Translations under genes and position numbers: made by a program | Shown here: one piece after another, positions 1-64,000 of the stretch | How the letters are laid out: the number at the start of each line of letters is the position of its first letter | How positions within the stretch are numbered: the stretch's first letter is position 1 | Notes under the pieces: model-generated | Seen by the model: only the letters and a program-made list of their open reading frames with translations | The model's database searches: none | Told to the model about the DNA's origin: nothing | DNA from: Alphaproteobacteria bacterium | GTDB taxonomy: Bacteria > Pseudomonadota > Alphaproteobacteria > Rs-D84 | Direction: 5' to 3' | Assembly: GCA_031549365.1 (NCBI GenBank) | Contig: JAVBPX010000001.1 | Location: 130,417 to 194,416 of the forward strand | DNA length: 64,000 bases

Positions 1-625
1 ATATTTTCCCGATCCGGATTTATTGCCATTGATATTAACATCTGAATATGTTGAAAATATTCGCAAATCCATGCCTGAATTACCGGCCGCTAAACGCAAC
101 CGTTTCATATCCGAATATGGGTTATCCGAATATGATGCAAACATTTTAACAATGGACATGAACACTGCCGAATGGTTTGAAAAATCCGTTAATGGAAATG
201 CGAAATCTGCAAAACCAATTGCAAATTGGATGATATCTGAATTATTTGCGCATTTAAATAAATCAAACGAAACATTATTGGATTGCCCGATTAAACCGGA
301 ACATTTATCCGAACTGGTTGAATTGATTTCAACGGATGTAATATCCGGCAAAATCGCCAAAACCGTATTTGCAAAAATGTTGGAAGGCGACGGCGAACCA
401 TCAAAAATCGTTGAAAAACACGGATTGAAACAGGTAACCGACACATCTGCAATTGATGCGGTCATTGATGAATTGATTGCATCAAACCCGGATTCTGTTT
501 CGGCATATAAAAACGGTAAAACCGCTTTAATCGGTTGGTTTGTTGGCCAAGTAATGCAAAAAACCGGCGGCCGCGCAAACCCTGGCGTTGTAAACCAATT
601 ATTAACCAAAAAACTGAATGGATAA
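1..625 (+). CDS. gatB: Asp-tRNA(Asn)/Glu-tRNA(Gln) amidotransferase subunit B, C-terminal part. The gene starts upstream of the window.
   Basis: Translation 23..625 matches the GatB C-terminal helical/YqeY-like tail ('AKRNRFISEYGLSEYDANILT', 'IGWFVGQVMQKTGGRANP'). The ORF is open to the window edge. Confidence 0.8.
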   Translation, partial: YFPDPDLLPLILTSEYVENIRKSMPELPAAKRNRFISEYGLSEYDANILTMDMNTAEWFEKSVNGNAKSAKPIANWMISELFAHLNKSNETLLDCPIKPEHLSELVELISTDVISGKIAKTVFAKMLEGDGEPSKIVEKHGLKQVTDTSAIDAVIDELIASNPDSVSAYKNGKTALIGWFVGQVMQKTGGRANPGVVNQLLTKKLNG

Positions 626-841
626 AATCATGTATAAATTACACCAAGTATTACGTAAATTGTTTCCAAATGCCCCTGTTGCATTTTTCCTTTTTCCACA
701 AAACAAACGTTTGGAAAAAAGAAACAACAGCAAACAACTATCAAACAAAACAAATACTGTTTTAAAATTTCACAATCGCACACATCAAAACCGCAGCGGG
801 AAATAAATTGATTCTAAAACAGGTAAAAATTAAAAAATAAA

Positions 842-2161
842 ATGTCCAAGCCATCAACATTTTTTCTGCAAACTTTTGGATGCCAAATGAATGTGTATGA
901 TGGCAAACGCATATCATCAATGTTGATCCAACACGGATTAAAACATGTTGAAAATGCAGCGGATGCGGATGTCATCATTTTAAATACTTGTTCTGTCCGG
1001 GAAAAGGCATCGGAAAAAATATTTTCAGCACTCGGCCGATTGGAAAAAATAAAATCAAAACGACAGAAATTAACAAAAAGGCCGGTAATTATGGGTATTG
1101 TCGGCTGCGTCGCACGCGAATCCGGCGCGAATGCCTTTCGCCGCCAACGGGCACTAAATTTTGTTTTGGGCCCCCAGAGCTATCATAAATTACCCGAAAT
1201 ATTATTGGATCCCGAAACACCATATTTGGATATTGATTTATCAGGGTTGGAAAAATTTAATGCCCTGCCCGCCGTTCACGAAAGCACGGCTGTTGGTTAT
1301 GTCCCGATCCAAGAAGGTTGCGACCACGTATGCACGTATTGCATTGTTCCATACACTCGCGGCCGCGAATTATCACGCGATATGATGGATATAATGGCCG
1401 AGATTGAACACCTGGCCCACCTGGGCGCAATGGAAATTTGTTTTTTGGGACAAAATGTAAATGGGTATCGCGGGCCAAACGGAAAAACATTGGCCGATTT
1501 AATTCGTGAAACTGCAAAAATACCAGCAATTAAACGAATTTGGTATACATCATCATATCCAACCGAAATGACGGATGAATTGATTGCAATGCACGGGACT
1601 GAACCAAAATTGTTACCAATTGTCCATTTGCCGCTTCAATCTGGGTCGCCCGCCGTTTTAAAACGAATGAACCGTCCGTACGATTTAAATCAATACATAT
1701 CAATTATTGAAAAATTACGCGCTGCACGATCCGATTTACAAATTTCATCCGATTTTATTGTTGGATTTCCTGGGGAAACGGACGACGATTTTAATGAAAC
1801 TGTAAATATCGTTAATAAAATTGGATACATAAATTCGTTCAGTTTTAAATATTCCAAACGTCCGCATACTGCTGCGGCATTAATGATGGATCAAATTCCT
1901 GAAAATATAAAATCGGTTCGTCTAAAAACATTGGACGGGATTTTAAACGAACAACAACGCGCTTTTAATCAATCATTAATTGGAAAAACTTTTTCATGTT
2001 TAATTGATCAAAACGGCAAACTTCCGAACCAAGTTATTGCCCGCACACCATACATGCAGCCCGTGATTTTGGATAATGCGAAACATTTAATGGGCAAATT
2101 GGTTAACGTTAAAATCACATCCGGAAACAAGAGTGCGTTAAGGGGGGATATCATAGAATGA
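842..2161 (+). CDS. miaB: tRNA-i6A37 methylthiotransferase MiaB (radical SAM)
   Basis: 439 aa. N-terminal MTTase domain 'FLQTFGCQMNVYD'. Radical SAM CxxxCxxC motif 'CDHVCTYCIVPY'. C-terminal TRAM-like region. Stop overlaps the next start (ATGA at 2158-2161). Confidence 0.9.
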   Translation: MSKPSTFFLQTFGCQMNVYDGKRISSMLIQHGLKHVENAADADVIILNTCSVREKASEKIFSALGRLEKIKSKRQKLTKRPVIMGIVGCVARESGANAFRRQRALNFVLGPQSYHKLPEILLDPETPYLDIDLSGLEKFNALPAVHESTAVGYVPIQEGCDHVCTYCIVPYTRGRELSRDMMDIMAEIEHLAHLGAMEICFLGQNVNGYRGPNGKTLADLIRETAKIPAIKRIWYTSSYPTEMTDELIAMHGTEPKLLPIVHLPLQSGSPAVLKRMNRPYDLNQYISIIEKLRAARSDLQISSDFIVGFPGETDDDFNETVNIVNKIGYINSFSFKYSKRPHTAAALMMDQIPENIKSVRLKTLDGILNEQQRAFNQSLIGKTFSCLIDQNGKLPNQVIARTPYMQPVILDNAKHLMGKLVNVKITSGNKSALRGDIIE

Positions 2162-4164
2162 CAACAACACACATAACAATAAATGACACTCGCTGGAAAA
2201 ACGCCAAACTTGATTTTGGCACAATTGTTAATCAAACGTTAAAGTATATGGGGCATAAAAAACCCGGGGCCGAGGTTTCAATCCTACTTACCAATGATTC
2301 CGAAATCCAAAAATTAAATTCTGAATATCGCGGCAAAAACAAACCAACAAACGTATTATCATTTGAAACTGGTGATGATATGATGCTGGGCGATATTGTA
2401 TTATCATATGATACAGTTGAACGCGAATCTATATCTGAACACAAATCTTTTAAAAATCATGCGACTCATCTAATTATCCACGGGGTATTACATTTATTGG
2501 GTTACGATCATATTGATGAAAATCAAGCCAATGAAATGGAGGGGTTGGAACAAAAAATCCTTAATACCATGAAAATTGCTGACCCGTATTCTGATAAACA
2601 CCGCAAATTGCCAAAATGGTTGCGCGGTTCATTATTATCATTTGGATTAATGTTGCTGGGTGCATTTACATCCCTTGGGTTTGCTCCAACAAATTTTATT
2701 TGGGCGTCGATTATCGGAATGATTGTTTATTACATTGTAATTTTTCCAAAACACGGATTTATAAATGGAATGAAAACCGGCTTTTGGTTTGGCGCAGGAT
2801 ACGCATTAACCATGTTATCATGGATGACATCATCATTTTTTGTTGACGCAACGGCGGCTGCAACATTTGGTCCATTATTACCACTGGCGTTAATGGGGAT
2901 TGGAATTGGTGGCGGAATTATATTTGGATTGCCTGCGGCACTGACAGCTATGACGCGCGAAACATCCTGGCGACATGCCGTGTTTTTTGCAACATTTTCA
3001 ACATTAATATTATGGGCCCGCGGTTGGATTCTTACTGGATTTCCCTGGAACCCGTTCGGCTTGGTTTTAATGCCATATGCAGCGATCGCAAATTCAATGT
3101 CTTTGATTGGATCATTGGGGCTTTCATTTTTGTTGATCGGTTTGTGTTCAGCAATTGGATTTATAATCGCCAAACGCATATATAAAATACCAGCCCGCAC
3201 AATGGATCAATTAATGGTATCTGTGTTTGCAATATTATTGTTTGCTTGTTCTTGCTATGGGGCATACCGCTTGAATATGGAATTACCAAAACCAATTGCA
3301 AATGTCCGTTTGGTCCAGGCCGCAATCCCACAACAATTCAAATGGGACCCAGAAATGGCAACTGATCACGTAAATAAACACATCATGCTGTCGAATTTAC
3401 CATCAAAAAATCATTTGGATGCCATAATTTGGCCGGAAAGCGCATATCCATTCGTACAATCAAAACCGGTCTTTTTGCCCGCTACCCAAACAAAAATGCG
3501 TGATAATATTTTAATCAGTGGCGCAATATTAAAATCAGATTCAAATTACTATAACGGATTAATTGTTGCGAACACATCTGGCAATATTATCCAAACATAT
3601 CAAAAACATCACTTGGTCCCATTTGGAGAATATAATCCATTTGAAATTATTGGGATGGGCGCATTGGTTCCAATGCCCGGGTCTTTTGGTTCAGGGAATG
3701 GTGTTAAGACGATTGAAACACCAACCTTTTCATTTGCCCCAGCAATCTGCTATGAAATAATTTTTTCAGGCGGAGTTATTGGCGATATAAAACCAAAAAT
3801 GATTTTAAACATCACAAATGATGGTTGGTTTGGAACAACGTCTGGGCCATACCAACATTTAAACTTGGCCATTGCACATGCAATTGAAACTGGAACTTCG
3901 GTTACACGTGTATCATATTCGGGAATATCCGCTGTAATTGATCCTGTTGGATATTTGGTAAACGGAGAACGTACAACCATCACCGACAGCGTAATTTCAA
4001 ACGATGTATCAAACAATATCCCACTACAACAAATGGGCGTGTTGGATGTTTATGTGCCGGGACCAATGTATGCACCGTATTTATGGGTCGGCCCACATAA
4101 AATGATGATATTGATTTTGTTATTGGTATTAATTACGACAAAAATTCGATTTAATCGGAAATAA
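2158..4164 (+). CDS. lnt: In-frame fusion ORF of endoribonuclease YbeY (N-terminal ~140 aa) and apolipoprotein N-acyltransferase Lnt (C-terminal ~520 aa)
   Basis: The N-terminal part has the YbeY zinc motif 'HGVLHLLGYDH'. From 'LRGSLLSFGLMLLGAFTSLGFAP' onward the sequence is Lnt-like: multi-TM N-terminus, then a nitrilase-fold domain with 'WPESAYPF' and 'ICYEIIF'. There is no stop codon between the two parts. Confidence 0.75.
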   Translation: MTTTHITINDTRWKNAKLDFGTIVNQTLKYMGHKKPGAEVSILLTNDSEIQKLNSEYRGKNKPTNVLSFETGDDMMLGDIVLSYDTVERESISEHKSFKNHATHLIIHGVLHLLGYDHIDENQANEMEGLEQKILNTMKIADPYSDKHRKLPKWLRGSLLSFGLMLLGAFTSLGFAPTNFIWASIIGMIVYYIVIFPKHGFINGMKTGFWFGAGYALTMLSWMTSSFFVDATAAATFGPLLPLALMGIGIGGGIIFGLPAALTAMTRETSWRHAVFFATFSTLILWARGWILTGFPWNPFGLVLMPYAAIANSMSLIGSLGLSFLLIGLCSAIGFIIAKRIYKIPARTMDQLMVSVFAILLFACSCYGAYRLNMELPKPIANVRLVQAAIPQQFKWDPEMATDHVNKHIMLSNLPSKNHLDAIIWPESAYPFVQSKPVFLPATQTKMRDNILISGAILKSDSNYYNGLIVANTSGNIIQTYQKHHLVPFGEYNPFEIIGMGALVPMPGSFGSGNGVKTIETPTFSFAPAICYEIIFSGGVIGDIKPKMILNITNDGWFGTTSGPYQHLNLAIAHAIETGTSVTRVSYSGISAVIDPVGYLVNGERTTITDSVISNDVSNNIPLQQMGVLDVYVPGPMYAPYLWVGPHKMMILILLLVLITTKIRFNRK

Positions 4165-4552
4165 CTTTTTTCATATTAATGGCATCAACACCACTGTAAT
4201 ATCCGGGACGTCGCCCTATTTCAACAAAACCTGTTTTTTTGTATAACGATATTGCGGCAATATTTTCAACACTGACTTCTAAAAAAATTGATTTAACTCC
4301 GGCTGATTTTAATTCTTTTTCCATCAATGCTAACATTGTTTCAGCGATCCCGCTTCGACGAGAATTCGGACGAACGGCAATTGTTAATAATTCAGCCTCG
4401 TCCAAAACACTCCGCCATACAATTAATCCATTGTCGGATGCCAAAATCTCGGCCCCAGATTTTTTTAATTCATCAAAATCCGTGGCGCACCAACCATGAT
4501 CCCCAAATGATTCACGATGTAAATCTTCCAATAATTTTATGAATTCTGACAT
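4151..4552 (-). CDS. rimI: GNAT acetyltransferase, probably ribosomal-protein-alanine N-acetyltransferase RimI
   Basis: 133 aa. GNAT acetyl-CoA motif 'RRSGIAETMLALMEKE'. Sits next to tsaB, as in the usual tsaB-rimI arrangement. Confidence 0.7.
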   Translation of the reverse strand: MSEFIKLLEDLHRESFGDHGWCATDFDELKKSGAEILASDNGLIVWRSVLDEAELLTIAVRPNSRRSGIAETMLALMEKELKSAGVKSIFLEVSVENIAAISLYKKTGFVEIGRRPGYYSGVDAINMKKVISD

Positions 4553-5112
4553 GTGTTCTTCTCGGCATAATGGGGGCGCAAATACATGGGAATAACATCT
4601 AAAACACCGGCTTTTTTGTCCATTGCCATGAAACCAAATTTCATATCTGTTGGAATTTTTGTAATGACTTTTAATTCTGTATTTTTAATCTCTTGGTCGG
4701 TCATAGTTGATGGTTCAATTAAAACCGAGCCGTCAGAATTAATTCCGGATACAAAAAAATCTTCGCGACCCGAATTAATTTTGAATAATGCGGCATGCCC
4801 CGAATTTTCGGCCGCCATCATATCGAATACTGATACCGGGACAACCGGGATGTTTAATCCCAACCCAACGCCCTTGGCAAATGCGATTGACAAACGAATG
4901 CCGGTAAAAGAGCCCGGCCCTACAACGACGCCAACTTGGGATAATTCCTTAAATTTAACATCTGCATCATGCAAAACGTCATCGGTCATTTTGATTAAAT
5001 CGACGGCTTGGCGTTCTGCTGTAAATTCACGTGCAAAAATCTGGCCTTTTGTTTCAACGGCCACACGAATATTTTGTGTTGATGTATCAATAAACAATCT
5101 CTTCATTGCCAT
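4537..5112 (-). CDS. tsaB: tRNA threonylcarbamoyladenosine biosynthesis protein TsaB (YeaZ)
   Basis: 191 aa. N-terminal 'KRLFIDTSTQNIRVAV' matches the Kae1/YeaZ family beginning, and the length fits the inactive TsaB paralog. Confidence 0.75.
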   Translation of the reverse strand: MAMKRLFIDTSTQNIRVAVETKGQIFAREFTAERQAVDLIKMTDDVLHDADVKFKELSQVGVVVGPGSFTGIRLSIAFAKGVGLGLNIPVVPVSVFDMMAAENSGHAALFKINSGREDFFVSGINSDGSVLIEPSTMTDQEIKNTELKVITKIPTDMKFGFMAMDKKAGVLDVIPMYLRPHYAEKNTCQNS

Positions 5113-5180
5113 ATAATGGCACAGCTTTTTTACTAAATCAAGGCCTTGATTTCAGGCCCCCATCGCGCTATTATCCGGAT

Positions 5181-6263
5181 ATGATAATAACATTAACATT
5201 GACCAATTTTCGAAATCACCCAACAACCCGCATTCGGGTTGATGGCGCGCGGCACATTGTATTAACCGGCGAAAATGGATCGGGTAAAACAAACGTGATC
5301 GAGGCTTTATCCTTGCTCGCCCCTGGCACAGGACTTCGTCGTGCAAATTTATCGGAAATTTCTACCTTTAATTCATCATCCGGATTCGGAGTCGTTGCAG
5401 AATTGTCAAATGGGACATTGGTTGCAACGGCATTATCAAATGATTCTGAAAAGCGTGTTGCTACAATTGATAAACAAACATCCGCAATATCCCATTTTCC
5501 AAATGTGATACGTTTGGTTTGGATAACCCCGCGCGAGGATCGACTGTTTAACGATTCAGTATCCGATCGTCGTTCATTTTTTGATCAATTAATAACAACA
5601 TTTGATCCTGCACATTCTGGCCGAATTTCCAGATTATCCAAATTACTAAACGAACGTGCATACGCATTAAAATGTGGGGGCGATTCAATTTGGCTGGACG
5701 GAATTGAAAAACATTTATCTGAAACATCCGCATCAATTGCAGCCGCACGCGTGATGTATGCATCCGAAATTAATCATTTTTTTGGTGACGCATCATCCCC
5801 ATTTGGCCAAAACGCATTGACTGTTTCCGGTTGGTTCGAGGATCGAATTATTAAAAATAAAACGTCAATTGAAATCGAATCTGAATATATTGAATACCTG
5901 CGAAATAACCGGTTTTTAACCAATGATAAACAAATAATTGATGGGCCGAATAAATCGGATATTGTGACTTGGAATATAACATTGGACCGCCCTGCACACC
6001 TGTGTTCCACCGGCCAGCAAAAGATGATTTTATTATCTTTGATTTTATCCCATGCAAAATTGGTCATGACAAAAACTGGATCTGCGCCCGTTATATTATT
6101 GGACGAAGTCGTCGCACATTTGGATCCAAACACGCGCGCATCTTTGTTTAACGCATTGAACCAATTGAATGGGCAAACCTGGATGACGGGCGTTGATCCC
6201 AATTTATTTTCGGGACTGGACGGTGCATTAATTTTAAACGTTAATAATGGTAAAATTTCTTAA
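5181..6263 (+). CDS. recF: DNA replication and repair protein RecF
   Basis: Walker A 'LTGENGSGKTNVIEA'. SMC-like signature region 'LCSTGQQKMILLSL'. Walker B 'ILLDEV'. The start is set at the ATG at 5181 ('MIITLTLTNF'), not the upstream in-frame extension in the ORF track. Confidence 0.85.
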   Translation: MIITLTLTNFRNHPTTRIRVDGARHIVLTGENGSGKTNVIEALSLLAPGTGLRRANLSEISTFNSSSGFGVVAELSNGTLVATALSNDSEKRVATIDKQTSAISHFPNVIRLVWITPREDRLFNDSVSDRRSFFDQLITTFDPAHSGRISRLSKLLNERAYALKCGGDSIWLDGIEKHLSETSASIAAARVMYASEINHFFGDASSPFGQNALTVSGWFEDRIIKNKTSIEIESEYIEYLRNNRFLTNDKQIIDGPNKSDIVTWNITLDRPAHLCSTGQQKMILLSLILSHAKLVMTKTGSAPVILLDEVVAHLDPNTRASLFNALNQLNGQTWMTGVDPNLFSGLDGALILNVNNGKIS

Positions 6264-6598
6264 TCACAAACTTTTTGCTTGGCCAAAAACGGTTCAATTT
6301 CATCTGTGATATACCGAACTATGTAATCATAAATCTCGGGGTTTCCACCGGTTGATAATGCCAATTTTTCAAATCCAGAACGCACATTTTCGGTTTCGAC
6401 CAAAAAATCAATTGGATGACAATCACGCTCTTGGAACTTTTCATATTTATGAATCAGATCTGCAAAAAATTTATTATGTTGCATTGCGCGTTCCAACGTT
6501 ACTTTTTCGGGAACACCATCGGCATATAAATTCGGAAAAACATATAAAACACCGGCAAATAAAACAAAAATCAGAATAAATTTAATGAAATCTTTCAT
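6260..6598 (-). CDS. Small secreted or membrane-anchored hypothetical protein
   Basis: 112 aa. Hydrophobic N-terminal signal/anchor 'FIKFILIFVLFAGVLYVF'. Lies directly downstream on the same strand as the large secreted protein gene. Confidence 0.45.
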   Translation of the reverse strand: MKDFIKFILIFVLFAGVLYVFPNLYADGVPEKVTLERAMQHNKFFADLIHKYEKFQERDCHPIDFLVETENVRSGFEKLALSTGGNPEIYDYIVRYITDEIEPFLAKQKVCD

Positions 6599-6670
6599 GA
6601 TGTACCCCTTTGATGGTTACATCATTTTAACATATATTAAAACTTAATTCAACCCATGGTTGCATAAATA

Positions 6671-8686
6671 TTATTGACCAAACTGCTTATTTTGCTGACT
6701 GGATTGGGTGGTCTTTTTGTTCAATTCATCTTGGATCGATGATAATTTCATAGACATATTTGCAATACATGTATTGGCCTGGTTTGCATCTTTTATTTCA
6801 CTCTCTGAACATCCACTGACGGCACCAACACCAGTTACCCTGTTTGTTGAATAACTGTTAATTGATGACGCTAATTTTGCCAATTGTTTACGCGCCTTGT
6901 CCGACACAGTTTTACCAGAAATCAAACTCTTTGATTGCGACAATTGGTTGTTGAAACAATACATTCTGTCTGTATCAGTTGATTTGATTAAACAATCTTC
7001 GGATGAAACCGATCCCGATGCACCGGATGCGGACGCCGTTAAATCTTCGCCGGATTCAACCCTGGCAATTGCTTTTTGTAACTGCATTTGGAAACGCATG
7101 GTGGTTGATTCCAAATAATTATATTGGCGCTGCATTTCACGTGTTAATAATGTAACCTTGGACGCGATCAAACGATTTAATTCGGCCTTGGACGCTTCGT
7201 CCGTCACAAACTTCGTATCCAAATCTGCGGAATTATAAACTGCGGTTGAACATAATGCATAATACGGATTAACAGAACCTTTGATCCAACCTTTGGTTGG
7301 ATCGAGATCAGATTCCAAAATCCATTGAATTCCCGCTGTTGATATCTTTGCCAAATCCTTGTCCAATTCGATCTGTGTTGATTGACATTTATTCTTCGCC
7401 TTTTCTATGTCTGTTTCATTTCCAGCCTTGGCTGTGACGGTTCCATCAACTGCTAAAACTTTGCGTAATTTTGAAATCGACACACCCTGATCATTATCCA
7501 TAATACCTTCGAAAAAGCCGGAATTCATTGCCGTATCCGATACACATTTAACAACCGTTTTACCAGTTTTATCGATGCTGGACATAAATTTATCTTCTAC
7601 TTCTTGGTTATCTGTGAACAAACGCAACAACTGATCGGGCTTACCATCTTCTGTTTGATACAATCCCCAAACTGAACATGAATTGGTCAACATACGATAA
7701 ATATCATTAACATCAACACCCAATGCCTGGGCTGAAATCAATGCTTTGTAAACTTCGCGGCGCGCATTATCATACGGATCAAAAAATGCTTCGGCCTTTT
7801 GCTTGAAGGCAGCCACGCGTTTTGGCCCGGTACAATTGTCCCCGGTTGCGTTACAACCTGCGTATGTAAATGCATCCTGCATTGCTTTACGCACAGTTGC
7901 CAATGATGCATTAATATTATCCAATTTTGTTAACAATTCGCCGGACGGCGTTGCACGCGCCAATAAATCAGATTGCGATACGCTGGTTTGTTGTTGGGCG
8001 GCTTGAGCCGCCAATACTTCTTGGACCTGTGATGCGGCTTGTTGTTGAGCCATCTGAACTTGCTGATTCATTTGTTCCATTTGTTGCTGCATCATGGCCA
8101 TTTGCTGATTTGTTTGGGCGGATATTGCTGCGGCTTCGGCCTGTTGTGCTTTGCCTGCGGAATCGGCAGCCAATGCGGCGGCAACCGCACTTGAAATTGT
8201 TGGAAATTGTTTACAGCCAAACGCTATACGACCGGATAACGATGACATGCAACCATCGGCAATGCCTGTTGCAACCCCGGAATCCCCACAACCACCGGAT
8301 TTACATTTTGGGGACGCACAACGCAAAACCATTCCATAACAATTATTATAATTTACGCCGTCCGCTTCCAAACAGCCCCGAACCATATCGGTGCAACGTT
8401 GGGACCCAGCCTTGATAATACCGTTTGCAAATGAATTCATATCCAATGTTGCTGCACATTGATCAAAATATTGATCGCATTGGGATGATGCCGTACGTCC
8501 ACCGGATGTTCCCGATGTCCACATTGCATTGTTTGCCCCGCCAAAATTGCTGGACGCTGATGTTAAATTTCCACCGCCACCAAAAATCGCAGGCGCTGGT
8601 CCCGTTACCGGGTTCGCAGCATACAACAAAACCGGGCATAATAACATCCCACAAAAAACTGCCAATAAACCGGTTTTTTTAACCAT
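6671..8686 (-). CDS. Large secreted Cys-rich, Gly/Ser/Gln-rich hypothetical protein
   Basis: 671 aa. Signal peptide 'MVKKTGLLAVFCGMLLCPVLLYAANPV'. Gly/Ser-rich tract near the N-terminus. More than 25 Cys. Gln/Ala-rich coiled-coil-like tract 'MAMMQQQMEQMNQQVQMAQQQAASQVQEVLAAQAAQQQ'. I recognise no known catalytic motif. Confidence 0.6.
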   Translation of the reverse strand: MVKKTGLLAVFCGMLLCPVLLYAANPVTGPAPAIFGGGGNLTSASSNFGGANNAMWTSGTSGGRTASSQCDQYFDQCAATLDMNSFANGIIKAGSQRCTDMVRGCLEADGVNYNNCYGMVLRCASPKCKSGGCGDSGVATGIADGCMSSLSGRIAFGCKQFPTISSAVAAALAADSAGKAQQAEAAAISAQTNQQMAMMQQQMEQMNQQVQMAQQQAASQVQEVLAAQAAQQQTSVSQSDLLARATPSGELLTKLDNINASLATVRKAMQDAFTYAGCNATGDNCTGPKRVAAFKQKAEAFFDPYDNARREVYKALISAQALGVDVNDIYRMLTNSCSVWGLYQTEDGKPDQLLRLFTDNQEVEDKFMSSIDKTGKTVVKCVSDTAMNSGFFEGIMDNDQGVSISKLRKVLAVDGTVTAKAGNETDIEKAKNKCQSTQIELDKDLAKISTAGIQWILESDLDPTKGWIKGSVNPYYALCSTAVYNSADLDTKFVTDEASKAELNRLIASKVTLLTREMQRQYNYLESTTMRFQMQLQKAIARVESGEDLTASASGASGSVSSEDCLIKSTDTDRMYCFNNQLSQSKSLISGKTVSDKARKQLAKLASSINSYSTNRVTGVGAVSGCSESEIKDANQANTCIANMSMKLSSIQDELNKKTTQSSQQNKQFGQ

Positions 8687-8941
8687 TCCCTGTCCCTTAT
8701 CCTCTTATGCTTAATATTCTATCACATTTTTCATAAACCCCGCAACCAATATTTGTTATAAAAACATCAAGCCACATGTTAATTTCAGAACAATTAAAAA
8801 TTGTTTCCAAAATTAACATCAACAACAAAAATTTATGAACAAATATGTAAAATTTCATCTGGCCGCTGCCAATCAATTCGCGACCCAAATTGTCATCACT
8901 CGGCGGCTATGGGCCCGCGGCAATTTTTACGATTGAAAAAC

Positions 8942-8970
8942 CATCCTGGAAAATCAAAGATTTTTTGCAT
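8942..8970. repeat. Degenerate copy (5' arm only) of the dispersed palindromic repeat/terminator family
   Basis: 'catcctggaaaatcaaagatttt' shares 'ggaaaatcaaagatttt' with the copy at 11067-11112. It lies just downstream of the thrS stop. Confidence 0.3.
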
Positions 8971-9050
8971 AAAAAAATAAAACCCAGGGAAATATTAAAT
9001 TTTCTCTGGGTTTTATTCGTATAACAACAATAAAATTATTATAAAATATT

Positions 9051-10784
9051 TTATATGTCGCTGTGCGGCATTTTAACAGAATGCTTCATTAATTCGACAA
9101 AGTCGGACAATGACATTGTTTCTTGTTTTTCCACACCCAAACGTCGAATGGTGACAGTTTGGTCGGCTTTTTCCTTTTCCCCAACAATAACTGTGATTGG
9201 GGTTTTTGCCAACGCATGTTCACGAATCTTGTAATTAATTTTTTCATTACGCAAATCGGATTCTGCATAAATGCCGGCTTTTTTCAACAATTTAACAACA
9301 TCGGACGCATAATCATTAAATATATTGATAATTGGACAAACGACAACTGGATTTGGCGACAACCACAATGGCAAATGCCCCGCAGTATTTTCCAACAATA
9401 TGCCAAAAAACCGTTCGATTGATCCGAATAACGCACGATGCAACATAATTGGACGATGTTTGTCCCCATCTTCGCCAATGTATGAAATATCAAAACGTTC
9501 CGGCAAATTCATATCAACTTGGACCGTTCCACACTGCCAATCACGACCGATGGCATCACGCAGAACGAATTCCAATTTTGGCCCATAAAATGCGCCTTCA
9601 CCCTCGTTAATTTGATATTCAAAGCCGTGTTTGGTCAAAGCATTTTTCAAAGCATTTTCAGACAAATCCCAAACTTCGTCTGAACCAATTCGATGAATAC
9701 TGTCCGGCCTGGTTGATAATTTAATTAATACTTTTTCAAAACCAAAATCCTTGTAAATATCGATGATCAATTTCGTAGTATCAATAATTTCAGATTCCAT
9801 CTGATCCGGAGTACAAAAAATATGGGCATCATCCTGGGTAAATTCGCGAACACGCATCAAACCCATTAATGAACCAGATGCTTCGTAACGATGAACCTTG
9901 CCAAATTCAGCCATGCGAATTGGTAAATCGCGATACGATTTTAAACCCTGTTTGTATACCAACAATCCGCCCGGGCAATTCATTGGCTTGATACAAAACA
10001 CACGACCGTCTTCGGTTTCGCCGGAATAATTATGCTCACCATATTTATCCCAATGGCCCGAAGTTTCCCACAAACAACGATCCATAACGGCTGGCGTTGA
10101 CACTTCGGAATAATCATTTTGTTCCTGACGCATACGCATATATTCAATCAAACGACGGTATACGCGATATCCCAAATTATGCCAAAACACAGAACCAGGC
10201 GCATAATCAGGTTCAAAATGAAACAAATCCATTTCGCGTCCCAATTTGCGATGATCGCGCTTGGCTGCTTCTTCCAACATTTTTAAATGCTGTTCCAATT
10301 CTGCATCGGTAGCAAAAGCATCAACATAAATTCGTTGTAACATTTTGTTTTTGGAATCACCCTTCCAATATGCGCCTGCAATTTTTTGTAATTTAAACGA
10401 TTTTGGTAAATCTTTGGAACTTTCAACGTGTGGACCGCGACATAAATCAGTAAAATCACGAAATTTATAGATCGAAATTTCACCATCATTTAAATCGTTA
10501 ATCCATTCCAATTTGTATGGTTCGTTTTTGAAAATTTCCAATGCTTCCGGCTTGGATACAATGCTCTTTTCGAAACGACCGTTGGATTTAATTAAATCCC
10601 GCATTTCGCGTTCGATTGTTGGAAAATCATCCGGGGTAAATACGTGATCTGAATCAAAATCATAATAAAAACCGTTTTCGATGGATGGACCGCCTGCGAA
10701 TTTGACGCCTGGGTACAATTTTTGAATGGCCGCCGCCATAACATGAGCCAGAGAATGGCGAATAACTTCAATTGGATAAGACAT
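9051..10784 (-). CDS. thrS: Threonyl-tRNA synthetase (no N-terminal TGS domain)
   Basis: 577 aa. Begins at the ThrRS N2/editing-domain region ('EVIRHSLAHVMAAAIQKLYPGVKFAGGPSIENGFYYDFD'). Class II catalytic core and C-terminal anticodon-binding domain follow. The ORF cannot extend further upstream, so the TGS domain is absent. Confidence 0.9.
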   Translation of the reverse strand: MSYPIEVIRHSLAHVMAAAIQKLYPGVKFAGGPSIENGFYYDFDSDHVFTPDDFPTIEREMRDLIKSNGRFEKSIVSKPEALEIFKNEPYKLEWINDLNDGEISIYKFRDFTDLCRGPHVESSKDLPKSFKLQKIAGAYWKGDSKNKMLQRIYVDAFATDAELEQHLKMLEEAAKRDHRKLGREMDLFHFEPDYAPGSVFWHNLGYRVYRRLIEYMRMRQEQNDYSEVSTPAVMDRCLWETSGHWDKYGEHNYSGETEDGRVFCIKPMNCPGGLLVYKQGLKSYRDLPIRMAEFGKVHRYEASGSLMGLMRVREFTQDDAHIFCTPDQMESEIIDTTKLIIDIYKDFGFEKVLIKLSTRPDSIHRIGSDEVWDLSENALKNALTKHGFEYQINEGEGAFYGPKLEFVLRDAIGRDWQCGTVQVDMNLPERFDISYIGEDGDKHRPIMLHRALFGSIERFFGILLENTAGHLPLWLSPNPVVVCPIINIFNDYASDVVKLLKKAGIYAESDLRNEKINYKIREHALAKTPITVIVGEKEKADQTVTIRRLGVEKQETMSLSDFVELMKHSVKMPHSDI

Positions 10785-11066
10785 AAAAACAACTCCTGTT
10801 TTTCTTTTTTAATTTGCTTGATTATTATAAGTATTGTGCGAAAAAATCGCAATAGAAATTATAACCCCAACGGGGTTGTAGTTGTTGTAACAAAAAAGTT
10901 AAATTTGAATAACATATATTTATTATATAAATAACAATTCCAAAAATCAAGAGCAAACGATAATATTACTCTTTTTTATGTCATTACTCGGTACGGATAC
11001 ATAAAACGATTAATAATCGTTTTCTCAGTCCTCATCAGCAATAACAATCATTGTAATTAAAAAAAT

Positions 11067-11112
11067 CATCCGGGAAAATCAAAGATTTTCTCCGGATGCA
11101 ACATCAATAAAT
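11067..11112. repeat. Palindromic repeat element acting as an intrinsic terminator for the M3 peptidase gene on the minus strand
   Basis: 'catccgggaaaatcaaagattttctccggatgcaacatcaat' forms a hairpin of about 14 bp. On the minus strand it is followed by A then T7. A near-identical copy is at 57673-57719. Confidence 0.5.
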
Positions 11113-11125
11113 GATTGAATAAATA

Positions 11126-13129
11126 TTACTTTTTGAATCCCTGCAACCTCAAAAAGGCATCTTTGGATGGCCCCCGGCCCATAAATGCACGGAATGATTC
11201 TGCCATTGGACGGGATCCACCAACGGATAAAATTTCATCCAAATAATCATAACTACGTTCTGGGCTTTCAATCAAAACACTGGCCACATCGGATGATAAT
11301 ACACGGGACCACAAATAAGAATAATATCCCATTGCGTATCCGCCGGCAAATATATGACTGAATGCAGTTGGGAAACGTGTCCAATTTGGAGACGGAACAA
11401 CACCGTATTTTTCTCGAACTCGAAACCATTCATCCATTATGTTTATATCACCAGTCTTTGATTCATAAATTTTCATATCAAATATTCCGTATTCCAACTG
11501 GCGAACCCAAAATAATCCATTTTGAAAATGCTTGGCCGAAATTACCCGATCAACCAACGCTGCTGGGATTTTTTCATGCGTTTTGACATGTTCGCTCATC
11601 GCTATTAAAAAGTCGCGATTCCAAACAAATTCTTCCATCATTTGGCTCGGCAATTCAACGCCATCCCATTCGACGCTCGTCCCAGACACGTCTAACACAT
11701 CAATCGTTGTCATAATTTCATGCATCGTGTGACCCATTTCATGAAACAGTGTTTCTATTTCACCAATTTTTAATGTTGCTGGATTATCCGATGTTGGCGG
11801 GGTAAAATTTGCCACCAAATACGCCATCGGCAACTGAGTCTTTCCATCAAATACCCGGCGTTTTTGAAAACCGTTTTCCCAAGCACCCGATCTTTTACCA
11901 TCGCGCGCATATAAATCCACATAGATACCACCAATAACGTTCCCGTTTTTTACAACTTGGTAATATTTAACATCATCATGCCAAACTGGAACTTTTTTTT
12001 GAGCAAACGTAATTCCGTACATTTGGTTCAGCTTTTGAAATAATGCGTCAACAACACGATTGGTTGGGAAATATTGCTCGACCTCGGTTTCTGAAAAATC
12101 ATATTGGGATTTACGCATTTTTTCTGAAACATAATTTGCATCCCATGGATCAATTTTATCCATACCCATTTCAGTTCTTGCGTATTTTTGCAAATCTTTC
12201 CATTCCGATATCGCAATTGGACGCGCAGATGTCATGACATCCATTAACATAGCATCAACCTCGGATACGGATTTTGCCATTTTTGTAACCAGCGCGACTT
12301 CGGCGTAATTTTTATACCCTAAAATATTTGCTTTTTCAGCCCTCAATTTCAAAATTTTCTGCATGTTATTGGTGTTATCAAACGCCTGATTGCCTTGGTC
12401 GCTCGCTCTTGTTTGATACGCACGATAAATTTTATATCGCAAATCTTGGCTGTTCGCATACTTTAAAATGGCCCCAACTTCTGGTGCGGATAATCCAATG
12501 CGCCACCCGTCAATGCTGGCCTTTTTGGCGTTATCTGCGAATATAGCGACCATATTATCAGGAATGCCTGACAACTCATTAATATCTGATACATTCAATT
12601 TAAATTCATCCGTTGATTTTAAAATATTTTCTTCAAATTTTGATGTTAACACAGATAATTCGGAATTAATCGCGGCCAATTTTTCTTTTTTATCCTTTGG
12701 CAAATTAACACCTGATAATTCAAATGCTTGGATTGTCAAATCAATTGATCTGCGTTGCGCCGCCGAATATGTCTTGTATTCAGGTCCAAATTTTAATTGT
12801 TTAAATAATTCGTACAATTTTTCGTCCTGATTGATTTTCGTTGAAAAATCACTTAATTCAGGCAATAATTCCTGTTCAGTCGCCCTTAATTCCGACGTAC
12901 TTTTAACAGATGTTATATGTTCAATTAAACCAAATGAACGGGAAACCCTGTCGGTTGCTGACATCAAAGGTTCCGCAACATTATTCCAAGTCGGCACAAT
13001 AACTTGCTTAATTAATACTATTTGTTCACGACCTTGTTTAATCGCCAATCTGACCGCGGGCCCCATGTTTTCGGGTGTCACATATGAAAAATTTGGATTA
13101 TATTTAAAATCAATTAATTCTTTTTGCAT
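11126..13129 (-). CDS. M3-family zinc metallopeptidase (oligopeptidase A / peptidyl-dipeptidase Dcp-like)
   Basis: 667 aa. Thermolysin-like zinc motif 'HEMGHTMHE'. Length and overall pattern fit M3 oligopeptidases. Confidence 0.85.
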   Translation of the reverse strand: MQKELIDFKYNPNFSYVTPENMGPAVRLAIKQGREQIVLIKQVIVPTWNNVAEPLMSATDRVSRSFGLIEHITSVKSTSELRATEQELLPELSDFSTKINQDEKLYELFKQLKFGPEYKTYSAAQRRSIDLTIQAFELSGVNLPKDKKEKLAAINSELSVLTSKFEENILKSTDEFKLNVSDINELSGIPDNMVAIFADNAKKASIDGWRIGLSAPEVGAILKYANSQDLRYKIYRAYQTRASDQGNQAFDNTNNMQKILKLRAEKANILGYKNYAEVALVTKMAKSVSEVDAMLMDVMTSARPIAISEWKDLQKYARTEMGMDKIDPWDANYVSEKMRKSQYDFSETEVEQYFPTNRVVDALFQKLNQMYGITFAQKKVPVWHDDVKYYQVVKNGNVIGGIYVDLYARDGKRSGAWENGFQKRRVFDGKTQLPMAYLVANFTPPTSDNPATLKIGEIETLFHEMGHTMHEIMTTIDVLDVSGTSVEWDGVELPSQMMEEFVWNRDFLIAMSEHVKTHEKIPAALVDRVISAKHFQNGLFWVRQLEYGIFDMKIYESKTGDINIMDEWFRVREKYGVVPSPNWTRFPTAFSHIFAGGYAMGYYSYLWSRVLSSDVASVLIESPERSYDYLDEILSVGGSRPMAESFRAFMGRGPSKDAFLRLQGFKK

Positions 13130-13144
13130 ATTCCGCTCCGTCAG

Positions 13145-13858
13145 TCAATTTAATAAAATGCATCCGTATAAAACGGCAAAGAAATGTAACACCGTTCCAC
13201 CAATTACAAACAAATGCCAAATTGCGTGTGAAAATTTCAACCTGCGCCATAAATAAAATATAACACCAACGGTATATGAAATTCCGCCTAATAAAACAAA
13301 AATTAATCCGATTGTTGGGATTTTTGCAATCATTTGTGGCAATATAAATAACAACGCCCACCCCATTAACAAATATAATCCAACCGTCCATTTTGGTTGT
13401 TTGTCTTTGTAATAAAACTTTAATATGGTCCCAAATATCGCAACAGCCCATAAAATACCGAATACAGTCCAACCGACGGGGCCACGCAAATTCACTAATA
13501 AAAACGGGGTATATGTTCCAGCAATCAAAAAATAAATCGCAATGTTGTCCATCATTTCAAAACAGCGTTCACCCTTTTTCCCAGTGCGCCAATGGCAAAA
13601 AGTTGATGCAAAATACATAAATATTGCGGAACTTCCAAAAATAACTGTCGATACAATGGCCCATGGATCGCCCTTGATCCCAGCAAACACCGCCAACAAT
13701 GTTACCGCCGCAATCCCTAAACCTATGCCTATGCCATGTATTACGATATTCATAAACTCTTCGGCTTTGGTATGGCCACATTCCCAACGACAATCACCGA
13801 TTGTTTGTTTATTTTCTTTGATGATTTTTGATTTTATCTTTCTTATTACCTTTCCCAT
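13145..13858 (-). CDS. Hemolysin III / PAQR-family 7-TM membrane protein
   Basis: 237 aa with multiple TM segments. Conserved C-terminal 'WHLFVIGGTVLHFFAV' and N-terminal 'EEFMNIVIHGIG' regions are typical of HlyIII family proteins. Confidence 0.75.
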   Translation of the reverse strand: MGKVIRKIKSKIIKENKQTIGDCRWECGHTKAEEFMNIVIHGIGIGLGIAAVTLLAVFAGIKGDPWAIVSTVIFGSSAIFMYFASTFCHWRTGKKGERCFEMMDNIAIYFLIAGTYTPFLLVNLRGPVGWTVFGILWAVAIFGTILKFYYKDKQPKWTVGLYLLMGWALLFILPQMIAKIPTIGLIFVLLGGISYTVGVIFYLWRRLKFSHAIWHLFVIGGTVLHFFAVLYGCILLN

Positions 13859-13978
13859 ATTTTACTCCTCTGAATTGTTATTACAGCCAATTTATTAGCA
13901 CTGCAATCTTTGCAATATTATATTATTAATTTCAGGAAAATTGAAATTAATACTTAAACAACGTTTCATTAAATATGA

Positions 13979-15649
13979 CTATCCATTGATGATGTTGTTT
14001 AACCTGTCAATTACCCGGCTTTTACCCATAACTTGCATAATTGAATACAAGTCTGGGGTCATTTTACGTCCCGTTATTGCAACACGCAAAAAAGACGCGA
14101 CATCTGATACCGTCCCAATGTACTTATCGGGGGCAGCATCGTATTCCTTTTGATTTTTGGCAAAACCAAACCTTTCACCCAAATCGCGAACGCCGTTGAA
14201 CCAATCTGATGCGTCCAGCGCATCATCATAATTATCACGAAACTCGGATAAAACAGATATAATAACTTCATGGTTCAACCCATTGAATTCAGATTCAAAT
14301 TTTGATTTTGTTAATTTGAATAAATCGTCATAGAAATACGATACTTCATCTAAAGTCTGACGCCATGTAACAAAATCTTTTCTGATTCTTTTCGGATTAT
14401 CGCGTTCAATCGCCAACATATTTTTTAAATAATCCGGGGATTTGGCAATTCGTTCCGACCAATCAGCATCATATTTCATGGCAAATTCGTAAACGCTTGC
14501 AAACAAATCGTTAATCGACAATGTCGCAATCCATTCACGCGAAATGCTCTCTAATTTTTTCATATCAAATAATGCGCCTGATGGACTCATCTTTTTTAAA
14601 TTGATTGGATATGACCACATGTTAATTGATGAATTTTTTAATTTCGCATCTTCGTACCCAGATGCTGCAATATTAAACAAATATTCCAAAATTGCCTGAG
14701 GAGCAAAACCCTGCTCTAACATTAATGCAATTGATGCTTCGGGGTCGTGACGTTTTGAAATTTTACGGCGTGATTCGCCATCCATTTTATCAATTGTCCC
14801 CAAATGAGCATAAACAGGCACATCCCAACCCATCATTTGAAATAACGACACGTGCAAAGGCATTGATGACAACCATTCTCCGCCACGAACAACGTGCGTT
14901 GTGCGCATTAAATGATCATCAACCAAATGGGCAAAATGATATGTTGGCAAACCATCCGATTTTAAAATAACAATATCCGTGTCGTTTTGCGGAAATGCAA
15001 TTGATCCGCGGAGAGCGTCCTTACAATAAATTTTTTCATCATAATTACCGGTTGAATATAATCTAAAAATTGGTTTTTTCCCGGCGTCCAAACGCGTGAT
15101 AATTTCATCCTCGGCCAAATTACGATCACGGGCATATTCACCGTAAAAGCCGGGCCTCAACCCACTTTTCGTTTGAATGGATGTGATTTTTTCAATATCA
15201 TCTTCGGCCATAAAACATGGGTATGCCAAACCGCGCTCCAATAAATCAGCAACATATGTTTTATAAATTTCAACGCGATGACTTTGGGTATATGGGCCAT
15301 AATTACCGTGCTCGCCCCCACCCAGTTTTGGGCCCTCGTCAATCTTTAATCCGAATCTTGATTCAACCTCTAAAATAACATCTATTGAACCTGCGACCGA
15401 ACGTTTTGTGTCGGTATCTTCGATACGTATAAAAAATACACCATTTGATTGATGGGCCAAACGCTCGTTTATCATTAACATATTTAATGAGCCCAAATGC
15501 AAAAACCCGGTTGGGGATGGCGCGAAACGCGTAACCATTGCCCCGTCCAACAATTCTCGCTTTGGATACATTTCTTCCAATTGATTTGGGGTATATTTAA
15601 CATCCCCTAACAAACGTCCAATTAATGATTTTGATAGGCCTGATCTCAT
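13979..15649 (-). CDS. gltX: Glutamyl-tRNA synthetase
   Basis: Class I signature 'TRFAPSPTGFLHLGS' (HIGH-type) and 'KISKRH' (KMSKS-type). Start chosen at the ATG with an AGGA RBS ('MRSGLSKS...'). The canonical start may be further in at 'MVTRFAPSPTG' (15540). The ORF track extends to 15718. Confidence 0.85.
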   Translation of the reverse strand: MRSGLSKSLIGRLLGDVKYTPNQLEEMYPKRELLDGAMVTRFAPSPTGFLHLGSLNMLMINERLAHQSNGVFFIRIEDTDTKRSVAGSIDVILEVESRFGLKIDEGPKLGGGEHGNYGPYTQSHRVEIYKTYVADLLERGLAYPCFMAEDDIEKITSIQTKSGLRPGFYGEYARDRNLAEDEIITRLDAGKKPIFRLYSTGNYDEKIYCKDALRGSIAFPQNDTDIVILKSDGLPTYHFAHLVDDHLMRTTHVVRGGEWLSSMPLHVSLFQMMGWDVPVYAHLGTIDKMDGESRRKISKRHDPEASIALMLEQGFAPQAILEYLFNIAASGYEDAKLKNSSINMWSYPINLKKMSPSGALFDMKKLESISREWIATLSINDLFASVYEFAMKYDADWSERIAKSPDYLKNMLAIERDNPKRIRKDFVTWRQTLDEVSYFYDDLFKLTKSKFESEFNGLNHEVIISVLSEFRDNYDDALDASDWFNGVRDLGERFGFAKNQKEYDAAPDKYIGTVSDVASFLRVAITGRKMTPDLYSIMQVMGKSRVIDRLNNIING

Positions 15650-15800
15650 ACTTAAATCCTTTTTATAACGGCTTATATTATAATCCCCCTCCCCAATAAT
15701 GCAAGAGGATTTAACCATCCTGTTAATTCAAGCCCTTGAAATATTTTTATTGAACTGTTATAATTCGCCCAATACCAAAGGTATGCATTTGGGGAATAAC

Positions 15801-16466
15801 ATGGCAATAAAAAATATATTTTGGGATGTTGATGGGGTATTGGCGGATTTGAATTTCGCATACTTTAATTTTTTGAAAAACCATCCAAAATACCGGGAAA
15901 CATATAAAAATTTAAAGTGGGACGAGTTACCTAACGTTTTGCCAATCCAACCAAAATATGGGGCGTTGGAATTAAAAACACATCCAACGATGGGCGATGT
16001 TATGGATCATGATTTTTGTGCCGATTTAAACTTTTTCAATAACCGTCCATTGTATCCAGACGTTATCCAAACACTTAAAAAATTAAATGACTTGGGCTAT
16101 CACCAATTTACGATGTCGGCCACTTTTGATGTTGAAACCAAGAAAAAATTGTTAAATACCCTGCTTGCCGATGTAACTGATTTTTTAACAATTGAATGTG
16201 TACAACATGGAAAATTCATGCACGACACGGCCAAGCAAGACATGTTGCGCGAATGCTTTGAAAAATATGGTCTGAAACCAGACGAAACAATATTGGTTGA
16301 TGACCGGATTTATAACCTGGCCGCGGCTATTAATGTTGGGGCACATCCAATTCGCATGCGTTGCGAATTTACAACGGATGCCCCGGATGATTTGAAATGG
16401 GTTCCTGAAATACATAACGTTACTGAATTACATGATTATTTAATAAAAAATGGGGAAAAACTATGA
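15801..16466 (+). CDS. HAD-superfamily hydrolase (5'(3')-deoxyribonucleotidase-like)
   Basis: HAD motif I 'IFWDVDGVLADL' lies near the chosen ATG at 15801, which has a GGGGA RBS. The ORF track start at 15699 would overlap divergent gltX. Confidence 0.6.
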   Translation: MAIKNIFWDVDGVLADLNFAYFNFLKNHPKYRETYKNLKWDELPNVLPIQPKYGALELKTHPTMGDVMDHDFCADLNFFNNRPLYPDVIQTLKKLNDLGYHQFTMSATFDVETKKKLLNTLLADVTDFLTIECVQHGKFMHDTAKQDMLRECFEKYGLKPDETILVDDRIYNLAAAINVGAHPIRMRCEFTTDAPDDLKWVPEIHNVTELHDYLIKNGEKL

Positions 16467-17233
16467 AAACAGCCGTAATTATACCAACACGTTTAAAATC
16501 AACACGATTACCAAACAAACCATTAATTGATATTAATGGCAAAACCATGATCCAACATGTTTATGAAAATGTTGCCGCTATTTATGATCGTGATGATATT
16601 TATATCGCATCCGGGGACGCTGAAATAATTGATGTTGCGAATAAGTTCGGCGCAAAATGCTTGTTAACCGACCCAACTCTGCCATCTGGTACGGATCGAA
16701 TTGCTGCCGCATTAAAACAAATTGATCCGGACGGTTCCAAATACGATGTTATCGTTAATTTTCAGGGCGACGGCATAAACGTTGACCCAAAATTGAATAA
16801 TGAACTGGTTGCTATAATGCGCGAAACAAATGCAGACATTGTAACCGTTTGCCAAAAAATCACTGATGCTGATGAAATCCAAAACCCAAATTTGGTTAAA
16901 ATTGCGATGGGGTTAAGCAATAATGAAACCGTTGGCCGTTGTTTGTATTTTTCACGCGCCCCAATTCCATTTGACCGCGATTTGGACGGCACTCCCAAGC
17001 TTGCCTATTGGCACATAGGCATATATGTTTACAATGCAAAATCATTGCAGAGGTTTGTTGAATTACCTGTTGGGATATTGGAAAATACCGAAAAATTGGA
17101 ACAATTGCGCGCATTGGAAAATGGCATGACAATATACGCTAAATTGGTTGATGATGTCCGCTTGATTAAACAAGCACCTGCGGATATCAACACCCCGCAA
17201 GAATATGCAGAAGCATTAAAGTGGATAAAATAA
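16463..17233 (+). CDS. kdsB: 3-deoxy-manno-octulosonate cytidylyltransferase (CMP-KDO synthetase)
   Basis: 256 aa. N-terminal 'AVIIPTRLKSTRLPNKPLIDINGKTMIQHV' is the KdsB signature. Start overlaps the previous stop (ATGA). Confidence 0.85.
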   Translation: MKTAVIIPTRLKSTRLPNKPLIDINGKTMIQHVYENVAAIYDRDDIYIASGDAEIIDVANKFGAKCLLTDPTLPSGTDRIAAALKQIDPDGSKYDVIVNFQGDGINVDPKLNNELVAIMRETNADIVTVCQKITDADEIQNPNLVKIAMGLSNNETVGRCLYFSRAPIPFDRDLDGTPKLAYWHIGIYVYNAKSLQRFVELPVGILENTEKLEQLRALENGMTIYAKLVDDVRLIKQAPADINTPQEYAEALKWIK

Positions 17234-17252
17234 TCCGCCCTAATCTTTGTTG

Positions 17253-17290
17253 TTAATTCGGGGAAAATTAAAAATTTACTCCCGAATTAA
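17253..17290. repeat. Divergent member of the palindromic repeat family (hairpin 'ttaattcggg ... cccgaattaa')
   Basis: 10-bp perfect inverted repeat with loop 'gaaaattaaaaatttact'. The core 'cggggaaaattaaaaatttactccccg' parallels 'ccgggaaaatcaaagattttctccgg' of the copies at 11067 and 57673. Confidence 0.35.
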
Positions 17291-17365
17291 CAAAATAACA
17301 TCCAAATAATTATATAATATTTATCCTTGCACTTTTGTAAAAATCAACTTAATATACCCCCATTC

Positions 17366-17457
17366 GGAGAGGTGGCAGAGCCCGGTTGAATGCGCTCGAC
17401 TCGAAATCGAGTATACTGGCGACAGTATCGGGGGTTCGAATCCCCCCCTCTCCGCCA
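17366..17457 (+). tRNA. tRNA-Ser (anticodon CGA)
   Basis: Cloverleaf with acceptor GGAGAGG/CCTCTCC, long variable arm, anticodon stem ctcga/tcgag, loop 'ctCGAaa', T-loop GGTTCGAATCC. Discriminator G and CCA are encoded. Confidence 0.9.
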
Positions 17458-17512
17458 GACAAGATATTGATTTTACTACAATTTTTTACAAAATCGATAA
17501 CCCTTGAATTAT

Positions 17513-17535
17513 CCCCGGAATTCGGGGATTTTTTT
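17513..17535 (+). terminator. Rho-independent terminator downstream of tRNA-Ser
   Basis: 'ccccggaattcgggg' hairpin followed by a T7 run. Confidence 0.6.
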
Positions 17536-17672
17536 GATGCGATTTTAAGGTTATTGCAATGGTATGTGATTTAATATGTGAAAATACGGCGATATTTTGA
17601 TGTTTACATACAATGCCCGTTTTTGGCAGTGCACTGTTCATTGGTGCGAGGAAATTTTAAGGGAGTTTATTA

Positions 17673-17701
17673 TTGACTTTTTTGATGATTTGTGGTATAA
17701 T
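17673..17701 (+). promoter_or_regulatory. Consensus sigma70 promoter: -35 TTGACT, 17-bp spacer, extended -10 TGgTATAAT
   Basis: 'TTGACT tttttgatgatttgtgg TATAAT' at 17673-17701. Both hexamers match consensus perfectly with optimal spacing and a TG extension. Confidence 0.55.
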
Positions 17702-17714
17702 GCAGAGTATATTA

Positions 17715-17776
17715 GGACGGATTTTATCCGTCTTTTTTAATTTTAGTCCCGCTATTTTTGGCGGGGCTTTTTTTTA
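17715..17776 (+). terminator. Two tandem intrinsic-terminator hairpins in the leader (possible sRNA or attenuator)
   Basis: Hairpin 1 is 'gacgg attttat ccgtc' followed by T6. Hairpin 2 is 'gtcccgc tatttttg gcggggc' followed by T9. Both lie between the consensus promoter and the SD 'aagggag' of the ORF at 17795. Confidence 0.5.
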
Positions 17777-17794
17777 TATTTTTAAGGGAGTAAT

Positions 17795-18574
17795 ATGAAA
17801 AATAATTTTTTTAACGAACAATCTTTAAATTCTGATATTAAAACTCAGATTATCTTAGCTACATTTAAACTTTGGCTTCAAGACAATAAAAAGGAACAAA
17901 ATCTATCTTATATTGATCTATTTTCAGGGCCTGGCATATATGATGATGGAACATTATCTACACCGATATGTATTTTACAGGAAATTTGCAATAATAAGAG
18001 AATGGCACAGAGATTCAATGTGATCTTAAATGATTATAATGCAGAATTTATTGCAAAATTGCGTCGTATGATTTTGAATGTGAAAAATGCTAGGTTTATA
18101 AAAACTTTGGTTACTTCGATTGGTAATGCTGAAAGTTTTCAAAAGACCGTATCTAATAATGAACATATCTTCATGTTAATTGATCCTTGGGGATGGAAGG
18201 GTATAAATAGAAATTATATTAATAATATGTTATTAAATAAGGACTGTGATATTGCGGTGATGTTTAATTTTAATCAGTTTAATCGGTTTATGAATTTTGA
18301 TATCGCAGATGAATTGTTTAATGATTTGTTTGATAAAAAAACTTTGCACGAAATACGTAAATTTTGTAGCACAAATCCAAAATCGGAAAGAGAACAATTC
18401 GTGATAGATAAATTTGTGAAAATGGTTTGTAAAAATTGTGAAAATTGTAATTACACGCCATTTAAATTTAAGATGGAAAAATCGACGCGTACAAGCCATT
18501 ATATTATTTTTATAATTCGTGATAAAGATAGATTTCAAGCAACGAAAACTTTGTTAAATCAATACTTGGCTTGA
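17795..18574 (+). CDS. Hypothetical protein, candidate three-Cys-motif partner protein (TcmP-like) with a methyltransferase-like 'DLFSGPG' motif
   Basis: 259 aa. Good SD 'aagggag' 7 nt upstream. 'YIDLFSGPGIY' resembles SAM-MTase motif I and 'IDPWGWKG' is a possible motif-IV-like element. Directly upstream of a Gp37/Gp68 (DUF5131) gene. Confidence 0.5.
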   Translation: MKNNFFNEQSLNSDIKTQIILATFKLWLQDNKKEQNLSYIDLFSGPGIYDDGTLSTPICILQEICNNKRMAQRFNVILNDYNAEFIAKLRRMILNVKNARFIKTLVTSIGNAESFQKTVSNNEHIFMLIDPWGWKGINRNYINNMLLNKDCDIAVMFNFNQFNRFMNFDIADELFNDLFDKKTLHEIRKFCSTNPKSEREQFVIDKFVKMVCKNCENCNYTPFKFKMEKSTRTSHYIIFIIRDKDRFQATKTLLNQYLA

Positions 18575-18605
18575 AAAATAATATCGTTTCTGGCATAATG
18601 TGAAT

Positions 18606-19340
18606 ATGGCAGAAAAATCTAAACTTGAATGGACGGATGCAACGTGGAACCCAGTTGTTGGATGTACAAAGTACAGCGATGGGTGTATAAATTGTTATGC
18701 AAAACCAATTGCAGAACGTTTGTGTAGACAAGGAGTTTTTGGATACGAAAATGGTTTTAAAATGACATTGCGTCCAGAGCGTTTGGAAATTCCATTGCAT
18801 TGGAAAAAACCAAGATTAATATTTGTAGACTCCATGTGCGATTTATTTCACGATGATGTGCCATTAGAATATATTCAGAAAGTTTTTGCAATAATGAAGC
18901 GTGCAGATTGGCATGTTTATACCATATTAACAAAACGATCAAAGCGTTTGCGTGAATTGGCGTCAAACCTTGAATGGATGCCGCATGTTGTAATGGGTGT
19001 AACGATTGAATCCGATAAATATCGTGATAGGCTGGATGATTTGAAGGCTGTGCCTGCATATATGCGATATTTATCATTGGAGCCATTGTTGGGACCAATT
19101 AACCGATTGGATTTGGATGGAATTGATTGGGTTATTGCTGGTGGAGAATCCGGACCAAATGCACGGCAACTGGATACAAATTGGGTCAGAGAAATTCGCG
19201 ATTGGACATTGGAACAAAAAGCTGCGTTTTGGTTTAAACAGTATAGCGAGTATGGGGGACAGCATAAAGACCCTATTTTAGATGGGGAAAAATATAAGCA
19301 ATTTCCAGATTTTAAAACCGGAAAACCGAGTCTGTTTTAA
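18606..19340 (+). CDS. Phage Gp37/Gp68-family protein (DUF5131, three-Cys-motif protein)
   Basis: N-terminal 'KLEWTDATWNPVVGCTKYSDGCINCYA' matches the hallmark family start, a Cx6CxxC three-Cys motif right after 'WNP..GC'. The ATG at 18606 is preferred over the GTG at 18600. Confidence 0.6.
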   Translation: MAEKSKLEWTDATWNPVVGCTKYSDGCINCYAKPIAERLCRQGVFGYENGFKMTLRPERLEIPLHWKKPRLIFVDSMCDLFHDDVPLEYIQKVFAIMKRADWHVYTILTKRSKRLRELASNLEWMPHVVMGVTIESDKYRDRLDDLKAVPAYMRYLSLEPLLGPINRLDLDGIDWVIAGGESGPNARQLDTNWVREIRDWTLEQKAAFWFKQYSEYGGQHKDPILDGEKYKQFPDFKTGKPSLF

Positions 19341-19859
19341 TGGCAATGATTTATACAATCGGTTTTAGTGGAAAAACAGCGGACATTTTTACGGATGTTC
19401 TGGATGCTGTTGGTGTCAAAAAATTGATTGATATTCGTTTATGGCGGGCGTCACGATTTGTTCCATGGGCATCGGGTGCAAATTTGCAGAAACTTTTGGG
19501 TGACAAATATTGTTATATGCCGGAATTGACACCAACAAAATGAAGAAATTATTAAAAAGATAAATTATCGTCTGGGTACAAATGCGGATAAAATAAAACT
19601 CATTGAAAAAAACTATAATCGTCCGAATATTGAAGAATATTTGCAAATGTTTTCAAAAAACATGGATGGAGTAGATGAGACCAGAATTGCCCACTTTTAT
19701 TTGAAATATTGCGATTTCAAACATTCCAATGTACTGACGTGTTTAGAAGGACAAATACTTGATTTTCAGGTTGAACGCGTTATTACAGTAATGGTTATGC
19801 TTGTTACATATTTGAGTATGGCAAAATTAGAGCCCTATGTACATCCTGTCGGTATTTAA
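19340..19859 (+). pseudogene. DUF488 (YeaO-like) gene disrupted by a frameshift near 19525-19545
   Basis: ORF 19340-19543 encodes the DUF488 N-terminus ('MIYTIGFSGKT...LIDIRLWRASR...PELTPTK*'). The continuation is in another frame from about 19530 to 19859 ('EEIIKKINYRLG...LQMFSKNMDG...'). Confidence 0.5.
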
Positions 19860-19971
19860 ATATCAATTATCCAGTAGGAAAATACTATTATGGATCAATG
19901 CTGTTAGTGAGACTTTCTTGACTTTTTAACATTATAATAGTAGCATCCTTTGTGAGAAAAATGAGGTTTAA

Positions 19972-21564
19972 ATGTCGGATAACAATGCCATTCATTGGGC
20001 GGATTTTATTGCAGAGCGAATAATTCGTGAAAAAGGCGATAAAGATTTATATACTTTGGCCAGCGGAATTACCCCGTCTGGGACAATTCATATTGGAAAA
20101 TTTCGCGAGATTATAACCACCGAATTGGTGTCCCGGGCGTTGGTTCGCATGGGGAAAAAGGTACGTTTTATTTATTCTTGGGATGATTATGATACTTTTC
20201 GCAAAGTGCCGGGCGATATGCCACAGCAAGAGATGTTAAAAGAATTATTGTATCAGCCGATTGTCGATATTCCAGATGTTTACGGAACAGAAAGTTCTTA
20301 TGCTCGGCATAACGAAGTGTCGTTGGAACGTATTGCTCCGGTATTGGGCATAACAAATATTGAATTTATTTATCAAAGTCGGATGTATCGTAGTGGCGAA
20401 TATAATGATTTGATTATAAAGGTTATGGATTCGCGAGATAAAATTCGTGATATTTTACAGACATCTAAAAGCCAGGGGATGGATGAAGAGTTTTATCCTA
20501 TTGCAACTTATTGCAGCAATTGCAATCGTGACCGAATTGTTTTTTCAAATTATAATACATCAGATAAAACAGTTGATTATAAGTGTAAGTTATGCAACCA
20601 CACGGAAAAGTTAAATTTACGCGATTCAAGGCGGCTGAAATTGCCTTGGCGAATTGATTGGCCAATGCGTTGGGCATTTGAAAATGTTGATTTTGAACCA
20701 GGTGGGACAGATCATTCTTCGGCTGGGGGCAGTTTTGATACCAGCAAAGTAATCGTTAGTGAGATTTTTGGAGGGGCGTCTCCGGTTTATGCAAAATATG
20801 CATTTGTATTGCCAAAGGGTGAAAGCAAAAAGATGTCTTCGTCAATTGGTAACGGGTTTTCTGTGGAAAGCGTTTTGCAGGTTTATGAACCAGAAATGAT
20901 ACGTTGGTTTTTTGCTTCGTATAAACCAGATGCGCAGTTCAGTATGGCTTTTGACATTGATGTTTTGAAGAATTACGAAGCATTTGACCGAATGGAACGC
21001 GTGGTTTATGGATTGGAAGATGTGAATGATGACAGGCGTGCAGTGCAGCGGCGTATTTATGAAATGTCTCAGATAAATTTTGATGGAAAGATTCCGGAAC
21101 AGATGCCTTTTCAGCCGAGTTTTAGGCACCTGTGTAATCAGTTGCAAATAAACGAATTTGATATCGAAAAAACCAGAGCATATTACGCCCACCAAATCAA
21201 AAATGACATCGATGAACAACGGTATCAAGAAAGGTCCAAATGCGCAGTATTTTGGATACAAAATTGTGCTTCGGATGATTTCAAACTTATATTGAATTCC
21301 GAAAAACGCAATGACATGACATTGTCGACAGATGAAAAAAAGTTCGTGAATGACTTGCACAAAATGTTGGAGATTGATTGGGACAATTTAGATGACGAAC
21401 GCGTCTTACAAAGTAAGGTCGGTGAATTAATTAAGGCCAACGGATTGGAAGTACTAAATGCGTATAAACTGTTATATCAGTTACTGGTCAATCGGGACCA
21501 AGGACCAAAGCTGGCCGGATTTATTTTGGGTATTGGCAAGGATAAGATTCTGAATTTGTTGTAA
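19972..21564 (+). CDS. lysK: Lysyl-tRNA synthetase, class I
   Basis: 530 aa. HIGH-type motif 'PSGTIHIGKFRE' and KMSKS-type motif 'KMSSSIGNG'. Architecture is typical of class I LysRS as found in alphaproteobacteria and archaea. Confidence 0.85.
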   Translation: MSDNNAIHWADFIAERIIREKGDKDLYTLASGITPSGTIHIGKFREIITTELVSRALVRMGKKVRFIYSWDDYDTFRKVPGDMPQQEMLKELLYQPIVDIPDVYGTESSYARHNEVSLERIAPVLGITNIEFIYQSRMYRSGEYNDLIIKVMDSRDKIRDILQTSKSQGMDEEFYPIATYCSNCNRDRIVFSNYNTSDKTVDYKCKLCNHTEKLNLRDSRRLKLPWRIDWPMRWAFENVDFEPGGTDHSSAGGSFDTSKVIVSEIFGGASPVYAKYAFVLPKGESKKMSSSIGNGFSVESVLQVYEPEMIRWFFASYKPDAQFSMAFDIDVLKNYEAFDRMERVVYGLEDVNDDRRAVQRRIYEMSQINFDGKIPEQMPFQPSFRHLCNQLQINEFDIEKTRAYYAHQIKNDIDEQRYQERSKCAVFWIQNCASDDFKLILNSEKRNDMTLSTDEKKFVNDLHKMLEIDWDNLDDERVLQSKVGELIKANGLEVLNAYKLLYQLLVNRDQGPKLAGFILGIGKDKILNLL

Positions 21565-21568
21565 TTCA

Positions 21569-22333
21569 TTACCTTTCTTGTATGTGCTTTCCCATAATGC
21601 ACTGGCGAGCGATGATTTTTTTGATGTTACTGCCGACAAGTTGCGATGTTAGAGGGCAATGATAGCTTTTTTTGAAATTTTCAGTGCATTGTTGTAAAGT
21701 TTCTGTAAAATTTGGTTTATAAAATTTTCCAATTTCTATACCCACAGGGGTGTTTTCAAGATTTCCCTTTGCTATTTCGTTATCAAAATTTTGTTTTGTA
21801 GTCGCAATTATATGTTTATTATCAGTGGTATGCAAGTGTGGTTCAGCCCTCTCCCATTGCGGTTGTGTAGATACAAATTTATCGGCCTCTTGCTTGTATG
21901 TTGAGTGTAATAGTGGACTATCTTTTAGTATTATTTTAGGTAAGTGCAACACCCATAAAATAATTCGAGCATATTGAAATTGCGATAATATGCAATCAGT
22001 TAATACGCATGAAGAACTCATAATTGACGGTAGAGAATCTTTAATGTTATTTGCAATGTATATGAGATCTGAAAGGCATTCTTTGTCTAGGCAAAATCCA
22101 AGGTGGTCAAAATCCTTTTGAAGGTCGTAATGCAGTTTCTTCATGTATTCAAGAAATTTTTTTTCTTGTTCGTGGTTGGATTTTTTTAGTAATATAAAAG
22201 TGTCAACATCTGAATTTGTTTTATCTTCACCTCGAGCAGTTGAGCCACATATAAATGAAAACTCTAGATTGTCTCCGAATATCTCTCGGGTATCTAAGTC
22301 CAATTGTTTTATCTGTTTTTTTGTTATTTTCAT
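21569..22333 (-). CDS. Pol-beta-superfamily nucleotidyltransferase domain protein (ANT/MNT-like), function unknown
   Basis: 254 aa. N-terminal NTase signature 'FICGSTARGEDKTNSDVDTFILL' (G[GS]x9-13Dx[DE]). The extreme C-terminus has an Rx6H element ('ARQCIMGKH') reminiscent of HEPN. Codon usage differs from core genes. Confidence 0.6.
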   Translation of the reverse strand: MKITKKQIKQLDLDTREIFGDNLEFSFICGSTARGEDKTNSDVDTFILLKKSNHEQEKKFLEYMKKLHYDLQKDFDHLGFCLDKECLSDLIYIANNIKDSLPSIMSSSCVLTDCILSQFQYARIILWVLHLPKIILKDSPLLHSTYKQEADKFVSTQPQWERAEPHLHTTDNKHIIATTKQNFDNEIAKGNLENTPVGIEIGKFYKPNFTETLQQCTENFKKSYHCPLTSQLVGSNIKKIIARQCIMGKHIQER

Positions 22334-22355
22334 TATTATTTACCAGTTGCTGTTT

Positions 22356-23813
22356 TTATAAGTATCTTACGATTTCTCTCTGAGGTAGAATTGGTTGTGG
22401 AGTAAATATGCCTTTGTAATAGATTCCAGATGCATGCTTTCCTATACCGCCATATGGTTTGTATCCATGCTCGAAATTGTGTAGATGGTCATTCACAAGT
22501 ATAGAGTCCGGCATATGGATTTTTTCATCATAAAGTATGGCTATTGTTTCTTCTTTTAATTTTCCATAAACTGTCAAAAACATAGCTGATTCTTTATATT
22601 TTGTATTTTTGAAATAGTTTATAAGTTCATTTTCTGAATCATAAGGTTGTATAAAGAATATTGGACAGAACAATTCTTCGTAATTAGCTCCTTCAGAGAG
22701 ATCCTTTACTATTACCGTAGGATATATCATATTTTTTGAAGCGTCTATAAGACCTCCATAATAAATATTCTTCCGATTGTTATAAATTAGTTTTGCAGCA
22801 TTTAATGCGTATCCATCTTTTGTATTAGGCATTATTATCGTGGATTTTTCAGGATTTGAATTACAGTTTTCATGAATTTCTTTTAATTTATTTATTAAAA
22901 TTTCTTGAAAATCTGTTAAACAATCTCTTTTCACAAGTAATGCATTTGGGGCGGCACAGTCTTGTCCTTGGTTGTATGTTCCAAGCTCGATACATGCTTC
23001 GACGGCTTCTTTGATATTTGACCGAAGATTTATTATAACCGGGTTTTGTCCAGCACCACCAAAGAAACAATATAACTCTTTGTTATACGATCTTTTTACT
23101 TTCTTCATGTTTTCATATGTACCTGTAAATATAAATGCCTTTATTTCATTTCGTGTAATATTGAGAAAATCCTCTCTTCCTCCATAGAATATTTCTATAT
23201 TTGGCATACTTGATAAATTTAACAATTTATCTAGCTCTTTAAAAACGTCTTGAGAATCATTTGGATATCTAACATATACTTTCTTACAAATATACGATGG
23301 AACAAGAGCAAAACAAACAAAGGAATACAGCAATTGGTTTAAAGGCATAAATGACGCGATTGGTGCTTTCTCTTTTAAAAAGTATTCCTTATTTATGGTA
23401 AGATTTGTAAGAAGGTCTATTGATCTATCAATTTCATCACATATTGTATTATAGGTGGCATATGATGAAAGAGCTTTATAGATATCTTCTCTGCGCTGAT
23501 TTAATTGAAACGAAAAATTGAGCGCGTCTGTTAAAATTTTATCAAAGTCTAGATTATTTTCCACGTCTTTTTTAGAAATATTTGTTCTTTGTCCAAACCA
23601 AGAGCCAATTTCCTTTTTACTGAGTTTCTCTGTTTTTACTATAAGCCCTAAGTCATTTTTTTCATACTCCAGGCTGAGATTGTTAATATTGTGGAGTATA
23701 TTATCTTTAGCTTTTGTATCCATCTCATCAAATTTGAGGATAAAAGTCAGCCCATTTTTATCTTGTAAAATGGTTCCAATAGGCTGTTTCTTTTTCCTTA
23801 CTATGAAGTCCAT
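22356..23813 (-). CDS. Divergent aldehyde dehydrogenase superfamily protein (catalytic Cys kept, general-base Glu replaced)
   Basis: 485 aa. ALDH motifs present: 'FTGTYENMKKV' (NAD-binding F-T-G-S-T-like), 'NQGQDCAAPNALLVKRD' (Cys motif F-x-N-x-GQ-x-C), 'EELFCPI' (EEIFGPV-like). The 'ELGGKSP' position reads 'FFGGAGQNP', so the Glu is absent. Confidence 0.6.
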   Translation of the reverse strand: MDFIVRKKKQPIGTILQDKNGLTFILKFDEMDTKAKDNILHNINNLSLEYEKNDLGLIVKTEKLSKKEIGSWFGQRTNISKKDVENNLDFDKILTDALNFSFQLNQRREDIYKALSSYATYNTICDEIDRSIDLLTNLTINKEYFLKEKAPIASFMPLNQLLYSFVCFALVPSYICKKVYVRYPNDSQDVFKELDKLLNLSSMPNIEIFYGGREDFLNITRNEIKAFIFTGTYENMKKVKRSYNKELYCFFGGAGQNPVIINLRSNIKEAVEACIELGTYNQGQDCAAPNALLVKRDCLTDFQEILINKLKEIHENCNSNPEKSTIIMPNTKDGYALNAAKLIYNNRKNIYYGGLIDASKNMIYPTVIVKDLSEGANYEELFCPIFFIQPYDSENELINYFKNTKYKESAMFLTVYGKLKEETIAILYDEKIHMPDSILVNDHLHNFEHGYKPYGGIGKHASGIYYKGIFTPQPILPQREIVRYL

Positions 23814-23844
23814 ATTTTCTCCTTGATTAATGTGGACCTTAAGT

Positions 23845-25344
23845 TTATCTCAACTTTATTTTTTTTAACATGGGAAATGTTAAAACATCTCTGATATTAG
23901 ATGAGTTTGTTAACATCATGGCGAGGCGATCTGCACCTATTCCCATGCCTCCTGTAGGGGGCATACCGTATTCTAAAGCTGTAAGAAAGGCTTCATCCAT
24001 TTGCATTGCTTCAGGATCATCTGAAAGAGATGCTTGTTCTTCGAATTTTTTTCTTTGATCTATTGGATTTGATAATTCTGAGTAAGCTTCACCAAATTCA
24101 ATGCCGCCAACATAGAGCATAAATCTTTCAGAAAGACGTGGGTTTTGTCGATGTATTTTTGTCAGCGGAGATATATCATATGGAACATCCATTACGAAAG
24201 TTGGTTGAATAAGAGTTTTTTCGACTTTTTCTTCAAATATAGTTTCTACTACTTTACCCCAAGATTCAGTTCCCTTGAGTCGAATTTTGTGTTTTTGGGC
24301 AATGCTATGAATTTCCCTATCGCTCATGTTTATAAGATCTTCGTTCAGCGCTTCTGATGCTGCGTCTACCATTGGTAATCTTTTAAATGGTTTTTCAAGG
24401 TCTATTAAGGCATCTTTCCAAGTAATGTGGAGAGAGCTGTTGACAGCCATAGATGAATCTCGCAGCAATCTTTCTGCGAGAATCATCATGTCAAAATAGT
24501 CTTTATAAGAGCCATATATATCTAGCATTGTGAATTCTGGACTGTGGCGATTATCAATACCTTCATTGCGGAAATTTTTACCAATTTCAAACACTCGAGG
24601 AATGCCTCCAACAATGAGCCGCTTTAGTTCAAGTTCAGATGCTATCCTGAGATAAAAATCGTCTTTAAGAGAATTATAATGTGTAGTAAATGGAGCAGCA
24701 TTTGCACCGGCTTTTACTGGGTGAAGTATAGGTGTTTCTACCTCTATATATCCCTCATCGTGCATTACTTCGCGTATAGCATACATTGCTTTCGCCCTAT
24801 TGAGAACAACATCCCGAGAGTTTTTGTTTACTATAAGATCTACGGATTTATTGCGGTATCTTTCTTCGGAGTCTGTTAGACCGTGGTATTTTTCAGGAAG
24901 AATATTCAATGATTTTGACAGCATTGTTACTTCCAGAGGAGTAACAGAAACTGCTCCTCGCAAAGTTTTTTTAATTCCTCCCAAAACACCAATTATATCA
25001 CCAATGTCAAGATTTTTAAGCATGTTATTAAATTGTGTATCTGCTTTTGGATTTTCATTGCAAATTTGAATTTTTCCGGATTCATCTTCAACATCGATGA
25101 ACATTCCGGAATTTCGGATTGCCATAATTCTTCCTGCAATTTTTACAATGTCTTTTGTATCCGCTGTCTTTTCACCAGGTTGAAGGTGGCCAAATTCAGC
25201 TATTATATTACTGGCAAGATGCGTTGGTTTGTATATGTGTGGATATGCGTTTATTCCTTGAGATTCGATGTCTTTAAGTTTTTGAATCCTTATTTCTTTT
25301 AAAGAATTTATTGGTGTCTTATTATCTTTTTTTTGATTTTGCAT
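23845..25344 (-). CDS. lysS: Lysyl-tRNA synthetase, class II (full length, with N-terminal anticodon-binding OB fold)
   Basis: 499 aa. Class II motif 1 'RVFEIGKNFRNEG', motif 2 'HSPEFTMLDIY', motif 3 'GGMGIGADRLAMMLT'. N-terminal OB-fold region 'KIAGRIMAIRNSGMFIDVEDESGKIQICNE'. AGA/AGG/GGA/ACA-rich codon usage unlike neighbouring core genes. Confidence 0.85.
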   Translation of the reverse strand: MQNQKKDNKTPINSLKEIRIQKLKDIESQGINAYPHIYKPTHLASNIIAEFGHLQPGEKTADTKDIVKIAGRIMAIRNSGMFIDVEDESGKIQICNENPKADTQFNNMLKNLDIGDIIGVLGGIKKTLRGAVSVTPLEVTMLSKSLNILPEKYHGLTDSEERYRNKSVDLIVNKNSRDVVLNRAKAMYAIREVMHDEGYIEVETPILHPVKAGANAAPFTTHYNSLKDDFYLRIASELELKRLIVGGIPRVFEIGKNFRNEGIDNRHSPEFTMLDIYGSYKDYFDMMILAERLLRDSSMAVNSSLHITWKDALIDLEKPFKRLPMVDAASEALNEDLINMSDREIHSIAQKHKIRLKGTESWGKVVETIFEEKVEKTLIQPTFVMDVPYDISPLTKIHRQNPRLSERFMLYVGGIEFGEAYSELSNPIDQRKKFEEQASLSDDPEAMQMDEAFLTALEYGMPPTGGMGIGADRLAMMLTNSSNIRDVLTFPMLKKIKLR

Positions 25345-25366
25345 AGATATACCTTTTTATACTTTT

Positions 25367-25439
25367 TGGGGGGCGGTCCGGATTTGAACCGTACCTCTGA
25401 GGGAAAACTCAGCGTTCTGCCTAATTATACTACCCGCCC
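25367..25439 (-). tRNA. Aberrant tRNA-like element (degenerate cloverleaf, 6-nt anticodon loop TTTTCC). Either a pseudo-tRNA or a non-canonical tRNA.
   Basis: Minus-strand sequence GGGCGGGTAGTATAATTAGGCAGAACGCTGAGTTTTCCCTCAGAGGTACGGTTCAAATCCGGACCGCCCCCCA. Canonical T-loop GGTTCAAATCC. Acceptor 6/7 pairs. 3' C-CCA encoded. Anticodon stem CTGAG/CTCAG with only 6 loop nt. D-stem and T-stem each carry a mismatch. Confidence 0.4.
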
Positions 25440-25522
25440 TATAATTGTGATGAAGTGATCCCATCAACTTATCATTGTTTATGTCAAAAGCAATTTAAAT
25501 GTCAATAATTATTTTTTGTTAT

Positions 25523-26644
25523 TTATTTGTTATTTAATATAATTAATGGCACTTGCATTTCGGATGCTGTCCCGCCTGCATGTTCAGATGCTGGTGAGCC
25601 AAACTCTTCCCAAGCTTTTTGATTTTGATGCAATGATTTGTTTCCTATTCCAATTGCGACATAGTCCCCGATTGATTCATCTTCCAGCACTCTATTCTTG
25701 GCAGAATACCAGTGAAGGTAGTTTGTTTTAAAAGTTTCCTTATTGATCAGCAAAAAATCTTTCTCCGAAAATATTTCATAAAATATTCTTTCAAAGCTAT
25801 TTTTAGCCTCTGGTTTTACGAAAAATTGTGTACAACGCGCCTCACATGAAATCGGCATTATCAGAGTGTCAGCAATACCCGTAAAATCTTCGATAAATAA
25901 GGGCAAAGTATCAATATGACCGTGATCAGCAGTTATGATGAATAATGTATCTGGGCAATTATTTTGCAAATTTATTATTGCATCTCGTATATTGCAGATA
26001 CAATTTCTGGCTTCGCCAGACAAAATTCCGTGATCATGGTTAGTGCTATCTGGCTCCGGCCAATACGCGTATATGTAATTTTTATTGGCATTTTTTGTAT
26101 TTGCTATTTTTTCAATAGTTGAACACCATTTCTCAACTGTATTATGCTCTGGTGTAATAAACTGAGGCATAACCTCAAAAGCGCTCCATTCGGAAATATC
26201 ATTGATTTGGTCAACAAGTAATGCTGGCATTTTTTCCAACGGAGGCTTCGTAAGATGAGATGATTCACCACTATAAAAGTCACAATTAGTAAAATTTTCG
26301 ACAATCTCTCCAGATTCTTTATAATATTGCGACCATCCCAATAACCCATGTGATACAGGCAACAGCCCCGTGCGCAAAGTTGTTGTGGCGGCAACCGTAG
26401 TAGAAGGAACTATTGTATCAATAGTATCATATTTGTTTTTATAAAAATAGTCTGTCACAGAATCGCTTAATACATCCAGCTGTTCTGTCCCCATTCCGTC
26501 TAGGACTATAAGAGCTATGTTTTTGTACACTTCCGATGACCACGAATTTATGATCATTGGATGCGACTCATAATTTGGACATAGTCCAACAATTTTTTGT
26601 ATTGCAGATGTTATTGATGTTATATCGTATTTCATGAGGTACAT
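25523..26644 (-). CDS. Alkaline-phosphatase-superfamily protein (type I phosphodiesterase / nucleotide pyrophosphatase-like)
   Basis: 'IALIVLDGMGTEQLDV' metal-site region and 'FIITADHGHID' match the AlkP/NPP family. Start placed at the first ATG ('MYLMKYD'). The ORF track extends to a TTG at 26671. Confidence 0.7.
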   Translation of the reverse strand: MYLMKYDITSITSAIQKIVGLCPNYESHPMIINSWSSEVYKNIALIVLDGMGTEQLDVLSDSVTDYFYKNKYDTIDTIVPSTTVAATTTLRTGLLPVSHGLLGWSQYYKESGEIVENFTNCDFYSGESSHLTKPPLEKMPALLVDQINDISEWSAFEVMPQFITPEHNTVEKWCSTIEKIANTKNANKNYIYAYWPEPDSTNHDHGILSGEARNCICNIRDAIINLQNNCPDTLFIITADHGHIDTLPLFIEDFTGIADTLIMPISCEARCTQFFVKPEAKNSFERIFYEIFSEKDFLLINKETFKTNYLHWYSAKNRVLEDESIGDYVAIGIGNKSLHQNQKAWEEFGSPASEHAGGTASEMQVPLIILNNK

Positions 26645-27298
26645 ATTAGCAATGACATATCTTGAAGTCAACCGCGTATTTGGTTGAAAGTTGAGCGGAA
26701 TTCTAGTTTCGTGGGAATATTGGTTGTTTTTATGTTTTGGTAATGAATTTTCATTGTTATTTAAAATAAATTCCCTGTTAGGGTTTTAGGGAATTTGGGG
26801 TGATGTGGGTAGTGGATGCCGCGGTGTGGTTGGGGTTGTGAATTTGGGACCAATTGGTAAAATGCGATTTTAGGGGCAAAACCACAAAATTTCCCTGTAA
26901 ATTCCCTGATGTTGTTTGTGTGATTAATTTTGCTGTGTGGAATCGCGTAACCTTGCGATGCACACATCAATTCCGTGCTAATAACGCACGTCATTGTGTG
27001 TTTATATGCTCGGTTTCCCTGATAATCGGTTGGATGTTGGTGGGGTGTTGGATTATTCGGGGAAATAATCGGGATAAGTGATTTATGAGGTGTTTATCAT
27101 GTTTAGTATGCTCTACACCAATAACATTTACACCTCCGCCAGAATTGGCCGTTTTATTTTTATCCGCGCGCGGCCCCGAAAACTCGCGGCTTTACTTTTT
27201 ATTTTCACAGTGGTATGGTGATTTATATCAAAAATCTGCAGATTTGGTTCTCCTTACATACGATTACCATTTTTGCACTGTGAACTTTGGGGGCTGTT

Positions 27299-27790
27299 AT
27301 GACCGCAACAATACATTTAGTACATGGTTTTATTGGGTTTGGAAAAACTACGATTGCGAAAAGATTGGCGCATGAATTGCCTACGGTTATTCTGTCTGAT
27401 GATGAATTTATGGTAAAATTATATGGCAATAATCCTCCTGCTGATTTATTTCGTGATTATTATAATCGTATAGATAATTTAATTTGGAATTTAGCAAAAG
27501 AGATTGTAAAAACTGGCGCAGATGTAATTATTGATTCCGGTTTTTGGAGTAAAGAAAGTCGTGCAACTGCATATAATCGCGCAAAAAATATTACAAAAAA
27601 TGTAGTGTTTCACAACATTCAATGCAATATGGATATTGCCCGGCAACGAGCATTGGAACGGACAAAAATGAATTCCGGCGAATTGGCTGTGGATGAAAAT
27701 ACGTTTGATTTATTTAAAATTCAATTTCAACCAATTGATTCTGATGAAAATTATATAGTAATTAACCACGATAATAATATTAAAAAATGA
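27299..27790 (+). CDS. Small P-loop NTPase / predicted kinase (AAA_33 or zeta-toxin-like fold)
   Basis: 164 aa. Walker A 'HGFIGFGKTTIAKRL' near the N-terminus. Walker B-like 'DVIIDSGF'. Stop overlaps the tag start (ATGA). Confidence 0.6.
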   Translation: MTATIHLVHGFIGFGKTTIAKRLAHELPTVILSDDEFMVKLYGNNPPADLFRDYYNRIDNLIWNLAKEIVKTGADVIIDSGFWSKESRATAYNRAKNITKNVVFHNIQCNMDIARQRALERTKMNSGELAVDENTFDLFKIQFQPIDSDENYIVINHDNNIKK

Positions 27791-28353
27791 AACAAGTAAA
27801 ACGCTGTGAATGGTGCGGGACAGACCCACTATATGTTAAATACCACGATACCGAATGGGGACGTTTGGTAGATGACGACCAAACAATGTTTGAATTTTTA
27901 ACGTTGGAATCAGCCCAGGCCGGCTTATCATGGATAACCGTATTGCGCAAACGGGAAAATTATAGACAGGCTTTTGCAAATTTTGATGTGAATGCAGTTG
28001 CTAAATTTACTGACAAAGATGTCGAAAAATTAATGCAAAATAATGGCATCATTCGAAATCGCTTAAAAATCCGTGCAGCAATTACAAATGCACAAAAATT
28101 TATTGAAATACAAAGGGAATTCAAAAGCTTTTGTAATTATATTCGCGGCTTTTTACCAAACGAAAAACCCATTGTAAATAAACCGAAATCATTATCCGAC
28201 ATCCCTGCCCGCTCAGAACTCTCCGACGCGATTTCAACGGACATGAAAAAACGTGGTTTTAAATTTTTCGGATCAACCATATGTTATGCACATTTGCAAG
28301 CAACCGGATACATAAATGACCATTTGGCTCATTGCTCGTTCCGCAACAATTAA
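27787..28353 (+). CDS. tag: DNA-3-methyladenine glycosylase I
   Basis: 188 aa. 'CEWCGTDPLYVKYHDTEWGRLVDDDQTMFEFLTLESAQAGLSW' is the Tag signature, including the zinc-site Cys/His residues. Confidence 0.85.
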   Translation: MKQVKRCEWCGTDPLYVKYHDTEWGRLVDDDQTMFEFLTLESAQAGLSWITVLRKRENYRQAFANFDVNAVAKFTDKDVEKLMQNNGIIRNRLKIRAAITNAQKFIEIQREFKSFCNYIRGFLPNEKPIVNKPKSLSDIPARSELSDAISTDMKKRGFKFFGSTICYAHLQATGYINDHLAHCSFRNN

Positions 28354-28399
28354 TACAATGTGCTTTTATTTTGCCGCAACATAATGTATAATCGAGCCC

Positions 28400-28708
28400 A
28401 TGGGAATAAACAAAACATTATACATTATTATAACTTTTTTCGCTTTGTCCGCCTGTTCTCCATCGGTATTACAGGTTGGGAATCCCGAACAAAAGCCGAC
28501 CGAACCAACACACACCGAAACAATTCGCCATTATTTTTGGGGGGCAATTGGAACAAACACAATTGATGCCGAAAAAATTTGCACTGGGAATCATTTAAAT
28601 TCAATAGAAACCAGCGATAACTTTGTAAATGGAATTTTAAACTTTTTCACTGGCGGAATTTACATGCCTGTTACTTATTCATTTTATTGCAATGCTGTAA
28701 AAATTTAA
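28400..28708 (+). CDS. bor: Bor/Iss-family lipoprotein (phage lambda Bor-like)
   Basis: 102 aa. Lipobox 'LSAC'. The conserved blocks 'TIRHYFWGAIG...IDAEKICTG' and 'FVNGILNFFTGGIYMPVTYSFYC' parallel Bor 'THHFFVSGIG...VDAAKICGG...FVNGLLGFITLGIYTPLEARVYC'. Confidence 0.7.
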   Translation: MGINKTLYIIITFFALSACSPSVLQVGNPEQKPTEPTHTETIRHYFWGAIGTNTIDAEKICTGNHLNSIETSDNFVNGILNFFTGGIYMPVTYSFYCNAVKI

Positions 28709-29340
28709 TTTTTTTGTTGTTTTTCTTTTGTTTTTTTAATTATTTTATTACAGGAAATGTATGTAATATCTGCAAAAACCATACCTATGAATGCACCAAC
28801 AATTACGTCGGACGGATAATGAGCCCCCACAATAACGCGCGATACACCCATTAATACAGCCAGAGTCCAGGTCAATGGTTTAAATTTTTTGAATAATAAT
28901 CCCAACATTACCATCCCTGCAAACGTTGCAACCGTGTGCCCAGAAGGAAAAGAATGGAACGCGTCCGAAAAAGTAAATGGATAAAAACCCGATTGCCCCA
29001 ACGCATCGTAAAACATTGGTCGCATACGACCAAATCCAAATTTTAAAATCCATGCAAACGCAGACGCCGAAATCAATGACATCATCACAAAAAATGCTGT
29101 TCTGGTTATTTTTTTGTTTTTTAAAATCCAACCAGCGATAAAACAAGACCCAACCACCAAAAACCAAATTTTGGCTGCGCCCATTTGCGTACCTCTGTCC
29201 CATAAAATATTTTGATGTTCAATCATCCAAACATGTACCGGCAAATCCAGCCAAAATATACCCAAAACAGCCAAAATGCCGGAAATCACAAACCCAACAA
29301 CTATGTTTTTTATAGATAATTTATCATTTTTGATAAACAT
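28705..29340 (-). CDS. PAP2-family phosphatase (PgpB/LpxE-like)
   Basis: 211 aa membrane protein with PAP2 motifs 'KFGFGRMRP', 'PSGHT' and 'SRVIVGAHYPSD'. Confidence 0.8.
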   Translation of the reverse strand: MFIKNDKLSIKNIVVGFVISGILAVLGIFWLDLPVHVWMIEHQNILWDRGTQMGAAKIWFLVVGSCFIAGWILKNKKITRTAFFVMMSLISASAFAWILKFGFGRMRPMFYDALGQSGFYPFTFSDAFHSFPSGHTVATFAGMVMLGLLFKKFKPLTWTLAVLMGVSRVIVGAHYPSDVIVGAFIGMVFADITYISCNKIIKKTKEKQQKN

Positions 29341-29359
29341 GGGATTCCCCTTCTCTCTA

Positions 29360-30889
29360 TTATGGAATCAATTTAATTAACGCGTCATAAACCTTTGGGT
29401 TTGAAAATATTTGCGCAACAACACCCTGGGTTAACAAATCTTCATCTTGGCCATTTGCAACTTCGGGACAACCACGACGAATTTTTTCAATACGCGATTG
29501 ATCTGTTTCCGAATACCACGTTTCCAATCCTGTTTTGAAATCTTTGTTTAAAATGTTAACAAACATAACTTCTTGCTGCTTTTGGGAACGAATGCTGGAA
29601 GTACAAATCACCGGCAAAACCCCGCGGTTCGACAAATCACGACCGCCCCCCGTTTTCATTTGACGATTTGTAATTTTTAATTGCCCGCCATTTTTCAATG
29701 GTATGGTTTTTGATAATTTCGCATCCCCAGCAGTTGGTGTTCCGACAACCAACCCACGATGATTTTCTTCGAATGCCGCGGCCAGCGCTTCGCCCAATTT
29801 GTGTGTTTGACGGGATGTTAAAACAATCACCGGGATGTTTGAATCAACAATTGCCTCGCCCCCTGGGACCATTTCGAATGCCTTGTCCGAACCAACATTT
29901 ATCACCTGTAAAACAGGCACTTTGCCCATAAAAAGACCGGCGATTTGGGTCATTGCCTCTTCATCATCACCATCGGTGGTACGCAAATCCAGTACAATCC
30001 CCGATGTTGCTTGGGTAATTTTTTCACTCAATGTTTCAGCAATTAATCCAACAGATTTTTTAGTTAATTGATGAATAACAATTTCAATAATTGTATCACG
30101 TTTAATAACGTCTGCATCCGCCATCATAATGGTTGCACGACGCAATACAACGTTTCGTTCGGCCTTGGTAACGGGATCAAAAACATCCAGTTTAACCAAT
30201 GATGTCGTAAAGCCTTCCAATATATCAATTATTTCTTCGTCACTCATCCCGGTTGCTTGGCGACCATTAATCGATAAAACTATGTCTTGATTTTTTAATC
30301 CAGCATTGTCGGCCATAGAGCCTTGGATCACAGATGTGATTCTGTAATAACCATCCTCGTTTCTGACGCCAGCCAATCCCAAACTGGTCAATACCCGGCC
30401 CTGTTGTTTTACTTGGATCATTTCCGGATAAATGTATCCACCCGATGGATCCAATTCATTCATCATGGCACCAACAACTGCAAAATAAATTTGTTGATCA
30501 TTTGCTTTGGCCAAATTTGGTAATTTTTCACGTAAATTTAAAATTATTGCCGTGGTTAATTCACCCCAATCATTCCATTTACCAATTTTTGGCAATTCAT
30601 AATTACCGGCAATTGTATCATCATACACAATAACCATACGCGGTCCAGTTACACTGATCCCAACTCGTGGATCAATTGTTTCAATTGATTGAATTATCCT
30701 GGTCATGCCGTTGGCTGCTTGGTCGTTGTTCCAATTATTCTGATCCAGCTTTTCGTAAACATCCGCAAAGAAAGCGCTCATCTCTGGGACATTAATCCCA
30801 TCCACCATAACGTCTTCGTCATCGAAATACAGGCCCGCATTCAAAGCAAACGGCCATAAAATTGCTGTAATCAGTAATAATTTTCTCAT
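29360..30889 (-). CDS. ctpA: Carboxy-terminal processing (tail-specific) protease, S41 family with PDZ domain
   Basis: 509 aa. Signal peptide. PDZ region 'GLAGVRNEDGYYRITSVIQGSMADNAGLKNQDIVLSING'. S41 catalytic region 'VIVLTSRQTHKLGEALA'. Confidence 0.8.
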   Translation of the reverse strand: MRKLLLITAILWPFALNAGLYFDDEDVMVDGINVPEMSAFFADVYEKLDQNNWNNDQAANGMTRIIQSIETIDPRVGISVTGPRMVIVYDDTIAGNYELPKIGKWNDWGELTTAIILNLREKLPNLAKANDQQIYFAVVGAMMNELDPSGGYIYPEMIQVKQQGRVLTSLGLAGVRNEDGYYRITSVIQGSMADNAGLKNQDIVLSINGRQATGMSDEEIIDILEGFTTSLVKLDVFDPVTKAERNVVLRRATIMMADADVIKRDTIIEIVIHQLTKKSVGLIAETLSEKITQATSGIVLDLRTTDGDDEEAMTQIAGLFMGKVPVLQVINVGSDKAFEMVPGGEAIVDSNIPVIVLTSRQTHKLGEALAAAFEENHRGLVVGTPTAGDAKLSKTIPLKNGGQLKITNRQMKTGGGRDLSNRGVLPVICTSSIRSQKQQEVMFVNILNKDFKTGLETWYSETDQSRIEKIRRGCPEVANGQDEDLLTQGVVAQIFSNPKVYDALIKLIP

Positions 30890-31758
30890 TCTTCTCCCTT
30901 CCTTATGTCAAAGTTAATTAACAAAGAATTCGAAATAAATATTGAAGTGATTGTGCCCAAAACAATGCTGAACATCATCGCCAATGAAAAAGTACGTAGT
31001 GCAGCCCCACCAAAGAAATACAATGCCAACACCGCCAAGAAAGTAGACACAGAGGTTAAAATCGTACGAACCAACATTTCATTTATAGATTTGTCGACCA
31101 ATTCTATTACGTCCATTTTATGATATTTTTTTGCATTTTCTTGGATACGGTCATAATTAACTACTTTGTCATTAACGGAATACCCAATACCCATTAATAT
31201 AACAGCAATTGATGTTAAATTGAATTCCAACCCCAATACCGAGAAAAATCCAAACAACAAAATAAAATCATGCGCCATGGATGCCAGTGCGCCAAACGCA
31301 TAACCGCCACTATATCGAACCCAGATATATAATGACATTCCCAAAAACGCGAATATAATCGCCAAAATACCGCCGCGAATTAATTCACCCCCGATTTTTG
31401 GCCCAACAATTTGAACCTGACGATATTCGACTGAATCACCTAATGAGCTCTTGATTTCTTTGACCATTTGGTTTTGCGCTGCTTCGTCAGCACCAACGTC
31501 CAAACCAATTTTAATCAATACGGTCCCTGTTTGTTCAACGCTCTGTAATTCGGGTGAATATTTTGCCAAAATCGACCTCATTTTATCCATGGTCATATCG
31601 GCGTTTGTTGGTTTTGCTTCGATTGAAATACCACCGGCAAAATCAATCCCGTAATTTAATCCGCGTGTCGACAATGAAAAGATTGATGCAGCAATCATAA
31701 TCGCCGAAATAATATACATTACATGACGATATTTCATAAAATGGAATTTAAAATTCAT
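30886..31758 (-). CDS. secF: Protein translocase subunit SecF
   Basis: 290 aa, 6-TM. Conserved 'LNYGIDFAGG' N-terminal motif. Directly downstream of secD. Confidence 0.85.
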   Translation of the reverse strand: MNFKFHFMKYRHVMYIISAIMIAASIFSLSTRGLNYGIDFAGGISIEAKPTNADMTMDKMRSILAKYSPELQSVEQTGTVLIKIGLDVGADEAAQNQMVKEIKSSLGDSVEYRQVQIVGPKIGGELIRGGILAIIFAFLGMSLYIWVRYSGGYAFGALASMAHDFILLFGFFSVLGLEFNLTSIAVILMGIGYSVNDKVVNYDRIQENAKKYHKMDVIELVDKSINEMLVRTILTSVSTFLAVLALYFFGGAALRTFSLAMMFSIVLGTITSIFISNSLLINFDIRKGEE

Positions 31759-31762
31759 CGTA

Positions 31763-33319
31763 CTATCCCCTTATATATGATATTTTTTTATTTTTACCGT
31801 TTGCCCACATTTCAATAATAACGCGCGACAGCGGCACACAAGTGAACAAAGTGGTCAAAACACCGATTGATAACGTTACCGCAAATCCACGGATTGGACC
31901 TGCTCCGAATTGGAATAAAACCAATGAACAAATTAATGTGGTTAAATTCGCATCCATAACTGTTTTCATTGCGCGTTTGAACCCGGCGTCAATTGCTTTG
32001 ATTGTTGATGCTCCTGCCTTTTTTTCCTCGCGGATTCGTTCATATACCAATATGTTTGCGTCCACAGCAACACCCAGCGTTAATATAATACCCGCAATAC
32101 CCGGCAAAGTTAAAGTTGCGCCGAATAATGCCAAAACGCCCAGCATCATTAATAAATTCACAACCAAAACGATGTTTGCAAACATCCCAAAAGTCCGGTA
32201 AATTAACAACATAAATATCATAATCAGCGCAACACTGACGATGGCCGCTGTTTGCCCCGCAGCAATTGAATCGTCCCCCAATCCCGGCCCAATGGTGCGT
32301 TCTTCGATTACATTTAATGGCGCAGGCAATGCCCCAGATCGCAATAACACCGATAAATCTTTGGCCGATTCAACGGTGAAATTACCGGATATTTGACCGC
32401 GCCCACCTGGGATTGGTTCACGAATCGTTGGGGCTGATAAAATCTTGTTATCCAAAACAATTGCAAAACGTTCGTTAACGTGTTCCGTTGTTAAACGTGC
32501 AAATCTTTTTGCGCCCATTGAATCAAACACAGTCGTTACAACCGGCATATTGTTTTGATCAAACGAAGCCTGGGAATCGGTCAAGCTTTCGCCAGAAACT
32601 TCAACCCGCTTGAACACAGGAACAACAACGCCTGGATTTTCGGCCAATTCCAAAAATTCGGTTCCGGACGGTGCGCGTCCTGACATTAATTGCTCGTTTG
32701 TAACACCTTCATTAACCAAATGGAAAGTCATTTTGGCGGTTTGGCCAATTAATTCTTTGATACGTTCTGGATTATCAACGCCAGGCAATTGAACTACTAT
32801 ATATTTGGACCCCTGTTGTTGAATTGATGGTTCACGCGTTCCCAGCGCGTCAATACGACGACGAACAATTTCAATTGAACGCGACATAGCGTCCGATTTC
32901 ATTAATTCTTGTTGTGTTTCGTTATAACGAATTATTAATTTTGGTCCGTTTTGTTCAACATCAACACCCGCGCCCAATTCCGAACGAATTCGACCCTTGG
33001 CCTTGGACATATCGTTTGAATCACGAATTACAACAGACACAACCCCATTTGCGTTTTGCAAATCCTGAAAGCGGATTAATCCTTTGTCGCGATTAATTAA
33101 TGCAGTACGAGTCAAATCATATAATTGCGATGATTTTTCACGCATCATAATGTCGGTATCAACCTCCATCAATAAATGGGCCCCGCCCTTTAAATCCAAC
33201 CCCAATGAAATCGGATGCATAAATGATGGTAAAAAACTTTGACTTGCCGGCCAAATGGTTGGCAACGACAAAACCATACCAAAAATCGCAATTACGATAA
33301 TACCAATCTTTTTCATCAT
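31763..33319 (-). CDS. secD: Protein translocase subunit SecD
   Basis: 518 aa. 'LGLDLKGGAHLLMEVD' N-terminal signature, large periplasmic domain and C-terminal TM bundle. Confidence 0.9.
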   Translation of the reverse strand: MMKKIGIIVIAIFGMVLSLPTIWPASQSFLPSFMHPISLGLDLKGGAHLLMEVDTDIMMREKSSQLYDLTRTALINRDKGLIRFQDLQNANGVVSVVIRDSNDMSKAKGRIRSELGAGVDVEQNGPKLIIRYNETQQELMKSDAMSRSIEIVRRRIDALGTREPSIQQQGSKYIVVQLPGVDNPERIKELIGQTAKMTFHLVNEGVTNEQLMSGRAPSGTEFLELAENPGVVVPVFKRVEVSGESLTDSQASFDQNNMPVVTTVFDSMGAKRFARLTTEHVNERFAIVLDNKILSAPTIREPIPGGRGQISGNFTVESAKDLSVLLRSGALPAPLNVIEERTIGPGLGDDSIAAGQTAAIVSVALIMIFMLLIYRTFGMFANIVLVVNLLMMLGVLALFGATLTLPGIAGIILTLGVAVDANILVYERIREEKKAGASTIKAIDAGFKRAMKTVMDANLTTLICSLVLFQFGAGPIRGFAVTLSIGVLTTLFTCVPLSRVIIEMWANGKNKKISYIRG

Positions 33320-33663
33320 TTTTTTGCCTTTTCATTAACAACCGATACTATTGATCCGCGCAATGCTTCGACCACAACGCCCTTGGCAATTTCGACCATC
33401 AAATTGCTGTCATCCAATTTTTTAACCAAACCAATTAATCCATTTGCAAATATAACACGATCCCCAACCTTGATTTCGGATTGCATTTTTTGAATGGCAT
33501 CGATTCTTTTTTTGTTTGGCCGTATCATCATAAAATAAATCACCGCAAACAATAACGCACAATAAATTAACAAGCCCCACACAGAACCACCAGTTGCCAC
33601 AGCATCGCTTGTGGATGGCACGGTTGTTTCCACGACGGGAACTATTTCCATTAATGCTAACAT
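33316..33663 (-). CDS. yajC: Preprotein translocase subunit YajC
   Basis: 115 aa. Single TM followed by the 'IKVGDRVIFANGLIGLVKKLDDSNLMVEIAKGVVV' YajC domain. Forms a yajC-secD-secF operon. Confidence 0.75.
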   Translation of the reverse strand: MLALMEIVPVVETTVPSTSDAVATGGSVWGLLIYCALLFAVIYFMMIRPNKKRIDAIQKMQSEIKVGDRVIFANGLIGLVKKLDDSNLMVEIAKGVVVEALRGSIVSVVNEKAKK

Positions 33664-33765
33664 CTTTCACTCCTTGGGTTTATAACGGTATTCTAGGAAA
33701 TTTTCCGATACCGCGTCAATGGTTTTATTGCACAAAATGGCTTGACGATTATACCGGCATGACGT

Positions 33766-34485
33766 ATGATTCAAATCATGAATAAACTGCACTTAATTCG
33801 CACTTTTGGGCGCCGCCACGGCAAATCGTTACGGGAACACCAACAAAATTTGGTTGATGCCCTGTTGCCACGTATTTTGGCGGACGGAAAACCACACAAA
33901 ATGCCGGTATCGGTGTTGGAAATCGGATTTGGCGCAGGCGAACACGTTGCCCATATTGCGTCCATTAACCCGGCTTTTCACGTGATTGGCGCCGAACCAT
34001 TTATGAATGGCGTTGCATCGTTATTGTCGCGATTGGAACGTGAACACCCGGATTTGATAAATGATGAACGTGTTAAAATTTGGCCCGACGATGTTCGATT
34101 GCTATTGGATAAAAACCCAGGAATTAAATTTGATTTAATATATGTATTACATCCAGACCCCTGGCCCAAGGCCAGACATGAAAAACGTCGATTATTACAA
34201 ACTGAATTTTTGAATAAATTGGCCGATCATTTGACACCAAATGGCGTAATTGTTGTTGGCACAGATCATACTGATTATTTTAATTGGATGCTTGGAACCA
34301 CCTCTAAATCCAAACTGATTAATATTTATAAAAATACAAATGCGGCCCCATCATCCGGGTTGAATACACGCTATAAAAACAAAAATATGTTTGGATCAGT
34401 TCGTCCACATTATGCAATTTTGGCATTGCGCGGGAATTTGCCCAGCCCGGAATTTCTGGCTACTTTGGACCTCAGCCTGGCATAG
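33766..34485 (+). CDS. trmB: tRNA (guanine-N7)-methyltransferase
   Basis: 239 aa. SAM-binding 'VLEIGFGAGEHV' and 'IYVLHPDPWPKARHEKRRL' TrmB motifs. Confidence 0.8.
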   Translation: MIQIMNKLHLIRTFGRRHGKSLREHQQNLVDALLPRILADGKPHKMPVSVLEIGFGAGEHVAHIASINPAFHVIGAEPFMNGVASLLSRLEREHPDLINDERVKIWPDDVRLLLDKNPGIKFDLIYVLHPDPWPKARHEKRRLLQTEFLNKLADHLTPNGVIVVGTDHTDYFNWMLGTTSKSKLINIYKNTNAAPSSGLNTRYKNKNMFGSVRPHYAILALRGNLPSPEFLATLDLSLA

Positions 34486-34805
34486 GATCTCGCCACCATG
34501 GGATAGTCATCCGGCAAACCCCATTTTTGCTTGTATTGTTCGGGCGTCATATTATATTTACGCTTGATATAACGACGCAACATGACGTGTTCGGTCCCGT
34601 CTTCCAAACAGACCAAAATATCTGGCTTTATTGAATCCGCGATTTGCTTTTGACTGATTGCAGTATCCGCCGCCTCTTTTTGAATGGCTTTTAATGACGC
34701 AACAGCTTCACGTAAAACTTCCGCTATATCCAATGCCGGATTGCCAGCAATTTTTGCAGCTGCGATTTGGGCTGCTGCGGTTATTAATGCATCATTATCT
34801 TTCAT
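34410..34805 (-). CDS. MucR/Ros-family transcriptional regulator (zinc-finger Cys/His partly substituted)
   Basis: 131 aa. The C-terminal domain 'ILVCLEDGTEHVMLRRYIKRKYNMTPEQYKQKWGLPDDYPMVARSYARLRSKVARNSGLG' is highly similar to Ros/MucR. The second Cys and the His residues of the C2H2 site are replaced. Confidence 0.7.
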   Translation of the reverse strand: MKDNDALITAAAQIAAAKIAGNPALDIAEVLREAVASLKAIQKEAADTAISQKQIADSIKPDILVCLEDGTEHVMLRRYIKRKYNMTPEQYKQKWGLPDDYPMVARSYARLRSKVARNSGLGKFPRNAKIA

Positions 34806-34943
34806 GTTCTTGCCTTTTTCAAACTTTGTGCTATATTATGTCGGTAATCTGATTTTACTTGAATCGATATTGAATCTAGTTTTTGTAAAATCCCGATTAC
34901 AACATGTATACTATAAATCAAAACCAAATAAAATGCAAGTCAA

Positions 34944-36242
34944 ATGAAAAATCAAAACTTGTTTGAATCGAACGAATCTAATATCAAAAAACCCCTGGCC
35001 GACATATTGCGGCCACGAACTTTGTCCGATATTGTGGGCCAAGACAGCTTGCTGGGACCAAATGGTTTAATAACCCAAATGGTATTAAATGACCATTTAT
35101 CCAGCTTGATTTTATGGGGGCCTCCTGGATGCGGAAAAACAACAATGGCGCGGGCATTGGCCGGACGATCCGATATGGAATTTATTCCAATGTCCGCCGT
35201 GTTTTCAGGTGTCGCCGACATTAAAAAAGCAATGGACGTTGCATCAAAACACCGGGAAATTGGACGTCAAACATTGCTATTCATTGATGAAATTCATCGC
35301 TTTAATAAAACGCAACAGGATACCTTGCTACCGTATTTAGAGGATGGGACCGTAGTATTTATTGGAGCCACTACCGAAAATCCCAGTTTTCATTTGAATA
35401 ACGCGTTATTATCCCGTTGCCATGTTTGCGTGTTATCCCCTCTAAATACCGAAAGTTTGATGATTTTAATGGATCGCGCAGAACAGCATTTAAATATCAA
35501 ATTGCCGCTAAACGATGCCGCACGAATTCATTTGGCACAAATGTCTGATGGCGACGCTCGTTTTTTGTTAAACACAATTGAATATTTATCACACACATCA
35601 TTTTCAGAGCCCCTGGACCCGGAAACACTGGTTTCAACAATTCAAAAACGCGCCCCATTATCCGATAAATCCGGGGACGAACATTATAATTTAATATCCG
35701 CTGTTCATAAATCATTGCGCGCATCGGATACGGACGCCGCGTTATATTGGGTTGCTCGAATGATGACATCAGGCCAGGATCCAATGTATATTTTCCGGCG
35801 TTTAACCAGATTCGCAGTCGAAGATATTGGTTTGGCCGATCCAATGGCAGCCGTCCATGCTTTGAATGCCTGGCAAATTTATGAACGAATGGGATCGCCC
35901 GAAGGGGATTTGGCCCTGACACAATTGGTTATATATTTGGCCACCGCCCCCAAGAGCACAGGGAATTACCGCGCACAAAAGGCGGCATACCAATCTGCAT
36001 CTGAAAACGGCAGTTTAATGCCGCCAAAAAACATTTTAAATGCCCCGACAAAAATGATGAAAAATTTGGGATATGGCGCAAATTATGTTTATGAACCCGA
36101 TACAGAATCCGGCTTTTCTGGGCAAAATTGCTTTCCCGATAAAATGAAGCGTCAAACATATTATGTCCCGCGCGATATCGGATTTGAACGCGAAATCAAA
36201 AAACGTTTGGATTATTGGGAAACACTCCGCAAAAAATCTTAA
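34944..36242 (+). CDS. rarA: Replication-associated recombination protein A (MgsA/RarA AAA+ ATPase)
   Basis: 432 aa. Walker A 'GPPGCGKTT'. Walker B 'LFIDEIHRF'. C-terminal MgsA helical domain. Confidence 0.85.
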
Positions 36243-36250
36243 TCTCTTTT

Positions 36251-36291
36251 GTTGAAACCTGAAATAATTGTAAATTGTTTCAGGTTTCAAC
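36251..36291. promoter_or_regulatory. Perfect 14-bp inverted repeat (hairpin) immediately after the rarA stop, with no U-tract
   Basis: 'gttgaaacctgaaa' (36251-36264), then a 13-nt loop, then 'tttcaggtttcaac' (36278-36291). The two arms are exact reverse complements. Confidence 0.4.
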
Positions 36292-36400
36292 AATTCACAA
36301 TAAAAAACAAATCATACATTTATAATTTATCTGTTTTATGTTTGCATTTTTACCGGGTTTGTTTATAATTTATTACAGCTTATAAAACAAAGGAATGATT

Positions 36401-37843
36401 ATGGCAAAAACAGCTATTACACCCACACGTGCTGAAAATTTTTCTGAATGGTATCAAAACGTTATATCCGCCGCAGATTTGGCTGAAAATTCACCGGTTC
36501 GCGGATGCATGACGATCAAGCCGTATGGATTTGCCATTTGGGAATTGTTGCGCGATGATATGGATCGGCGCATAAAATCAGCTGGTGTAACAAATGCCTA
36601 TTTCCCGTTATTGATTCCATTGGATTACATGACGCGCGAGGCCGAACACGTCGACGGCTTTGCCCAAGAATGCGCGGTTGTAACGCATTACCGTTTAAAA
36701 AATGTTGATGGTAAAATTATACCAGACCCTGATGCAAAATTAACCGAACCGTATATTATTCGGCCAACTTCTGAAACAATTATTGGCGAAGCAATGTCCC
36801 GCTGGATTCAATCATATCGGGATTTGCCATTGAAATTAAATCAATGGGCAAACGTTATGCGTTGGGAAATGCGTCCACGCGTATTCTTGCGCACTTCGGA
36901 ATTCTTGTGGCAAGAGGGGCACAACGTATTCGCAACCCAAGCTGACGCCCACGAAGACGCGCGCAAAATGCATCGTGTATATAATGAATTTTGCCGGGAA
37001 ATTTTGGCAATTCCATCAATTATGGGTAAAAAAACACCAGATGAACGATTTGCCGGCGCAGACCACACATACACAATTGAACAAATGATGCAGGACGGCA
37101 AGGCATTACAGGGTGGAACCAGCCATGATTTGGGTCAACATTTTTCCAAATCATTTAATATTCGATTTTTAGGGGCTGCCGGCCAATTGGAACATGCTTG
37201 GACCACATCATGGGGCGTATCAACACGTTTAATGGGTTCATTAATTATGTCCCATTCCGATGATGACGGATTGGTTTTGCCGCCAAATGTTGCCCCACAC
37301 CAAATTGTAATTATCCCTATTATTCGTGATGAATCCAAAACGGATGCAATTATTCAGTATGCCACCAAATTGGGTAACGATTTGCAAAAATCTGGCGTCC
37401 GCGTATTGGTTGATAAATCTGAAATGCGTTCGGCCGATAAAATGTGGCATTGGATTAAACGCGGTGTGCCGGTTCGTATCGAAGTTGGAGAACGTGAAAT
37501 GGATGCGAATGTTGCAACATTTACACGACGTGATTTGGGCAAGCCATCCCTGGCAACAAAAAATTATGCAGATGTTGTTTCTGAAATGCCTGAATTATTG
37601 AAAACAATTCAATCTGATTTATTGGCCACTGCTGAACAGAGGATTCAAAACATGATGCACCATGTTTCAACATTGGACGAACTACAATCCGGACTGGCGT
37701 CACAAAAAGCCGGCTTTTATCGCATGCCATATTCAGAAACATTAAAACCGGAATTTGATGAATTAATCTCAACATACAAAATTTCGCGTCGTTGTTTGGA
37801 CGATCGCGATCCTACATTTGTGTTTGTTGCAAAATCATATTAA
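36401..37843 (+). CDS. proS: Prolyl-tRNA synthetase, archaeal/eukaryal-type (no insertion editing domain)
   Basis: About 480 aa. Class II motifs, including the 'PTSETIIGE' motif-2 region. Short architecture typical of alphaproteobacterial ProRS. ATG at 36401 chosen for 6-nt spacing from the AAGGA RBS. Confidence 0.85.
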   Translation: MAKTAITPTRAENFSEWYQNVISAADLAENSPVRGCMTIKPYGFAIWELLRDDMDRRIKSAGVTNAYFPLLIPLDYMTREAEHVDGFAQECAVVTHYRLKNVDGKIIPDPDAKLTEPYIIRPTSETIIGEAMSRWIQSYRDLPLKLNQWANVMRWEMRPRVFLRTSEFLWQEGHNVFATQADAHEDARKMHRVYNEFCREILAIPSIMGKKTPDERFAGADHTYTIEQMMQDGKALQGGTSHDLGQHFSKSFNIRFLGAAGQLEHAWTTSWGVSTRLMGSLIMSHSDDDGLVLPPNVAPHQIVIIPIIRDESKTDAIIQYATKLGNDLQKSGVRVLVDKSEMRSADKMWHWIKRGVPVRIEVGEREMDANVATFTRRDLGKPSLATKNYADVVSEMPELLKTIQSDLLATAEQRIQNMMHHVSTLDELQSGLASQKAGFYRMPYSETLKPEFDELISTYKISRRCLDDRDPTFVFVAKSY

Positions 37844-37853
37844 TGGGGGAAAT

Positions 37854-38468
37854 ATGAAAAAAATATTAACCGTACTCTTGGCATTGGTAATGACACCTGC
37901 ATTTGCTGAAATCGATAAACAGTTGGTTGATCGCGCCGAAAAATATTTAAACGGAATCGCTGGGATGGATGGTGATTTCACACAAAAAACATCCGATGGA
38001 CAAAAAGATTCCGGGAAATTTTCATTAATGCGTCCGGGCAAAATTCGATTGGATTACAAAAAAGCCCCAATCCAATTAATATCTGATGGGGATGATGTTT
38101 ATTTTTACGATCAATCACTGGATCAAATTACAACAATTGCAGTATCGGCAACACCGGCCAGCGTTTTGGTCCGAAAAACAATTGATTTAACCAATGCCGA
38201 CTTGAAAGTTGTTGATACCAAAATGAACGGATCATCGTATGATGTAACATTGGTTATGCGTGAAAACCCCGGTTTGGGCAAAATGACCGTAACATTTGAT
38301 CTGGGCAACAATACCATGTTGGGCTGGGTTGTAAATGACGCCACAGGATTGGTTACAACTGTTAATTTGAAAAATTTAAAAACTGTAAAATCATTTCCAA
38401 AAAATTTCTTTGAATTAAAACGCCAAAAGACATATGGACATGAACAAAGGGATTCATACTATGACTAG
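37854..38468 (+). CDS. lolA: Outer-membrane lipoprotein carrier protein LolA
   Basis: Signal peptide 'MKKILTVLLALVMTPAFA'. About 200-aa LolA-like beta-barrel with 'GKFSLMRPGKIRLDY'. Confidence 0.65.
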   Translation: MKKILTVLLALVMTPAFAEIDKQLVDRAEKYLNGIAGMDGDFTQKTSDGQKDSGKFSLMRPGKIRLDYKKAPIQLISDGDDVYFYDQSLDQITTIAVSATPASVLVRKTIDLTNADLKVVDTKMNGSSYDVTLVMRENPGLGKMTVTFDLGNNTMLGWVVNDATGLVTTVNLKNLKTVKSFPKNFFELKRQKTYGHEQRDSYYD

Positions 38469-39468
38469 ACCAATGTACACATTTTCAGGCATTAAACCAA
38501 CCGGGGATTTACACCTGGGTAGTTTGATTGGATCAATATTATTAAATGTTGATTACGCCAATCGTGCCGACAAATCTTTGTTAATGTTGGCGGATTTACA
38601 TGCGATCACAGTCCCCCAGAATCCCACAGAATTACGCCAACACAGTTATGAAATTTTATCCGCATATATTGCGGCTGGCGCAAATCCGGATAAAACAATA
38701 TTGTTTGCTCAGTCCCATATTTCGGAACACGCTGAATTGGCCTGGGTTATGAACTGTATGGCATCAATTGGACAGATGGAACGCATGACCCAATACAAGG
38801 ACCAGGTCGCAAAAAAAGAAGACTTTATATCAATGGGAATTTTGGCATACCCTGCATTAATGGCCGCCGATATTCTGTTGTATGACGCAACACACGTGCC
38901 GGTTGGCGAAGATCAAAAACAACACGTTGAACTGGCCCGCGATTTGGTTGGTCGCATTAATCATCGTTATAGTAAAACAGTATTTACAATGCCTGAACCA
39001 ATTATGCGATCTGTTGGCGCACGCATTATGTCATTAAAGGATGGAACCAAAAAGATGAGCAAATCCGATCCATCCAGTTGCCTGTTTTTAATGGATTCAG
39101 ATGATGAAATCATTAATAAAATCAAACGCGCAAAAACGGATACCGATCCGATTCCAGATAATGTCGAAGCATTAAAAAATCGGCCCGAAGTATATAATTT
39201 GATTTCTATTTATTCAGCATTATCCGATACGGATATGTCAAAAACTTTGTCTGAATTCTCTGGCGGCGGGTTCGGCGTCTTTAAACCAAAATTGGCGCAA
39301 TTGGTTGTTGACCATGTTGCCCCAATCCGCGAACGCATGAAAATCATGTTGAACGACACAAATAAATTGGACCAGATTTTGAAAAACGGATATGAATTGG
39401 CAAAGCCGATGGCCAAACAAAAATTGGAATTTGTTTATGATACTGTCGGCTTTTTGAAAAAGGCGTAA
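38461..39468 (+). CDS. trpS: Tryptophanyl-tRNA synthetase
   Basis: Class I motifs 'TFSGIKPTGDLHLGS' (HIGH-type) and 'KMSKS' ('KKMSKSD'). Confidence 0.9.
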   Translation: MTRPMYTFSGIKPTGDLHLGSLIGSILLNVDYANRADKSLLMLADLHAITVPQNPTELRQHSYEILSAYIAAGANPDKTILFAQSHISEHAELAWVMNCMASIGQMERMTQYKDQVAKKEDFISMGILAYPALMAADILLYDATHVPVGEDQKQHVELARDLVGRINHRYSKTVFTMPEPIMRSVGARIMSLKDGTKKMSKSDPSSCLFLMDSDDEIINKIKRAKTDTDPIPDNVEALKNRPEVYNLISIYSALSDTDMSKTLSEFSGGGFGVFKPKLAQLVVDHVAPIRERMKIMLNDTNKLDQILKNGYELAKPMAKQKLEFVYDTVGFLKKA

Positions 39469-39470
39469 AC

Positions 39471-39791
39471 ATGTTTGGGATCAGCTCGGTCGAACTTTTG
39501 ATAATTTTGGTTGTCGCAATGATTGTGATACCCGCCAAGAATTGGCCAGATGTGTTTAAATTCTTTGCCAAATTGATTCGAATGATTCGCGGATTTGTAT
39601 ATCAGATCCAGGACAAAGTATCCGAATGGGAAACGGAAATTGATAAGCACAATCCCATTGATGATTTAACCAAAAATACATTTAACGATATGATGGACAC
39701 ATTTGCAGAACCCGTAAAAAAACCGGCAAAGTCTTTAAAAATTATCAAAACCAAGAAGCCCGTGAAAAAATCCAGGACAACGAAAAAATGA
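39471..39791 (+). CDS. tatB: Sec-independent translocase subunit TatB (TatA/B family)
   Basis: 106 aa. N-terminal TM 'MFGISSVELLIILVVAMIVIPAKNWPDV', then an amphipathic helix and a charged tail. Immediately upstream of tatC. Confidence 0.6.
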   Translation: MFGISSVELLIILVVAMIVIPAKNWPDVFKFFAKLIRMIRGFVYQIQDKVSEWETEIDKHNPIDDLTKNTFNDMMDTFAEPVKKPAKSLKIIKTKKPVKKSRTTKK

Positions 39792-40522
39792 CCACATTAA
39801 AAATGCGTTTAATTGATCATATTATGGAATTACGTCGCCGTATTATTTATGTTTTATCGTGCTTTGTTATTACTTTCATTATTGGATACTCTGTATCGCC
39901 CCAAATCCAGGAATTATTAATGTTGCCTTTATCCAAAACATGGGGAAATGGTTTTATGATTTACACCCAATTGTCCGAAGGTTTTTTTATTAAAATGAGT
40001 CTGGGTAGCTTTTTCGCCTTGCTCTTCACGATCCCGATGTTTTTATATCAGGCTTGGTCTTTTATTGCCCCAGGGCTGCGTGAAAACGAACGCAAATTTG
40101 TTATGCCAATTTTAATTATTTCACCATTATTGTTTTTATTTGGCGCCGCGTTTGCATATTTATTTTTGATTCCAATTATGTTTGAATTTTTTATTTCATT
40201 GGATCAAAGCGCTGGCTCTATACAAACCGTATTAATGCCACACCTCTCTACGTATTTAGAGCAAACAATTAATATGATGAAAATGTTTGGTGTTGCGTTC
40301 CAATTTCCATTGGTTTTGGTTTTGTTAAATAAAATCGGTATTTTACAAAAGTCAACTTTGAAAAAACATCGCCGTCACGCAATCGTTGTTGCATTCATTG
40401 TTGGGGCCATTTTAACGCCTTCACCTGATGTAATATCACAAATTGGCTTGTCCATTCCGTTGGTTTTAATGTATGAAATTGCGATGTGGTTCATGTCGGA
40501 TGAATCCCCTATAAACAAATAG
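39788..40522 (+). CDS. tatC: Sec-independent translocase subunit TatC
   Basis: 244 aa, 6 TM. N-terminal 'LIDHIMELRRRIIYVL' is the TatC signature. ATGA overlap with tatB. Confidence 0.85.
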   Translation: MTTLKMRLIDHIMELRRRIIYVLSCFVITFIIGYSVSPQIQELLMLPLSKTWGNGFMIYTQLSEGFFIKMSLGSFFALLFTIPMFLYQAWSFIAPGLRENERKFVMPILIISPLLFLFGAAFAYLFLIPIMFEFFISLDQSAGSIQTVLMPHLSTYLEQTINMMKMFGVAFQFPLVLVLLNKIGILQKSTLKKHRRHAIVVAFIVGAILTPSPDVISQIGLSIPLVLMYEIAMWFMSDESPINK

Positions 40523-40554
40523 ATTTTGCCCCATAAATGCGGTATAATGCGGGT

Positions 40555-42078
40555 ATGAAATTATATACCCCCATTATTTTTGTCGCCCTGTTGTCGGGAT
40601 GTGATTTGCATCCTATGATTGTTGGCATACCCGGGGATATAGCGGATGCAATATCTGGCGAACCAGCAACATCTTCGGCCAAAGTCCCAACCGATACCAT
40701 CACACATAGGGAAACAAAATCGGACGATTTATACGGACCAACCGGCGAACGAGGCAACCCGAATGATTATGGAAACGCGTCCCGATTTGAAAAACATGAA
40801 TCGGCCCCGGCAAAAAAATCCGAACCACAGGCCAAAGAAAAAATATTAAACGATACTCCAATTGATGAACAAATTGAAATGGTGGTGGAAGAACCGAAAT
40901 CCGAACCAATACCCAAAGACACATTAATGGTGCCGGAAAAAACACAACCATCAGAACCAAAATTGGTACCCGCGCCGGACGAAGATTCAAAATCAACCAT
41001 CACCGAAAAAAACGCTGACACCGAAACTGATGATATTTTAATTGTTCCTAAAAAGAATCAAACCCCCATCAAGCCGATTATAGCAAAACCAAAACAAGAT
41101 ACTATTATTGTAGAAGCTGGCAATACGCTATACAATTTATCCAAAAAGCATGATGTCCCGTTACGTGATTTGATTTCTGTGAATCATTTGGATGCGCCGT
41201 ATACATTAAAACCTGGAATGTCATTACAAATTCCATCAAAAAATTTCCATATTGTTACAGTCGGAGACACGCTGTATTCAATATCACGAATGTATGGGAT
41301 GGACGTAAACAGTCTTGCGAACACGAATAACATTAAACCTCCGTACGCATTATCAATCGGTCAAAAATTACAATTATCCGCATCGATTTCAATTATGGAT
41401 CAAACTGTTAAATCCGCGCCGAAAATAGAAATTGTGGAAAAGAAAACCGATCAAAAACCAGAAACAAAACCCGCCAAAACACCGGATATTAAATCGGGCA
41501 AACCTGATGATACGCCAAAAACCCCAGTTGTGATTACGGGAAAACCATCCAAACCGGAAACCATGTATGGCCGTGTTGAACCGAAAAAAGCCGAACCAAA
41601 ACCGACTGTTAAAACAACAACCGCCCCAAAGCCCGAGGTTAAAACATCAACCAAGGCCAGTCCCGCTGTTATCCGCGCAATTCCGGCCGCCGGGTCGCGC
41701 GCATCATCATCGTTTGCGTGGCCAGTTCGCGGTAAAATTATTTCGCCATTTGGCGCAAAATCAAACGGATTATATAATGACGGAATTAATATTTCAGCCA
41801 AAGCCGGCACAACTGTCAAAGCATCCGAAAACGGGGTTGTTGCATACGCCGGGAATGAATTAAAAGGATTGGGCAATTTGGTAATTATTCAACATGCTGG
41901 CGGTTGGATGACGGTTTATGCACACATGCATTCGTTGGAAGTTTCCCGTGGGGACAAGGTAAAATTGGGTGAAAAAGTCGGAACGATTGGGCAAACGGGC
42001 CGGGTTACATCGCCACAATTGCATTTTGAAATCCGCAAGGGCACCAAAGCATTTGATCCAACAAAACAATTACGATAA
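40555..42078 (+). CDS. LysM-domain M23 peptidase lipoprotein (NlpD-like murein DD-endopeptidase)
   Basis: Lipobox 'LLSGC'. Low-complexity Pro/Lys/Thr linker. LysM repeats ('IVEAGNTLYNLSKKH', 'VTVGDTLYSISRMYG'). C-terminal M23 domain 'GINISAKAGTTVKASENGVVAYAG...IIQHAGGWMTVYAHMH'. Confidence 0.8.
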   Translation: MKLYTPIIFVALLSGCDLHPMIVGIPGDIADAISGEPATSSAKVPTDTITHRETKSDDLYGPTGERGNPNDYGNASRFEKHESAPAKKSEPQAKEKILNDTPIDEQIEMVVEEPKSEPIPKDTLMVPEKTQPSEPKLVPAPDEDSKSTITEKNADTETDDILIVPKKNQTPIKPIIAKPKQDTIIVEAGNTLYNLSKKHDVPLRDLISVNHLDAPYTLKPGMSLQIPSKNFHIVTVGDTLYSISRMYGMDVNSLANTNNIKPPYALSIGQKLQLSASISIMDQTVKSAPKIEIVEKKTDQKPETKPAKTPDIKSGKPDDTPKTPVVITGKPSKPETMYGRVEPKKAEPKPTVKTTTAPKPEVKTSTKASPAVIRAIPAAGSRASSSFAWPVRGKIISPFGAKSNGLYNDGINISAKAGTTVKASENGVVAYAGNELKGLGNLVIIQHAGGWMTVYAHMHSLEVSRGDKVKLGEKVGTIGQTGRVTSPQLHFEIRKGTKAFDPTKQLR

Positions 42079-42140
42079 TTCAAAAAATACTTGCAAAACG
42101 AACAAACAGACATTATACTGCGTCGGCATTGTGAATAAGA

Positions 42141-42215
42141 GCGAGTATAGTTCAAGGGCTAGAATGCCAGCCTTCCAAGCTGGAAATGAGGGTTCGAATC
42201 CCTCTACTCGCACCA
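42141..42215 (+). tRNA. tRNA-Gly (anticodon TCC)
   Basis: Acceptor GCGAGTA/TACTCGC. Anticodon stem CCAGC/GCTGG with loop 'ctTCCaa'. T-loop GGTTCGAATCC. CCA encoded. Confidence 0.9.
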
Positions 42216-42424
42216 AAAAAATTATGAAAATGTGCGCCTGGGCGCGTTTTTGGAACCAACTCGTCGCGATCATGTACCATGTGTACACTCACGCTCCTCG
42301 GATCCCAAACAACACTCCCAATCATCACATTTTGATAATTTTTCATATTTATATGTGATTGGGGGTTTGTATTTTATTACGGGTTCGCTTATAATCCCTC
42401 TCCCTCAAATCATCAATATTATTT

Positions 42425-42510
42425 GGGCGTGCGCCGGAGTTGGAGAGCCGGGGCAGACTGTAAATCTGTTGGCTATGCCTGAGCTGGTTCGAATCCAGCC
42501 ACTCCCACCA
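42425..42510 (+). tRNA. tRNA-Tyr (anticodon GTA), type II with long variable arm
   Basis: Anticodon stem GCAGA/TCTGT with loop 'cTGTAaa'. Variable arm 'TGGCTATGCCTGA'. T-arm GCTGG-TTCGAAT-CCAGC. CCA encoded. The acceptor has one C4:U69 mismatch and position 8 is C. Confidence 0.8.
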
Positions 42511-42519
42511 AAATAAAAA

Positions 42520-42543
42520 AACACCCTTTACGGGTGTTTTTTT
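42520..42543 (+). terminator. Rho-independent terminator after tRNA-Tyr
   Basis: 'caccc tttac gggtg' hairpin followed by T7. Confidence 0.65.
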
Positions 42544-42641
42544 ATTTTGACAAGATATTGTTTTGCTATTTAAACATTATTTGTGAAAATTAAAAATTTT
42601 CTTTGAAAAGATAACAATAAATACATTTAAGTAATTAAACT

Positions 42642-44420
42642 TTACGCACAAACATCTTCCAAAATTAATTGGACGGATGTACGGCCCATATGTTCATTTT
42701 CTTTTAATTTTCCGCATAATGTAACGGCACGACCGACATTTGATTCATCCAATAAAAATTGTCCAACCGGCGTGTCCGCCAAATTAAATCCGATTACTTG
42801 GACTGTGGTGCCAGCGCTGGTTTTGAATGCCGCGCGAACATGACCATGTCCGACGATATTCGCCCATGATAACATTGCGCCAGTTAATGCAAATGTTGGT
42901 TCGGAGTTATCTTGGCCAAATGGTTCCAGGCGCGAAAACGATCGGACCAACGACATTGATGCCCCGCCCGCATCCATTAATACGTCGATTTTAATTAATG
43001 GTTTTAAACAAATTTCACCCAATTGTTTTTTAACCTGAATTCGAACAAATTCGATAAATTTATCGGCCATTGATTCATGCAATGTAAATCCTGCGGCGGC
43101 GGAATGCCCGCCCCCCTCGACCAATAATCCTGCCGACATCGCGTCCAGAATGATACGGCCCAAATCGACCTCGGGGATTGACCGGCCGGATCCATTAATT
43201 GTGCCGTCCGCGGATTTTGTTGCAACACATGTTGGGCGATAATACCGGTCTTTTAAGCGTCCGGCGATAATTCCCATAACACCACCATGCCAATTTTCAT
43301 CACATAAAAATATGAACGGATCAAATGCATCCGGATTTGATTCAATCATTTCAATTGCATGCATTAATGTTCCGGATTCGATGTCTTTTCTCTGCTCATT
43401 TAATGATGTTAAATCAGTTGCCAATTCGCGTGCGACACGCATATCATCACATAACAATAATTCCAAACTCTTATCCGCCGAAGTCAATCGCCCGGCAGCA
43501 TTCAAACGCGGTCCCAAAACAAATCCCAAAACATAAACGGATATTGATTTAACATTGGATACTTCCATCAAAGCGCGCAATCCAATATTTTTCCGACCCT
43601 CCAAAACCCGTAATCCGGTTGCAACAAACGCCCGATTCAATCCAATTAATGGCATGGTATCACACACCGTACCCAATGCCACCAAATCCAAAGATTCCAT
43701 TAATTTTGGTTCATCACGATCGTCGAAAAAACCGGATTCACGCAACGCGCGGTTCAATCCAACCAAAAACAAAAATGATACACCAACGCCAGCCAAATAT
43801 GTCAATCCGGATTCATCATCATGACGCTTTGGATCAACAACCGCGTCAGCGGATGGTAATATATCCTCGGGTTCGTGATGATCCAAAATCACAACATCCA
43901 TTCCCAAACTTTTGGCGTGGCTCACTTCGTTAACGGCACTGATCCCACAATCAACTGTTATTAAAACACGTGCGCCACGGGCATACAAATCATCAATTGC
44001 ATTAATGTTTAATCCATACCCCTCGCCATCGCGTGATGGTAAATGCCACAAAATATCATTTATTCCCAAATCCCGAAAATACCGAACCATATTCGCAGTC
44101 GACGTAATCCCATCAACATCATAATCCCCGAAAACAGATAATTTTTTACCATCCCGTACAGCATTTACAATACAGCCAATTGCCATATCCATATCACGCA
44201 TTACGAATGGATCCGGCATTTGTTCTTTGATGCTGGGATTTAAAAATTGTTCAATATTCGATACACCGCGGGAAATCAATAATCCAGATAACGCCACCGG
44301 CAAATCAAAGTTTTTCGACACTTCGTTTATCCGATTTTCATCAATCGGGCTATACACCCAGGTTTTCCCCAACAATGATTGTTCGCATAGCGTCTTCAAT
44401 ATATTCTCTTTTTTTATCAA
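42642..44420 (-). CDS. recJ: Single-stranded-DNA-specific exonuclease RecJ
   Basis: 592 aa. DHH motifs 'VFGDYDVDGITS' and 'ITVDCGI' and 'DHH'. DHHA1 domain 'GGGHSAAAG'. Confidence 0.9.
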   Translation of the reverse strand: MIKKENILKTLCEQSLLGKTWVYSPIDENRINEVSKNFDLPVALSGLLISRGVSNIEQFLNPSIKEQMPDPFVMRDMDMAIGCIVNAVRDGKKLSVFGDYDVDGITSTANMVRYFRDLGINDILWHLPSRDGEGYGLNINAIDDLYARGARVLITVDCGISAVNEVSHAKSLGMDVVILDHHEPEDILPSADAVVDPKRHDDESGLTYLAGVGVSFLFLVGLNRALRESGFFDDRDEPKLMESLDLVALGTVCDTMPLIGLNRAFVATGLRVLEGRKNIGLRALMEVSNVKSISVYVLGFVLGPRLNAAGRLTSADKSLELLLCDDMRVARELATDLTSLNEQRKDIESGTLMHAIEMIESNPDAFDPFIFLCDENWHGGVMGIIAGRLKDRYYRPTCVATKSADGTINGSGRSIPEVDLGRIILDAMSAGLLVEGGGHSAAAGFTLHESMADKFIEFVRIQVKKQLGEICLKPLIKIDVLMDAGGASMSLVRSFSRLEPFGQDNSEPTFALTGAMLSWANIVGHGHVRAAFKTSAGTTVQVIGFNLADTPVGQFLLDESNVGRAVTLCGKLKENEHMGRTSVQLILEDVCA

Positions 44421-44464
44421 GTTTATAATAACAAAAAAGAGAGCCCCCGGTCAAGTTAAACCGA

Positions 44465-46168
44465 TTAAATTCTTTCGAACATTGAATCTAATTCAGATTG
44501 TGTAATTGCTTTAAAAACCGGACGACCATGATTACATTGGCCTGCGCGTTCTGTTTCTTCGATTTGTCGCAATAATGCATTCATTTGATCCAAATCCAAG
44601 CGCTGCCCCGCGCGGACAGAATGATGACATGCATACGTTGCCAATATATGATGCAATTTTTCAGACAATGCGGTCGTTGCGTTATTATCGTGCAATTCTC
44701 GGGACATATTTTTAAATGATTCATCCCAATTTATTTTGATTCCGGCTGGGACCTCGCGCACGACAATTGTATTATCTCCAAAAGATTCAATAATTAACCC
44801 GCATTGCTCCAATTCGGATGACATTTCCAAAATCGCATCCGCATCATCCAATTCAATAACGTGCGGAACCAATAATGGCTGACGTTTAATATCGCGGTTT
44901 CGCAATTGTTCATAAACAATTCTTTCATGGGCAGCATGCTGATCAACAATAATTAAACCAGAATCAGATTCAGCCAATATATATTTATTCATAATTTGCG
45001 CCAATGCGCGGCCCAATGGACGATGTTCTGTTTCGGATAACATATATCCAGGCACTTGATTTTCTGAATTTTTTGAAAACAATAATGGCTCTGCCACATG
45101 GGTCATATTTACCGGTATTTTTGGCCTTTCACGATCAAAATAAAATTGAATCTTTTGCTGATTATTGGGTTGTGAAATTTGGGTAAAATTTTCATCCCTA
45201 TCTTTCATAGACGCCGAAATCGCACGACGCAAACCGCCAACAATAATTGATCGAATTCGTGACGGTTCCAAAAAATGAACCTCTGTCTTGGCTGGATGAA
45301 CATTAACATCAACCATATTTGTTGGCACATCCAAATACAATACACATATTGGATATTCACGTGCTGACATAACATCGAAATACGCCGCGCGCAATGCTGC
45401 CAACAATAATTTATCCCGAACCGGACGATTATTTACAAATAAATATTGATCGGATGCCGTTGGCCGACGCATTGTTGGTTCGGACACCCAGCCGGACAAC
45501 TTTATATCACCATCCACGACATCAATTGGCAATAAACGGCCCCGCACATCATCACCAATCACAGAATAAATTCTTTCGATTGGATTATCGTTCGACTTTT
45601 GATAAAAATGCTTTTTATTAACATAAAATCCGACATCCATGCGCGACAGAGCCAATCGTTTAACAATATCAATAACCGCAGACGTTTCGGCACGATCGGA
45701 CCGTAAAAATTTTAAGCGAGCCGGTGTTTTTTGAAATAAATTATTAACCATAATACGCGTACCAACGGTCCAGGAGCTGGGGCGCAATTTTTTATTATCC
45801 GACACATCAATCGACCAGGATTCACCACCATGCGCAGTATCAATCACAACGTCCGATACAGATGCGATTGACGGCAATGCTTCGCCCCTAAAACCCATAG
45901 TGTTAATGTTTAATAAATCATCCGATTTTAATTTGGATGTAGCATGGCGTTCCACACACGAAATCAAATCATCCCGAGTCATTCCAGATCCATTATCCGT
46001 AACACAAATTAATGTACGACCACCGTCAACAACATCGACAACAATATTATCAGCCCCAGAATCCAATGAATTTTCAACCAGTTCTTTGACCACACTGGCG
46101 GGTCGCTCCACCACCTCGCCCGCGGCAATTTGGTTTATTAAATGATCTGGTAAAATTCGGATCGTCAT
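44465..46168 (-). CDS. mutL: DNA mismatch repair protein MutL
   Basis: 567 aa. GHKL ATPase N-terminus 'INQIAAGEVVERPASVVKELVENSLDSGA' and 'DNGSGM'. C-terminal dimerisation domain. Confidence 0.9.
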   Translation of the reverse strand: MTIRILPDHLINQIAAGEVVERPASVVKELVENSLDSGADNIVVDVVDGGRTLICVTDNGSGMTRDDLISCVERHATSKLKSDDLLNINTMGFRGEALPSIASVSDVVIDTAHGGESWSIDVSDNKKLRPSSWTVGTRIMVNNLFQKTPARLKFLRSDRAETSAVIDIVKRLALSRMDVGFYVNKKHFYQKSNDNPIERIYSVIGDDVRGRLLPIDVVDGDIKLSGWVSEPTMRRPTASDQYLFVNNRPVRDKLLLAALRAAYFDVMSAREYPICVLYLDVPTNMVDVNVHPAKTEVHFLEPSRIRSIIVGGLRRAISASMKDRDENFTQISQPNNQQKIQFYFDRERPKIPVNMTHVAEPLLFSKNSENQVPGYMLSETEHRPLGRALAQIMNKYILAESDSGLIIVDQHAAHERIVYEQLRNRDIKRQPLLVPHVIELDDADAILEMSSELEQCGLIIESFGDNTIVVREVPAGIKINWDESFKNMSRELHDNNATTALSEKLHHILATYACHHSVRAGQRLDLDQMNALLRQIEETERAGQCNHGRPVFKAITQSELDSMFERI

Positions 46169-47031
46169 TTATTTTCCCCCAAACATTTCAACACCCAATT
46201 ATTTATCACAGATTCAGAAATTTTATACGTTTTTCCCGGCTTTTTAGGTGGATATAACTTTGATATTGCATTTTTAATTTGATCGCACGCGGCCATAAAC
46301 AATCCCATAAATTCCGCAACTGATTTATTCGGCGAAACCAACATTAATGATGTTTGATCCGATAAATTTGATACCGCATCCAACATACGATCGTCACGAT
46401 TTGTAATCAAAATTTGTGGACGATCCATATTTGATACCGTATCCCAAATTAAATCGGAATCCGACATCGAGTGCATTAATAATTGGCACGCGCCAGGCAT
46501 TCCATTTAAGCGAACGGACGAATTTCGATTAATATCAATTTCCCATAAAACGAATTGTAATATACGTTTTGCCAATATATGATTTTCTGAATTTGCACCA
46601 ATCATCACAGAATCCACGAACATATTGGATGATGCCAATTCAATTAAAAACATATGAATATCGAGTTCCAAACATTCGATAATTTTGTCGGCCTTTTTTT
46701 GAAATTGTAAAAATTCATCACTTTTCGGGCCCAAAACCAAAATATGGTTGTGCGCCATGCCCTGGGCCGTTTTATGCAGCCAATCATATACCATTTGATA
46801 CATTGGGTTTGTTGATGGATTTGAATCTGATAACATTAAAACCAATGTATTCTCGGGTCGGCAACGTGCACGCACCAAATCAAAATCCGCCAAATTATGC
46901 CCGATAAAATATATCGGCATTATATTTTTTTGATTATTAGGGATCATTGAAACCACATGATTTGTCCGATCACGAATCATATGACCAATAACAACGATGT
47001 CTGTAAAACGTCGCCCACCCATGCCGGCCAT
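46165..47031 (-). CDS. Hypothetical protein, translationally coupled upstream of mutL
   Basis: 288-aa ORF whose stop overlaps the mutL start. I recognise no motifs. Confidence 0.45.
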   Translation of the reverse strand: MAGMGGRRFTDIVVIGHMIRDRTNHVVSMIPNNQKNIMPIYFIGHNLADFDLVRARCRPENTLVLMLSDSNPSTNPMYQMVYDWLHKTAQGMAHNHILVLGPKSDEFLQFQKKADKIIECLELDIHMFLIELASSNMFVDSVMIGANSENHILAKRILQFVLWEIDINRNSSVRLNGMPGACQLLMHSMSDSDLIWDTVSNMDRPQILITNRDDRMLDAVSNLSDQTSLMLVSPNKSVAEFMGLFMAACDQIKNAISKLYPPKKPGKTYKISESVINNWVLKCLGENK

Positions 47032-47360
47032 ATTCCCGCGATTAATATCATTTGCAATTTTTGATAATAATTCGTTTTTAATGTATTTTTTTGGAGTCGA
47101 TAAATTTTAGTCCATCACAGAATCCAAAACTTCAAAAACATTATCGTCCGCAAAAATCCAAGTGCGATCACAATACAGACCCAAACTCCGATCGCATATA
47201 TATGGCGACCCCTGACGCGATTGCATAACCGCATCCCTAGACATATCGGAAATGTATTCCGCCCTCTTTTTTAAACGGACAAATTCAGAATTTTTTTCAA
47301 TCATCAATGTATCTTTATGCTTGGTTATAATTGGACCATAGCATAAAAAAAGACATCAAA

Positions 47361-47837
47361 TCAAGCGCCATAATTAACGCAAATAATTTCCCATGATTTT
47401 TTGCCCGCTGGCGATGCAACATCAACAACATCACCGGCTTTTTTACCAATTAACGCCCGGCCCATTGGACAAGTATTTGCAATGATTCCACATTTAATAT
47501 CTGCTTCTATATCCGATAAAATTTGATATTTGGCACATTCGCCCGTATCGACATTTTCCAAGTCAACGCAAGCGCCAAACATAACAGTATCGCCGCATAA
47601 TTTTTTTATATCAATAACTTCGGCATGCGATAAAATTGATTCCAATTCTTGGATACGCCCTGCGATATATCCTTGACGTTCGCGGGCGGAATGATATTCC
47701 GCATTTTCCGACAAATCCCCCAAATCGCGCGCAGCTTGGACGGCGGCAATTATTGCTGGGCGTTCAACTTCTTTCAGTTGTTTTAATTCTGCCATTAATT
47801 TATCGAACCCTGCTTGGGTCATTGGTTTTTTATCCAT
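47361..47837 (-). CDS. greA: Transcription elongation factor GreA
   Basis: 158 aa. N-terminal coiled-coil 'MTQAGFDKLMAELKQLKEVERPAII' and 'DLSENAEYHSARERQ' are GreA hallmarks. Confidence 0.9.
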   Translation of the reverse strand: MDKKPMTQAGFDKLMAELKQLKEVERPAIIAAVQAARDLGDLSENAEYHSARERQGYIAGRIQELESILSHAEVIDIKKLCGDTVMFGACVDLENVDTGECAKYQILSDIEADIKCGIIANTCPMGRALIGKKAGDVVDVASPAGKKSWEIICVNYGA

Positions 47838-47998
47838 TGTAACCTCGGTTTGTTTGGTGGCCTGTCACTGGCCTGACAATACTTTTGCCTTGTGGCCTAA
47901 ATATAGCAAATTTACCTCGAAAATCAAGCCTTTTGTTTTTCTTTGCAATTTTTCGCATCTTTTGTATAATATAGCCTTGATACAACCAAGGAAACATC

Positions 47999-48733
47999 AT
48001 GTATAACGCAACAGTCAAAAGTATTCGAGAATTACATCCAGATTTACGCGTATTTAAAATCGCAATGAATGATGGGGCATCGTTAAATTTTACTCCTGGC
48101 CAGTTCAGCACATTGGGATTAATCGGGAATGATGGTAATATGATTATGCGGGCTTATTCAATCGCGTCAAATCCGGCCAATGCGGAAGTCGAATTTTTCA
48201 TTGTTAAAAAACACGATGGTCTATTTACCCCAAAATTATTTGAATTAAAAGTCGGCGACCAAATATTTATGAATCCACGCTGTGTTGGGCACATGTCTTT
48301 GTCCCACGTGCCAGAAACCACGGATATGTTGTGGGTTGCCACGGGAACTGGCATTGTGCCGTTTATGTCATTATTGCGTTCGGTCCCAAATATCTGCGAG
48401 AACCGCAAGGTTGTATTAATTTATGGAGCGCGCCAAGTTCACGATTTGGGATACATGGACGAATTAAATAAATTCCAAAAGGATTTTCCGAATTTTCACT
48501 TTTTCCCAATCGCATCCCGCGAAGAATTAAATGGCCGCATTGGACGCGTAAATATTATATTTGATTTGCCCGAATTTAAATCGATTTTTCCGGTTATTTC
48601 GCCCGATTCCATGCATATTTTCATGTGCGGATCGGTTGCAATGATTAATGATCATGCTGATAATTTTCAAAAAATCGGATTTGTTTTGGATACCCCGATA
48701 AACCCAGGTCAATTACACATAGAGAAATATTAA
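47999..48733 (+). CDS. fpr: Ferredoxin--NADP+ reductase (FNR family flavoprotein)
   Basis: 244 aa. FAD-binding 'RAYSIAS' and NAD(P)-binding 'GTGIVPFMSLL' motifs. Confidence 0.75.
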   Translation: MYNATVKSIRELHPDLRVFKIAMNDGASLNFTPGQFSTLGLIGNDGNMIMRAYSIASNPANAEVEFFIVKKHDGLFTPKLFELKVGDQIFMNPRCVGHMSLSHVPETTDMLWVATGTGIVPFMSLLRSVPNICENRKVVLIYGARQVHDLGYMDELNKFQKDFPNFHFFPIASREELNGRIGRVNIIFDLPEFKSIFPVISPDSMHIFMCGSVAMINDHADNFQKIGFVLDTPINPGQLHIEKY

Positions 48734-48742
48734 AAATAAAAC

Positions 48743-49822
48743 ATGCGATTAAAACCCAGAATTTTAACCAGATTTCTTGCATCCCATTTCATGCGGAGCT
48801 TTTTTGGCGTCGTCGGCGTTGTGTGCGGAATAACACTAACAATTGCATTTATTGAAAACTTGAATCGAATTGATACTTTTACCGACGCCCTGCAATTCAG
48901 CATTTTGCAGCTGTTGGAATGGACCCCTATATTTTTACCGTTGGTAGTATTTATGGCTACATTAATGACGACATGGAAATTAACGCGATCATCTGAAATT
49001 CCAATTATTCAGGGCGCCGGACTGTCCCCTTTTCAATGGATGACTCCTTTTATATATTCGGCATTATTTTTAGGGCTATTTGCCAGCATGATTTTAAATC
49101 CAATGACTGTTCGTTTGGGAAAAACTTGGCAAACACACGATAACGAAATGACCCAACAAATGATGTTGATTGATGATGCGATCTGGATTCGTGAACAAAC
49201 CCCAACGTCCAGCTTGGTTTTACAGGCGAAAAGCGCAACAACTAAAAAAAATCAGATGACCTTCCGCAATGTATTAATGTTAGTCCAGGACGAAAATGCC
49301 GCACTGATAAACCGCATCGAAGCAAAAAGTGTGATATTGGATAATGGAAAATTCACAGCAAATAATCCAACTGTGTATGACACAAAAAACAATATTCAAA
49401 ACCCAAAAACATGGACCATTCCTTCTGTTATGACGCCCGATCATATTTATGACAGATATTTAAAGCCAACCGAAGTTGATTTCTGGAAATTACCAAAATT
49501 CATATCTGGGCTGCAAATGACCGGCATTAATACTCGCGCACACTTGGTTCATTTTTATACTTTGTTGTTCCAGCCGTTAATGTTTATTTCGATGGTAATT
49601 CTTGGGATGGCGTTTTCCATGACACGATCAATGCGATCACACGCATTCGGCATTAAAATCAGCGCCGGAGTTTTAACCAGTTTTATATTATATTTTTTAA
49701 CAAATGTGTTCAGCGCGTTGGGAATATCGGGCATAATGCCTGAAATTTTGGCGGTTATGGCGCCTCCGTTAATTGTTTCATTCTTTGCAGGCGCATTTAT
49801 ATTGTATTTCGATGATTTATAA
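48743..49822 (+). CDS. LptF/LptG-family LPS export permease (YjgP/YjgQ)
   Basis: 359 aa. N-terminal 'ILTRFLASHFMRSFFGVVGVVCGITL' TM pattern. Central periplasmic domain and C-terminal TM segments, typical of LptF/G. Confidence 0.7.
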   Translation: MRLKPRILTRFLASHFMRSFFGVVGVVCGITLTIAFIENLNRIDTFTDALQFSILQLLEWTPIFLPLVVFMATLMTTWKLTRSSEIPIIQGAGLSPFQWMTPFIYSALFLGLFASMILNPMTVRLGKTWQTHDNEMTQQMMLIDDAIWIREQTPTSSLVLQAKSATTKKNQMTFRNVLMLVQDENAALINRIEAKSVILDNGKFTANNPTVYDTKNNIQNPKTWTIPSVMTPDHIYDRYLKPTEVDFWKLPKFISGLQMTGINTRAHLVHFYTLLFQPLMFISMVILGMAFSMTRSMRSHAFGIKISAGVLTSFILYFLTNVFSALGISGIMPEILAVMAPPLIVSFFAGAFILYFDDL

Positions 49823-49892
49823 TAAAAAGATTGCAACCCCCGCCAAATTCAGGTATAATAGCCTGGTTAGGAAGTAAACAAGGGAGACACCT

Positions 49893-50642
49893 ATGCCAAA
49901 CGATTTCGAAACGTTAAACGACAACGATCTGTTGGATTTGGACGACACTTTTGCCACCGATGCAAATGATGATTTATTCCAAGACGATCCATTCCAACCT
50001 GCATGCAAACCGGAAAAACAAAAATCTGGGCCACGTCGTCCTTGGGTTTTAGTATTGATTTGTTTAATCGTTGGCGCACTGGTCAGTTATATTGTGTTCA
50101 AGGTTGCAACTCCATCACATCATTCTGAATCCGCCACAATTTCAGTTACAAATCCTGAACCGACTGCTGATTCTCAAACTTTTGGTGATCAGGCTGAAAA
50201 TTTATTGGTTCAGCCAAAAGATTCTGATGGGATTCCACAACGTGTCGTTAACGATGTAAAACCTGTTGAATTTAAACCAGACGCCGCACCAGTTGTAACA
50301 AAGCCGAAACCATTGCCAACGACTACGACGACATCAGCCACAACAACAGCGACATCAACTGTAAAGGCCGCGACAGCAACAATATCAGGCAAATGGCAAG
50401 TTCAGCTGATTTCATTGTCCAGCCAAAAAGCTGTGGAACAAGAACGCGCCCGCTTACAATCAAAACATCCGAATTTATTCAGTGGTAAAAATTTGACCAT
50501 TACGGAAAAAACATTGCCTGGTGGCAAAATCACATACAGACTGCGCGTTGATGGATTCGCGGAACAATCTTCGGCTGACGCATTTTGTAGACAAGCAAAA
50601 CAAAACGGAATTGACTGTTATGTCGTTCCACAAAACAGATAA
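49893..50642 (+). CDS. SPOR-domain protein (FtsN/DedD-like)
   Basis: 249 aa. Single N-terminal TM, Thr/Ala/Pro-rich linker, C-terminal SPOR domain 'GKWQVQLISLSSQKAVEQERARLQ...YRLRVDGFAEQSSADAFCRQAKQNGIDCYVV'. Confidence 0.6.
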   Translation: MPNDFETLNDNDLLDLDDTFATDANDDLFQDDPFQPACKPEKQKSGPRRPWVLVLICLIVGALVSYIVFKVATPSHHSESATISVTNPEPTADSQTFGDQAENLLVQPKDSDGIPQRVVNDVKPVEFKPDAAPVVTKPKPLPTTTTTSATTTATSTVKAATATISGKWQVQLISLSSQKAVEQERARLQSKHPNLFSGKNLTITEKTLPGGKITYRLRVDGFAEQSSADAFCRQAKQNGIDCYVVPQNR

Positions 50643-50653
50643 GCGAGGATAAA

Positions 50654-50899
50654 ATGAGACCTGGATTTTGGGAACTATTATTAATAATTGTATTGGTATT
50701 ATTATTGTTTGGGCATAATAAAATTCCAGCGATGATGAAAAACATCGCCGAGGGTTTAAATGTGTTCAAATCCGAATTAAACAAAGATAAAAAACCGGCT
50801 GAAAAACAGGTTGTTGCTGAAAAAAAAGTTGCGACCAAAGCTGTTAAACCGGCCGTAAAAAAAACAGTTAAAAAAACAACTGCGAAAAAAAGAAAATAA
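50654..50899 (+). CDS. tatA: Sec-independent translocase subunit TatA/E
   Basis: 81 aa. 'FWELLLIIVLVLLLFGHNKIP' TM followed by an amphipathic helix and a Lys-rich tail. Confidence 0.7.
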   Translation: MRPGFWELLLIIVLVLLLFGHNKIPAMMKNIAEGLNVFKSELNKDKKPAEKQVVAEKKVATKAVKPAVKKTVKKTTAKKRK

Positions 50900-50914
50900 T
50901 TGGGGGATTGTCTG

Positions 50915-53200
50915 GTGCAGGAACGTCAACCGTTTTTCCCACCCGAGCTTGCTCTATTTCTCCGCCAACTGATTACCAGGATTGGCGGACTTTTTTTCAT
51001 GCTGATGGGAATTTTCTTTTTTGTTGCGTTAATCGGATATGACTCGACGATTGCATCATTGGATGTTGCATCAACATGGACACACCGTGCGATTATGGGA
51101 CAGTTTTGGAATTCCACTGTTGAATTATGTTTGCAGAGTTTTGGCGTACTATCATCCGTTTTTTTTGGATTTGTTTTAATTCGCATGGGATATATGCTGT
51201 TACGTTTACGCGAATGGGCTATGCCAGAATTCACTTTGATGTTAACATTGTTAACTATATTTTTTGGCGCAACCACTGTCGGATTAATTTCTCCAGATGG
51301 ATTTGGCGGCGGATTAATTGGACATATTGTTGCAGCAGATATTGGTCAAATACTGCCATCTATTTTTTTAATCGTTTTGGGATTAGTGTCGTTTGGATTG
51401 TTTTGCTATACCGGATTTTACGCATTACATTTACGCCGCGATCATATTGTAAAAACAATTGGATTAATTGCATCATCATATCGTTGGATTGTAAATTCAT
51501 TTAAACCAATCGATTCTAATTTTAATCCGATGAACATTGATGAAAACGAAATCATCGAACAAGACCAAGAAACCTCCGAAAACGTCGATAAAAAGCCATC
51601 ATTGTTATCCCGACTGGTTGATAAAAAAGCCAAAGAGCCCGTTAAAAAAACCGAACCGAAAAAAGAACCAATAACAATTAAACCGAAACCTGGTAAAAAT
51701 TTCCAATTTCCACCTTTGTCATTATTGGTGCGCGGGGAAAATGCCAAGCAAAACATAACCGCCCAACATAAACAGAGCGCCGAAATGTTGGAAACATTTC
51801 TGGAAGAATTCGGCGTCCGAGGATCTGTCAAAAGAATCAAACCCGGGCCTGTTGTTACATTATACGAATTCGAACCCGCGCCTGGGACAAAAACATCAAA
51901 AATCGTTGCTTCCGCCGAAGATATTGCCCGTTCAATGGCGTCGTCCAGCATTCGTATGGCTGTTATCCCCGGCACAAACGTTATCGGTGTTGAATTGCCA
52001 AATTTAAATCGCCAGACCGTATATTTTCAACGATTAATTGCGAACCCAATATTTCAACAGTCAAAAATGGCAATGCCTATTGCATTGGGGGATGATATTG
52101 GTGGGGAATCTGTTTATGTTGATTTGGCAAAAATGCCGCATTTAATGATTGCGGGACGTACGGGTTCCGGGAAATCAGTGTTTATGCGTTCTATTATTTT
52201 GTCGCTATTGTATAAATTCACGCCCGATGAATGTAAATTAATTATGATTGATCCAAAAATGCTGGAATTCGCAGACTGGAACGACATTCCGCATTTATTA
52301 ACTCCTGTTGTAACCGATCCGCAAAAGGCCGTAAATACATTGAAATGGGCCGTGCGCGAAATGGAGGATCGCTATCGTAAAATGTCTAAGCTCGGGGTCA
52401 AAGATTTGGCTGGATACAATGAAAAAACCGCTGAATTGCGTCAAGAAGGCAAAGTTGTTACAACACGCGTTCAAACTGGAATTGATCCGGAAACCGGGGA
52501 TATTTTATTCGAAGATCGCCCGATTGATTTATCGCCAATGCCTTATTTGGTTGTGATCATCGATGAAATGGCTGATTTAATGCTGGTTGCCGGCAAAGAA
52601 GTCGAAGCTTCCGTTCAACGTTTGGCCCAAATGGCGCGTGCCGCCGGAATCCATGTTGTTATTGCAACACAACGTCCATCCGTCAACGTTATTACCGGTG
52701 TTATCAAGGCCAATTTCCCAACACGTATCAGTTTCCAAACCACATCTGCAATCGACAGCCGCACGATTTTGGACCGCCAAGGGGCCGAATTATTATTGGA
52801 TCATGGAGATATGTTATATATGGCCGCGGGTCGAAATCCAATCCGCGTTCACGCCGCGTTCATCAGCGAAAAGGAAGGCCAAGCCGTTGCAACATTTTTA
52901 CGGGATCAAGAAAAACCCGAATACCGTATGAATATTGGTGATGATGATAATGAAATGGAGCCATCGCTGGTTGATAAAACGTTGCGCTCTGGATCATCAG
53001 AATCACGCGATGATGATTTATACCGCCAAGCAATCGAATGTGTTGTCAAGAGCAATAAGCCCAGTATCAGTTACGTTCAACGCTGTTTACGTATCGGCTA
53101 TAATCGTGCAGCCACATTGATTGAAAGAATGGAAGCCGAGGGAATTATTTCCCCGCCCGATGCGACCCAAAAACGGCATGTCCTACGCAAGGATGGTTAA
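50915..53200 (+). CDS. ftsK: DNA translocase FtsK
   Basis: N-terminal 4-TM domain, Pro/Lys-rich linker, AAA+ motor with Walker A 'IAGRTGSGKS', and C-terminal gamma (winged-helix) domain. GTG at 50915 is preferred over the TTG at 50900, given the GGGGGA RBS. Confidence 0.9.
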   Translation: MQERQPFFPPELALFLRQLITRIGGLFFMLMGIFFFVALIGYDSTIASLDVASTWTHRAIMGQFWNSTVELCLQSFGVLSSVFFGFVLIRMGYMLLRLREWAMPEFTLMLTLLTIFFGATTVGLISPDGFGGGLIGHIVAADIGQILPSIFLIVLGLVSFGLFCYTGFYALHLRRDHIVKTIGLIASSYRWIVNSFKPIDSNFNPMNIDENEIIEQDQETSENVDKKPSLLSRLVDKKAKEPVKKTEPKKEPITIKPKPGKNFQFPPLSLLVRGENAKQNITAQHKQSAEMLETFLEEFGVRGSVKRIKPGPVVTLYEFEPAPGTKTSKIVASAEDIARSMASSSIRMAVIPGTNVIGVELPNLNRQTVYFQRLIANPIFQQSKMAMPIALGDDIGGESVYVDLAKMPHLMIAGRTGSGKSVFMRSIILSLLYKFTPDECKLIMIDPKMLEFADWNDIPHLLTPVVTDPQKAVNTLKWAVREMEDRYRKMSKLGVKDLAGYNEKTAELRQEGKVVTTRVQTGIDPETGDILFEDRPIDLSPMPYLVVIIDEMADLMLVAGKEVEASVQRLAQMARAAGIHVVIATQRPSVNVITGVIKANFPTRISFQTTSAIDSRTILDRQGAELLLDHGDMLYMAAGRNPIRVHAAFISEKEGQAVATFLRDQEKPEYRMNIGDDDNEMEPSLVDKTLRSGSSESRDDDLYRQAIECVVKSNKPSISYVQRCLRIGYNRAATLIERMEAEGIISPPDATQKRHVLRKDG

Positions 53201-53618
53201 TTCGGTGATTGGCACGAAACCAATCGGCTGAATCCCACACAATATAATCCGACATTGTTTTAAAAAATCCAATGTTTTTCAAATGCTTGACTTTTGACCA
53301 ATCAATTTCAATTTTTGTATTCGGTTCGCCAAAACGCATATTGTCATACGCACATTTCATTGAAATACCTCGCCCGGCATCAACCAATTTTAAATCAACT
53401 TTTTCGCAATTTTTATTTTTTAAACGATTTTCGTAATTTGTACATTTTTTGGTTTTTAAGTCCAAACTATCACATGCTAGTGTTGTCATGAACAGCAAAC
53501 CTGTGCTGGCGTCACGAATTTTGCACAGGCAACAAATGCCGCATGCATTGCAAATACTCTCCCATTCAATATCAGATAAATTTTCCATATTTAAATTTTT
53601 TATATTAATGTTTTCCAT
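53145..53618 (-). CDS. YcgN/UPF0260-family Cys-rich protein, paralog 2 of a tandem pair
   Basis: 'DIEWESICNACGICCLCKI' and 'LACDSLDLKTKKCTNYENR' match YcgN 'EWESLCDGCGQCCLHKL...VACRQLNIKTCQCRNYERR'. The 3' end overlaps convergent ftsK by 56 bp. Confidence 0.65.
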   Translation of the reverse strand: MENINIKNLNMENLSDIEWESICNACGICCLCKIRDASTGLLFMTTLACDSLDLKTKKCTNYENRLKNKNCEKVDLKLVDAGRGISMKCAYDNMRFGEPNTKIEIDWSKVKHLKNIGFFKTMSDYIVWDSADWFRANHRINHPCVGHAVFGSHRAGK

Positions 53619-54046
53619 TATATCCCTCGAAAATAATCAACACGATCAATTACAAAATCCACCAACGTTTTCCCATGCGGGATATCCCGCTCATGAATCA
53701 CCCGTCCCCAATCAATTTTTGGAGATGCGCTAGATTTCCCCAACCGACGTTCAGAATAAGGACATGAACGCGGAACCAACGAACAATTATCAATCGTTTC
53801 ACAACATAAATTACCACATCCTGCCTTTTGTTTGCGGCGCTCATTTTTATATGCAATACATTTTTTGGTTTTTAAATCCAAATAATTGCATGCAACCGTT
53901 GTTAAATAAACAGAATGCTCGATCGTTTTATCAAACGGATCCGATAACAAGGTTTTGTTTAAACAACATGTACCGCAACCAACGCAAATGGTTTCCCATT
54001 CGGGGCTCCCCTTTTTTGGCATTGGATTGTGTTCAAAATTTTGCAT
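53618..54046 (-). CDS. YcgN/UPF0260-family Cys-rich protein, paralog 1 of a tandem pair
   Basis: 'SPEWETICVGCGTCCLNKT' and 'VACNYLDLKTKKCIAYKNERR'. Same family as the downstream paralog. Confidence 0.65.
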   Translation of the reverse strand: MQNFEHNPMPKKGSPEWETICVGCGTCCLNKTLLSDPFDKTIEHSVYLTTVACNYLDLKTKKCIAYKNERRKQKAGCGNLCCETIDNCSLVPRSCPYSERRLGKSSASPKIDWGRVIHERDIPHGKTLVDFVIDRVDYFRGI

Positions 54047-54190
54047 GATTCCCCCTATTGTTCACACATATAACATAGCAAAATATTTTTATTTGTCAAG
54101 AACTAAATTAATAGATATAACATGCTCTCCACCCCTTGCACTTTCCGTAAAATGCGCTATATTGGGTTAACGAAAAACCGAGGAATAATT

Positions 54191-56533
54191 ATGAAATATT
54201 ATGTTTTACCACTCCGCGATGTTGTGATTCAGCCTGGAATTACGATCCCATTGTTTATTGAACGCCCAACATCCATTAAAACCCTGGAATCCGCGATGGC
54301 TGACGGCGGACGTATTTTGCTGGTAACACAAAAAGATGCCGCCACTCAACGCCCCCGAGATGTTGATTTATATGGGACCGGCACCATTGCAAATATTATG
54401 CAATTGATGAAATTACCAGACCAAACTATTAAAATTTTAGTAGAAGCAATTCAGCCTATCGAATTATTGTCCGTAGACCCGGTTGATGGCATTTTAGTTG
54501 GAACTGGGAATCCAATACAATTAATTGATGATACTGGCGACAAAACAAACGGGTTGCGCGACCGCATTATGGATGCATTAAAAATGTATGCAAAAATGCG
54601 TCGTTTTGGTGGGGACCGTTTGCGCACATTGGCAAATATGTCCAATTTATCATTATTTATTGATGCCGTAATTTCCGTATTGGGCTTATCAACTGATGCT
54701 GCAATGGAAATTTTGTCATTGCAATCATTTGAACAAAAATTGGAATTATTGCTGATTAAAATAAACACTGAAATCGAATTGGCCCAATTGGATGAAAACA
54801 TTAAAAATCGGGTCAAAGATCAAATTGAAAAAAATCAGCGAGATTTTTATTTGTCCGAAAAAATGAAGGCCATTCAAAAAGAAATGGGCGGCGATGAAGA
54901 ATCCGATTTTTCAGATTTGGCTGATAAAATCGAAAAGGCAAATATGCCAAAATCCGTTCGGGACAAAGCAATGGCCGAATTAAAGAGATTGCGCCACATG
55001 CCAATGTTAAGTGCCGAGAGTTCAGTAATTCGAAATTATTTGGAAGAATTAATTTTAATCCCATGGAATAAATCCAGCGACGCTGAATTTGACATTGATA
55101 ATGCCGAACAAATTTTAAATGCTGATCATGACGGTCTGGAAAAAATCAAAGACCGCATTTTAGAGCATTTAATGGTTTTGAAAAAAACAGGCAAGAGCCA
55201 CGGCAGCATTTTATGCTTCGTTGGGCCTCCTGGGGTTGGAAAAACATCATTGGGTCAATCAATTGCCCGCGCAATGGGACGTGTGTACACTCGAATTTCA
55301 TTGGGCGGAATCACGGACGAGGCCCATTTCCGAGGCCACCGCAAAACATACATCGGATCCCAACCGGGTCGTATAATGGATGCAATTAAACGCGCCACCG
55401 TTAACAACCCATTAATTATGTTGGATGAAATCGACAAAATGGGACGCGATCATCGTGGGGATCCTGCATCTGCATTATTGGAAGTATTGGATCCAGAACA
55501 AAACAAATCATTCCGCGACCATTATTTAGAAGTTGATTTTGATTTATCAAATGTAATGTTCATTGCAACTGCAAATTCTTTGGATATACATCCTGCGTTG
55601 GCAGATCGTATGGAAATTATTGAATTGTCCGGTTATATCGAAGATGAAAAAATCAAAATCGCAAAAAATCATTTGATTCCTCGCGCTCTGGAACAAACCG
55701 GGTTAAAAGCTGATGATGTTAAATTCGATGACGATGCATTACGCCATATGATTCGTTATTACACATCCGAAGCCGGGGTTCGCGAATTACAACGCCAAAT
55801 TTTAACAATGTTGCGCAAATCATTACGCAATCACGTTGATGGCATTATTAATTTTGATATTGATACGGTTGAAAAGTTATTGGGTGTTCGCAAATACAAA
55901 TTCGGCATAGCCGAAGAACATGACACAATCGGCGTTGCGAATGGGTTGTCTTGGTCCGTTGTTGGCGGAGATTTATTACAAATCGAAGCAATTACCATGC
56001 CTGGCAAGGGAAACATTCAATTAACCGGCCAATTGGGTGATGTTATGAAGGAATCTGTTCAGATTGCAAAATCATATATCCGCGCAGGATCCACCACATT
56101 GGGAATTCATCCGGATGTATTTGAAAAAACAGATATTCACGTTCATGCGTTAGAGGGTGCAGTCCGCAAAGACGGACCATCCGCAGGCATCACATTAACA
56201 ACCGCGTTGGTGTCCAGTTTGACTGGAATTCCAATTCGTCGTGATGTTGCGATGACAGGGGAAATTTCATTGCACGGTCGCGTATTACCAATCGGTGGAT
56301 TGCGCGAAAAATTATTGGGTGCACGTCGTGCCGGCATGAACATGGTATTGATTCCGTCTGAAAATAAAAAAGATATTGCGGATATACCGGAATATATTTA
56401 TTCGGGAATGGAATTGGTATTTGTTGATCATGTTGATGATGTTTTAAAAAACGCATTGGTCCGCATGCCAGAACCAATTAATTCGTTTGTAAATACATCA
56501 AATGATGTTGCGGATAAAATATCTGCGAATTAA
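54191..56533 (+). CDS. lon: ATP-dependent protease Lon
   Basis: LON N-domain. AAA+ Walker A 'GPPGVGKTS'. Protease domain 'DGPSAGIT' with the catalytic Ser and downstream Lys. Start at ATG 54191 with GAGG RBS. The ORF track extends upstream to 54122. Confidence 0.9.
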   Translation: MKYYVLPLRDVVIQPGITIPLFIERPTSIKTLESAMADGGRILLVTQKDAATQRPRDVDLYGTGTIANIMQLMKLPDQTIKILVEAIQPIELLSVDPVDGILVGTGNPIQLIDDTGDKTNGLRDRIMDALKMYAKMRRFGGDRLRTLANMSNLSLFIDAVISVLGLSTDAAMEILSLQSFEQKLELLLIKINTEIELAQLDENIKNRVKDQIEKNQRDFYLSEKMKAIQKEMGGDEESDFSDLADKIEKANMPKSVRDKAMAELKRLRHMPMLSAESSVIRNYLEELILIPWNKSSDAEFDIDNAEQILNADHDGLEKIKDRILEHLMVLKKTGKSHGSILCFVGPPGVGKTSLGQSIARAMGRVYTRISLGGITDEAHFRGHRKTYIGSQPGRIMDAIKRATVNNPLIMLDEIDKMGRDHRGDPASALLEVLDPEQNKSFRDHYLEVDFDLSNVMFIATANSLDIHPALADRMEIIELSGYIEDEKIKIAKNHLIPRALEQTGLKADDVKFDDDALRHMIRYYTSEAGVRELQRQILTMLRKSLRNHVDGIINFDIDTVEKLLGVRKYKFGIAEEHDTIGVANGLSWSVVGGDLLQIEAITMPGKGNIQLTGQLGDVMKESVQIAKSYIRAGSTTLGIHPDVFEKTDIHVHALEGAVRKDGPSAGITLTTALVSSLTGIPIRRDVAMTGEISLHGRVLPIGGLREKLLGARRAGMNMVLIPSENKKDIADIPEYIYSGMELVFVDHVDDVLKNALVRMPEPINSFVNTSNDVADKISAN

Positions 56534-56583
56534 TATTTAATTAACATTTGTTTTTAATACGGGTTTCTTGTATAATTGATTAC

Positions 56584-57081
56584 ATGAAACCCGAACTTAA
56601 ACCACTTATCTTTGCATTGGTCGCCATGATTGTCGTGGTGGTTTTTAATTTGCAAATTGATAGTATAAAACCAGTTCATCCTTTGGCCGAAAATTTGGCG
56701 GCCCAGGCATTATACGTATGTCCCGTGGCCAGCAATTTTTTCGACGGATTTGCCGCCGGCATTGCACCGATGGTCAAATATTTACCAATGTTTTTATTGT
56801 TCATGGTTTTATTTATTATGTTATTGGCTGGATACGCTTTCTATCAAAATTTGGTCAAGGACAAGTTTGTCCAAAAGGATTTTGATAACGTAAAAAGCAT
56901 GACTTATATTGTAATTTTCCTTGGAATTCTGGGACTTTTGCTGGTTAAAACACCAAATCATTACAGAACCGTTTATGTGGACGGCTTGACAACAAAATTT
57001 GTTTTGTGCGAGGAAAATGACCCAAAATCCCGCCCCGTTTATTCCAATAAAATAATTCAAAATATCCCCAGAAATCCTTGA
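56584..57081 (+). CDS. Hypothetical membrane protein
   Basis: Three to four predicted TM segments. No recognisable motifs. Start placed at the first ATG ('MKPELKPLIF'). Confidence 0.4.
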   Translation: MKPELKPLIFALVAMIVVVVFNLQIDSIKPVHPLAENLAAQALYVCPVASNFFDGFAAGIAPMVKYLPMFLLFMVLFIMLLAGYAFYQNLVKDKFVQKDFDNVKSMTYIVIFLGILGLLLVKTPNHYRTVYVDGLTTKFVLCEENDPKSRPVYSNKIIQNIPRNP

Positions 57082-57163
57082 CTTAATATGACCGATTCGC
57101 TATTATTAAGTCATACCAAGCATTGTGGTTGGTACTCTTTAAACTCTAACAAGGAGACTAAAA

Positions 57164-57436
57164 ATGAATAAAGCAGAATTGATTGAAGCTATTGCTAATA
57201 GCGCTGATATGACAAAAGCATCCGTTGCAAACGTATTGGATTCTTTCGTTGAACAAGTAACAAAAACTCTGAAAAAGAAAGGCGAAGTTCGCTTGGTTGG
57301 TTTCGGAACATTTACAACTTCGAAACGCAAAGCAACAACTGGCCGTAACCCACGCACAGGCGCTGCAATTAAAATTCCAGCTTCTGTTCAGCCAAAATTC
57401 AAAGCTGGTAAAGCTTTGAAAGATGCTTTGAACTAA
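57164..57436 (+). CDS. hupB: DNA-binding protein HU
   Basis: 90 aa. 'MNKAELIEAIA' start and the 'GFGTFTTSKRKATTGRNPRTGAAIKIPAS' HU arm. Confidence 0.85.
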   Translation: MNKAELIEAIANSADMTKASVANVLDSFVEQVTKTLKKKGEVRLVGFGTFTTSKRKATTGRNPRTGAAIKIPASVQPKFKAGKALKDALN

Positions 57437-57463
57437 TAGTTTTTGCAACTTATAAAATAAAAG

Positions 57464-57485
57464 CCCGCCAATTGGTGGGTTTTTA
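57464..57485 (+). terminator. Rho-independent terminator after the HU gene
   Basis: 'cccgcc aatt ggtggg' hairpin (one G:U pair) followed by T5. Confidence 0.6.
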
Positions 57486-57672
57486 TTTGCTCAATCTCTG
57501 GGGCATGTCATTTCTGTATATGTTGGAATTCCGGCTAATAATCTCTTGCCTCACGACATCATCATTGTTAATTGCAGGAAAACATTCTGTTTGCTCCGAA
57601 ATTAACAAACAAAGTAACAATCATATATCGGAAAATATTTAGAGAGTGCACACAATCATTACGATTAAAAAA

Positions 57673-57719
57673 CATCCGGGAAAATGTTAAATTTTCGCCG
57701 GATGCAACATCAATTAAAT
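57673..57719. repeat. Palindromic repeat element acting as an intrinsic terminator for the DUF2147 gene on the minus strand
   Basis: 'catccgggaaaatgttaaattttcgccggatgcaacatcaattaaat' is near-identical in its arms and 3' flank to 11067-11112. On the minus strand it is followed by G then T6. Confidence 0.5.
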
Positions 57720-57735
57720 TAAATAAATTTTTTAT

Positions 57736-58251
57736 TTACTTTTCTTCGGGGATCGCAGGAACAAAAGTCTTGTAATCAACGTTTTTGATTTCGGATGGCA
57801 ATGATTTTTTATCCAATTCATGCCAAACCTGGGTGCGACCGAATGGTCCGATTTTTCCACGAACATTTAATGTATCGTTTTCGCCTTCCCATAATTCGCA
57901 TTTATAAATTGATCCTTTTTTTGGATCCATAATGCGGCCACCGGAATAACGATCATCGTCATCTTTCTCTACCATATCCCAAATGATATCCAAACCAACC
58001 ATGAATGGTTCGCCCTTGACCTTGTCCGCGCGATGTGTTGGTTTTTTAATTGTATCTTTGATTGTGCCGTCGGTATTATAAGTTAACAAAATACGACCAT
58101 ACACTTTGTTTTGATATTCATATACCGCAACGATTGATTTTGGGGAATTTGTTTCGTCATCGATTGTTTGATAAAATCCGTCGATGGCAAACGCTGGCAT
58201 TGCCAAAACAGTCGCCAATGCAATCCCGCCAATTAATGATTTATATGTCAT
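57736..58251 (-). CDS. DUF2147-like periplasmic protein
   Basis: 171 aa. Signal peptide 'LIGGIALATVLAMPAFA'. 'GFYQTIDDETNSPKSIVAVYEY...GRIL' pattern resembles DUF2147. Confidence 0.55.
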   Translation of the reverse strand: MTYKSLIGGIALATVLAMPAFAIDGFYQTIDDETNSPKSIVAVYEYQNKVYGRILLTYNTDGTIKDTIKKPTHRADKVKGEPFMVGLDIIWDMVEKDDDDRYSGGRIMDPKKGSIYKCELWEGENDTLNVRGKIGPFGRTQVWHELDKKSLPSEIKNVDYKTFVPAIPEEK

Positions 58252-58319
58252 TATATACTCCTTTTGTGTTATAATTGACGGGTTCAGTTTACAAAATTAA
58301 AACCATGGAATCAATATAA

Positions 58320-59369
58320 ATGCAGAAAATAATCCTGTTTCAAAAAACGCTATCCGAAATCGAATCATTGGCGGCCCCATTGGGCGGACCAAAGTTTCGC
58401 GCCAAACAATTATACGAATGGGTTTCCCGTGGGGCGCCATCGTTTGACGATATGACCAATTTGTCTGCTGAATTTCGAAAAAAATTGGCGGAATTGTTTC
58501 AGCCAATGCCTTGCGTTATTGAACGAGAATTAACATCAAACGACAAAAAGACAACCAAATTTTTATTACGCTTTTCTGATAACGTTTTAATTGAAACAGT
58601 TTTAATGCATACAAATTACGGGGCTTCTGTTTGCGTATCATCACAGGCGGGCTGTGCCATGGGATGCAAATTTTGCGCATCAACATTATTGGGCGTTACA
58701 CGCGATTTGACCGATATTGAAATGTTGGCACAAACATATATTGCTTCGTTTGTTGCGTCACGTAATGATACGCGTTTATCACACATGGTTGTTATGGGTT
58801 CGGGCGAACCATTAATGAATACAAAAAATGTGATTTCATTTTTGGAAATGGCGCATGATCCGGACGGATTAAATATCGGATACCGGCATATGACTGTGTC
58901 GACATGTGGCATCGTGTCGGGCATGAATGAATTGATTGCATGGGGAAATCCGATTAATTTGGCAATTTCTCTGCATGCTCCGACCGATGAATTGCGTTCA
59001 AAAATAATGCCAATTAATCAAAAATATCATTTGAACGAAATTTTGGCGACGGCCGACAAATGGGTCAACAAAACCAACCGATTGGTAACATACGAATATA
59101 TTTTATTGGGCGGCGTCAACGACAGCGCGGACGATGCAATTAAATTATCAAAATTATTACACGGGAAATTGGCCATGGTAAATATTATCCCATGGAACCC
59201 AGTTGATGAACGCGACTTTAAATCTGTTGCAAGAAACACAATTCATGAATTTGTAAATATTTTGGAACAAAATAATATAAACGTAACTGTTCGTCGTGAA
59301 CGCGGATCGGATATTGATTCTGCGTGTGGGCAATTACGTCATCAAACCATCAAAAAATCCGGGAATTAA
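58320..59369 (+). CDS. rlmN: 23S rRNA (adenine2503-C2)-methyltransferase, dual-specificity radical SAM enzyme RlmN
   Basis: 349 aa. Radical SAM motif 'CAMGCKFCAST'. Conserved 'MGSGEPL' and 'ISLHAPTDELR' blocks. Confidence 0.9.
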   Translation: MQKIILFQKTLSEIESLAAPLGGPKFRAKQLYEWVSRGAPSFDDMTNLSAEFRKKLAELFQPMPCVIERELTSNDKKTTKFLLRFSDNVLIETVLMHTNYGASVCVSSQAGCAMGCKFCASTLLGVTRDLTDIEMLAQTYIASFVASRNDTRLSHMVVMGSGEPLMNTKNVISFLEMAHDPDGLNIGYRHMTVSTCGIVSGMNELIAWGNPINLAISLHAPTDELRSKIMPINQKYHLNEILATADKWVNKTNRLVTYEYILLGGVNDSADDAIKLSKLLHGKLAMVNIIPWNPVDERDFKSVARNTIHEFVNILEQNNINVTVRRERGSDIDSACGQLRHQTIKKSGN

Positions 59370-59372
59370 ATC

Positions 59373-59600
59373 ATGAATGCATTTATTCAAATAATGATTT
59401 TCGCATGTGGCGCTGGTTCAATTTATTTGTTAAATCGCCACGATAAATATTCAAAATATGGCGCAATCATCGGAATGATCGGGCAACCATTTTGGTACAT
59501 ATCCACATGGGAAACCGCGTCATGGGGCATATTTTTTGCAAATTTTATATATACATATTCATATGCGATTGGAATTTATAATTTTTGGTTAAAAAAATAA
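59373..59600 (+). CDS. Small hypothetical membrane protein
   Basis: 75 aa with two hydrophobic segments. No motifs. Confidence 0.3.
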   Translation: MNAFIQIMIFACGAGSIYLLNRHDKYSKYGAIIGMIGQPFWYISTWETASWGIFFANFIYTYSYAIGIYNFWLKK

Positions 59601-59670
59601 AATCCTACTTGCAAAATTATTTTTTGATTATAGACTGTCGGATTATAATCCCAAAACCCAGGGGCGGCAA

Positions 59671-60291
59671 ATGAGTTTTATAAAACAACAATTAAAACGC
59701 TTGGATTTTAAATTTTATCCAACCAGCATTATTTGTGCCGTAATGTTCCCAATCGCTTTGTTATGCGGAATTTATATGCCGGAACGTTATGCTTATGAAA
59801 ATTCCGCCGTTGAAATTATACAGATAATAATTTTGATTACTTGTGTTATTTTTCCACTAACTATCAAGCATCATAAATATTTATTCCGCTTTGTATCTTT
59901 GGTCGCATTTATATTGTTGTTACGAGAAATCAGCATGGGCCGAGTATTTTTCCCAATTTCTGGAAAACTGGACACATACAAAAAGTGGTCTGAAATTGGG
60001 GTTAATTCATTAATCCCAAATGCTATTTATGTTATAATAATTGCATATTCTGTAATATATTTTTTCCAAAAAAAACTGTGGAATCCTGTTTATGATTATG
60101 CAAAAAACGCGCGCATCGCAATTTGGGATTTTTCTTTTATGGTGATTTCGGTGGTTATTTCTGAAATTTCAGAAAACAAATATCATGCCTTTGTAACCGA
60201 AGAATGCTTTGAAACCATCCTGTACATCGCGGTATTGGGAATAATATATAAATACGGATTTCGTCCAGAATTTAAATTAAAATCAAAATAA
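59671..60291 (+). CDS. Hypothetical multi-pass membrane protein
   Basis: 206 aa with about 5 hydrophobic segments. No motifs. Confidence 0.4.
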   Translation: MSFIKQQLKRLDFKFYPTSIICAVMFPIALLCGIYMPERYAYENSAVEIIQIIILITCVIFPLTIKHHKYLFRFVSLVAFILLLREISMGRVFFPISGKLDTYKKWSEIGVNSLIPNAIYVIIIAYSVIYFFQKKLWNPVYDYAKNARIAIWDFSFMVISVVISEISENKYHAFVTEECFETILYIAVLGIIYKYGFRPEFKLKSK

Positions 60292-61509
60292 TTATTGGCG
60301 ATACCAACTGGACCCAAATACGATATACCAACCGAATTCTCCGTCGGAACCAACCGCAACGTCAACACCTGCGCGCAAATTTAATAAACGCGACAACAAG
60401 TAACGCCCGCCAACACCATAACTGTATGCCCAAGGTGTTTTTGAAAATTCATCAAATTCATCGAAACCTTTGCCCACGCCTCCGAATGCAACCAAGCTCC
60501 ACCGTTTGGTTTCACCGAAATCAAAACGCTCTTCCAATTCAATCAATCCTGTATAATTACCCTGATAACGCAATGCTGCAATACCGCGCATATCAATATA
60601 CGGCTTCATATAAAACGGAGCATTTCCATACAACTGTTGAAAATCAATTCGCAATCCATTGATCCAACGATCCGTTAATGGGATATACCAATATAACGCC
60701 TCTTCCATTTGTTGGAAATTTTGATCGCTGCCAATTAAATCAGAACTGAATTTGGCATTAACATACGCCTTGATTCCATCATTCGGGGTAAAGGTATTAT
60801 CACGTGTATCGTATTCAGCAATGATTCCAATTTTTGACTGAACTGAGTCAAAATCACGAATCCAATCGTCTGGAATGTTTGGATTGTCAATCCTGGGCTT
60901 TACATCAACATCAGAAAACATATAATCCAGCGCGATTGTAAATCTTGGATCGGATAATCGTTTTCCGATGTATAAATACGCCGGGATAACACGCATATTC
61001 ATACCGAATTTCGCGGTTTTATCAATATTTGGAAAATATTTATAAAAATCCAAATTGGCATCGGCATAACCCGCCCCCACCTTGTATTTAATTCCCCAAT
61101 CATTGATTTCGCCAATACGCCCACCACCAATTGCCCAGGTGTCATTGGCCGTATATGCCGCCATAATTGCAGTCATTGTTGGTTGCGTTGGATATGTTTT
61201 TCCATCACGAACCACTGGGGGATTTCTTTGAATAAATACTGGAACAAAACCCAAACCGAAACTGCCCACTGCGGGTTCGGTTATAATAATTGGCACAGGA
61301 ATAAATCCATGCGCATTTAAAACAAATTCAGACAAATCCAAATAACCATCGGTTGGATCGAAAAAAGACAAACTTTTTTCGACCGGCTTTGCTTCCGATT
61401 TTTCGGATGATTGTAATGTTGATTTTTTTACATCGGGTCCCGATACTTCCGCGGCAAATAATTGCGTGGTTAAAAAAATTGATAAAATTGCAAATGCAAA
61501 TTTTTTCAT
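60292..61509 (-). CDS. Putative outer-membrane beta-barrel protein
   Basis: 405 aa. Signal peptide 'MKKFAFAILSIFLTTQLFA'. Alternating aromatic/Gly-rich beta-strand-like pattern throughout, C-terminal 'WYIVFGSSWYRQ'. Confidence 0.45.
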   Translation of the reverse strand: MKKFAFAILSIFLTTQLFAAEVSGPDVKKSTLQSSEKSEAKPVEKSLSFFDPTDGYLDLSEFVLNAHGFIPVPIIITEPAVGSFGLGFVPVFIQRNPPVVRDGKTYPTQPTMTAIMAAYTANDTWAIGGGRIGEINDWGIKYKVGAGYADANLDFYKYFPNIDKTAKFGMNMRVIPAYLYIGKRLSDPRFTIALDYMFSDVDVKPRIDNPNIPDDWIRDFDSVQSKIGIIAEYDTRDNTFTPNDGIKAYVNAKFSSDLIGSDQNFQQMEEALYWYIPLTDRWINGLRIDFQQLYGNAPFYMKPYIDMRGIAALRYQGNYTGLIELEERFDFGETKRWSLVAFGGVGKGFDEFDEFSKTPWAYSYGVGGRYLLSRLLNLRAGVDVAVGSDGEFGWYIVFGSSWYRQ

Positions 61510-61562
61510 GCTAAAATTATATCATAAATATTCAAAAAGGCCACAGGCTTTTATTCCGCACT

Positions 61563-62309
61563 CTATTTTTCACCATTTGCCAGTTTACGCAATTTGTCTT
61601 GGTCCGGGTATCCATTAAATATCAATCCATGATCCACAAATTGTCCCGTCGCATCGCGACCAATATGACGGATTGATGCATTATCTGGATTTGGCTCGTC
61701 TTCGAACCAATCAACAGGATGATGCAACCACATCATAACAAAAGCACGCAAGACCGTCCCATGCGCAATAATAAAAATATTTTTGATTGGATTGTTGTCG
61801 CGTTCTGCATCACGTGTAAATGACCCAAATGTTTGTTGCACGCGGGCACAGGTATCAAAACGGCTCTCTCCTCCTGCGGGACGGGCATAAAACTTTCCCT
61901 TGTGCTGAACACATAATTGAAATTGTTTGTATTCATTTGGATACTGTTCCATTTTTTCAACATCAGTCAATCCGCTGAACACACCAAAATTTTGTTCCGC
62001 CAATAAAATGTTTTCACGCTTACGTTCAAAACAATCGGCTAAATCCCCCATTCCTTCGATTAAACCGTGCATTGTTTGACGCGTACGTAAATATGGACTG
62101 AACCATAAACGCATTTGCCCGGTCAAAATTTCTGGATTGGATTTTAAAAAACGCGCGAATACTTCGCCCCCTTCGACCGCCTGGGCATGACCATGTGGGG
62201 CCAATGGTATCGCATGATCCGGCAAATCCAAATAAACCGTCCGATCCGCATTAGCCATAGAATTTGCATGCCGCATTAAAAATATGTTTTCCAACCTGTT
62301 TTTCGTCAT
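61563..62309 (-). CDS. Histidine phosphatase (phosphoglycerate mutase-like) family protein
   Basis: 'FLMRHANSMAN' RHG-type catalytic motif and a downstream 'HG' motif. Start at ATG 62309 with GGGGGA RBS. Confidence 0.7.
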   Translation of the reverse strand: MTKNRLENIFLMRHANSMANADRTVYLDLPDHAIPLAPHGHAQAVEGGEVFARFLKSNPEILTGQMRLWFSPYLRTRQTMHGLIEGMGDLADCFERKRENILLAEQNFGVFSGLTDVEKMEQYPNEYKQFQLCVQHKGKFYARPAGGESRFDTCARVQQTFGSFTRDAERDNNPIKNIFIIAHGTVLRAFVMMWLHHPVDWFEDEPNPDNASIRHIGRDATGQFVDHGLIFNGYPDQDKLRKLANGEK

Positions 62310-62424
62310 ATAATCCCCCAATTTTTCGGATGCATTATACCCGAAATCGAAATTTTAATCAAGCCATGCACTTTTTTATTGCAATTTGAAAATTTATCCG
62401 TAAAATGCGGTTTACGACATATAC

Positions 62425-62500
62425 GGGTGATTAGCTCAGTTGGTAGAGCATCTCGTTTACACCGAGAGGGTCGGGAGTTCGAGTCTCTCATCACCCACCA
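62425..62500 (+). tRNA. tRNA-Val (anticodon TAC)
   Basis: Acceptor GGGTGAT/ATCACCC. Anticodon stem TCTCG/CGAGA with loop 'ttTACac'. T-loop GGTTCGAGTC. CCA encoded. Confidence 0.9.
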
Positions 62501-62510
62501 TGAAACACTG

Positions 62511-62534
62511 ACCGCCCGTTTTGGGCGGTTTTTG
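62511..62534 (+). terminator. Rho-independent terminator after tRNA-Val
   Basis: 'accgccc gtttt gggcggt' 7-bp hairpin followed by T4-5. Confidence 0.65.
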
Positions 62535-62713
62535 CTTGGATTTGCATACTCTTGGGCTGGTTCGATAATGCGTTTTTTGAAAAGAGTTGTTTTTTACCCA
62601 TTATCGAACTTTTTGGACGATAAACCTTGGTTTCTATGCTCTGCATTTATTTTGAAACTAGTTAAAGTGTGATTTGTTCTGTTGAACATCTATGCATAAA
62701 GGCATGCAAGTTT

Positions 62714-63577
62714 TTATTTAGTATTAGGTTTTATGGATTTTAATTTATTAAGCAAAATATATGAAAGAATTTTATTCTTTACATCATACCAAGGTTTGTC
62801 CGAATCTTTGATTGCAGATTCATCTTGCTGGCAATAATAAGCTTCTTTAAAAACTAATTCAAAGCCATCATTTTTCTTTATAAAAAATTCATTTTCTTCA
62901 CGACCCCATTCTGAAACAGTTTTGAACTTGAAGACATTATCGATAGCGTATGTTTCAATAATAGCATCGCCGAACCCCCGCTTATCCGAGACTACAGAGC
63001 TTTTATCATTTATTGCGTCAAACAGTTTTAAAATGGATTTTTCATCGTATCCAGTAGAACAGGTTATATGACTGCTGATTGGCTCTTTGTATCTATATGG
63101 GCAAGATTTGCAATATTTTTGATTTATGTGAAAATGAACCTTATCAAACAATTCATCAATGCGTTCATTGCGTTTTAAATCTTTCTGGGCTTTCTCTGTT
63201 ATGCGTTCCGTTTCGCAACGTTTATTCATCTGTTTTTCGATATTTGCATCCATTTCAGAAATAATGGTGTCAGATATATCTGGTTCCAATGCACGAAATA
63301 TCTTTTCGATATTATCTGCACGGAATCGGAACATCGGAAATTTTCTGTCCAATCTGACGTGTTCATATTCGCGTGGCGAACCATTAGAGGTATCGTTTTT
63401 AACAAGTAAATTGCTAATTATTTGGAAAGGCTTGCAATCTTTTTCGTAATTTATATTCTCGGAGCGAGAACACTTGCGGCCAGATGGCGAATTATATGTG
63501 CTTTCGCCATGATAACAATAAAAGTCGCACGGTACAATGTCCGGCGCAAAATCTAAAAATTCTTTTATGTAATACAT
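62714..63577 (-). CDS. Hypothetical Cys-rich protein in a foreign-looking region next to tRNA-Val
   Basis: About 287 aa. N-terminal Cys cluster 'CDFYCYHG...C'. Second pair 'CKSCPYRY' near the middle. AGA/ATA-rich codon usage. No recognisable family. Confidence 0.45.
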   Translation of the reverse strand: MYYIKEFLDFAPDIVPCDFYCYHGESTYNSPSGRKCSRSENINYEKDCKPFQIISNLLVKNDTSNGSPREYEHVRLDRKFPMFRFRADNIEKIFRALEPDISDTIISEMDANIEKQMNKRCETERITEKAQKDLKRNERIDELFDKVHFHINQKYCKSCPYRYKEPISSHITCSTGYDEKSILKLFDAINDKSSVVSDKRGFGDAIIETYAIDNVFKFKTVSEWGREENEFFIKKNDGFELVFKEAYYCQQDESAIKDSDKPWYDVKNKILSYILLNKLKSIKPNTK

Positions 63578-63686
63578 GGTTAATATATAACACAAATATA
63601 CAAAATGTCAACCTATTCTGTACTCTTTAAATTTTCTAATTTGTCTCACCAAATTCAAAAAATCACCCGGGAAATTAGTTCGATAA

Positions 63687-63938
63687 TTGTGTAATATCCC
63701 CCACCAGTATTCTGATGTGTCAGATACATATACCTTAACGCCCGCAGACCGCGGGCTTTTTCAATGCATTGACTGTGGTATGGCGATATTTATCGCCGTT
63801 TACCCCCAATCTATATCCCTTTCTATACAATGCCCGTTTTGCCATAGTCAATCGGTAAAAAAAATAGACTTTTCAGAATTTAATGCTATTATCGCTAATA
63901 ACGACAGGGGTATAAAAAATGGATTTCAAAGAAGATAA
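63687..63938 (+). CDS. Possible small zinc-ribbon protein
   Basis: 83 aa with 'CIDCG...CPFC' (CxxC ... CxxC). Weak start context. Low confidence. Confidence 0.25.
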   Translation: MCNIPHQYSDVSDTYTLTPADRGLFQCIDCGMAIFIAVYPQSISLSIQCPFCHSQSVKKIDFSEFNAIIANNDRGIKNGFQRR

Positions 63939-64000
63939 TACACGTAATAAACTTTTATTGTTCGAATATTTTCTTATTAAATGGAATGAATTTGAAAATA

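What the first reader, a model, noticed from the sequence alone, without database searches (positions are those of the whole stretch)
2158..4164. ybeY and lnt read as one in-frame 668-aa ORF, with the corC gene usually found between them absent
Seen in sequence:
- The YbeY zinc-binding motif 'HGVLHLLGYDH' lies at residues ~105-118.
- There is no stop codon before the Lnt N-terminal TM region 'LRGSLLSFGLMLLGAF...'.
- The ORF continues through the Lnt nitrilase-fold domain to 4164.

Established knowledge is that the usual alphaproteobacterial order is ybeY-corC/tlyC-lnt. Here the CBS/CorC gene is missing and the flanking genes are fused in frame.

This could be a real fusion: a cytoplasmic N-terminal RNase domain on a membrane acyltransferase is topologically possible. 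It could also be loss of the ybeY stop by mutation or sequencing error, with Lnt initiated internally at the Met in 'NTMKIADPY'.
Basis: partly seen in the sequence, partly recalled or inferred. Interest (0 to 1): 0.5.

Follow-up and report, generated by a model that had tools for sequence, protein, structure and literature searches.

The report
Conserved YbeY–Lnt fusion gene, real
The ribosomal-RNA-processing nuclease YbeY and the membrane lipoprotein acyltransferase Lnt really are encoded as one protein here; the same fusion is kept across a deep group of uncultured alphaproteobacteria, so it is a real but modest domain-architecture variant and not a sequencing error.

Summary
Window 2158..4164 (+) is one 668-aa ORF with a complete YbeY domain (residues ~13-145), a ~20-residue basic linker and a complete Lnt (residues ~158-662). 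E. coli CorC/YbeX and PhoH/YbeZ queries find nothing in the 64 kb, and miaB abuts the ORF through an ATGA overlap.

It is not an error. The 120 best database homologues (35-47% identical, many independent assemblies) all carry YbeY + LNT_N + CN_hydrolase. All 120 keep the Lnt E-K-C triad and 119 keep the YbeY HxxxHxxxxxH motif. The linker varies from 39 to 82 residues but stays in frame.

Relatives show the route. The canonical order is miaB-ybeZ-ybeY-ybeX-lnt. Some lineages have lost corC, leaving ybeY and lnt abutting or overlapping by 8 nt. The fused state follows. The fusion is rare, about 11 of the 150 best 50%-identity representatives. It lies mainly in one clade, with one probable independent fusion and one nested unfused Lnt.

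An AlphaFold model (pLDDT 90.6) has seven helices between YbeY and the periplasmic nitrilase domain. This places YbeY in the cytoplasm, tethered to the inner membrane.

I found no paper describing the fusion, and public records call it simply Lnt. Whether the tethering has a function is unknown.

The parts
842..2161 (+). miaB (tRNA methylthiotransferase). Its TGA stop overlaps the ATG of the fusion gene (ATGA at 2158-2161). No ybeZ/phoH lies between them.
   Evidence: Pfam UPF0004 + Radical_SAM + TRAM. tblastn with E. coli MiaB: 42% identity, 1e-109. The same 4-nt overlap is seen in L029 and L031.
2158..4164 (+). Single ybeY::lnt fusion ORF, 668 aa.
   Evidence: An identical protein, P0001, is in the public collection.
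2158..2592 (+). YbeY endoribonuclease domain (residues 1-145), predicted to be cytoplasmic.
   Evidence: PF02130 5e-36 and TIGR00043 5.5e-40. Aligns to E. coli YbeY residues 38-151 of 155. Foldseek match to 1xm5, TM-score (target-normalised) 0.79.
2479..2511 (+). Zinc-binding motif H108-x3-H112-x5-H118 (HGVLHLLGYDH).
   Evidence: Read in the sequence. Conserved in 120, 120 and 119 of 120 fused homologues for the three His.
2569..2628 (+). Junction/linker, residues 138-157 (MKIADPYSDKHRKLPKWLRG). It comprises the YbeY C-terminal 'DPY' tail, then a basic stretch leading into TM1. No stop codon.
   Evidence: Model coil 138-157, block pLDDT 73-82. No Shine-Dalgarno-supported in-frame start here. 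The pre-TM1 segment is net positive in 103 of 116 homologues.
2629..3273 (+). Lnt membrane domain, seven predicted transmembrane helices (residues 158-372).
   Evidence: PF20154 LNT_N. Model helices 158-174, 181-195, 201-219, 231-265, 272-291, 314-341 and 348-372. Hydropathy peaks.
3292..4059 (+). Lnt nitrilase-fold (CN_hydrolase) catalytic domain, residues 379-634, periplasmic. Triad E427 (3436-3438), K483 (3604-3606), C531 (3748-3750).
   Evidence: PF00795 3.2e-19. Triad invariant in 120 of 120. Foldseek to Lnt structures 8aq2, 5n6m and 8b0o, target-normalised TM-score 0.8-0.83.
4075..4143 (+). Eighth transmembrane helix (residues 640-662), returning the C-terminus to the cytoplasm.
   Evidence: Model helix 640-662. 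Hydropathy peak 642-660.

Best explanation
This is a real, evolutionarily maintained gene fusion. It encodes one bifunctional inner-membrane protein. The N-terminal ~145 residues form a complete YbeY zinc endoribonuclease domain, which in other organisms matures the 16S rRNA 3' end and takes part in ribosome quality control. A short basic linker joins it directly to TM1 of a complete apolipoprotein N-acyltransferase (Lnt). Seven membrane helices separate the linker from the nitrilase-fold domain, which must face the periplasm. YbeY therefore sits on the cytoplasmic face, tethered to the membrane, while Lnt acylates lipoproteins on the other side.

The probable origin (inferred) is as follows. 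The ancestral operon miaB-ybeZ-ybeY-ybeX(corC)-lnt lost corC, so the ybeY stop and the lnt start came to abut or overlap. A small frame-restoring change then removed the stop. The fusion was kept because Lnt's N-terminus is cytoplasmic and both enzymes still work.

Shown here: the fusion is real, it is conserved, both active sites are preserved, and the topology is consistent. Inferred: both activities are actually retained, and the product stays uncleaved. Unknown: whether tethering YbeY to the membrane is adaptive or just tolerated compaction.
For: One ORF with both complete domains. The 120 best homologues are 35-47% identical, 596-724 aa, come from NCBI, JGI, ENA and Logan assemblies, and all carry PF02130 + PF20154 + PF00795. 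Seven species genomes have an uninterrupted single frame at DNA level. The YbeY His triad is kept in 119-120 of 120 and the Lnt E-K-C triad in 120 of 120; the distance from the third zinc-motif His to TM1 is 39-82 residues and always in frame, and in some members YbeY's last helix runs straight into TM1 with no Met. R58 and many other residues in both halves are invariant in 74 sequences. Synteny gatCAB-miaB-ybeY::lnt is shared with P0002 (47% identity) and P0010 (44%), with the same ATGA overlap with miaB. Intermediate states exist: L008 has TAA-G-ATG between ybeY and lnt; L038/L039 have an 8-nt overlap; L040 has a short gap; none has corC. The canonical order is found in L009, L011, L012, L023 and E. 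coli. The AlphaFold2 model has pLDDT 90.6 and pTM 0.87, with seven helices, then the nitrilase domain, then an eighth helix. It matches solved Lnt and YbeY structures. The pre-TM1 segment is net positive in 103 of 116 homologues.
Against: There is no expression, proteomic or read-level evidence for this genome. In-frame ATG/TTG codons exist at the junction (Met138, Leu151, Leu155). Shine-Dalgarno use is weak genome-wide (10 of 31 long ORFs), so internal initiation of a separate Lnt cannot be excluded from the sequence. The top-120 list is biased towards fused proteins, because two matching domains score higher than one. One unfused Lnt (P0170) nests inside the fused clade in a neighbour-joining tree, so the fusion is not obligatory. 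Whether these genomes also carry a free ybeY, lnt, corC or phoH elsewhere could not be checked.
Confidence: 0.88

Rival explanations
1. Artefact or very recent lesion: a sequencing or assembly error, or a fresh stop-codon loss in this genome, joins two genes that are really separate.
For: Only one assembly-level sequence is available for this organism. Separate, abutting or overlapping ybeY and lnt genes exist in other alphaproteobacterial lineages (L008, L038, L040), so a single indel would be enough to create a false fusion. One fused representative (P0137) is known from a single contig in a lineage whose relatives are unfused.
Against: The fused state is shared by every close relative found. 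This includes P0002, with the same synteny in several independent contigs. The linker shows the positive-inside character expected of a translated segment. An identical protein is already predicted from public NCBI and Logan assemblies.
Confidence: 0.02
2. Fused reading frame but separate proteins: Lnt is additionally or mainly translated from an internal start (Met138, Leu151 or Leu155), or the linker is cleaved after membrane insertion. Free YbeY and ordinary Lnt would then be the functional species.
For: In-frame ATG at 2569 and TTG at 2608 and 2620 lie just upstream of TM1. The linker is the least confident part of the model (block pLDDT 73-82) and varies in length. Shine-Dalgarno motifs are dispensable for most genes in this window.
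Against: No Shine-Dalgarno-like motif lies at a suitable distance from those codons. Several family members have no Met in the linker, and the shortest junctions (P0007, P0009, P0010) leave almost no spacer. If the halves were made separately, nothing would select for keeping the frame across 120 diverged sequences with variable linkers.
Confidence: 0.1
3. The YbeY moiety is a decaying or repurposed appendage, for example a cytoplasmic regulatory domain of Lnt, while the real ribosomal YbeY function is supplied by another copy elsewhere in the genome.
For: Standalone YbeY proteins 50-64% identical to this domain are abundant in alphaproteobacterial metagenome-assembled genomes. Whole genomes of the fused lineages could not be searched for a second copy.
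Against: The zinc motif, R58 and many other YbeY residues are invariant across fused members. The domain scores as a full-length equivalog and folds like solved YbeY. The standalone YbeY genes whose loci were examined belong to lineages with an unfused lnt immediately next to them, not to fused genomes. No second ybeY is present in about 180 kb of fused-lineage DNA examined.
Confidence: 0.05

Closest known systems
E. coli / proteobacterial ybeZ-ybeY-ybeX(corC)-lnt operon, downstream of miaB
   Same: The same genes occur in the same order and orientation: miaB, then ybeY, then lnt. YbeY aligns to E. coli YbeY residues 38-151 and Lnt to E. coli Lnt residues 17-458. The operon is described in bioRxiv 10.1101/2023.03.20.533420 and PMC12421838.
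   Different: ybeZ and ybeX are absent from the locus and from the whole window. In addition, ybeY and lnt are one reading frame instead of two genes separated by corC.
Alphaproteobacterial lineages with adjacent but separate ybeY and lnt (L008 mouse-gut MAG; L038/L039 human-gut lineage; L040/L041)
   Same: corC is already lost and ybeY is directly followed by lnt. The L038 Lnt is 40.6% identical to the Lnt part of the fused protein P0137 and shares its synteny.
   Different: A stop codon is retained (TAA-G-ATG, an 8-nt ATGAATAA overlap, or a 12-48 nt gap) and lnt is in a different frame, so two polypeptides are made.
Other Lnt fusion proteins, e.g. mycobacterial Ppm1, in which an Lnt domain is fused to polyprenol-phosphate-mannose synthase (my own knowledge, not tested here)
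   Same: Lnt tolerates being part of a larger bifunctional polypeptide, with the partner on the cytoplasmic side. An 816-aa Lnt representative with a long C-terminal extension appeared (P0167).
   Different: There the partner is another envelope-biosynthesis enzyme joined at the C-terminus. Here the partner is an RNA-processing nuclease joined at the N-terminus.
Membrane-anchored bacterial ribonucleases: RNase E (amphipathic membrane-targeting sequence; PMC12594526) and RNase Y (N-terminal TM helix; my own knowledge)
   Same: A cytoplasmic RNA-processing enzyme is held at the inner face of the membrane.
   Different: Those enzymes use dedicated anchors. Here the anchor is a complete, catalytically intact enzyme from an unrelated pathway. 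YbeY itself is soluble in every organism studied so far.

Membership tests
YbeY endoribonuclease (Pfam PF02130 / NCBIfam TIGR00043) | Profile match above the curated cut-off over essentially the whole model | tested here: met
   PF02130: 123.9 bits (cut-off 25), model positions 10-128 of 129. TIGR00043: 136.4 bits (cut-off 45), positions 7-145 of 146.
YbeY endoribonuclease (Pfam PF02130 / NCBIfam TIGR00043) | Zinc-binding H-x3-H-x5-H motif and conserved Arg (E. coli R59 equivalent) | tested here: met
   H108, H112, H118 and R58 are present and invariant or nearly so in fused homologues.
YbeY endoribonuclease (Pfam PF02130 / NCBIfam TIGR00043) | YbeY fold | tested here: met
   The model matches 1xm5, 7y7o and 1oz9 with target-normalised TM-score 0.77-0.85.
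YbeY endoribonuclease (Pfam PF02130 / NCBIfam TIGR00043) | Single-strand RNA endonuclease activity / 16S rRNA 3' maturation | not testable with these tools
   Needs biochemistry or complementation of a ybeY mutant.
Apolipoprotein N-acyltransferase Lnt (NCBIfam TIGR00546; Pfam PF20154 + PF00795) | Profile match above the curated cut-off | tested here: met
   TIGR00546: 239 bits (cut-off 132.9). PF20154: 56.6 bits. PF00795: 69.7 bits.
Apolipoprotein N-acyltransferase Lnt (NCBIfam TIGR00546; Pfam PF20154 + PF00795) | Catalytic Glu-Lys-Cys triad of the nitrilase fold (E. coli E267/K335/C387) | tested here: met
   E427, K483 and C531 lie in WPE, QKHHLVPFGE and ICYE contexts and are invariant in 120 of 120.
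Apolipoprotein N-acyltransferase Lnt (NCBIfam TIGR00546; Pfam PF20154 + PF00795) | Eight-TM topology with the nitrilase domain between TM7 and TM8 | tested here: met
   Helix pattern of the model. Foldseek target-normalised TM-score 0.77-0.83 to E. coli and P. aeruginosa Lnt structures.
Apolipoprotein N-acyltransferase Lnt (NCBIfam TIGR00546; Pfam PF20154 + PF00795) | N-acylation of apolipoproteins | not testable with these tools
   Needs an lnt-depletion complementation or an in-vitro assay.
Canonical ybeZYX-lnt operon | Separate ybeZ, ybeY, ybeX and lnt genes in that order | tested here: not met
   ybeZ and ybeX are undetectable in the window, and ybeY and lnt are one ORF.

The most novel reading that the evidence does not exclude
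The fusion is a 'Rosetta stone' for a real functional link between small-subunit ribosome maturation or quality control and outer-membrane lipoprotein biogenesis. In this reading, tethering the universally conserved RNase YbeY to Lnt is adaptive in these bacteria. It could localise late 30S maturation at the membrane, or couple YbeY dosage or activity to envelope growth. It would also explain why lnt has stayed in the ybeZYX operon from gamma- to alphaproteobacteria. The fused lineages would then run an essential ribosome-maturation step entirely from a membrane-anchored enzyme, without YbeZ and CorC at the locus.
Probability: 0.15. Interest if true: 0.65.

Novelty: new variant of a known kind. 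Interest (0 to 1): 0.35.

Why it matters
YbeY is one of the few RNases conserved in nearly all bacteria and organelles, and its exact role is still debated. Why it sits in an operon with a Mg/Co efflux-type protein and the lipoprotein acyltransferase has no accepted explanation. A natural, long-maintained covalent fusion shows that YbeY can work (inferred) while pinned to the inner membrane next to Lnt, apparently without YbeZ and CorC as neighbours. This gives an experimentally tractable handle: express the fusion or its split halves in E. coli ybeY and lnt mutants to ask whether membrane localisation matters. In practical terms, public annotation calls these proteins only 'apolipoprotein N-acyltransferase'. 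Genome surveys could therefore wrongly score these lineages as lacking ybeY. If the fusion is only tolerated compaction, it is a tidy but ordinary example of operon-neighbour fusion in small, AT-rich genomes.

Tried and rejected
- An exact-sequence look-up of the window protein's contig found no record, so the source organism and reads could not be inspected.
- The AlphaFold-database fold library was not available, so I could not see whether UniProt already holds and names this architecture.
- A search with the YbeY domain alone returned only standalone YbeY proteins and omitted even the identical self-hit. Its candidate filter evidently disfavours long proteins, so I used it only to find unfused relatives, not as evidence that fused YbeY domains are absent.
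- A Shine-Dalgarno scan for an internal Lnt start was uninformative, because only 10 of 31 long ORFs in the window have such a motif.
- A strict single origin of the fusion was supported by the first tree (100/100 bootstraps). It failed when the nearest unfused representatives were added: P0170 nests inside the fused clade and P0137 falls outside. I therefore claim only one main clade, plus at least one probable independent fusion and one loss.
- Six literature searches found no description of a YbeY-Lnt fusion. The library lacks most subscription journals, so this is not proof of absence.
- I considered a decaying YbeY pseudo-domain and rejected it because the active site is conserved.
Full report
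**1. Observation**

The window contains one ORF at 2158..4164 on the + strand, 668 aa, starting with ATG. I read the DNA directly.
- The zinc motif HGVLHLLGYDH is at residues 108-118 (nt 2479-2511).
- 'NTMKIADPY' contains Met138 (nt 2569).
- 'LRGSLLSFGLMLLGAF' begins at residue 155.
- No stop occurs before 4162-4164.

Profile searches find both families in full.
- Pfam: YbeY at 19-137 (5e-36), LNT_N at 168-330 and CN_hydrolase at 383-603.
- NCBIfam equivalogs: Lnt at 239 bits against a cut-off of 132.9, and YbeY at 136 bits against a cut-off of 45.
- Solved structures: residues 37-145 align to E. coli YbeY 38-151 of 155, and residues 164-600 align to E. coli Lnt 17-458.

So an essentially complete YbeY is joined to an essentially complete Lnt by about 20 residues.

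I fetched the E. coli miaB-ybeZ-ybeY-ybeX-lnt region and used its proteins in tblastn against the window. MiaB, YbeY and Lnt each hit once, at this locus. YbeX/CorC and YbeZ/PhoH hit nothing in 64 kb. miaB (842..2161) overlaps the fusion's start codon by ATGA.

**2. Is it an error?**

No. A search of 5.8 billion proteins returned the identical protein plus 119 others. These are 35-47% identical and 596-724 aa long, and come from NCBI, JGI, ENA and Logan assemblies. All carry PF02130 + PF20154 + PF00795. Where named, they are called only 'apolipoprotein N-acyltransferase' from 'Rickettsiales bacterium' or 'Alphaproteobacteria bacterium' metagenome-assembled genomes. This list is biased towards fusions, because two matching domains score higher than one, so I checked independently.
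- A scan of GTDB species genomes gave 27 loci.
- In L001-L007 the YbeY and Lnt matches lie in one uninterrupted frame. These come from gut, rumen and faecal metagenome-assembled genomes, including Candidatus Enterousia scatequi.
- The nearest relative, P0002 (47% identity), and P0010 (44%) share the synteny gatCAB-miaB-ybeY::lnt, with the same 4-nt miaB overlap. P0002 also shares the downstream rimI, tsaB and recF. Each occurs in more than one independent assembly.

**3. Are both halves functional?**

- In an alignment of the 120 proteins, the three YbeY histidines are kept in 120, 120 and 119 sequences.
- The Lnt Glu-Lys-Cys triad (E427, K483, C531 here) is kept in all 120.
- A 74-sequence alignment has invariant residues throughout both halves, including R58.
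- The distance from the third histidine to the GF[AS]P motif of TM1 ranges from 39 to 82 residues (median 61).
- In the shortest members (P0007, P0009, P0010) the last YbeY helix runs almost directly into TM1, with no methionine available.

A frame kept open across a linker of variable length, with both active sites intact, indicates selection on a translated fusion.

**4. Topology**

AlphaFold2 on the 74-sequence alignment gave mean pLDDT 90.6 and pTM 0.87. The model reads, in order:
- a YbeY α/β domain to residue 137;
- a coil at 138-157, where the 10-residue-block pLDDT is 73-82;
- seven long helices between residues 158 and 372;
- a β-rich domain at 379-634;
- a final helix at 640-662.

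Foldseek matched E. coli and P. aeruginosa Lnt structures with target-normalised TM-scores of 0.77-0.83, and YbeY structures with 0.77-0.85. The Lnt nitrilase domain works in the periplasm (established from the solved structures), and seven helices precede it. The N-terminal YbeY domain must therefore be cytoplasmic. The 15 residues before TM1 are net positive in 103 of 116 homologues (median +3), consistent with the positive-inside rule.

**5. How it arose**

Relatives show three states.
- Canonical: miaB-ybeZ-ybeY-ybeX-lnt in L009, L011, L012, L023 and E. coli.
- Intermediate: corC lost, with ybeY and lnt adjacent but separate.
  - L008 has TAA-G-ATG at the junction.
  - The abundant human-gut lineage L038/L039 has an 8-nt overlap, ATGAATAA.
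  - L040/L041 has a 12-48 nt gap.
- Fused.

From the overlapping state, a single small indel would create the fusion.

**6. How common, and how many origins**

An exhaustive HMMER search of 1.84 billion 50%-identity representatives gave 1,912 hits at E<=1e-30. Only about 11 of the best 150 cover both domains. Everything scoring below about 240 bits is Lnt alone. The architecture is therefore rare.

A neighbour-joining tree of the Lnt part against the GTDB loci put all fused sequences in one clade with 100/100 bootstraps. Adding the nearest unfused representatives changed the picture.
- P0170 is an unfused Lnt that nests inside the fused clade. Its upstream gene is a Cys-rich secreted protein, not ybeY.
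- P0137 is fused but falls outside the clade. Its Lnt part is 40.6% identical to the unfused L038 Lnt, against 31-36% to main-clade fusions. It shares the mlaD-ybeY-lnt-dksA-trx synteny of L038.

I conclude that there is one old main clade, a probable second independent fusion (known from a single contig, so an error cannot be excluded there) and at least one secondary loss. Neighbour-joining trees are crude, and these event counts are provisional.

**7. Mechanism and rivals**

- Best-supported reading: a bifunctional membrane protein, with cytoplasmic, membrane-tethered YbeY and periplasmic Lnt chemistry.
- Internal initiation of Lnt at Met138, Leu151 or Leu155 cannot be excluded for this genome. 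No Shine-Dalgarno-like motif sits at a suitable distance, but only 10 of 31 long ORFs in the window have one.
- Linker cleavage also cannot be excluded.
- A decaying YbeY appendage is unlikely, given its conservation.
- A sequencing error is effectively excluded.

Whether the tether is adaptive or just tolerated compaction is not resolved by any data here. I put the adaptive, functionally coupled reading at about 0.15.

**8. Comparison with what is known, and novelty**

Both domains pass every sequence and structure membership test for their families. The locus fails the canonical operon definition.

Papers on the ybeZYX-lnt operon describe separate genes only (10.1101/2023.03.20.533420; PMC12421838). 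Six full-text searches found no paper mentioning a YbeY-Lnt fusion. The library lacks most subscription journals.

The proteins are in public databases, but annotated only as Lnt. I classify this as a new variant of a known kind: an undescribed but database-visible domain architecture that makes YbeY a membrane-anchored RNase. Interest is moderate to low (0.35). The finding is real and conserved and bears on an unexplained operon association. It remains a fusion of two well-understood neighbouring genes with no demonstrated new function.

Noticed in passing
window 842-2161 / 2158: ybeZ (phoH-like), which normally lies between miaB and ybeY and is a reported YbeY partner, is also absent. miaB and the fusion gene overlap by ATGA, which suggests translational coupling. 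No ybeZ or ybeX homologue was found in the window or in about 180 kb of fused-lineage flanks.
   Followed up: partly
homologues P0038-P0120 (linker between YbeY and TM1), e.g. P0101, P0116, P0120: 37 of 116 fused homologues carry a Cys-rich insertion in the linker, such as 'CSDLSCCPG' or 'CCDADCCPGGG'. The window protein lacks it. It could be a small metal-binding or lipidation element at the membrane face. It is unexplained.
   Followed up: partly
window 6671-8686 (-): A 671-aa ORF with a signal-peptide-like N-terminus, a Cys-rich region and a long Gln/Ala-rich stretch. It has no Pfam match at 1e-5. The 259-aa ORF at 17795-18574 likewise has no match.
   Followed up: no
window 4151-4164 and 4537-4552: The genome is tightly packed. 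The rimI-like GNAT gene (4151..4552, -) overlaps the 3' end of the fusion gene convergently by 14 nt. tsaB (4537..5112, -) overlaps rimI by 16 nt. The same rimI/tsaB/recF arrangement follows the fusion in P0002 (L029).
   Followed up: partly
L035 1102-1626 and 5195-8080: In the one lineage with an unfused Lnt nested in the fused clade (P0170), the upstream gene encodes a 174-aa Cys-rich secreted protein instead of YbeY. A Cas9-like gene (HNH + RuvC) lies about 2 kb downstream.
   Followed up: no
P0167: An 816-aa representative has Lnt at residues 20-452 and a long C-terminal extension. This is a different Lnt fusion architecture. I did not examine it.
   Followed up: no
(tool behaviour): Searching with the YbeY domain alone returned only 103-258-aa proteins and not the identical 668-aa self-hit. 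The word-based candidate filter appears to under-rank long multidomain proteins, which could hide fusions in similar searches.
   Followed up: no

Follow-up and report, generated by a model that had tools for sequence, protein, structure and literature searches.

A fused two-module, cysteine-rich exported protein of a family conserved in small-genome gut Alphaproteobacteria

Our analysis points to a reading of gene A, to which we give about even chances of being right, in which A unites, in one polypeptide, both modules of a conserved exported protein that forms an envelope complex, possibly linked to a type IV secretion system (T4SS). The gene lies in a 64-kb stretch of alphaproteobacterial DNA (the window), whose first letter is position 1 in all coordinates below. 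The family to which A belongs is restricted to small-genome gut Alphaproteobacteria, namely Candidatus Enterousia / Rs-D84 and allied MAGs. In most genomes its two modules, here called N and C, are encoded by separate adjacent genes, and on sequence evidence the conserved partner of the N-module is the C-module that is fused inside A. The features on which the argument draws are the following.

6260-6598, minus strand: gene B, 112-aa exported or anchored orphan with two Cys, outside the conserved family unit
6599-6670, minus strand: A-B spacer of 72 nt, with a weak hairpin (6650-6662) and a promoter-like match (6624-6652)
6671-8686, minus strand: gene A, 671-aa ORF, fused N-module and C-module of an uncharacterised exported Cys-rich family
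6674-7276, minus strand: C-module of A, aa 471-671, with the ALCS...YN motif, a long helix and C479, C565, C577, C626 and C640
7277-7972, minus strand: central domain of the N-module, aa 239-470, with YAGC..G.NC.GPKRV..FK.KA..FFDPY and GVD..DIY.ML..SC..WG
7973-8197, minus strand: Q/A/M-rich long helix, aa 164-238, a probable coiled-coil oligomerisation stalk
8198-8359, minus strand: six-Cys helical domain, aa 110-163, C-x6-C-x4-C-x4-C-x12-C-x11-C
8363-8482, minus strand: private insertion, aa ~69-108, with four extra cysteines (C70, C77, C98, C105)
8483-8614, minus strand: Gly/Asn/Ser-rich N-terminal tract, aa 25-68, predicted disordered, motif G-x-N-L-T ... N-N-x-x-W
8615-8686, minus strand: signal peptide, aa 1-24, MVKKTG, a hydrophobic core and LYA before an A; read from sequence, as is the predicted cleavage context, MVKKTGLLAVFCGMLLCPVLLYA followed by ANP
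8971-9018, minus strand: intrinsic terminator after thrS, upstream of A, with a U-run following the fold

Architecture of gene A

The first-pass annotation had proposed two co-directional minus-strand reading frames, and both A (671 aa) and B (112 aa) stand at exactly the coordinates it gave. Also present are the signal peptide, the Gly/Ser tract and the Q/A-rich segment that it described, as a signal-like N-terminus, a Gly/Asn/Ser tract at aa ~25-68 and a Q/A stretch. Its figure of more than 25 cysteines was too high, however: a residue count gives 22, of which two fall inside the signal peptide, leaving 20 in the mature protein. Comparable signal peptides start all homologues of A in the family alignment, and beyond this Sec-type signal peptide A contains no lipobox, further membrane segment or beta-barrel.

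The structure model of A is all-helical, with the conserved domains modelled confidently. In the N-terminal tract (pLDDT < 50), N40 and T42 are invariant in a 29-sequence alignment, and G38, N40, L41, T42, W56 and N57, all present in A, are at least 90% conserved in a 79-sequence alignment. In the six-Cys domain (pLDDT 86-94), C116, C123, C128, C133, C146 and C158 occupy columns of the family alignments with full or at least 90% conservation, and the core of the domain, R-C-A-x-P-K-C, appears in A as LRCASPKC. Thirteen central-domain residues are invariant (R244, G249, Y275, C278, C285, R290, F294, F301, G323, C337, W340, C381 and C434), and aa 250-320 reach pLDDT 90-96. A nonetheless diverges more than any other member of the family: its conserved blocks themselves show just ~50-54% identity, and it carries an insertion and a deletion that are private to it. 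The insertion segment spans 48 aa in A and at most 16 aa in 78 of 78 aligned relatives. The deletion falls after the central motifs, where every relative keeps a segment with Cys, about 63 aa long (median 63 aa, four Cys); in A this segment is cut down to 18 aa and has zero Cys. Moreover, in the GVD..DIYMML..SCN.WG.Y.C motif a nearly invariant Cys at position 345 is a Thr in A. With such divergence, the function of A may have drifted as well.

The two-gene form is found at about 50 of the 83 distinct loci examined, often with the genes overlapping by 1 nt; spacing between the N and C genes ranged from -1 to 12 nt at the nine tabulated loci. In this split form an N-module gene of 540-740 aa is followed downstream by a separate C-module gene of 230-290 aa, and the stand-alone C-modules carry their own signal peptides. 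Residues 471-671 of A align to 41 such C-modules, with C10, N16, K41, Y53, Q66, C96, C108 and C157 invariant (segment numbering), and BLAST of this segment against the downstream ORFs of two loci, L003 and L004, gave E = 2e-9 and 3e-10. The ALCS..YN motif, the K-x-Q-L-x-K helix and four further Cys of the C-module are all present in A, and the model predicts a four-helix bundle. The C-terminal halves of the N-modules, by contrast with the invariant motifs, vary greatly between species in the family alignment.

These features are consistent with a model in which both modules reach the periplasm or cell surface by export and associate with one another there, as the pattern of fusion and fission and the overlapping reading frames would suggest. 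The Q/A-rich helix would assemble into a coiled-coil oligomer, and the conserved cysteines, which are even in number (20 in mature A), would stabilise the helical domains. The cysteines might instead form metal sites (Zn or Fe-S), making A a periplasmic redox or metal-handling protein. The regular C-x6-C-x4-C-x4-C spacing favours this idea. So does physiology: respiratory chains are reported absent from Rs-D84 bacteria, and with them the usual DsbB re-oxidation route (PMC12306168), which makes the route of periplasmic disulfide formation doubtful and leaves room for metal binding. Nonetheless, we consider metal sites extremely unlikely, given that no metal-binding or redox family was matched, that the helical domain is modelled with confidence and its helices carry the cysteines, an arrangement typical of disulfide staples, and that a chain exported unfolded through Sec is a poor candidate for Fe-S cofactors.

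Gene B, the Q/A-rich helix and the spread of the family

The 112-aa ORF that follows A has the marks of a real gene, as had been proposed: its N-terminus is hydrophobic, an AAGGGG ribosome-binding site lies 8 nt upstream, and its codon usage is gene-like (0.193 per codon in frame, against 0.15-0.30 for 18 genes of the window, with the other five frames negative). What did not hold up is its role as a conserved partner of A. A word-indexed search of 5.8 billion proteins returned B itself only, scans against Pfam, NCBIfam and PHROGs gave nothing above cut-off, and neither tblastn nor phmmer found relatives of B at 84 homologous loci; B is an orphan that is missing beside all 83 other distinct loci. 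The suggestion that A and B form an operon fares better in part. The terminator after thrS is strong (-19.1 kcal/mol, z -5.66), so the transcription unit of A should begin within the 364-nt region upstream of the gene, and the spacer hairpin (-4.4 kcal/mol, z -0.44) is no better than shuffled sequence and unconvincing as a terminator. Co-transcription of the co-directional A and B is thus plausible, although B stands outside the conserved unit. We read B as a lineage-private small exported protein, perhaps co-transcribed with A, and in annotating the window it should not be counted as a family partner.

For the Q/A-rich segment of A, the model shows a single long helix with low confidence. Q and A account for 53% of the 85 aa that separate C158 from R244, and across the family the tract measures 85-147 aa (median 127 aa, median 50% Q+A), A having the shortest. 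A repetitive DNA basis had been proposed for it at 8000-8150, along with repeat-driven variation in length. Tandem Repeats Finder detected no tandem array there and reported just a 10-nt x1.9 repeat at 8193-8211, and the DNA beneath the tract holds only two-copy imperfect direct repeats of 10-15 nt and no long direct repeat. Slippage-driven length variation is therefore unlikely, since the tract is a family-wide feature written in mixed codons over DNA that lacks repeats.

The wider distribution bears on the same question. A has 86 close homologues and 325 representative clusters of relatives, with copies in at least 271 species genomes; the carriers belong to Candidatus Enterousia (order Rs-D84) and to allied MAGs from the gut, labelled Enterousia, Alphaproteobacteria or Rickettsiales. 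The window itself belongs in this company: its housekeeping proteins are 34-78% identical to those of Candidatus Enterousia / Rs-D84 MAGs, with which it also has a YbeY-Lnt fusion gene in common, in agreement with the reduced, host- or gut-associated genome that had been suspected. Rs-D84 genomes are below 1 Mb, encode many hypothetical membrane proteins and are predicted to be partner-dependent; lacking most biosynthesis, these bacteria are thought to live off other cells, and they occur widely in the guts of humans, ruminants, horses and termites (PMC12306168).

Against this background, we weighed the possibility that A is a lineage-specific, fast-evolving surface or host-interaction factor whose Q/A tract changes length by slippage and whose dedicated partner is B. 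A is exported, falls in no curated family and comes from a reduced, gut-associated genome (PMC12306168), and both the length of the Q/A tract (85 to 147 aa) and the C-terminal halves of the N-modules differ between species, the latter greatly. However, a family with invariant motifs that is carried by at least 271 species is not lineage-specific, contrary to what had been claimed for A, and such a pattern is to be expected of a core envelope component sooner than of a host-interaction factor that evolves fast. Together with the lack of tandem or long direct DNA repeats under the tract and the absence of any B homologue at other loci, this makes such a factor quite unlikely. We favour instead a conserved complex that would be a structural part of the envelope, rather than an enzyme or a variable adhesin.

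Database matches and genomic neighbourhoods

Searches with A against Pfam and NCBIfam returned only matches below the cut-offs (E >= 0.011), PHROGs gave nothing above cut-off, and neither A as a single sequence nor a C-module profile had a meaningful match in PDB. Thus, the description of A as an exported Cys-rich protein without a curated family is supported, and the broader statement that it has no recognisable family is true of Pfam, NCBIfam, PHROGs and PDB but not in general, since it has hundreds of uncharacterised homologues. The family counts as new only in the sense that no known family or fold matched. Fold searches with the models returned generic helical-bundle or hairpin matches and nothing else, which argues against an enzyme fold, and no housekeeping periplasmic enzyme was matched by either sequence or fold. 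Among the relatives, TFIIA was the only recurrent Pfam match; we rejected it, together with phage tail-fibre matches, because these fall in the Q/A tract and reflect its poly-Q composition. A is so far a conserved hypothetical protein with a generic helical architecture, and neither the literature on Enterousia nor that on Rs-D84 with secretion yielded a description of its family.

More specific clues come from the genes around the relatives, which we scored up to 10 kb either side of the 83 distinct loci. T4SS genes lie within this distance at nine of them, in two different sub-operon arrangements. In the first, VirB8, VirB9 and VirB10 Pfam matches are directly upstream of the family gene (L005), and the gap from VirB10 to the family gene can be as short as 7 nt (L021, L073). 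In the second, VirB3 and VirB4 matches lie upstream (L025, L027), and VirB3, VirB4, p96, N and C are tightly packed (L013, L025, L027). At another set of loci LpxD-FabZ is directly upstream with Skp and OmpA-like genes nearby, and several of these lineages have beta-barrel OMP genes near the family gene; elsewhere the family gene has ribosomal protein operons or housekeeping genes around it. In the window, A lies between thrS and recF; searches of the 64 kb turned up neither a vir gene nor any relative of neighbour family 1 or 7.

Because the relatives' genes are arranged like operons behind VirB8-VirB9-VirB10, VirB3-VirB4 or LpxD-FabZ, our most specific guess is that the complex may be an accessory or surface component of a scattered T4SS, or of the outer-membrane apparatus that the T4SS spans. 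The link to T4SS could, however, be coincidental synteny in two lineages, as T4SS genes are absent within 10 kb at 74 of the 83 loci. No component of the A family resembles a known T4SS component (VirB/VirD4 or accessory) in sequence or fold.

If the adjacency to T4SS genes is incidental, A could be a general scaffold of the outer membrane or periplasm that has nothing to do with secretion, for example one that stiffens the envelope or tethers the outer membrane through disulfide cross-links, in a role like that of the Cys-rich envelope proteins of Chlamydia. Placement after LpxD-FabZ and near Skp, OmpA-like and beta-barrel OMP genes in several lineages speaks for this, as do the single N-module gene per locus (among the loci examined), the spread of the family across the clade, and the Cys-rich exported families (clusters 1, 6, 9, 13 and 41) that neighbour A relatives in many genomes. 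The latter are unrelated; we rejected kinship between them and the A family, given hhalign probabilities of at most 3%. That the family gene is packed tightly into operons behind core T4SS genes in two independent cases is harder to reconcile with a scaffold, and A has neither homology to known envelope structural proteins nor a membrane anchor, a lipobox, or a peptidoglycan-binding or OmpA-like domain. We regard a general scaffold as possible but rather doubtful.

The same neighbourhoods raise the alternative that A is a substrate of the T4SS. By analogy with pertussis toxin, which Ptl exports after its assembly in the periplasm, A could be Sec-exported, toxin-like cargo and not a structural part: it has a signal peptide, is Cys-rich and, in some genomes, belongs to a pair of exported subunits encoded beside T4SS genes. 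We find cargo very unlikely, however. The family is strongly conserved with one N-module gene per locus across the clade, toxin or enzyme domains are absent by sequence and fold, and most loci are not near T4SS genes. An envelope complex with a possible T4SS link remains our preferred reading.

Known systems and the place of the family in Rs-D84 biology

The closest parallels among known systems are partial. Like the T4SS minor pilus proteins of the VirB5/TraC/CagL type (PF07996, the TrbJ/VirB5 family), the C-module is a Sec-exported, all-helical bundle (~230-290 aa), and in some genomes it lies downstream of VirB3-VirB4, roughly the canonical virB5 position. Unlike VirB5, it carries five conserved Cys and invariably comes together with a large N-module, as a pair or as a fusion; PF07996 is absent from the hmmscan results for the window C-module at E <= 1, and over 42 C-modules it is not among the 25 most-matched of 66 families. 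TraN (PF06986), the Cys-rich outer-membrane mating-pair stabilisation protein of F-type conjugation, is generally known to have ~600 aa, a signal peptide, ~20 conserved cysteines and a T4SS association, all of which recall A. However, A is modelled as a coiled-coil protein made up almost wholly of alpha-helices, and the T4SS genes beside its relatives are P-type (VirB3/4/8/9/10), not F-type. PF06986 is not among the Pfam matches of A at E <= 1 or among the 25 most-matched families over 29 aligned members, and the A family had no match in 72,556 plasmid records. We therefore rejected identity with TraN, an idea prompted by the 22 cysteines, on the grounds of profile, fold and plasmid searches alike.

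Likenesses can also be drawn to other envelope proteins. HlyD, AcrA and MacA have alpha-hairpin/coiled-coil domains to which A is similar only as a generic hairpin; they are periplasmic and oligomerise through helices, as A may. A differs in being Cys-rich, in lacking lipoyl or beta-barrel domains, a Pfam HlyD match and adjacent transporter genes. OmcA and OmcB are exported Cys-rich envelope proteins of Chlamydia, an obligately partner-dependent bacterium with a reduced genome. The analogy is purely functional: several unrelated Cys-rich exported families likewise co-occur in A-family genomes, but A has no sequence similarity to OmcA or OmcB and is helical where they are beta-rich.

A bolder proposal, which we think unlikely, is that the N- and C-modules form an unrecognised disulfide-stapled coiled-coil accessory (stalk, tip or adhesin) of the scattered VirB-type secretion system of Rs-D84-like gut Alphaproteobacteria. 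If this were true, the N-C structure would replace VirB5-type parts, which went unrecognised in the vir clusters examined, and would be what these sub-1-Mb, obligately partner-dependent bacteria use to contact other cells and draw on them. The family may also prove to be an ordinary envelope scaffold. For annotation, a profile that treats the two modules separately would serve it best. As an exported two-part protein conserved throughout the clade and recurrent in T4SS and outer-membrane biogenesis operons, the A family is thus a candidate part of the interface through which Rs-D84/Enterousia bacteria attach to, or exchange with, other cells.

The locus of genes A and B

Two ORFs in the same direction lie on the minus strand at 6260-8686 of the window, as the first-pass annotation had reported, with the terminator of thrS on the far side of the larger one:

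~8971-9018, minus strand: intrinsic terminator after thrS (-19.1 kcal/mol, z -5.7)
6671-8686, minus strand: gene A, ORF of 671 aa
6260-6598, minus strand: gene B, ORF of 112 aa

Because the terminator 3' of thrS is strong, A begins its own transcription unit. The A–B spacer is 72 nt, its weak hairpin folds no more stably than shuffled sequence does (z -0.44), and it is plausible that A and B form one operon. At 6260-6263, the stop-codon ends of B (minus, ending at 6260) and the convergent recF (plus, ending at 6263) overlap by 4 nt, leaving no terminator space for either gene.

The N-terminus of A (MVKKTG, a hydrophobic core and LYA|ANP) is a typical Sec signal peptide with no lipobox. It is followed by a Gly/Asn/Ser-rich tract and then by Cys-bearing regions and a Q/A-rich stretch, so that the signal peptide, Gly/Ser tract and Q/A segment originally described are all seen in the sequence. 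The cysteines, however, number 22 (2 within the signal peptide, 20 in the mature chain) rather than more than 25, and the repetitive DNA said to underlie the Q/A tract at 8000-8150 is absent: Tandem Repeats Finder gives no array in this region, which holds only two-copy imperfect direct repeats of 10-15 nt. Elsewhere in the window, two adjacent small ORFs of 157 and 142 aa (53145-54046, minus strand; 6-8% Cys, CxxCxxCC-type motifs) are without a signal peptide and probably encode paralogous cytoplasmic metal-binding proteins.

B has a good RBS and gene-like codon usage, but the idea that it is a small secreted partner of A is upheld for its export, not for the partnership. It resembles a real gene with an exported product, whereas among 5.8 billion proteins a word-indexed search returned only B itself, and tblastn and phmmer found no relatives in the fetched homolog loci of A. 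B is a small exported protein private to its lineage, not a conserved partner.

A two-module family of Rs-D84 and allied genomes

Searches with A against Pfam, NCBIfam, PHROGs and PDB sequences gave nothing above threshold, in agreement with the earlier view that it has no recognisable family. Nonetheless, A is not unique. The word-indexed search found 86 homologues of 490-800 aa, all annotated 'hypothetical', in MAGs under the labels Alphaproteobacteria, Rickettsiales or Proteobacteria. When 1.84 billion representatives were searched with a profile, 325 clusters passed E <= 1e-3, of which 147 also passed E <= 1e-30. With a single genome scanned for each GTDB species, relatives turned up in 271 genomes, many named Candidatus Enterousia, from the guts of human, ruminant, horse and termite. 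Seven loci with VirB or LpxD context (L006, L009, L016, L021, L041, L071, L073) were deposited as 'uncultured Muribaculaceae bacterium' or 'Bacteroides fragilis' bins, and look like mislabelled or contaminated MAGs.

Enterousia is a member of the order Rs-D84, whose genomes of <1 Mb have lost most biosynthesis and respiration and for which dependence on partner cells is predicted (PMC12306168). Window housekeeping proteins share 34-78% identity with their Enterousia/Rs-D84 counterparts, identifying the window genome as a divergent relative. Both also have an unusual gene fusing YbeY (rRNA maturation endoribonuclease) to Lnt (apolipoprotein N-acyltransferase), which in the window is one ORF of 668 aa (2158-4164, plus strand; Pfam YbeY, LNT_N and CN_hydrolase). 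A Candidatus Enterousia genome carries this fusion as well (L079, 34% identity), which suggests that it marks the clade.

Elements of the family, in order, from alignments
1. Signal peptide
2. Disordered tract with the conserved motif G-x-N-L-T ... N-N-x-x-W
3. Six-Cys helical domain, C-x6-C-x4-C-x4-C-x12-C-x11-C around LRCAxPKC
4. Q/A/M-rich helix, 85-147 aa
5. Central domain, strongly conserved: YAGC..G.NC.GPKRV..FK.KA..FFDPY; GVD..DIYMML..SCN.WG
6. Cys-bearing region, variable
7. C-terminal module

ORF clustering over 84 loci (83 distinct, L005 and L016 being one contig) showed the family split into two adjacent genes in ~50 of the 83: an N-module gene (540-740 aa) and a C-module gene (230-290 aa) with its own signal peptide, spaced -1 to 12 nt apart in the nine loci tabulated. 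The other loci, the window among them, carry the modules in fused form; aa ~471-671 of A can be aligned with 41 C-modules that stand alone, and Cys and helix residues are invariant between them. That the modules occur both fused and split is an argument for their working together. A is the most aberrant member, with 50-54% identity to relatives in conserved blocks (63-73% among a sample of other members), a private 48-aa insertion with four Cys, the shortest Q/A helix, and no counterpart of a ~63-aa segment (median 4 Cys) present in all others.

An AlphaFold2 model of A from 79 sequences is almost wholly helical (pLDDT 68), with confident blocks at the six-Cys domain, the central domain (aa 250-320, pLDDT >90) and the C-module (aa 500-665), and agrees with a separately modelled N-module. 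Foldseek found no PDB match to it (best E 0.6). The nearest analogy for the C-module is with the helical T4SS proteins VirB5/TraC/CagL; TraN is comparable as a Cys-rich protein tied to T4SS, and periplasmic adaptor proteins for their hairpins. All profile or fold tests of membership were negative, so the family fits under no known kind; it is new solely in the sense that no known family or fold matched.

Genomic neighbourhoods of the family

Relatives occur in several unrelated gene arrangements, three of them informative. In one, VirB8-VirB9-VirB10 (by Pfam) precede the family gene on the same strand, with gaps of 7 nt (L021, L073) or 69 nt (L071) after VirB10, or one intervening OMP gene (L005). 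The second, in three Enterousia genomes (L013, L025, L027), is a tightly packed series of VirB3-VirB4 (by Pfam), an exported protein of 206-214 aa, N-module and C-module. That protein (cluster 96 of the neighbouring ORFs, ~7.5-9.7 kb in locus coordinates) has no Pfam match and, occupying the usual virB5 position, is a candidate for the VirB5 analogue in these systems. In the third, the family gene follows LpxD-FabZ, near genes for Skp, an OmpA-like protein, a type IV pilin-like protein and beta-barrel OMPs.

Elsewhere the family gene lies between rpsK and rpoA, adjoins L21/L27 or has other large Cys-rich exported proteins as neighbours. The rpsK–rpoA copies belong to one lineage (L004, L059-L061, L074, L075, L081-L084) in which the conserved ribosomal-protein/RNA-polymerase operon, an unusual site for non-housekeeping genes, has taken up both module genes and, upstream of them, a gene for a 106-aa Cys-containing exported protein. 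The large Cys-rich neighbours (L002-L003, L011, L014, L018, L040, L042, L061 and others) form clusters 1 (~440 aa), 6 (~1040 aa), 9 (~850-1000 aa), 13 (~750 aa) and 41 (~770 aa), with recurring C-x3-Y-x2-C-x4-C-like motifs, no Pfam domains and no relation to the A family detected by hhalign. Pilin-like neighbours comprise cluster 19 (L006, L008, L010; 150 aa, prepilin N-methylation motif, Pfam N_methyl just under the curated cut-off) and cluster 2 (L002-L003, L014, L019 and others), whose proteins of 400-450 aa occur in tandem, have a hydrophobic N-terminus like that of pilins and lack a Pfam match.

A putative envelope complex

The reading that our results support best takes A as the fused version of a conserved two-module complex exported by Sec. 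The N- and C-modules would bind each other, Cys would stabilise the complex, probably as disulfides, and the Q/A-rich helix would mediate oligomerisation, giving what may be a structural element of the cell envelope across the clade. Disulfides raise a problem of redox chemistry in the periplasm, because Rs-D84 reportedly lacks respiratory chains (PMC12306168); a rival reading is a metal-binding protein. The original proposal of a length-variable host-interaction factor is weakened, since the family is deeply conserved, DNA repeats are absent under the Q/A tract and B is an orphan.

The most specific role that we find plausible, though less likely than not, would be that of an accessory or surface component in the scattered VirB-type secretion system. 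By rough inference rather than a computed statistic, operon-like junctions that arose twice independently, each with a different T4SS sub-cluster, exceed chance in genomes of ~900 genes. T4SS genes lie <=10 kb from the family gene in 9 of 83 distinct loci, and the 64-kb window contains neither vir genes nor recurrent neighbour families. T4SS cargo is another rival. With the LpxD-FabZ junction, the shared denominator of these contexts may simply be 'cell envelope', and a general envelope scaffold is a further candidate.

Our analysis describes a conserved hypothetical family of generic helical architecture that is clade-wide in an ecologically widespread and poorly understood bacterial group and whose link to secretion or envelope machinery can be tested.

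What the first reader, a model, noticed from the sequence alone, without database searches (positions are those of the whole stretch)
17673..17776. Perfect-consensus extended sigma70 promoter feeding two tandem terminators, a candidate small RNA or attenuator ahead of the TcmP-like gene
Seen in sequence:
- TTGACT, a 17-bp spacer and TGgTATAAT at 17673-17701.
- Then, within about 70 nt, two GC-stem hairpins each followed by a U-run (17715-17740 and 17746-17776).
- Only after these come an SD and the ATG at 17795.

In an AT-rich genome a textbook promoter with this geometry is conspicuous. The short transcript could be a 35-70-nt sRNA, or a transcriptional attenuator controlling the downstream module. 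It could also help terminate read-through from tRNA-Ser.
Basis: seen in the sequence. Interest (0 to 1): 0.55.

Follow-up and report, generated by a model that had tools for sequence, protein, structure and literature searches.

The report
Conserved promoter-terminator leader of TcmP cassette
A near-textbook promoter followed within 70 bases by two terminator hairpins is a real, evolutionarily conserved control module. It travels with a small mobile two-gene cassette (TcmP plus a radical-SAM-like DUF5131 protein) in uncultured alphaproteobacteria, and most likely keeps that cassette expressed at a low, self-contained level.

Summary
TTGACT, a 17-nt spacer and TGgTATAAT lie at 17673-17701. Two GC-stem hairpins with U-runs follow (H1 17714-17734, H2 17745-17768), then a Shine-Dalgarno (SD) site and the tcmP ATG at 17795.

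This is far more than chance:
- Only 2 promoters of this quality occur in 64 kb, against 0.17 expected.
- Only 7 stringent terminators occur, against 1.4 expected, and 3 of them lie here.

The decisive evidence is comparative. Eleven tcmP-DUF5131 cassettes with 44-63% TcmP identity sit in unrelated genomic contexts, yet all carry the same layout. One further copy precedes a different cargo gene.
- The promoter is conserved in sequence.
- The stems are conserved only in pairing: 94.5% of cells paired, and compensatory changes at all 11 modelled pairs.
- H2 plus its U-run is always present. H1 has a U-run in about two-thirds of the copies.

The module has no leader peptide, no alternative antiterminator fold, no tandem repeats and no Rfam family.

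The best reading is a cassette-borne, self-contained expression module: a strong promoter, a 5' hairpin and one or two leaky intrinsic terminators that throttle tcmP-DUF5131. A functional ~35/~70-nt RNA, or factor-dependent antitermination, is not excluded.

It is a new member of a known kind and of moderate interest.

The parts
17366..17457 (+). tRNA-Ser(CGA). It is genomic context: the cassette lies directly downstream of it on the same strand.
   Evidence: ARAGORN; Rfam tRNA model at 57.7 bits.
17511..17535 (+). The tRNA-Ser gene's own intrinsic terminator: an 8-bp stem with 5 GC pairs, followed by U6-7.
   Evidence: (dG -11.1 kcal/mol).
17536..17672 (+). Upstream block of unknown role, partly homologous to the regions upstream of the L002, L015 and L013 cassettes. 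Shared motifs are TTGACTATGGTATA-like and TATACAATG.
   Evidence: MAFFT alignment A3.
17673..17701 (+). Extended -10 sigma-70-type promoter: -35 TTGACT (17673-17678), a 17-nt spacer with TRTG/TGn (17691-17695), and -10 TATAAT (17696-17701).
   Evidence: The sequence is conserved in 13 related loci.
17706..17709 (+). Predicted transcription start, 5-8 nt after the -10. This is inferred, not measured.
   Evidence: Inferred from standard sigma-70 promoter geometry; the sequence is.
17714..17743 (+). Hairpin H1 (17714-17734; 9 bp, dG -10.2 kcal/mol) with a U-rich tail. It is a 5'-proximal hairpin and the first intrinsic terminator.
   Evidence: Covariation in helix 1 of A9: 95.8% of cells paired.
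17745..17776 (+). Hairpin H2 (17745-17768; 10 bp, 6 GC pairs, dG -16.7 kcal/mol) plus a U8 tract. It is a strong intrinsic terminator and is present in all 12 modules.
   Evidence: Helix 2 of A9: 92.9% of cells paired.
17784..17797 (+). Shine-Dalgarno site AAGGGAG and the ATG start codon of tcmP.
   Evidence: The N-terminus aligns with homologues.
17795..18574 (+). tcmP, encoding the three-Cys-motif partner protein (259 aa).
   Evidence: TIGR04474 at 88.8 bits, cut-off 53. PADLOC PDC-M30A.
18600..19340 (+). DUF5131 gene (Gp37/Gp68 family, radical-SAM-like). The probable start is the ATG at 18606.
   Evidence: PF07505 at 278.7 bits. PADLOC PDC-M30B/M41B. Called gene start in L001.
19340..19543 (+). 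Truncated DUF488 ORF (67 aa), probably a decayed third gene of the cassette.
   Evidence: PF04343 at 29.4 bits over profile positions 5-57 of 121. An intact homologue follows DUF5131 in L008.

Best explanation
The segment is the built-in expression module of a small mobile cassette (tcmP-DUF5131, with or without DUF488).

Proposed mechanism:
1. A near-consensus extended -10 promoter starts transcription at about 17707.
2. The nascent RNA at once forms a 5'-terminal hairpin (H1). In this copy H1 is itself followed by a U-run.
3. A strong intrinsic terminator (H2 plus U8) follows. Most transcripts therefore end after about 35 or about 70 nt.
4. Only the fraction that reads through both hairpins reaches the SD site and tcmP.

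The net effect is a fixed, low level of expression that does not depend on the host. The same terminators also damp transcription running in from the highly expressed tRNA gene upstream. H1 is expected to protect the 5' end of whatever RNA is made.

Shown: the sequence elements, their rarity, their conservation and covariation, and the lack of room for another promoter.

Inferred: the transcription start, actual termination, the read-through fraction, and the purpose (throttling a possibly harmful candidate-defence pair).
For: - The elements are present and rare, and the fold has z = -7.1.
- The same layout occurs upstream of tcmP in 11 distinct loci with 44-63% TcmP identity and unrelated neighbours: TTGAYT, a 17-nt spacer with TGn, a -10, H1, H2 plus a U-run, SD and ATG.
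- Model R1, built from three foreign loci, recovers the window at E 5e-6. Model R2 recovers four loci it was not trained on.
- Covariation: 94.5% of cells are paired, against 40-54% when the partners are slid. All 11 pairs show changes on both sides, and 0 of 500 shuffles reach this.
- A purely sequence-based alignment of three close relatives already shows UA to CG and GC to AU swaps, plus G-U wobbles. Wobbles point to an RNA structure on the + strand.
- L022 keeps the promoter and the gene but has no hairpins. The promoter therefore serves tcmP, and the hairpins modulate it.
- L010 carries a second copy of the module in front of a different cargo gene. It behaves as a generic expression module, not a TcmP-specific RNA partner.
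- Loops and single-stranded stretches are not conserved. H2 stability ranges from -2.6 to -16.7 kcal/mol across the family, as expected if read-through is being tuned.
- The pair lacks the module where it sits inside a phage-like gene array (L004).
Against: - There are no transcript data for this uncultured organism. The start site, termination and read-through are all inferred.
- A weak promoter would achieve low expression more simply. Keeping a strong promoter together with a terminator hints that the short RNA, or regulated read-through, may matter.
- Two strong terminators in tandem in this copy might silence the genes almost completely.
- The CM-derived alignments lean towards the modelled structure.
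- H1 is not a terminator in 4 of 12 modules, so its role is less clear.
Confidence: 0.55

Rival explanations
1. The product that matters is the short RNA itself: about 35 nt ending after H1, or about 70 nt ending after H2. It would be an abundant, stable two-hairpin RNA acting in trans or as a partner of TcmP/DUF5131. One example would be an antitoxin or regulator as in type III toxin-antitoxin operons, where a terminator between the RNA and the protein gene sets their ratio.
For: - A strong promoter with strong terminators predicts a large excess of the short RNA.
- The shape (5' stretch, hairpin, AU-rich linker, terminator with a U tail) resembles Hfq-type sRNAs. It gives sub-threshold Rfam hits to several: ncS54 at 28.5 bits against a gathering cut-off of 43, and GcvB at 27.6 against 42.
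- The RNA-terminator-gene order matches the ToxIN layout (from general knowledge).
- TcmP/DUF5131 match the PADLOC defence candidates PDC-M30A/B.
Against: - No primary-sequence conservation outside the promoter, so no shared seed or protein-binding motif.
- No tandem repeats.
- The module also precedes an unrelated cargo gene in L010.
- L022 has the gene and the promoter without any hairpin RNA.
- No Rfam family reaches its threshold.
Confidence: 0.2
2. A conditional switch. H1 acts as a loading or recognition hairpin, in the manner of lambda nut, HK022 put or a RAT site. Read-through of H2 would then be turned on by a factor or a state of the cell, for example a phage antiterminator or modified RNA polymerase during infection. 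The candidate defence pair would be induced only then.
For: - The conserved order promoter, hairpin, terminator, genes is the same as in processive antitermination systems (from general knowledge).
- In 4 of 12 modules H1 is a plain hairpin without a U-run placed just before the terminator.
- Several cassettes lie in defence-island-like surroundings: GmrSD, HEPN and SRA-HNH in L012, and Fic and HigB in L148.
Against: - H1 has no conserved loop or boxA/boxB-like sequence.
- The cassette encodes no antiterminator.
- No alternative fold competes with H2. The minimum-free-energy and centroid structures both keep the two hairpins.
- The idea is wholly speculative without expression data.
Confidence: 0.12
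3. The hairpins serve the neighbourhood rather than the cassette. They would be terminators or insulators for the upstream tRNA gene, or DNA-level hairpins used for insertion of the cassette. On this reading the promoter match is incidental.
For: - Five independent cassette contexts lie 9-215 nt downstream of a tRNA gene on the same strand: Ser, Ala, Lys, Arg-TCT and Arg-ACG.
- In L021 and L151 no other terminator separates the tRNA from the module.
Against: - In the window the tRNA has its own terminator.
- The promoter is the most sequence-conserved part of the module and always lies upstream of the hairpins.
- Modules also occur with no tRNA nearby: L006, L008, L010 and L148.
- G-U wobble pairs and one-sided U-runs indicate an RNA-level structure on the + strand.
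Confidence: 0.06
4. The region encodes a small hydrophobic protein: the 41-aa ORF at 17673-17798, which ends in an ATGA overlap with tcmP. The 'promoter' and 'hairpins' would then be coding sequence.
For: - The ORF exists. It starts at the TTG of the -35, with an AAGGGAG sequence 7 nt upstream.
- Its stop codon overlaps the tcmP start codon.
Against: - The ORF is not conserved. In most of the related modules all three reading frames across the leader contain stop codons.
- Its hydrophobicity follows from the T-rich sequence.
- Substitutions preserve base pairing, not codons.
Confidence: 0.02

Closest known systems
Promoter-proximal intrinsic terminators acting as attenuators, in leader regions such as trp or pyrBI or in riboswitch expression platforms
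   Same: A sigma-70 promoter is followed by a GC-rich hairpin plus U-tract placed before the SD site of the first gene. Downstream expression therefore equals read-through.
   Different: - No leader peptide: the transcript contains no ATG, and the overlapping ORF is not conserved.
- No competing antiterminator fold.
- No aptamer. The whole leader is only about 70 nt.
- No Rfam match.
- It looks constitutive rather than sensing.
Type III toxin-antitoxin operons (ToxIN, CptIN, TenpIN)
   Same: A constitutive promoter drives a short structured RNA. An intrinsic terminator lies between that RNA and the protein gene. The system is carried on mobile or defence-associated DNA.
   Different: - No tandem RNA repeats.
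- The downstream proteins are TcmP and DUF5131, not ToxN/AbiQ-type endoribonucleases.
- The RNA sequence is not conserved.
- The same module also precedes another cargo gene.
Processive antitermination sites (lambda N/nut, HK022 put)
   Same: The order is the same: promoter, RNA hairpin, terminator, genes.
   Different: - No boxA/boxB or put consensus.
- No N- or Q-like gene.
- In this copy H1 is itself a terminator.
5'-terminal stabiliser hairpins (ompA 5' UTR, ermC and aprE leaders)
   Same: H1 begins within about 2-10 nt of the predicted 5' end in every module.
   Different: In about two-thirds of the modules H1 carries a U-run, which a pure stabiliser does not need.
Rfam sRNA families with a two-hairpin terminator shape (ncS54, the 3' part of GcvB, Spot 42)
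   Same: The overall shape matches: a hairpin, a U/A-rich linker, and a terminator with a U tail.
   Different: All scores fall below the gathering cut-offs: 28.5 against 43, 27.6 against 42, and 20.7 against 80. These are resemblances of shape only.

Membership tests
Sigma-70-type extended -10 promoter | -35 hexamer close to TTGACA, a 17 +/- 1 nt spacer, a TGn (TRTG) extension, and a -10 hexamer TATAAT | tested here: met
   TTGACT (5/6), a 17-nt spacer, TGTGg, and TATAAT (6/6). It is one of only 2 such sites in 64 kb. The sequence is conserved in 13 related loci.
Sigma-70-type extended -10 promoter | Transcription actually starts 5-9 nt downstream of the -10 | not testable with these tools
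   No transcript data are available. The organism is uncultured and known only from metagenome contigs.
Intrinsic (Rho-independent) terminator | A GC-rich stem-loop followed immediately by a U-tract on the transcribed strand | tested here: met
   H1: 9 bp, -10.2 kcal/mol, 6 U in 8. H2: 10 bp, -16.7 kcal/mol, 7 U in 8. H2 plus a U-run is present in 12 of 12 modules, and H1 plus a U-run in 8 of 12.
Intrinsic (Rho-independent) terminator | Measured release of transcripts at the U-tract | not testable with these tools
   This needs in vitro transcription or Term-seq.
Leader-peptide attenuator (trp or pyrBI type) | A conserved short ORF in the leader, plus mutually exclusive terminator and antiterminator folds | tested here: not met
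   The predicted transcript has no ATG. The 41-aa ORF that starts in the -35 is broken by stop codons in most relatives. The minimum-free-energy and centroid folds keep both hairpins, and no competing helix appears.
Riboswitch, T-box or other curated cis-regulatory RNA (Rfam 15) | A match to a family covariance model at its gathering score | tested here: not met
   Only tRNAs reach the gathering score in the window. The best sub-threshold hit over the leader is 28.5 bits against 43.
Type III toxin-antitoxin (ToxIN-like) | Tandem direct repeats encoding the antitoxin RNA | tested here: not met
   Tandem Repeats Finder gives no rows for 17400-17850.
Type III toxin-antitoxin (ToxIN-like) | An intrinsic terminator between the RNA and the protein gene | tested here: met
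   H2 plus its U8 tract ends 18 nt before the ATG.
Type III toxin-antitoxin (ToxIN-like) | A ToxN/AbiQ-type endoribonuclease encoded downstream | tested here: not met
   The downstream protein matches no Pfam family. It matches TIGR04474 (TcmP), and the next gene is PF07505 (DUF5131).
TcmP-DUF5131 mobile pair (PADLOC candidate PDC-M30) | A TIGR04474 protein adjacent to a PF07505 protein on the same strand | tested here: met
   TIGR04474 at 88.8 bits (cut-off 53) and PF07505 at 278.7 bits. PDC-M30A at E 9e-15 and PDC-M30B at E 5e-92. The same pairing is seen in the other loci where a tcmP homologue's downstream gene was recovered.
TcmP-DUF5131 mobile pair (PADLOC candidate PDC-M30) | Demonstrated anti-phage or other activity | not testable with these tools
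   The papers searched hold only annotation-level mentions. No solved structure of a relative exists.

The most novel reading that the evidence does not exclude
The leader may be an integral RNA component, or sensor, of a candidate defence system rather than a throttle. One version: the abundant two-hairpin RNA works with or against TcmP/DUF5131, as in type III toxin-antitoxin systems. The other: the terminators act as a fuse that phage-induced antitermination or RNA polymerase modification overrides, switching the radical-SAM-like pair on only during infection. The whole unit would be a promoter-first cassette that inserts just downstream of tRNA genes and terminators by an unknown route.
Probability: 0.15. 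Interest if true: 0.7.

Novelty: new member of a known kind. Interest (0 to 1): 0.4.

Why it matters
- It shows that a promoter-plus-terminator pattern read by eye is a genuine element under selection, with covariation support, in a lineage that has no cultured members and no transcript data.
- It gives the uncharacterised TcmP-DUF5131 pair (PADLOC candidate PDC-M30) a defined regulatory front end. That front end is also a practical handle. Anyone cloning the pair should know that its native leader probably terminates most transcription. Removing or keeping the leader is an obvious experimental variable.
- The module can serve as a marker for stand-alone copies of the cassette.
- The repeated position just downstream of different tRNA genes points to a site preference of the cassette that is worth explaining.

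Tried and rejected
- Rfam at gathering score and at permissive E-values: nothing beyond shape-level sub-threshold hits to sRNAs.
- The exact-protein contig look-up for the window's own TcmP returned only an identical metagenome contig, so it added no information.
- Attachment-site-type direct repeats of the tRNA-Ser 3' end: only a 16-nt, 88% match 8.5 kb away inside an ORF, judged to be chance.
- The plain MAFFT alignment of nine leaders was not structurally consistent. I replaced it with a CM-guided alignment, and kept the purely sequence-based three-sequence alignment as an unbiased check.
- A scan of viral contigs with the conserved promoter pattern gave at least 120 matches. The covariance model found only promoter-level partial hits among the 80 loci fetched (at most 41 bits, mostly well short of the ~125-nt module). 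The pattern alone is therefore generic, and no phage copy of the module was seen.
- tblastn of TcmP against the annotated phage and plasmid collections gave no match.
- PDB sequence searches for both proteins gave no relatives.
- The literature holds only annotation-level mentions of TcmP and DUF5131.
- The small-ORF reading was rejected by comparison across modules, and the tandem-repeat (ToxI-like) reading.

Full report
**1. What is in the sequence.**
- -35 TTGACT at 17673-17678.
- A 17-nt spacer ending in TGTGg.
- -10 TATAAT at 17696-17701.
- Hairpin H1 at 17714-17734, followed by UUUUAAUUUU.
- Hairpin H2 at 17745-17768, followed by eight U.
- AAGGGAG at 17784-17790, and the ATG at 17795.

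The only correction is that the -35 is 5/6, so the promoter is 11/12 plus the TG extension rather than perfect. The hairpins are stable: -10.2 and -16.7 kcal/mol. The 73-nt leader folds into exactly these two hairpins in both the minimum-free-energy and centroid structures, with z = -7.1 against dinucleotide shuffles.

The upstream tRNA-Ser(CGA) at 17366-17457 has a terminator of its own at 17511-17529.

**2. Is it more than chance?**
- My scan of the whole window on both strands finds only two promoters with at least 11/12 matches and TG, against 0.17 expected.
- It finds only seven stringent terminators, against 1.4 +/- 1.1 expected. Three of these lie in 17511-17768.
- The tool's looser terminator pattern is not enriched by itself: 10 found against 9.7 expected. 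The stringent counts and the comparative evidence therefore carry the weight.

**3. The genes behind it.**
- The next gene is DUF5131 (PF07505) at 278.7 bits.
- Both match the PADLOC candidate system PDC-M30.
- A 67-aa DUF488 fragment follows.
- Neither main protein has a solved relative. The literature holds only annotation-level mentions. DUF5131 is listed as a radical-SAM superfamily subgroup in PMC9477430, and a TcmP gene is listed with Hna in a table of genes upregulated in nolR+ Sinorhizobium in PMC12445080.
- The flanking genes are housekeeping: kdsB upstream and class I lysyl-tRNA synthetase downstream.

**4. Comparative evidence.**
A homologue search gave 19 relatives. I fetched their contigs. 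The tcmP-DUF5131 pair sits among completely different neighbours in each one, so it is a mobile cassette.

Eleven distinct loci with 44-63% TcmP identity carry the same layout immediately upstream of tcmP: TTGAYT, exactly 17 nt with TGn, a -10, a few nucleotides, H1, H2 with a U-run, SD and ATG. These loci are the window, L002, L015, L013, L006, L008, L010, L012, L021, L151 and L148.

The promoter is conserved in sequence (TTGAYTTTT ... TTTGTGRTAT). The stems differ in sequence but keep their pairing.

*Unbiased check.* A purely sequence-based alignment of three close relatives already shows UA to CG and GC to AU swaps, plus C-G to U-G and A-U to G-U wobbles in H1. The wobbles and the one-sided U-runs place the structure in RNA of the + strand.

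*Covariance models.*
- Model R1, built only from those three foreign loci, finds the window's module at 43.1 bits, E 5e-6.
- Model R2, built from eight modules, recovers four it was not trained on: L010:3879, L012, L151 and L148.

*Pair counts.* On the 12-module alignment, 94.5% of cells are paired, against 40-54% with slid partners. All 11 pairs show changes on both sides, and no shuffle out of 500 reaches the observed values. The caveat is that this alignment was fitted to the model's structure.

**5. Informative variants.**
- L022 (41% identity) keeps the promoter and the gene but has a 36-nt leader without hairpins. The promoter therefore exists to transcribe tcmP.
- L004/L016, where the pair lies among phage-like genes, has no module. 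Neither do L018 and L150.
- L010 has a second copy of the module at 2113-2240. Its H2 is nearly the same as that of the tcmP copy, but it precedes a different cargo: a 67-aa Cys-rich ORF and a 128-aa ORF with no Pfam hits. The module is therefore portable and not tied to TcmP.
- H1 is followed by a U-run in 8 of 12 modules. In L002, L015, L013 and L006 it is a plain hairpin.
- H2 stability ranges from -2.6 to -16.7 kcal/mol. The window's copy is the strongest in the family.

**6. What was excluded.**
- No Rfam family reaches threshold.
- There are no tandem repeats.
- The 41-aa ORF at 17673-17798 is not conserved. In most of the related modules all three frames carry stop codons.
- No other copy of the module occurs in the window. 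The next-best hits have E 0.2-0.8.
- The viral contigs contain only generic promoter-like matches.
- The annotated phage and plasmid collections contain no TcmP of this clade.

**7. Mechanism.**
The U-tract of H2 ends 8 nt before the SD site, so no second promoter fits. Every tcmP transcript must pass H1 and H2.

The most economical reading is a self-contained expression module of a mobile cassette.
- A strong, host-independent promoter initiates transcription.
- A 5' hairpin is expected to stabilise the RNA.
- One or two intrinsic terminators let only a fraction of transcripts through. The same terminators also damp transcription running in from upstream.

The arguments for a cis-acting, structure-only role are these:
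- Loops and linkers are not conserved.
- Terminator strength varies across the family.
- The module is re-used before another cargo gene.
- A hairpin-less variant exists.

I put this reading at about 0.55. A functional short RNA (type III toxin-antitoxin-like, or sRNA-like) is at about 0.2, and factor-dependent antitermination at about 0.12. Both remain open because a strong promoter paired with strong terminators is an odd way merely to achieve low expression. None of these readings can be separated without transcript or reporter data.

**8. Link to tRNA genes.**
Five independent cassette contexts lie directly downstream of a tRNA gene on the same strand:
- window: Ser-CGA, 215 nt;
- L002/L015: Ala-GGC, about 160 nt;
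- L013: Lys-CTT, 167 nt;
- L021: Arg-TCT, 9 nt;
- L151: Arg-ACG, 26 nt.

The extra module in L010 starts 2 nt after the terminator of the preceding gene.

In the window, L002, L015 and L013, about 140 nt upstream of the promoter is also homologous. DNA-level homology ends at the DUF5131 stop, or after DUF488.

This points to an insertion preference of the cassette. It is unnecessary in the window, where the tRNA has its own terminator.

**9. Verdict.**
It is a previously undescribed, covariation-supported promoter-leader-terminator module of the TcmP-DUF5131 cassette in uncultured alphaproteobacteria. Source names for relatives are 'MAG: Alphaproteobacteria bacterium' and 'MAG: Rickettsiales bacterium'. 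It is a new member of a well-known kind, the promoter-proximal intrinsic terminator or attenuator. Interest is moderate at 0.4.

Noticed in passing
window 25370-25439 (-): A tRNA-like element lies 24 nt upstream of the class II lysS start (25344). It scores 28.6 bits on the Rfam tRNA model, just under the gathering score of 29. ARAGORN calls it 'tRNA-???' with a two-base anticodon. Its anticodon arm has a 6-nt loop containing UUUU, which is Lys-like. It could be a decayed tRNA-Lys gene, or a tRNA mimic that regulates lysyl-tRNA synthetase.
   Followed up: partly
window 17366-17800; L002, L015, L013, L021, L151: The tcmP-DUF5131 cassette sits directly downstream of five different tRNA genes (Ser, Ala, Lys, Arg-TCT, Arg-ACG), 9-215 nt away and always on the same strand. 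No integrase is nearby. This suggests a site preference by an unknown insertion route.
   Followed up: partly
window 17536-17672; L002:5775-5875; L015; L013: A roughly 140-nt block upstream of the promoter is conserved among the four closest cassettes. Its shared motifs are TTGACTATGGTATA-like and TATACAATG, which form an imperfect inverted repeat. Its role is unknown.
   Followed up: no
L010:2113-2903: A second copy of the promoter-H1-H2 module precedes a 67-aa Cys-rich ORF (CGGECGGC motif) and a 128-aa ORF. Neither ORF has a Pfam match. The module begins 2 nt after the terminator of the upstream epimerase gene.
   Followed up: partly
window 19340-19859: The DUF488 ORF after DUF5131 is cut to 67 aa, whereas the Pfam profile is 121 positions long. 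Intact DUF488 genes accompany the pair in L008 and L148, and a DUF488 fragment lies nearby in L010. DUF488 may be a decaying third component of the cassette.
   Followed up: partly
window 19972-21564 (+) and 23845-25344 (-): Class I (PF01921) and class II-type lysyl-tRNA synthetase genes lie within 4 kb of each other. A nucleotidyltransferase gene and an aldehyde-dehydrogenase-like gene lie between them.
   Followed up: no
window 15736-15764 (+): This is the only other promoter in the window with at least 11/12 matches plus TG (TTGAAA, 17 nt, TATAAT). It lies inside the listed start of the HAD-hydrolase ORF (15699). That gene probably starts further downstream, near the MAIKNIFWDVDG sequence, and is probably driven by this promoter.
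   Followed up: no
L148:2467-3445: In this locus the module is intact, but tcmP is interrupted by a stop codon about 28 codons in, and the called gene restarts at 2774. The neighbours are Fic, DUF488 and HigB-like genes.
   Followed up: no
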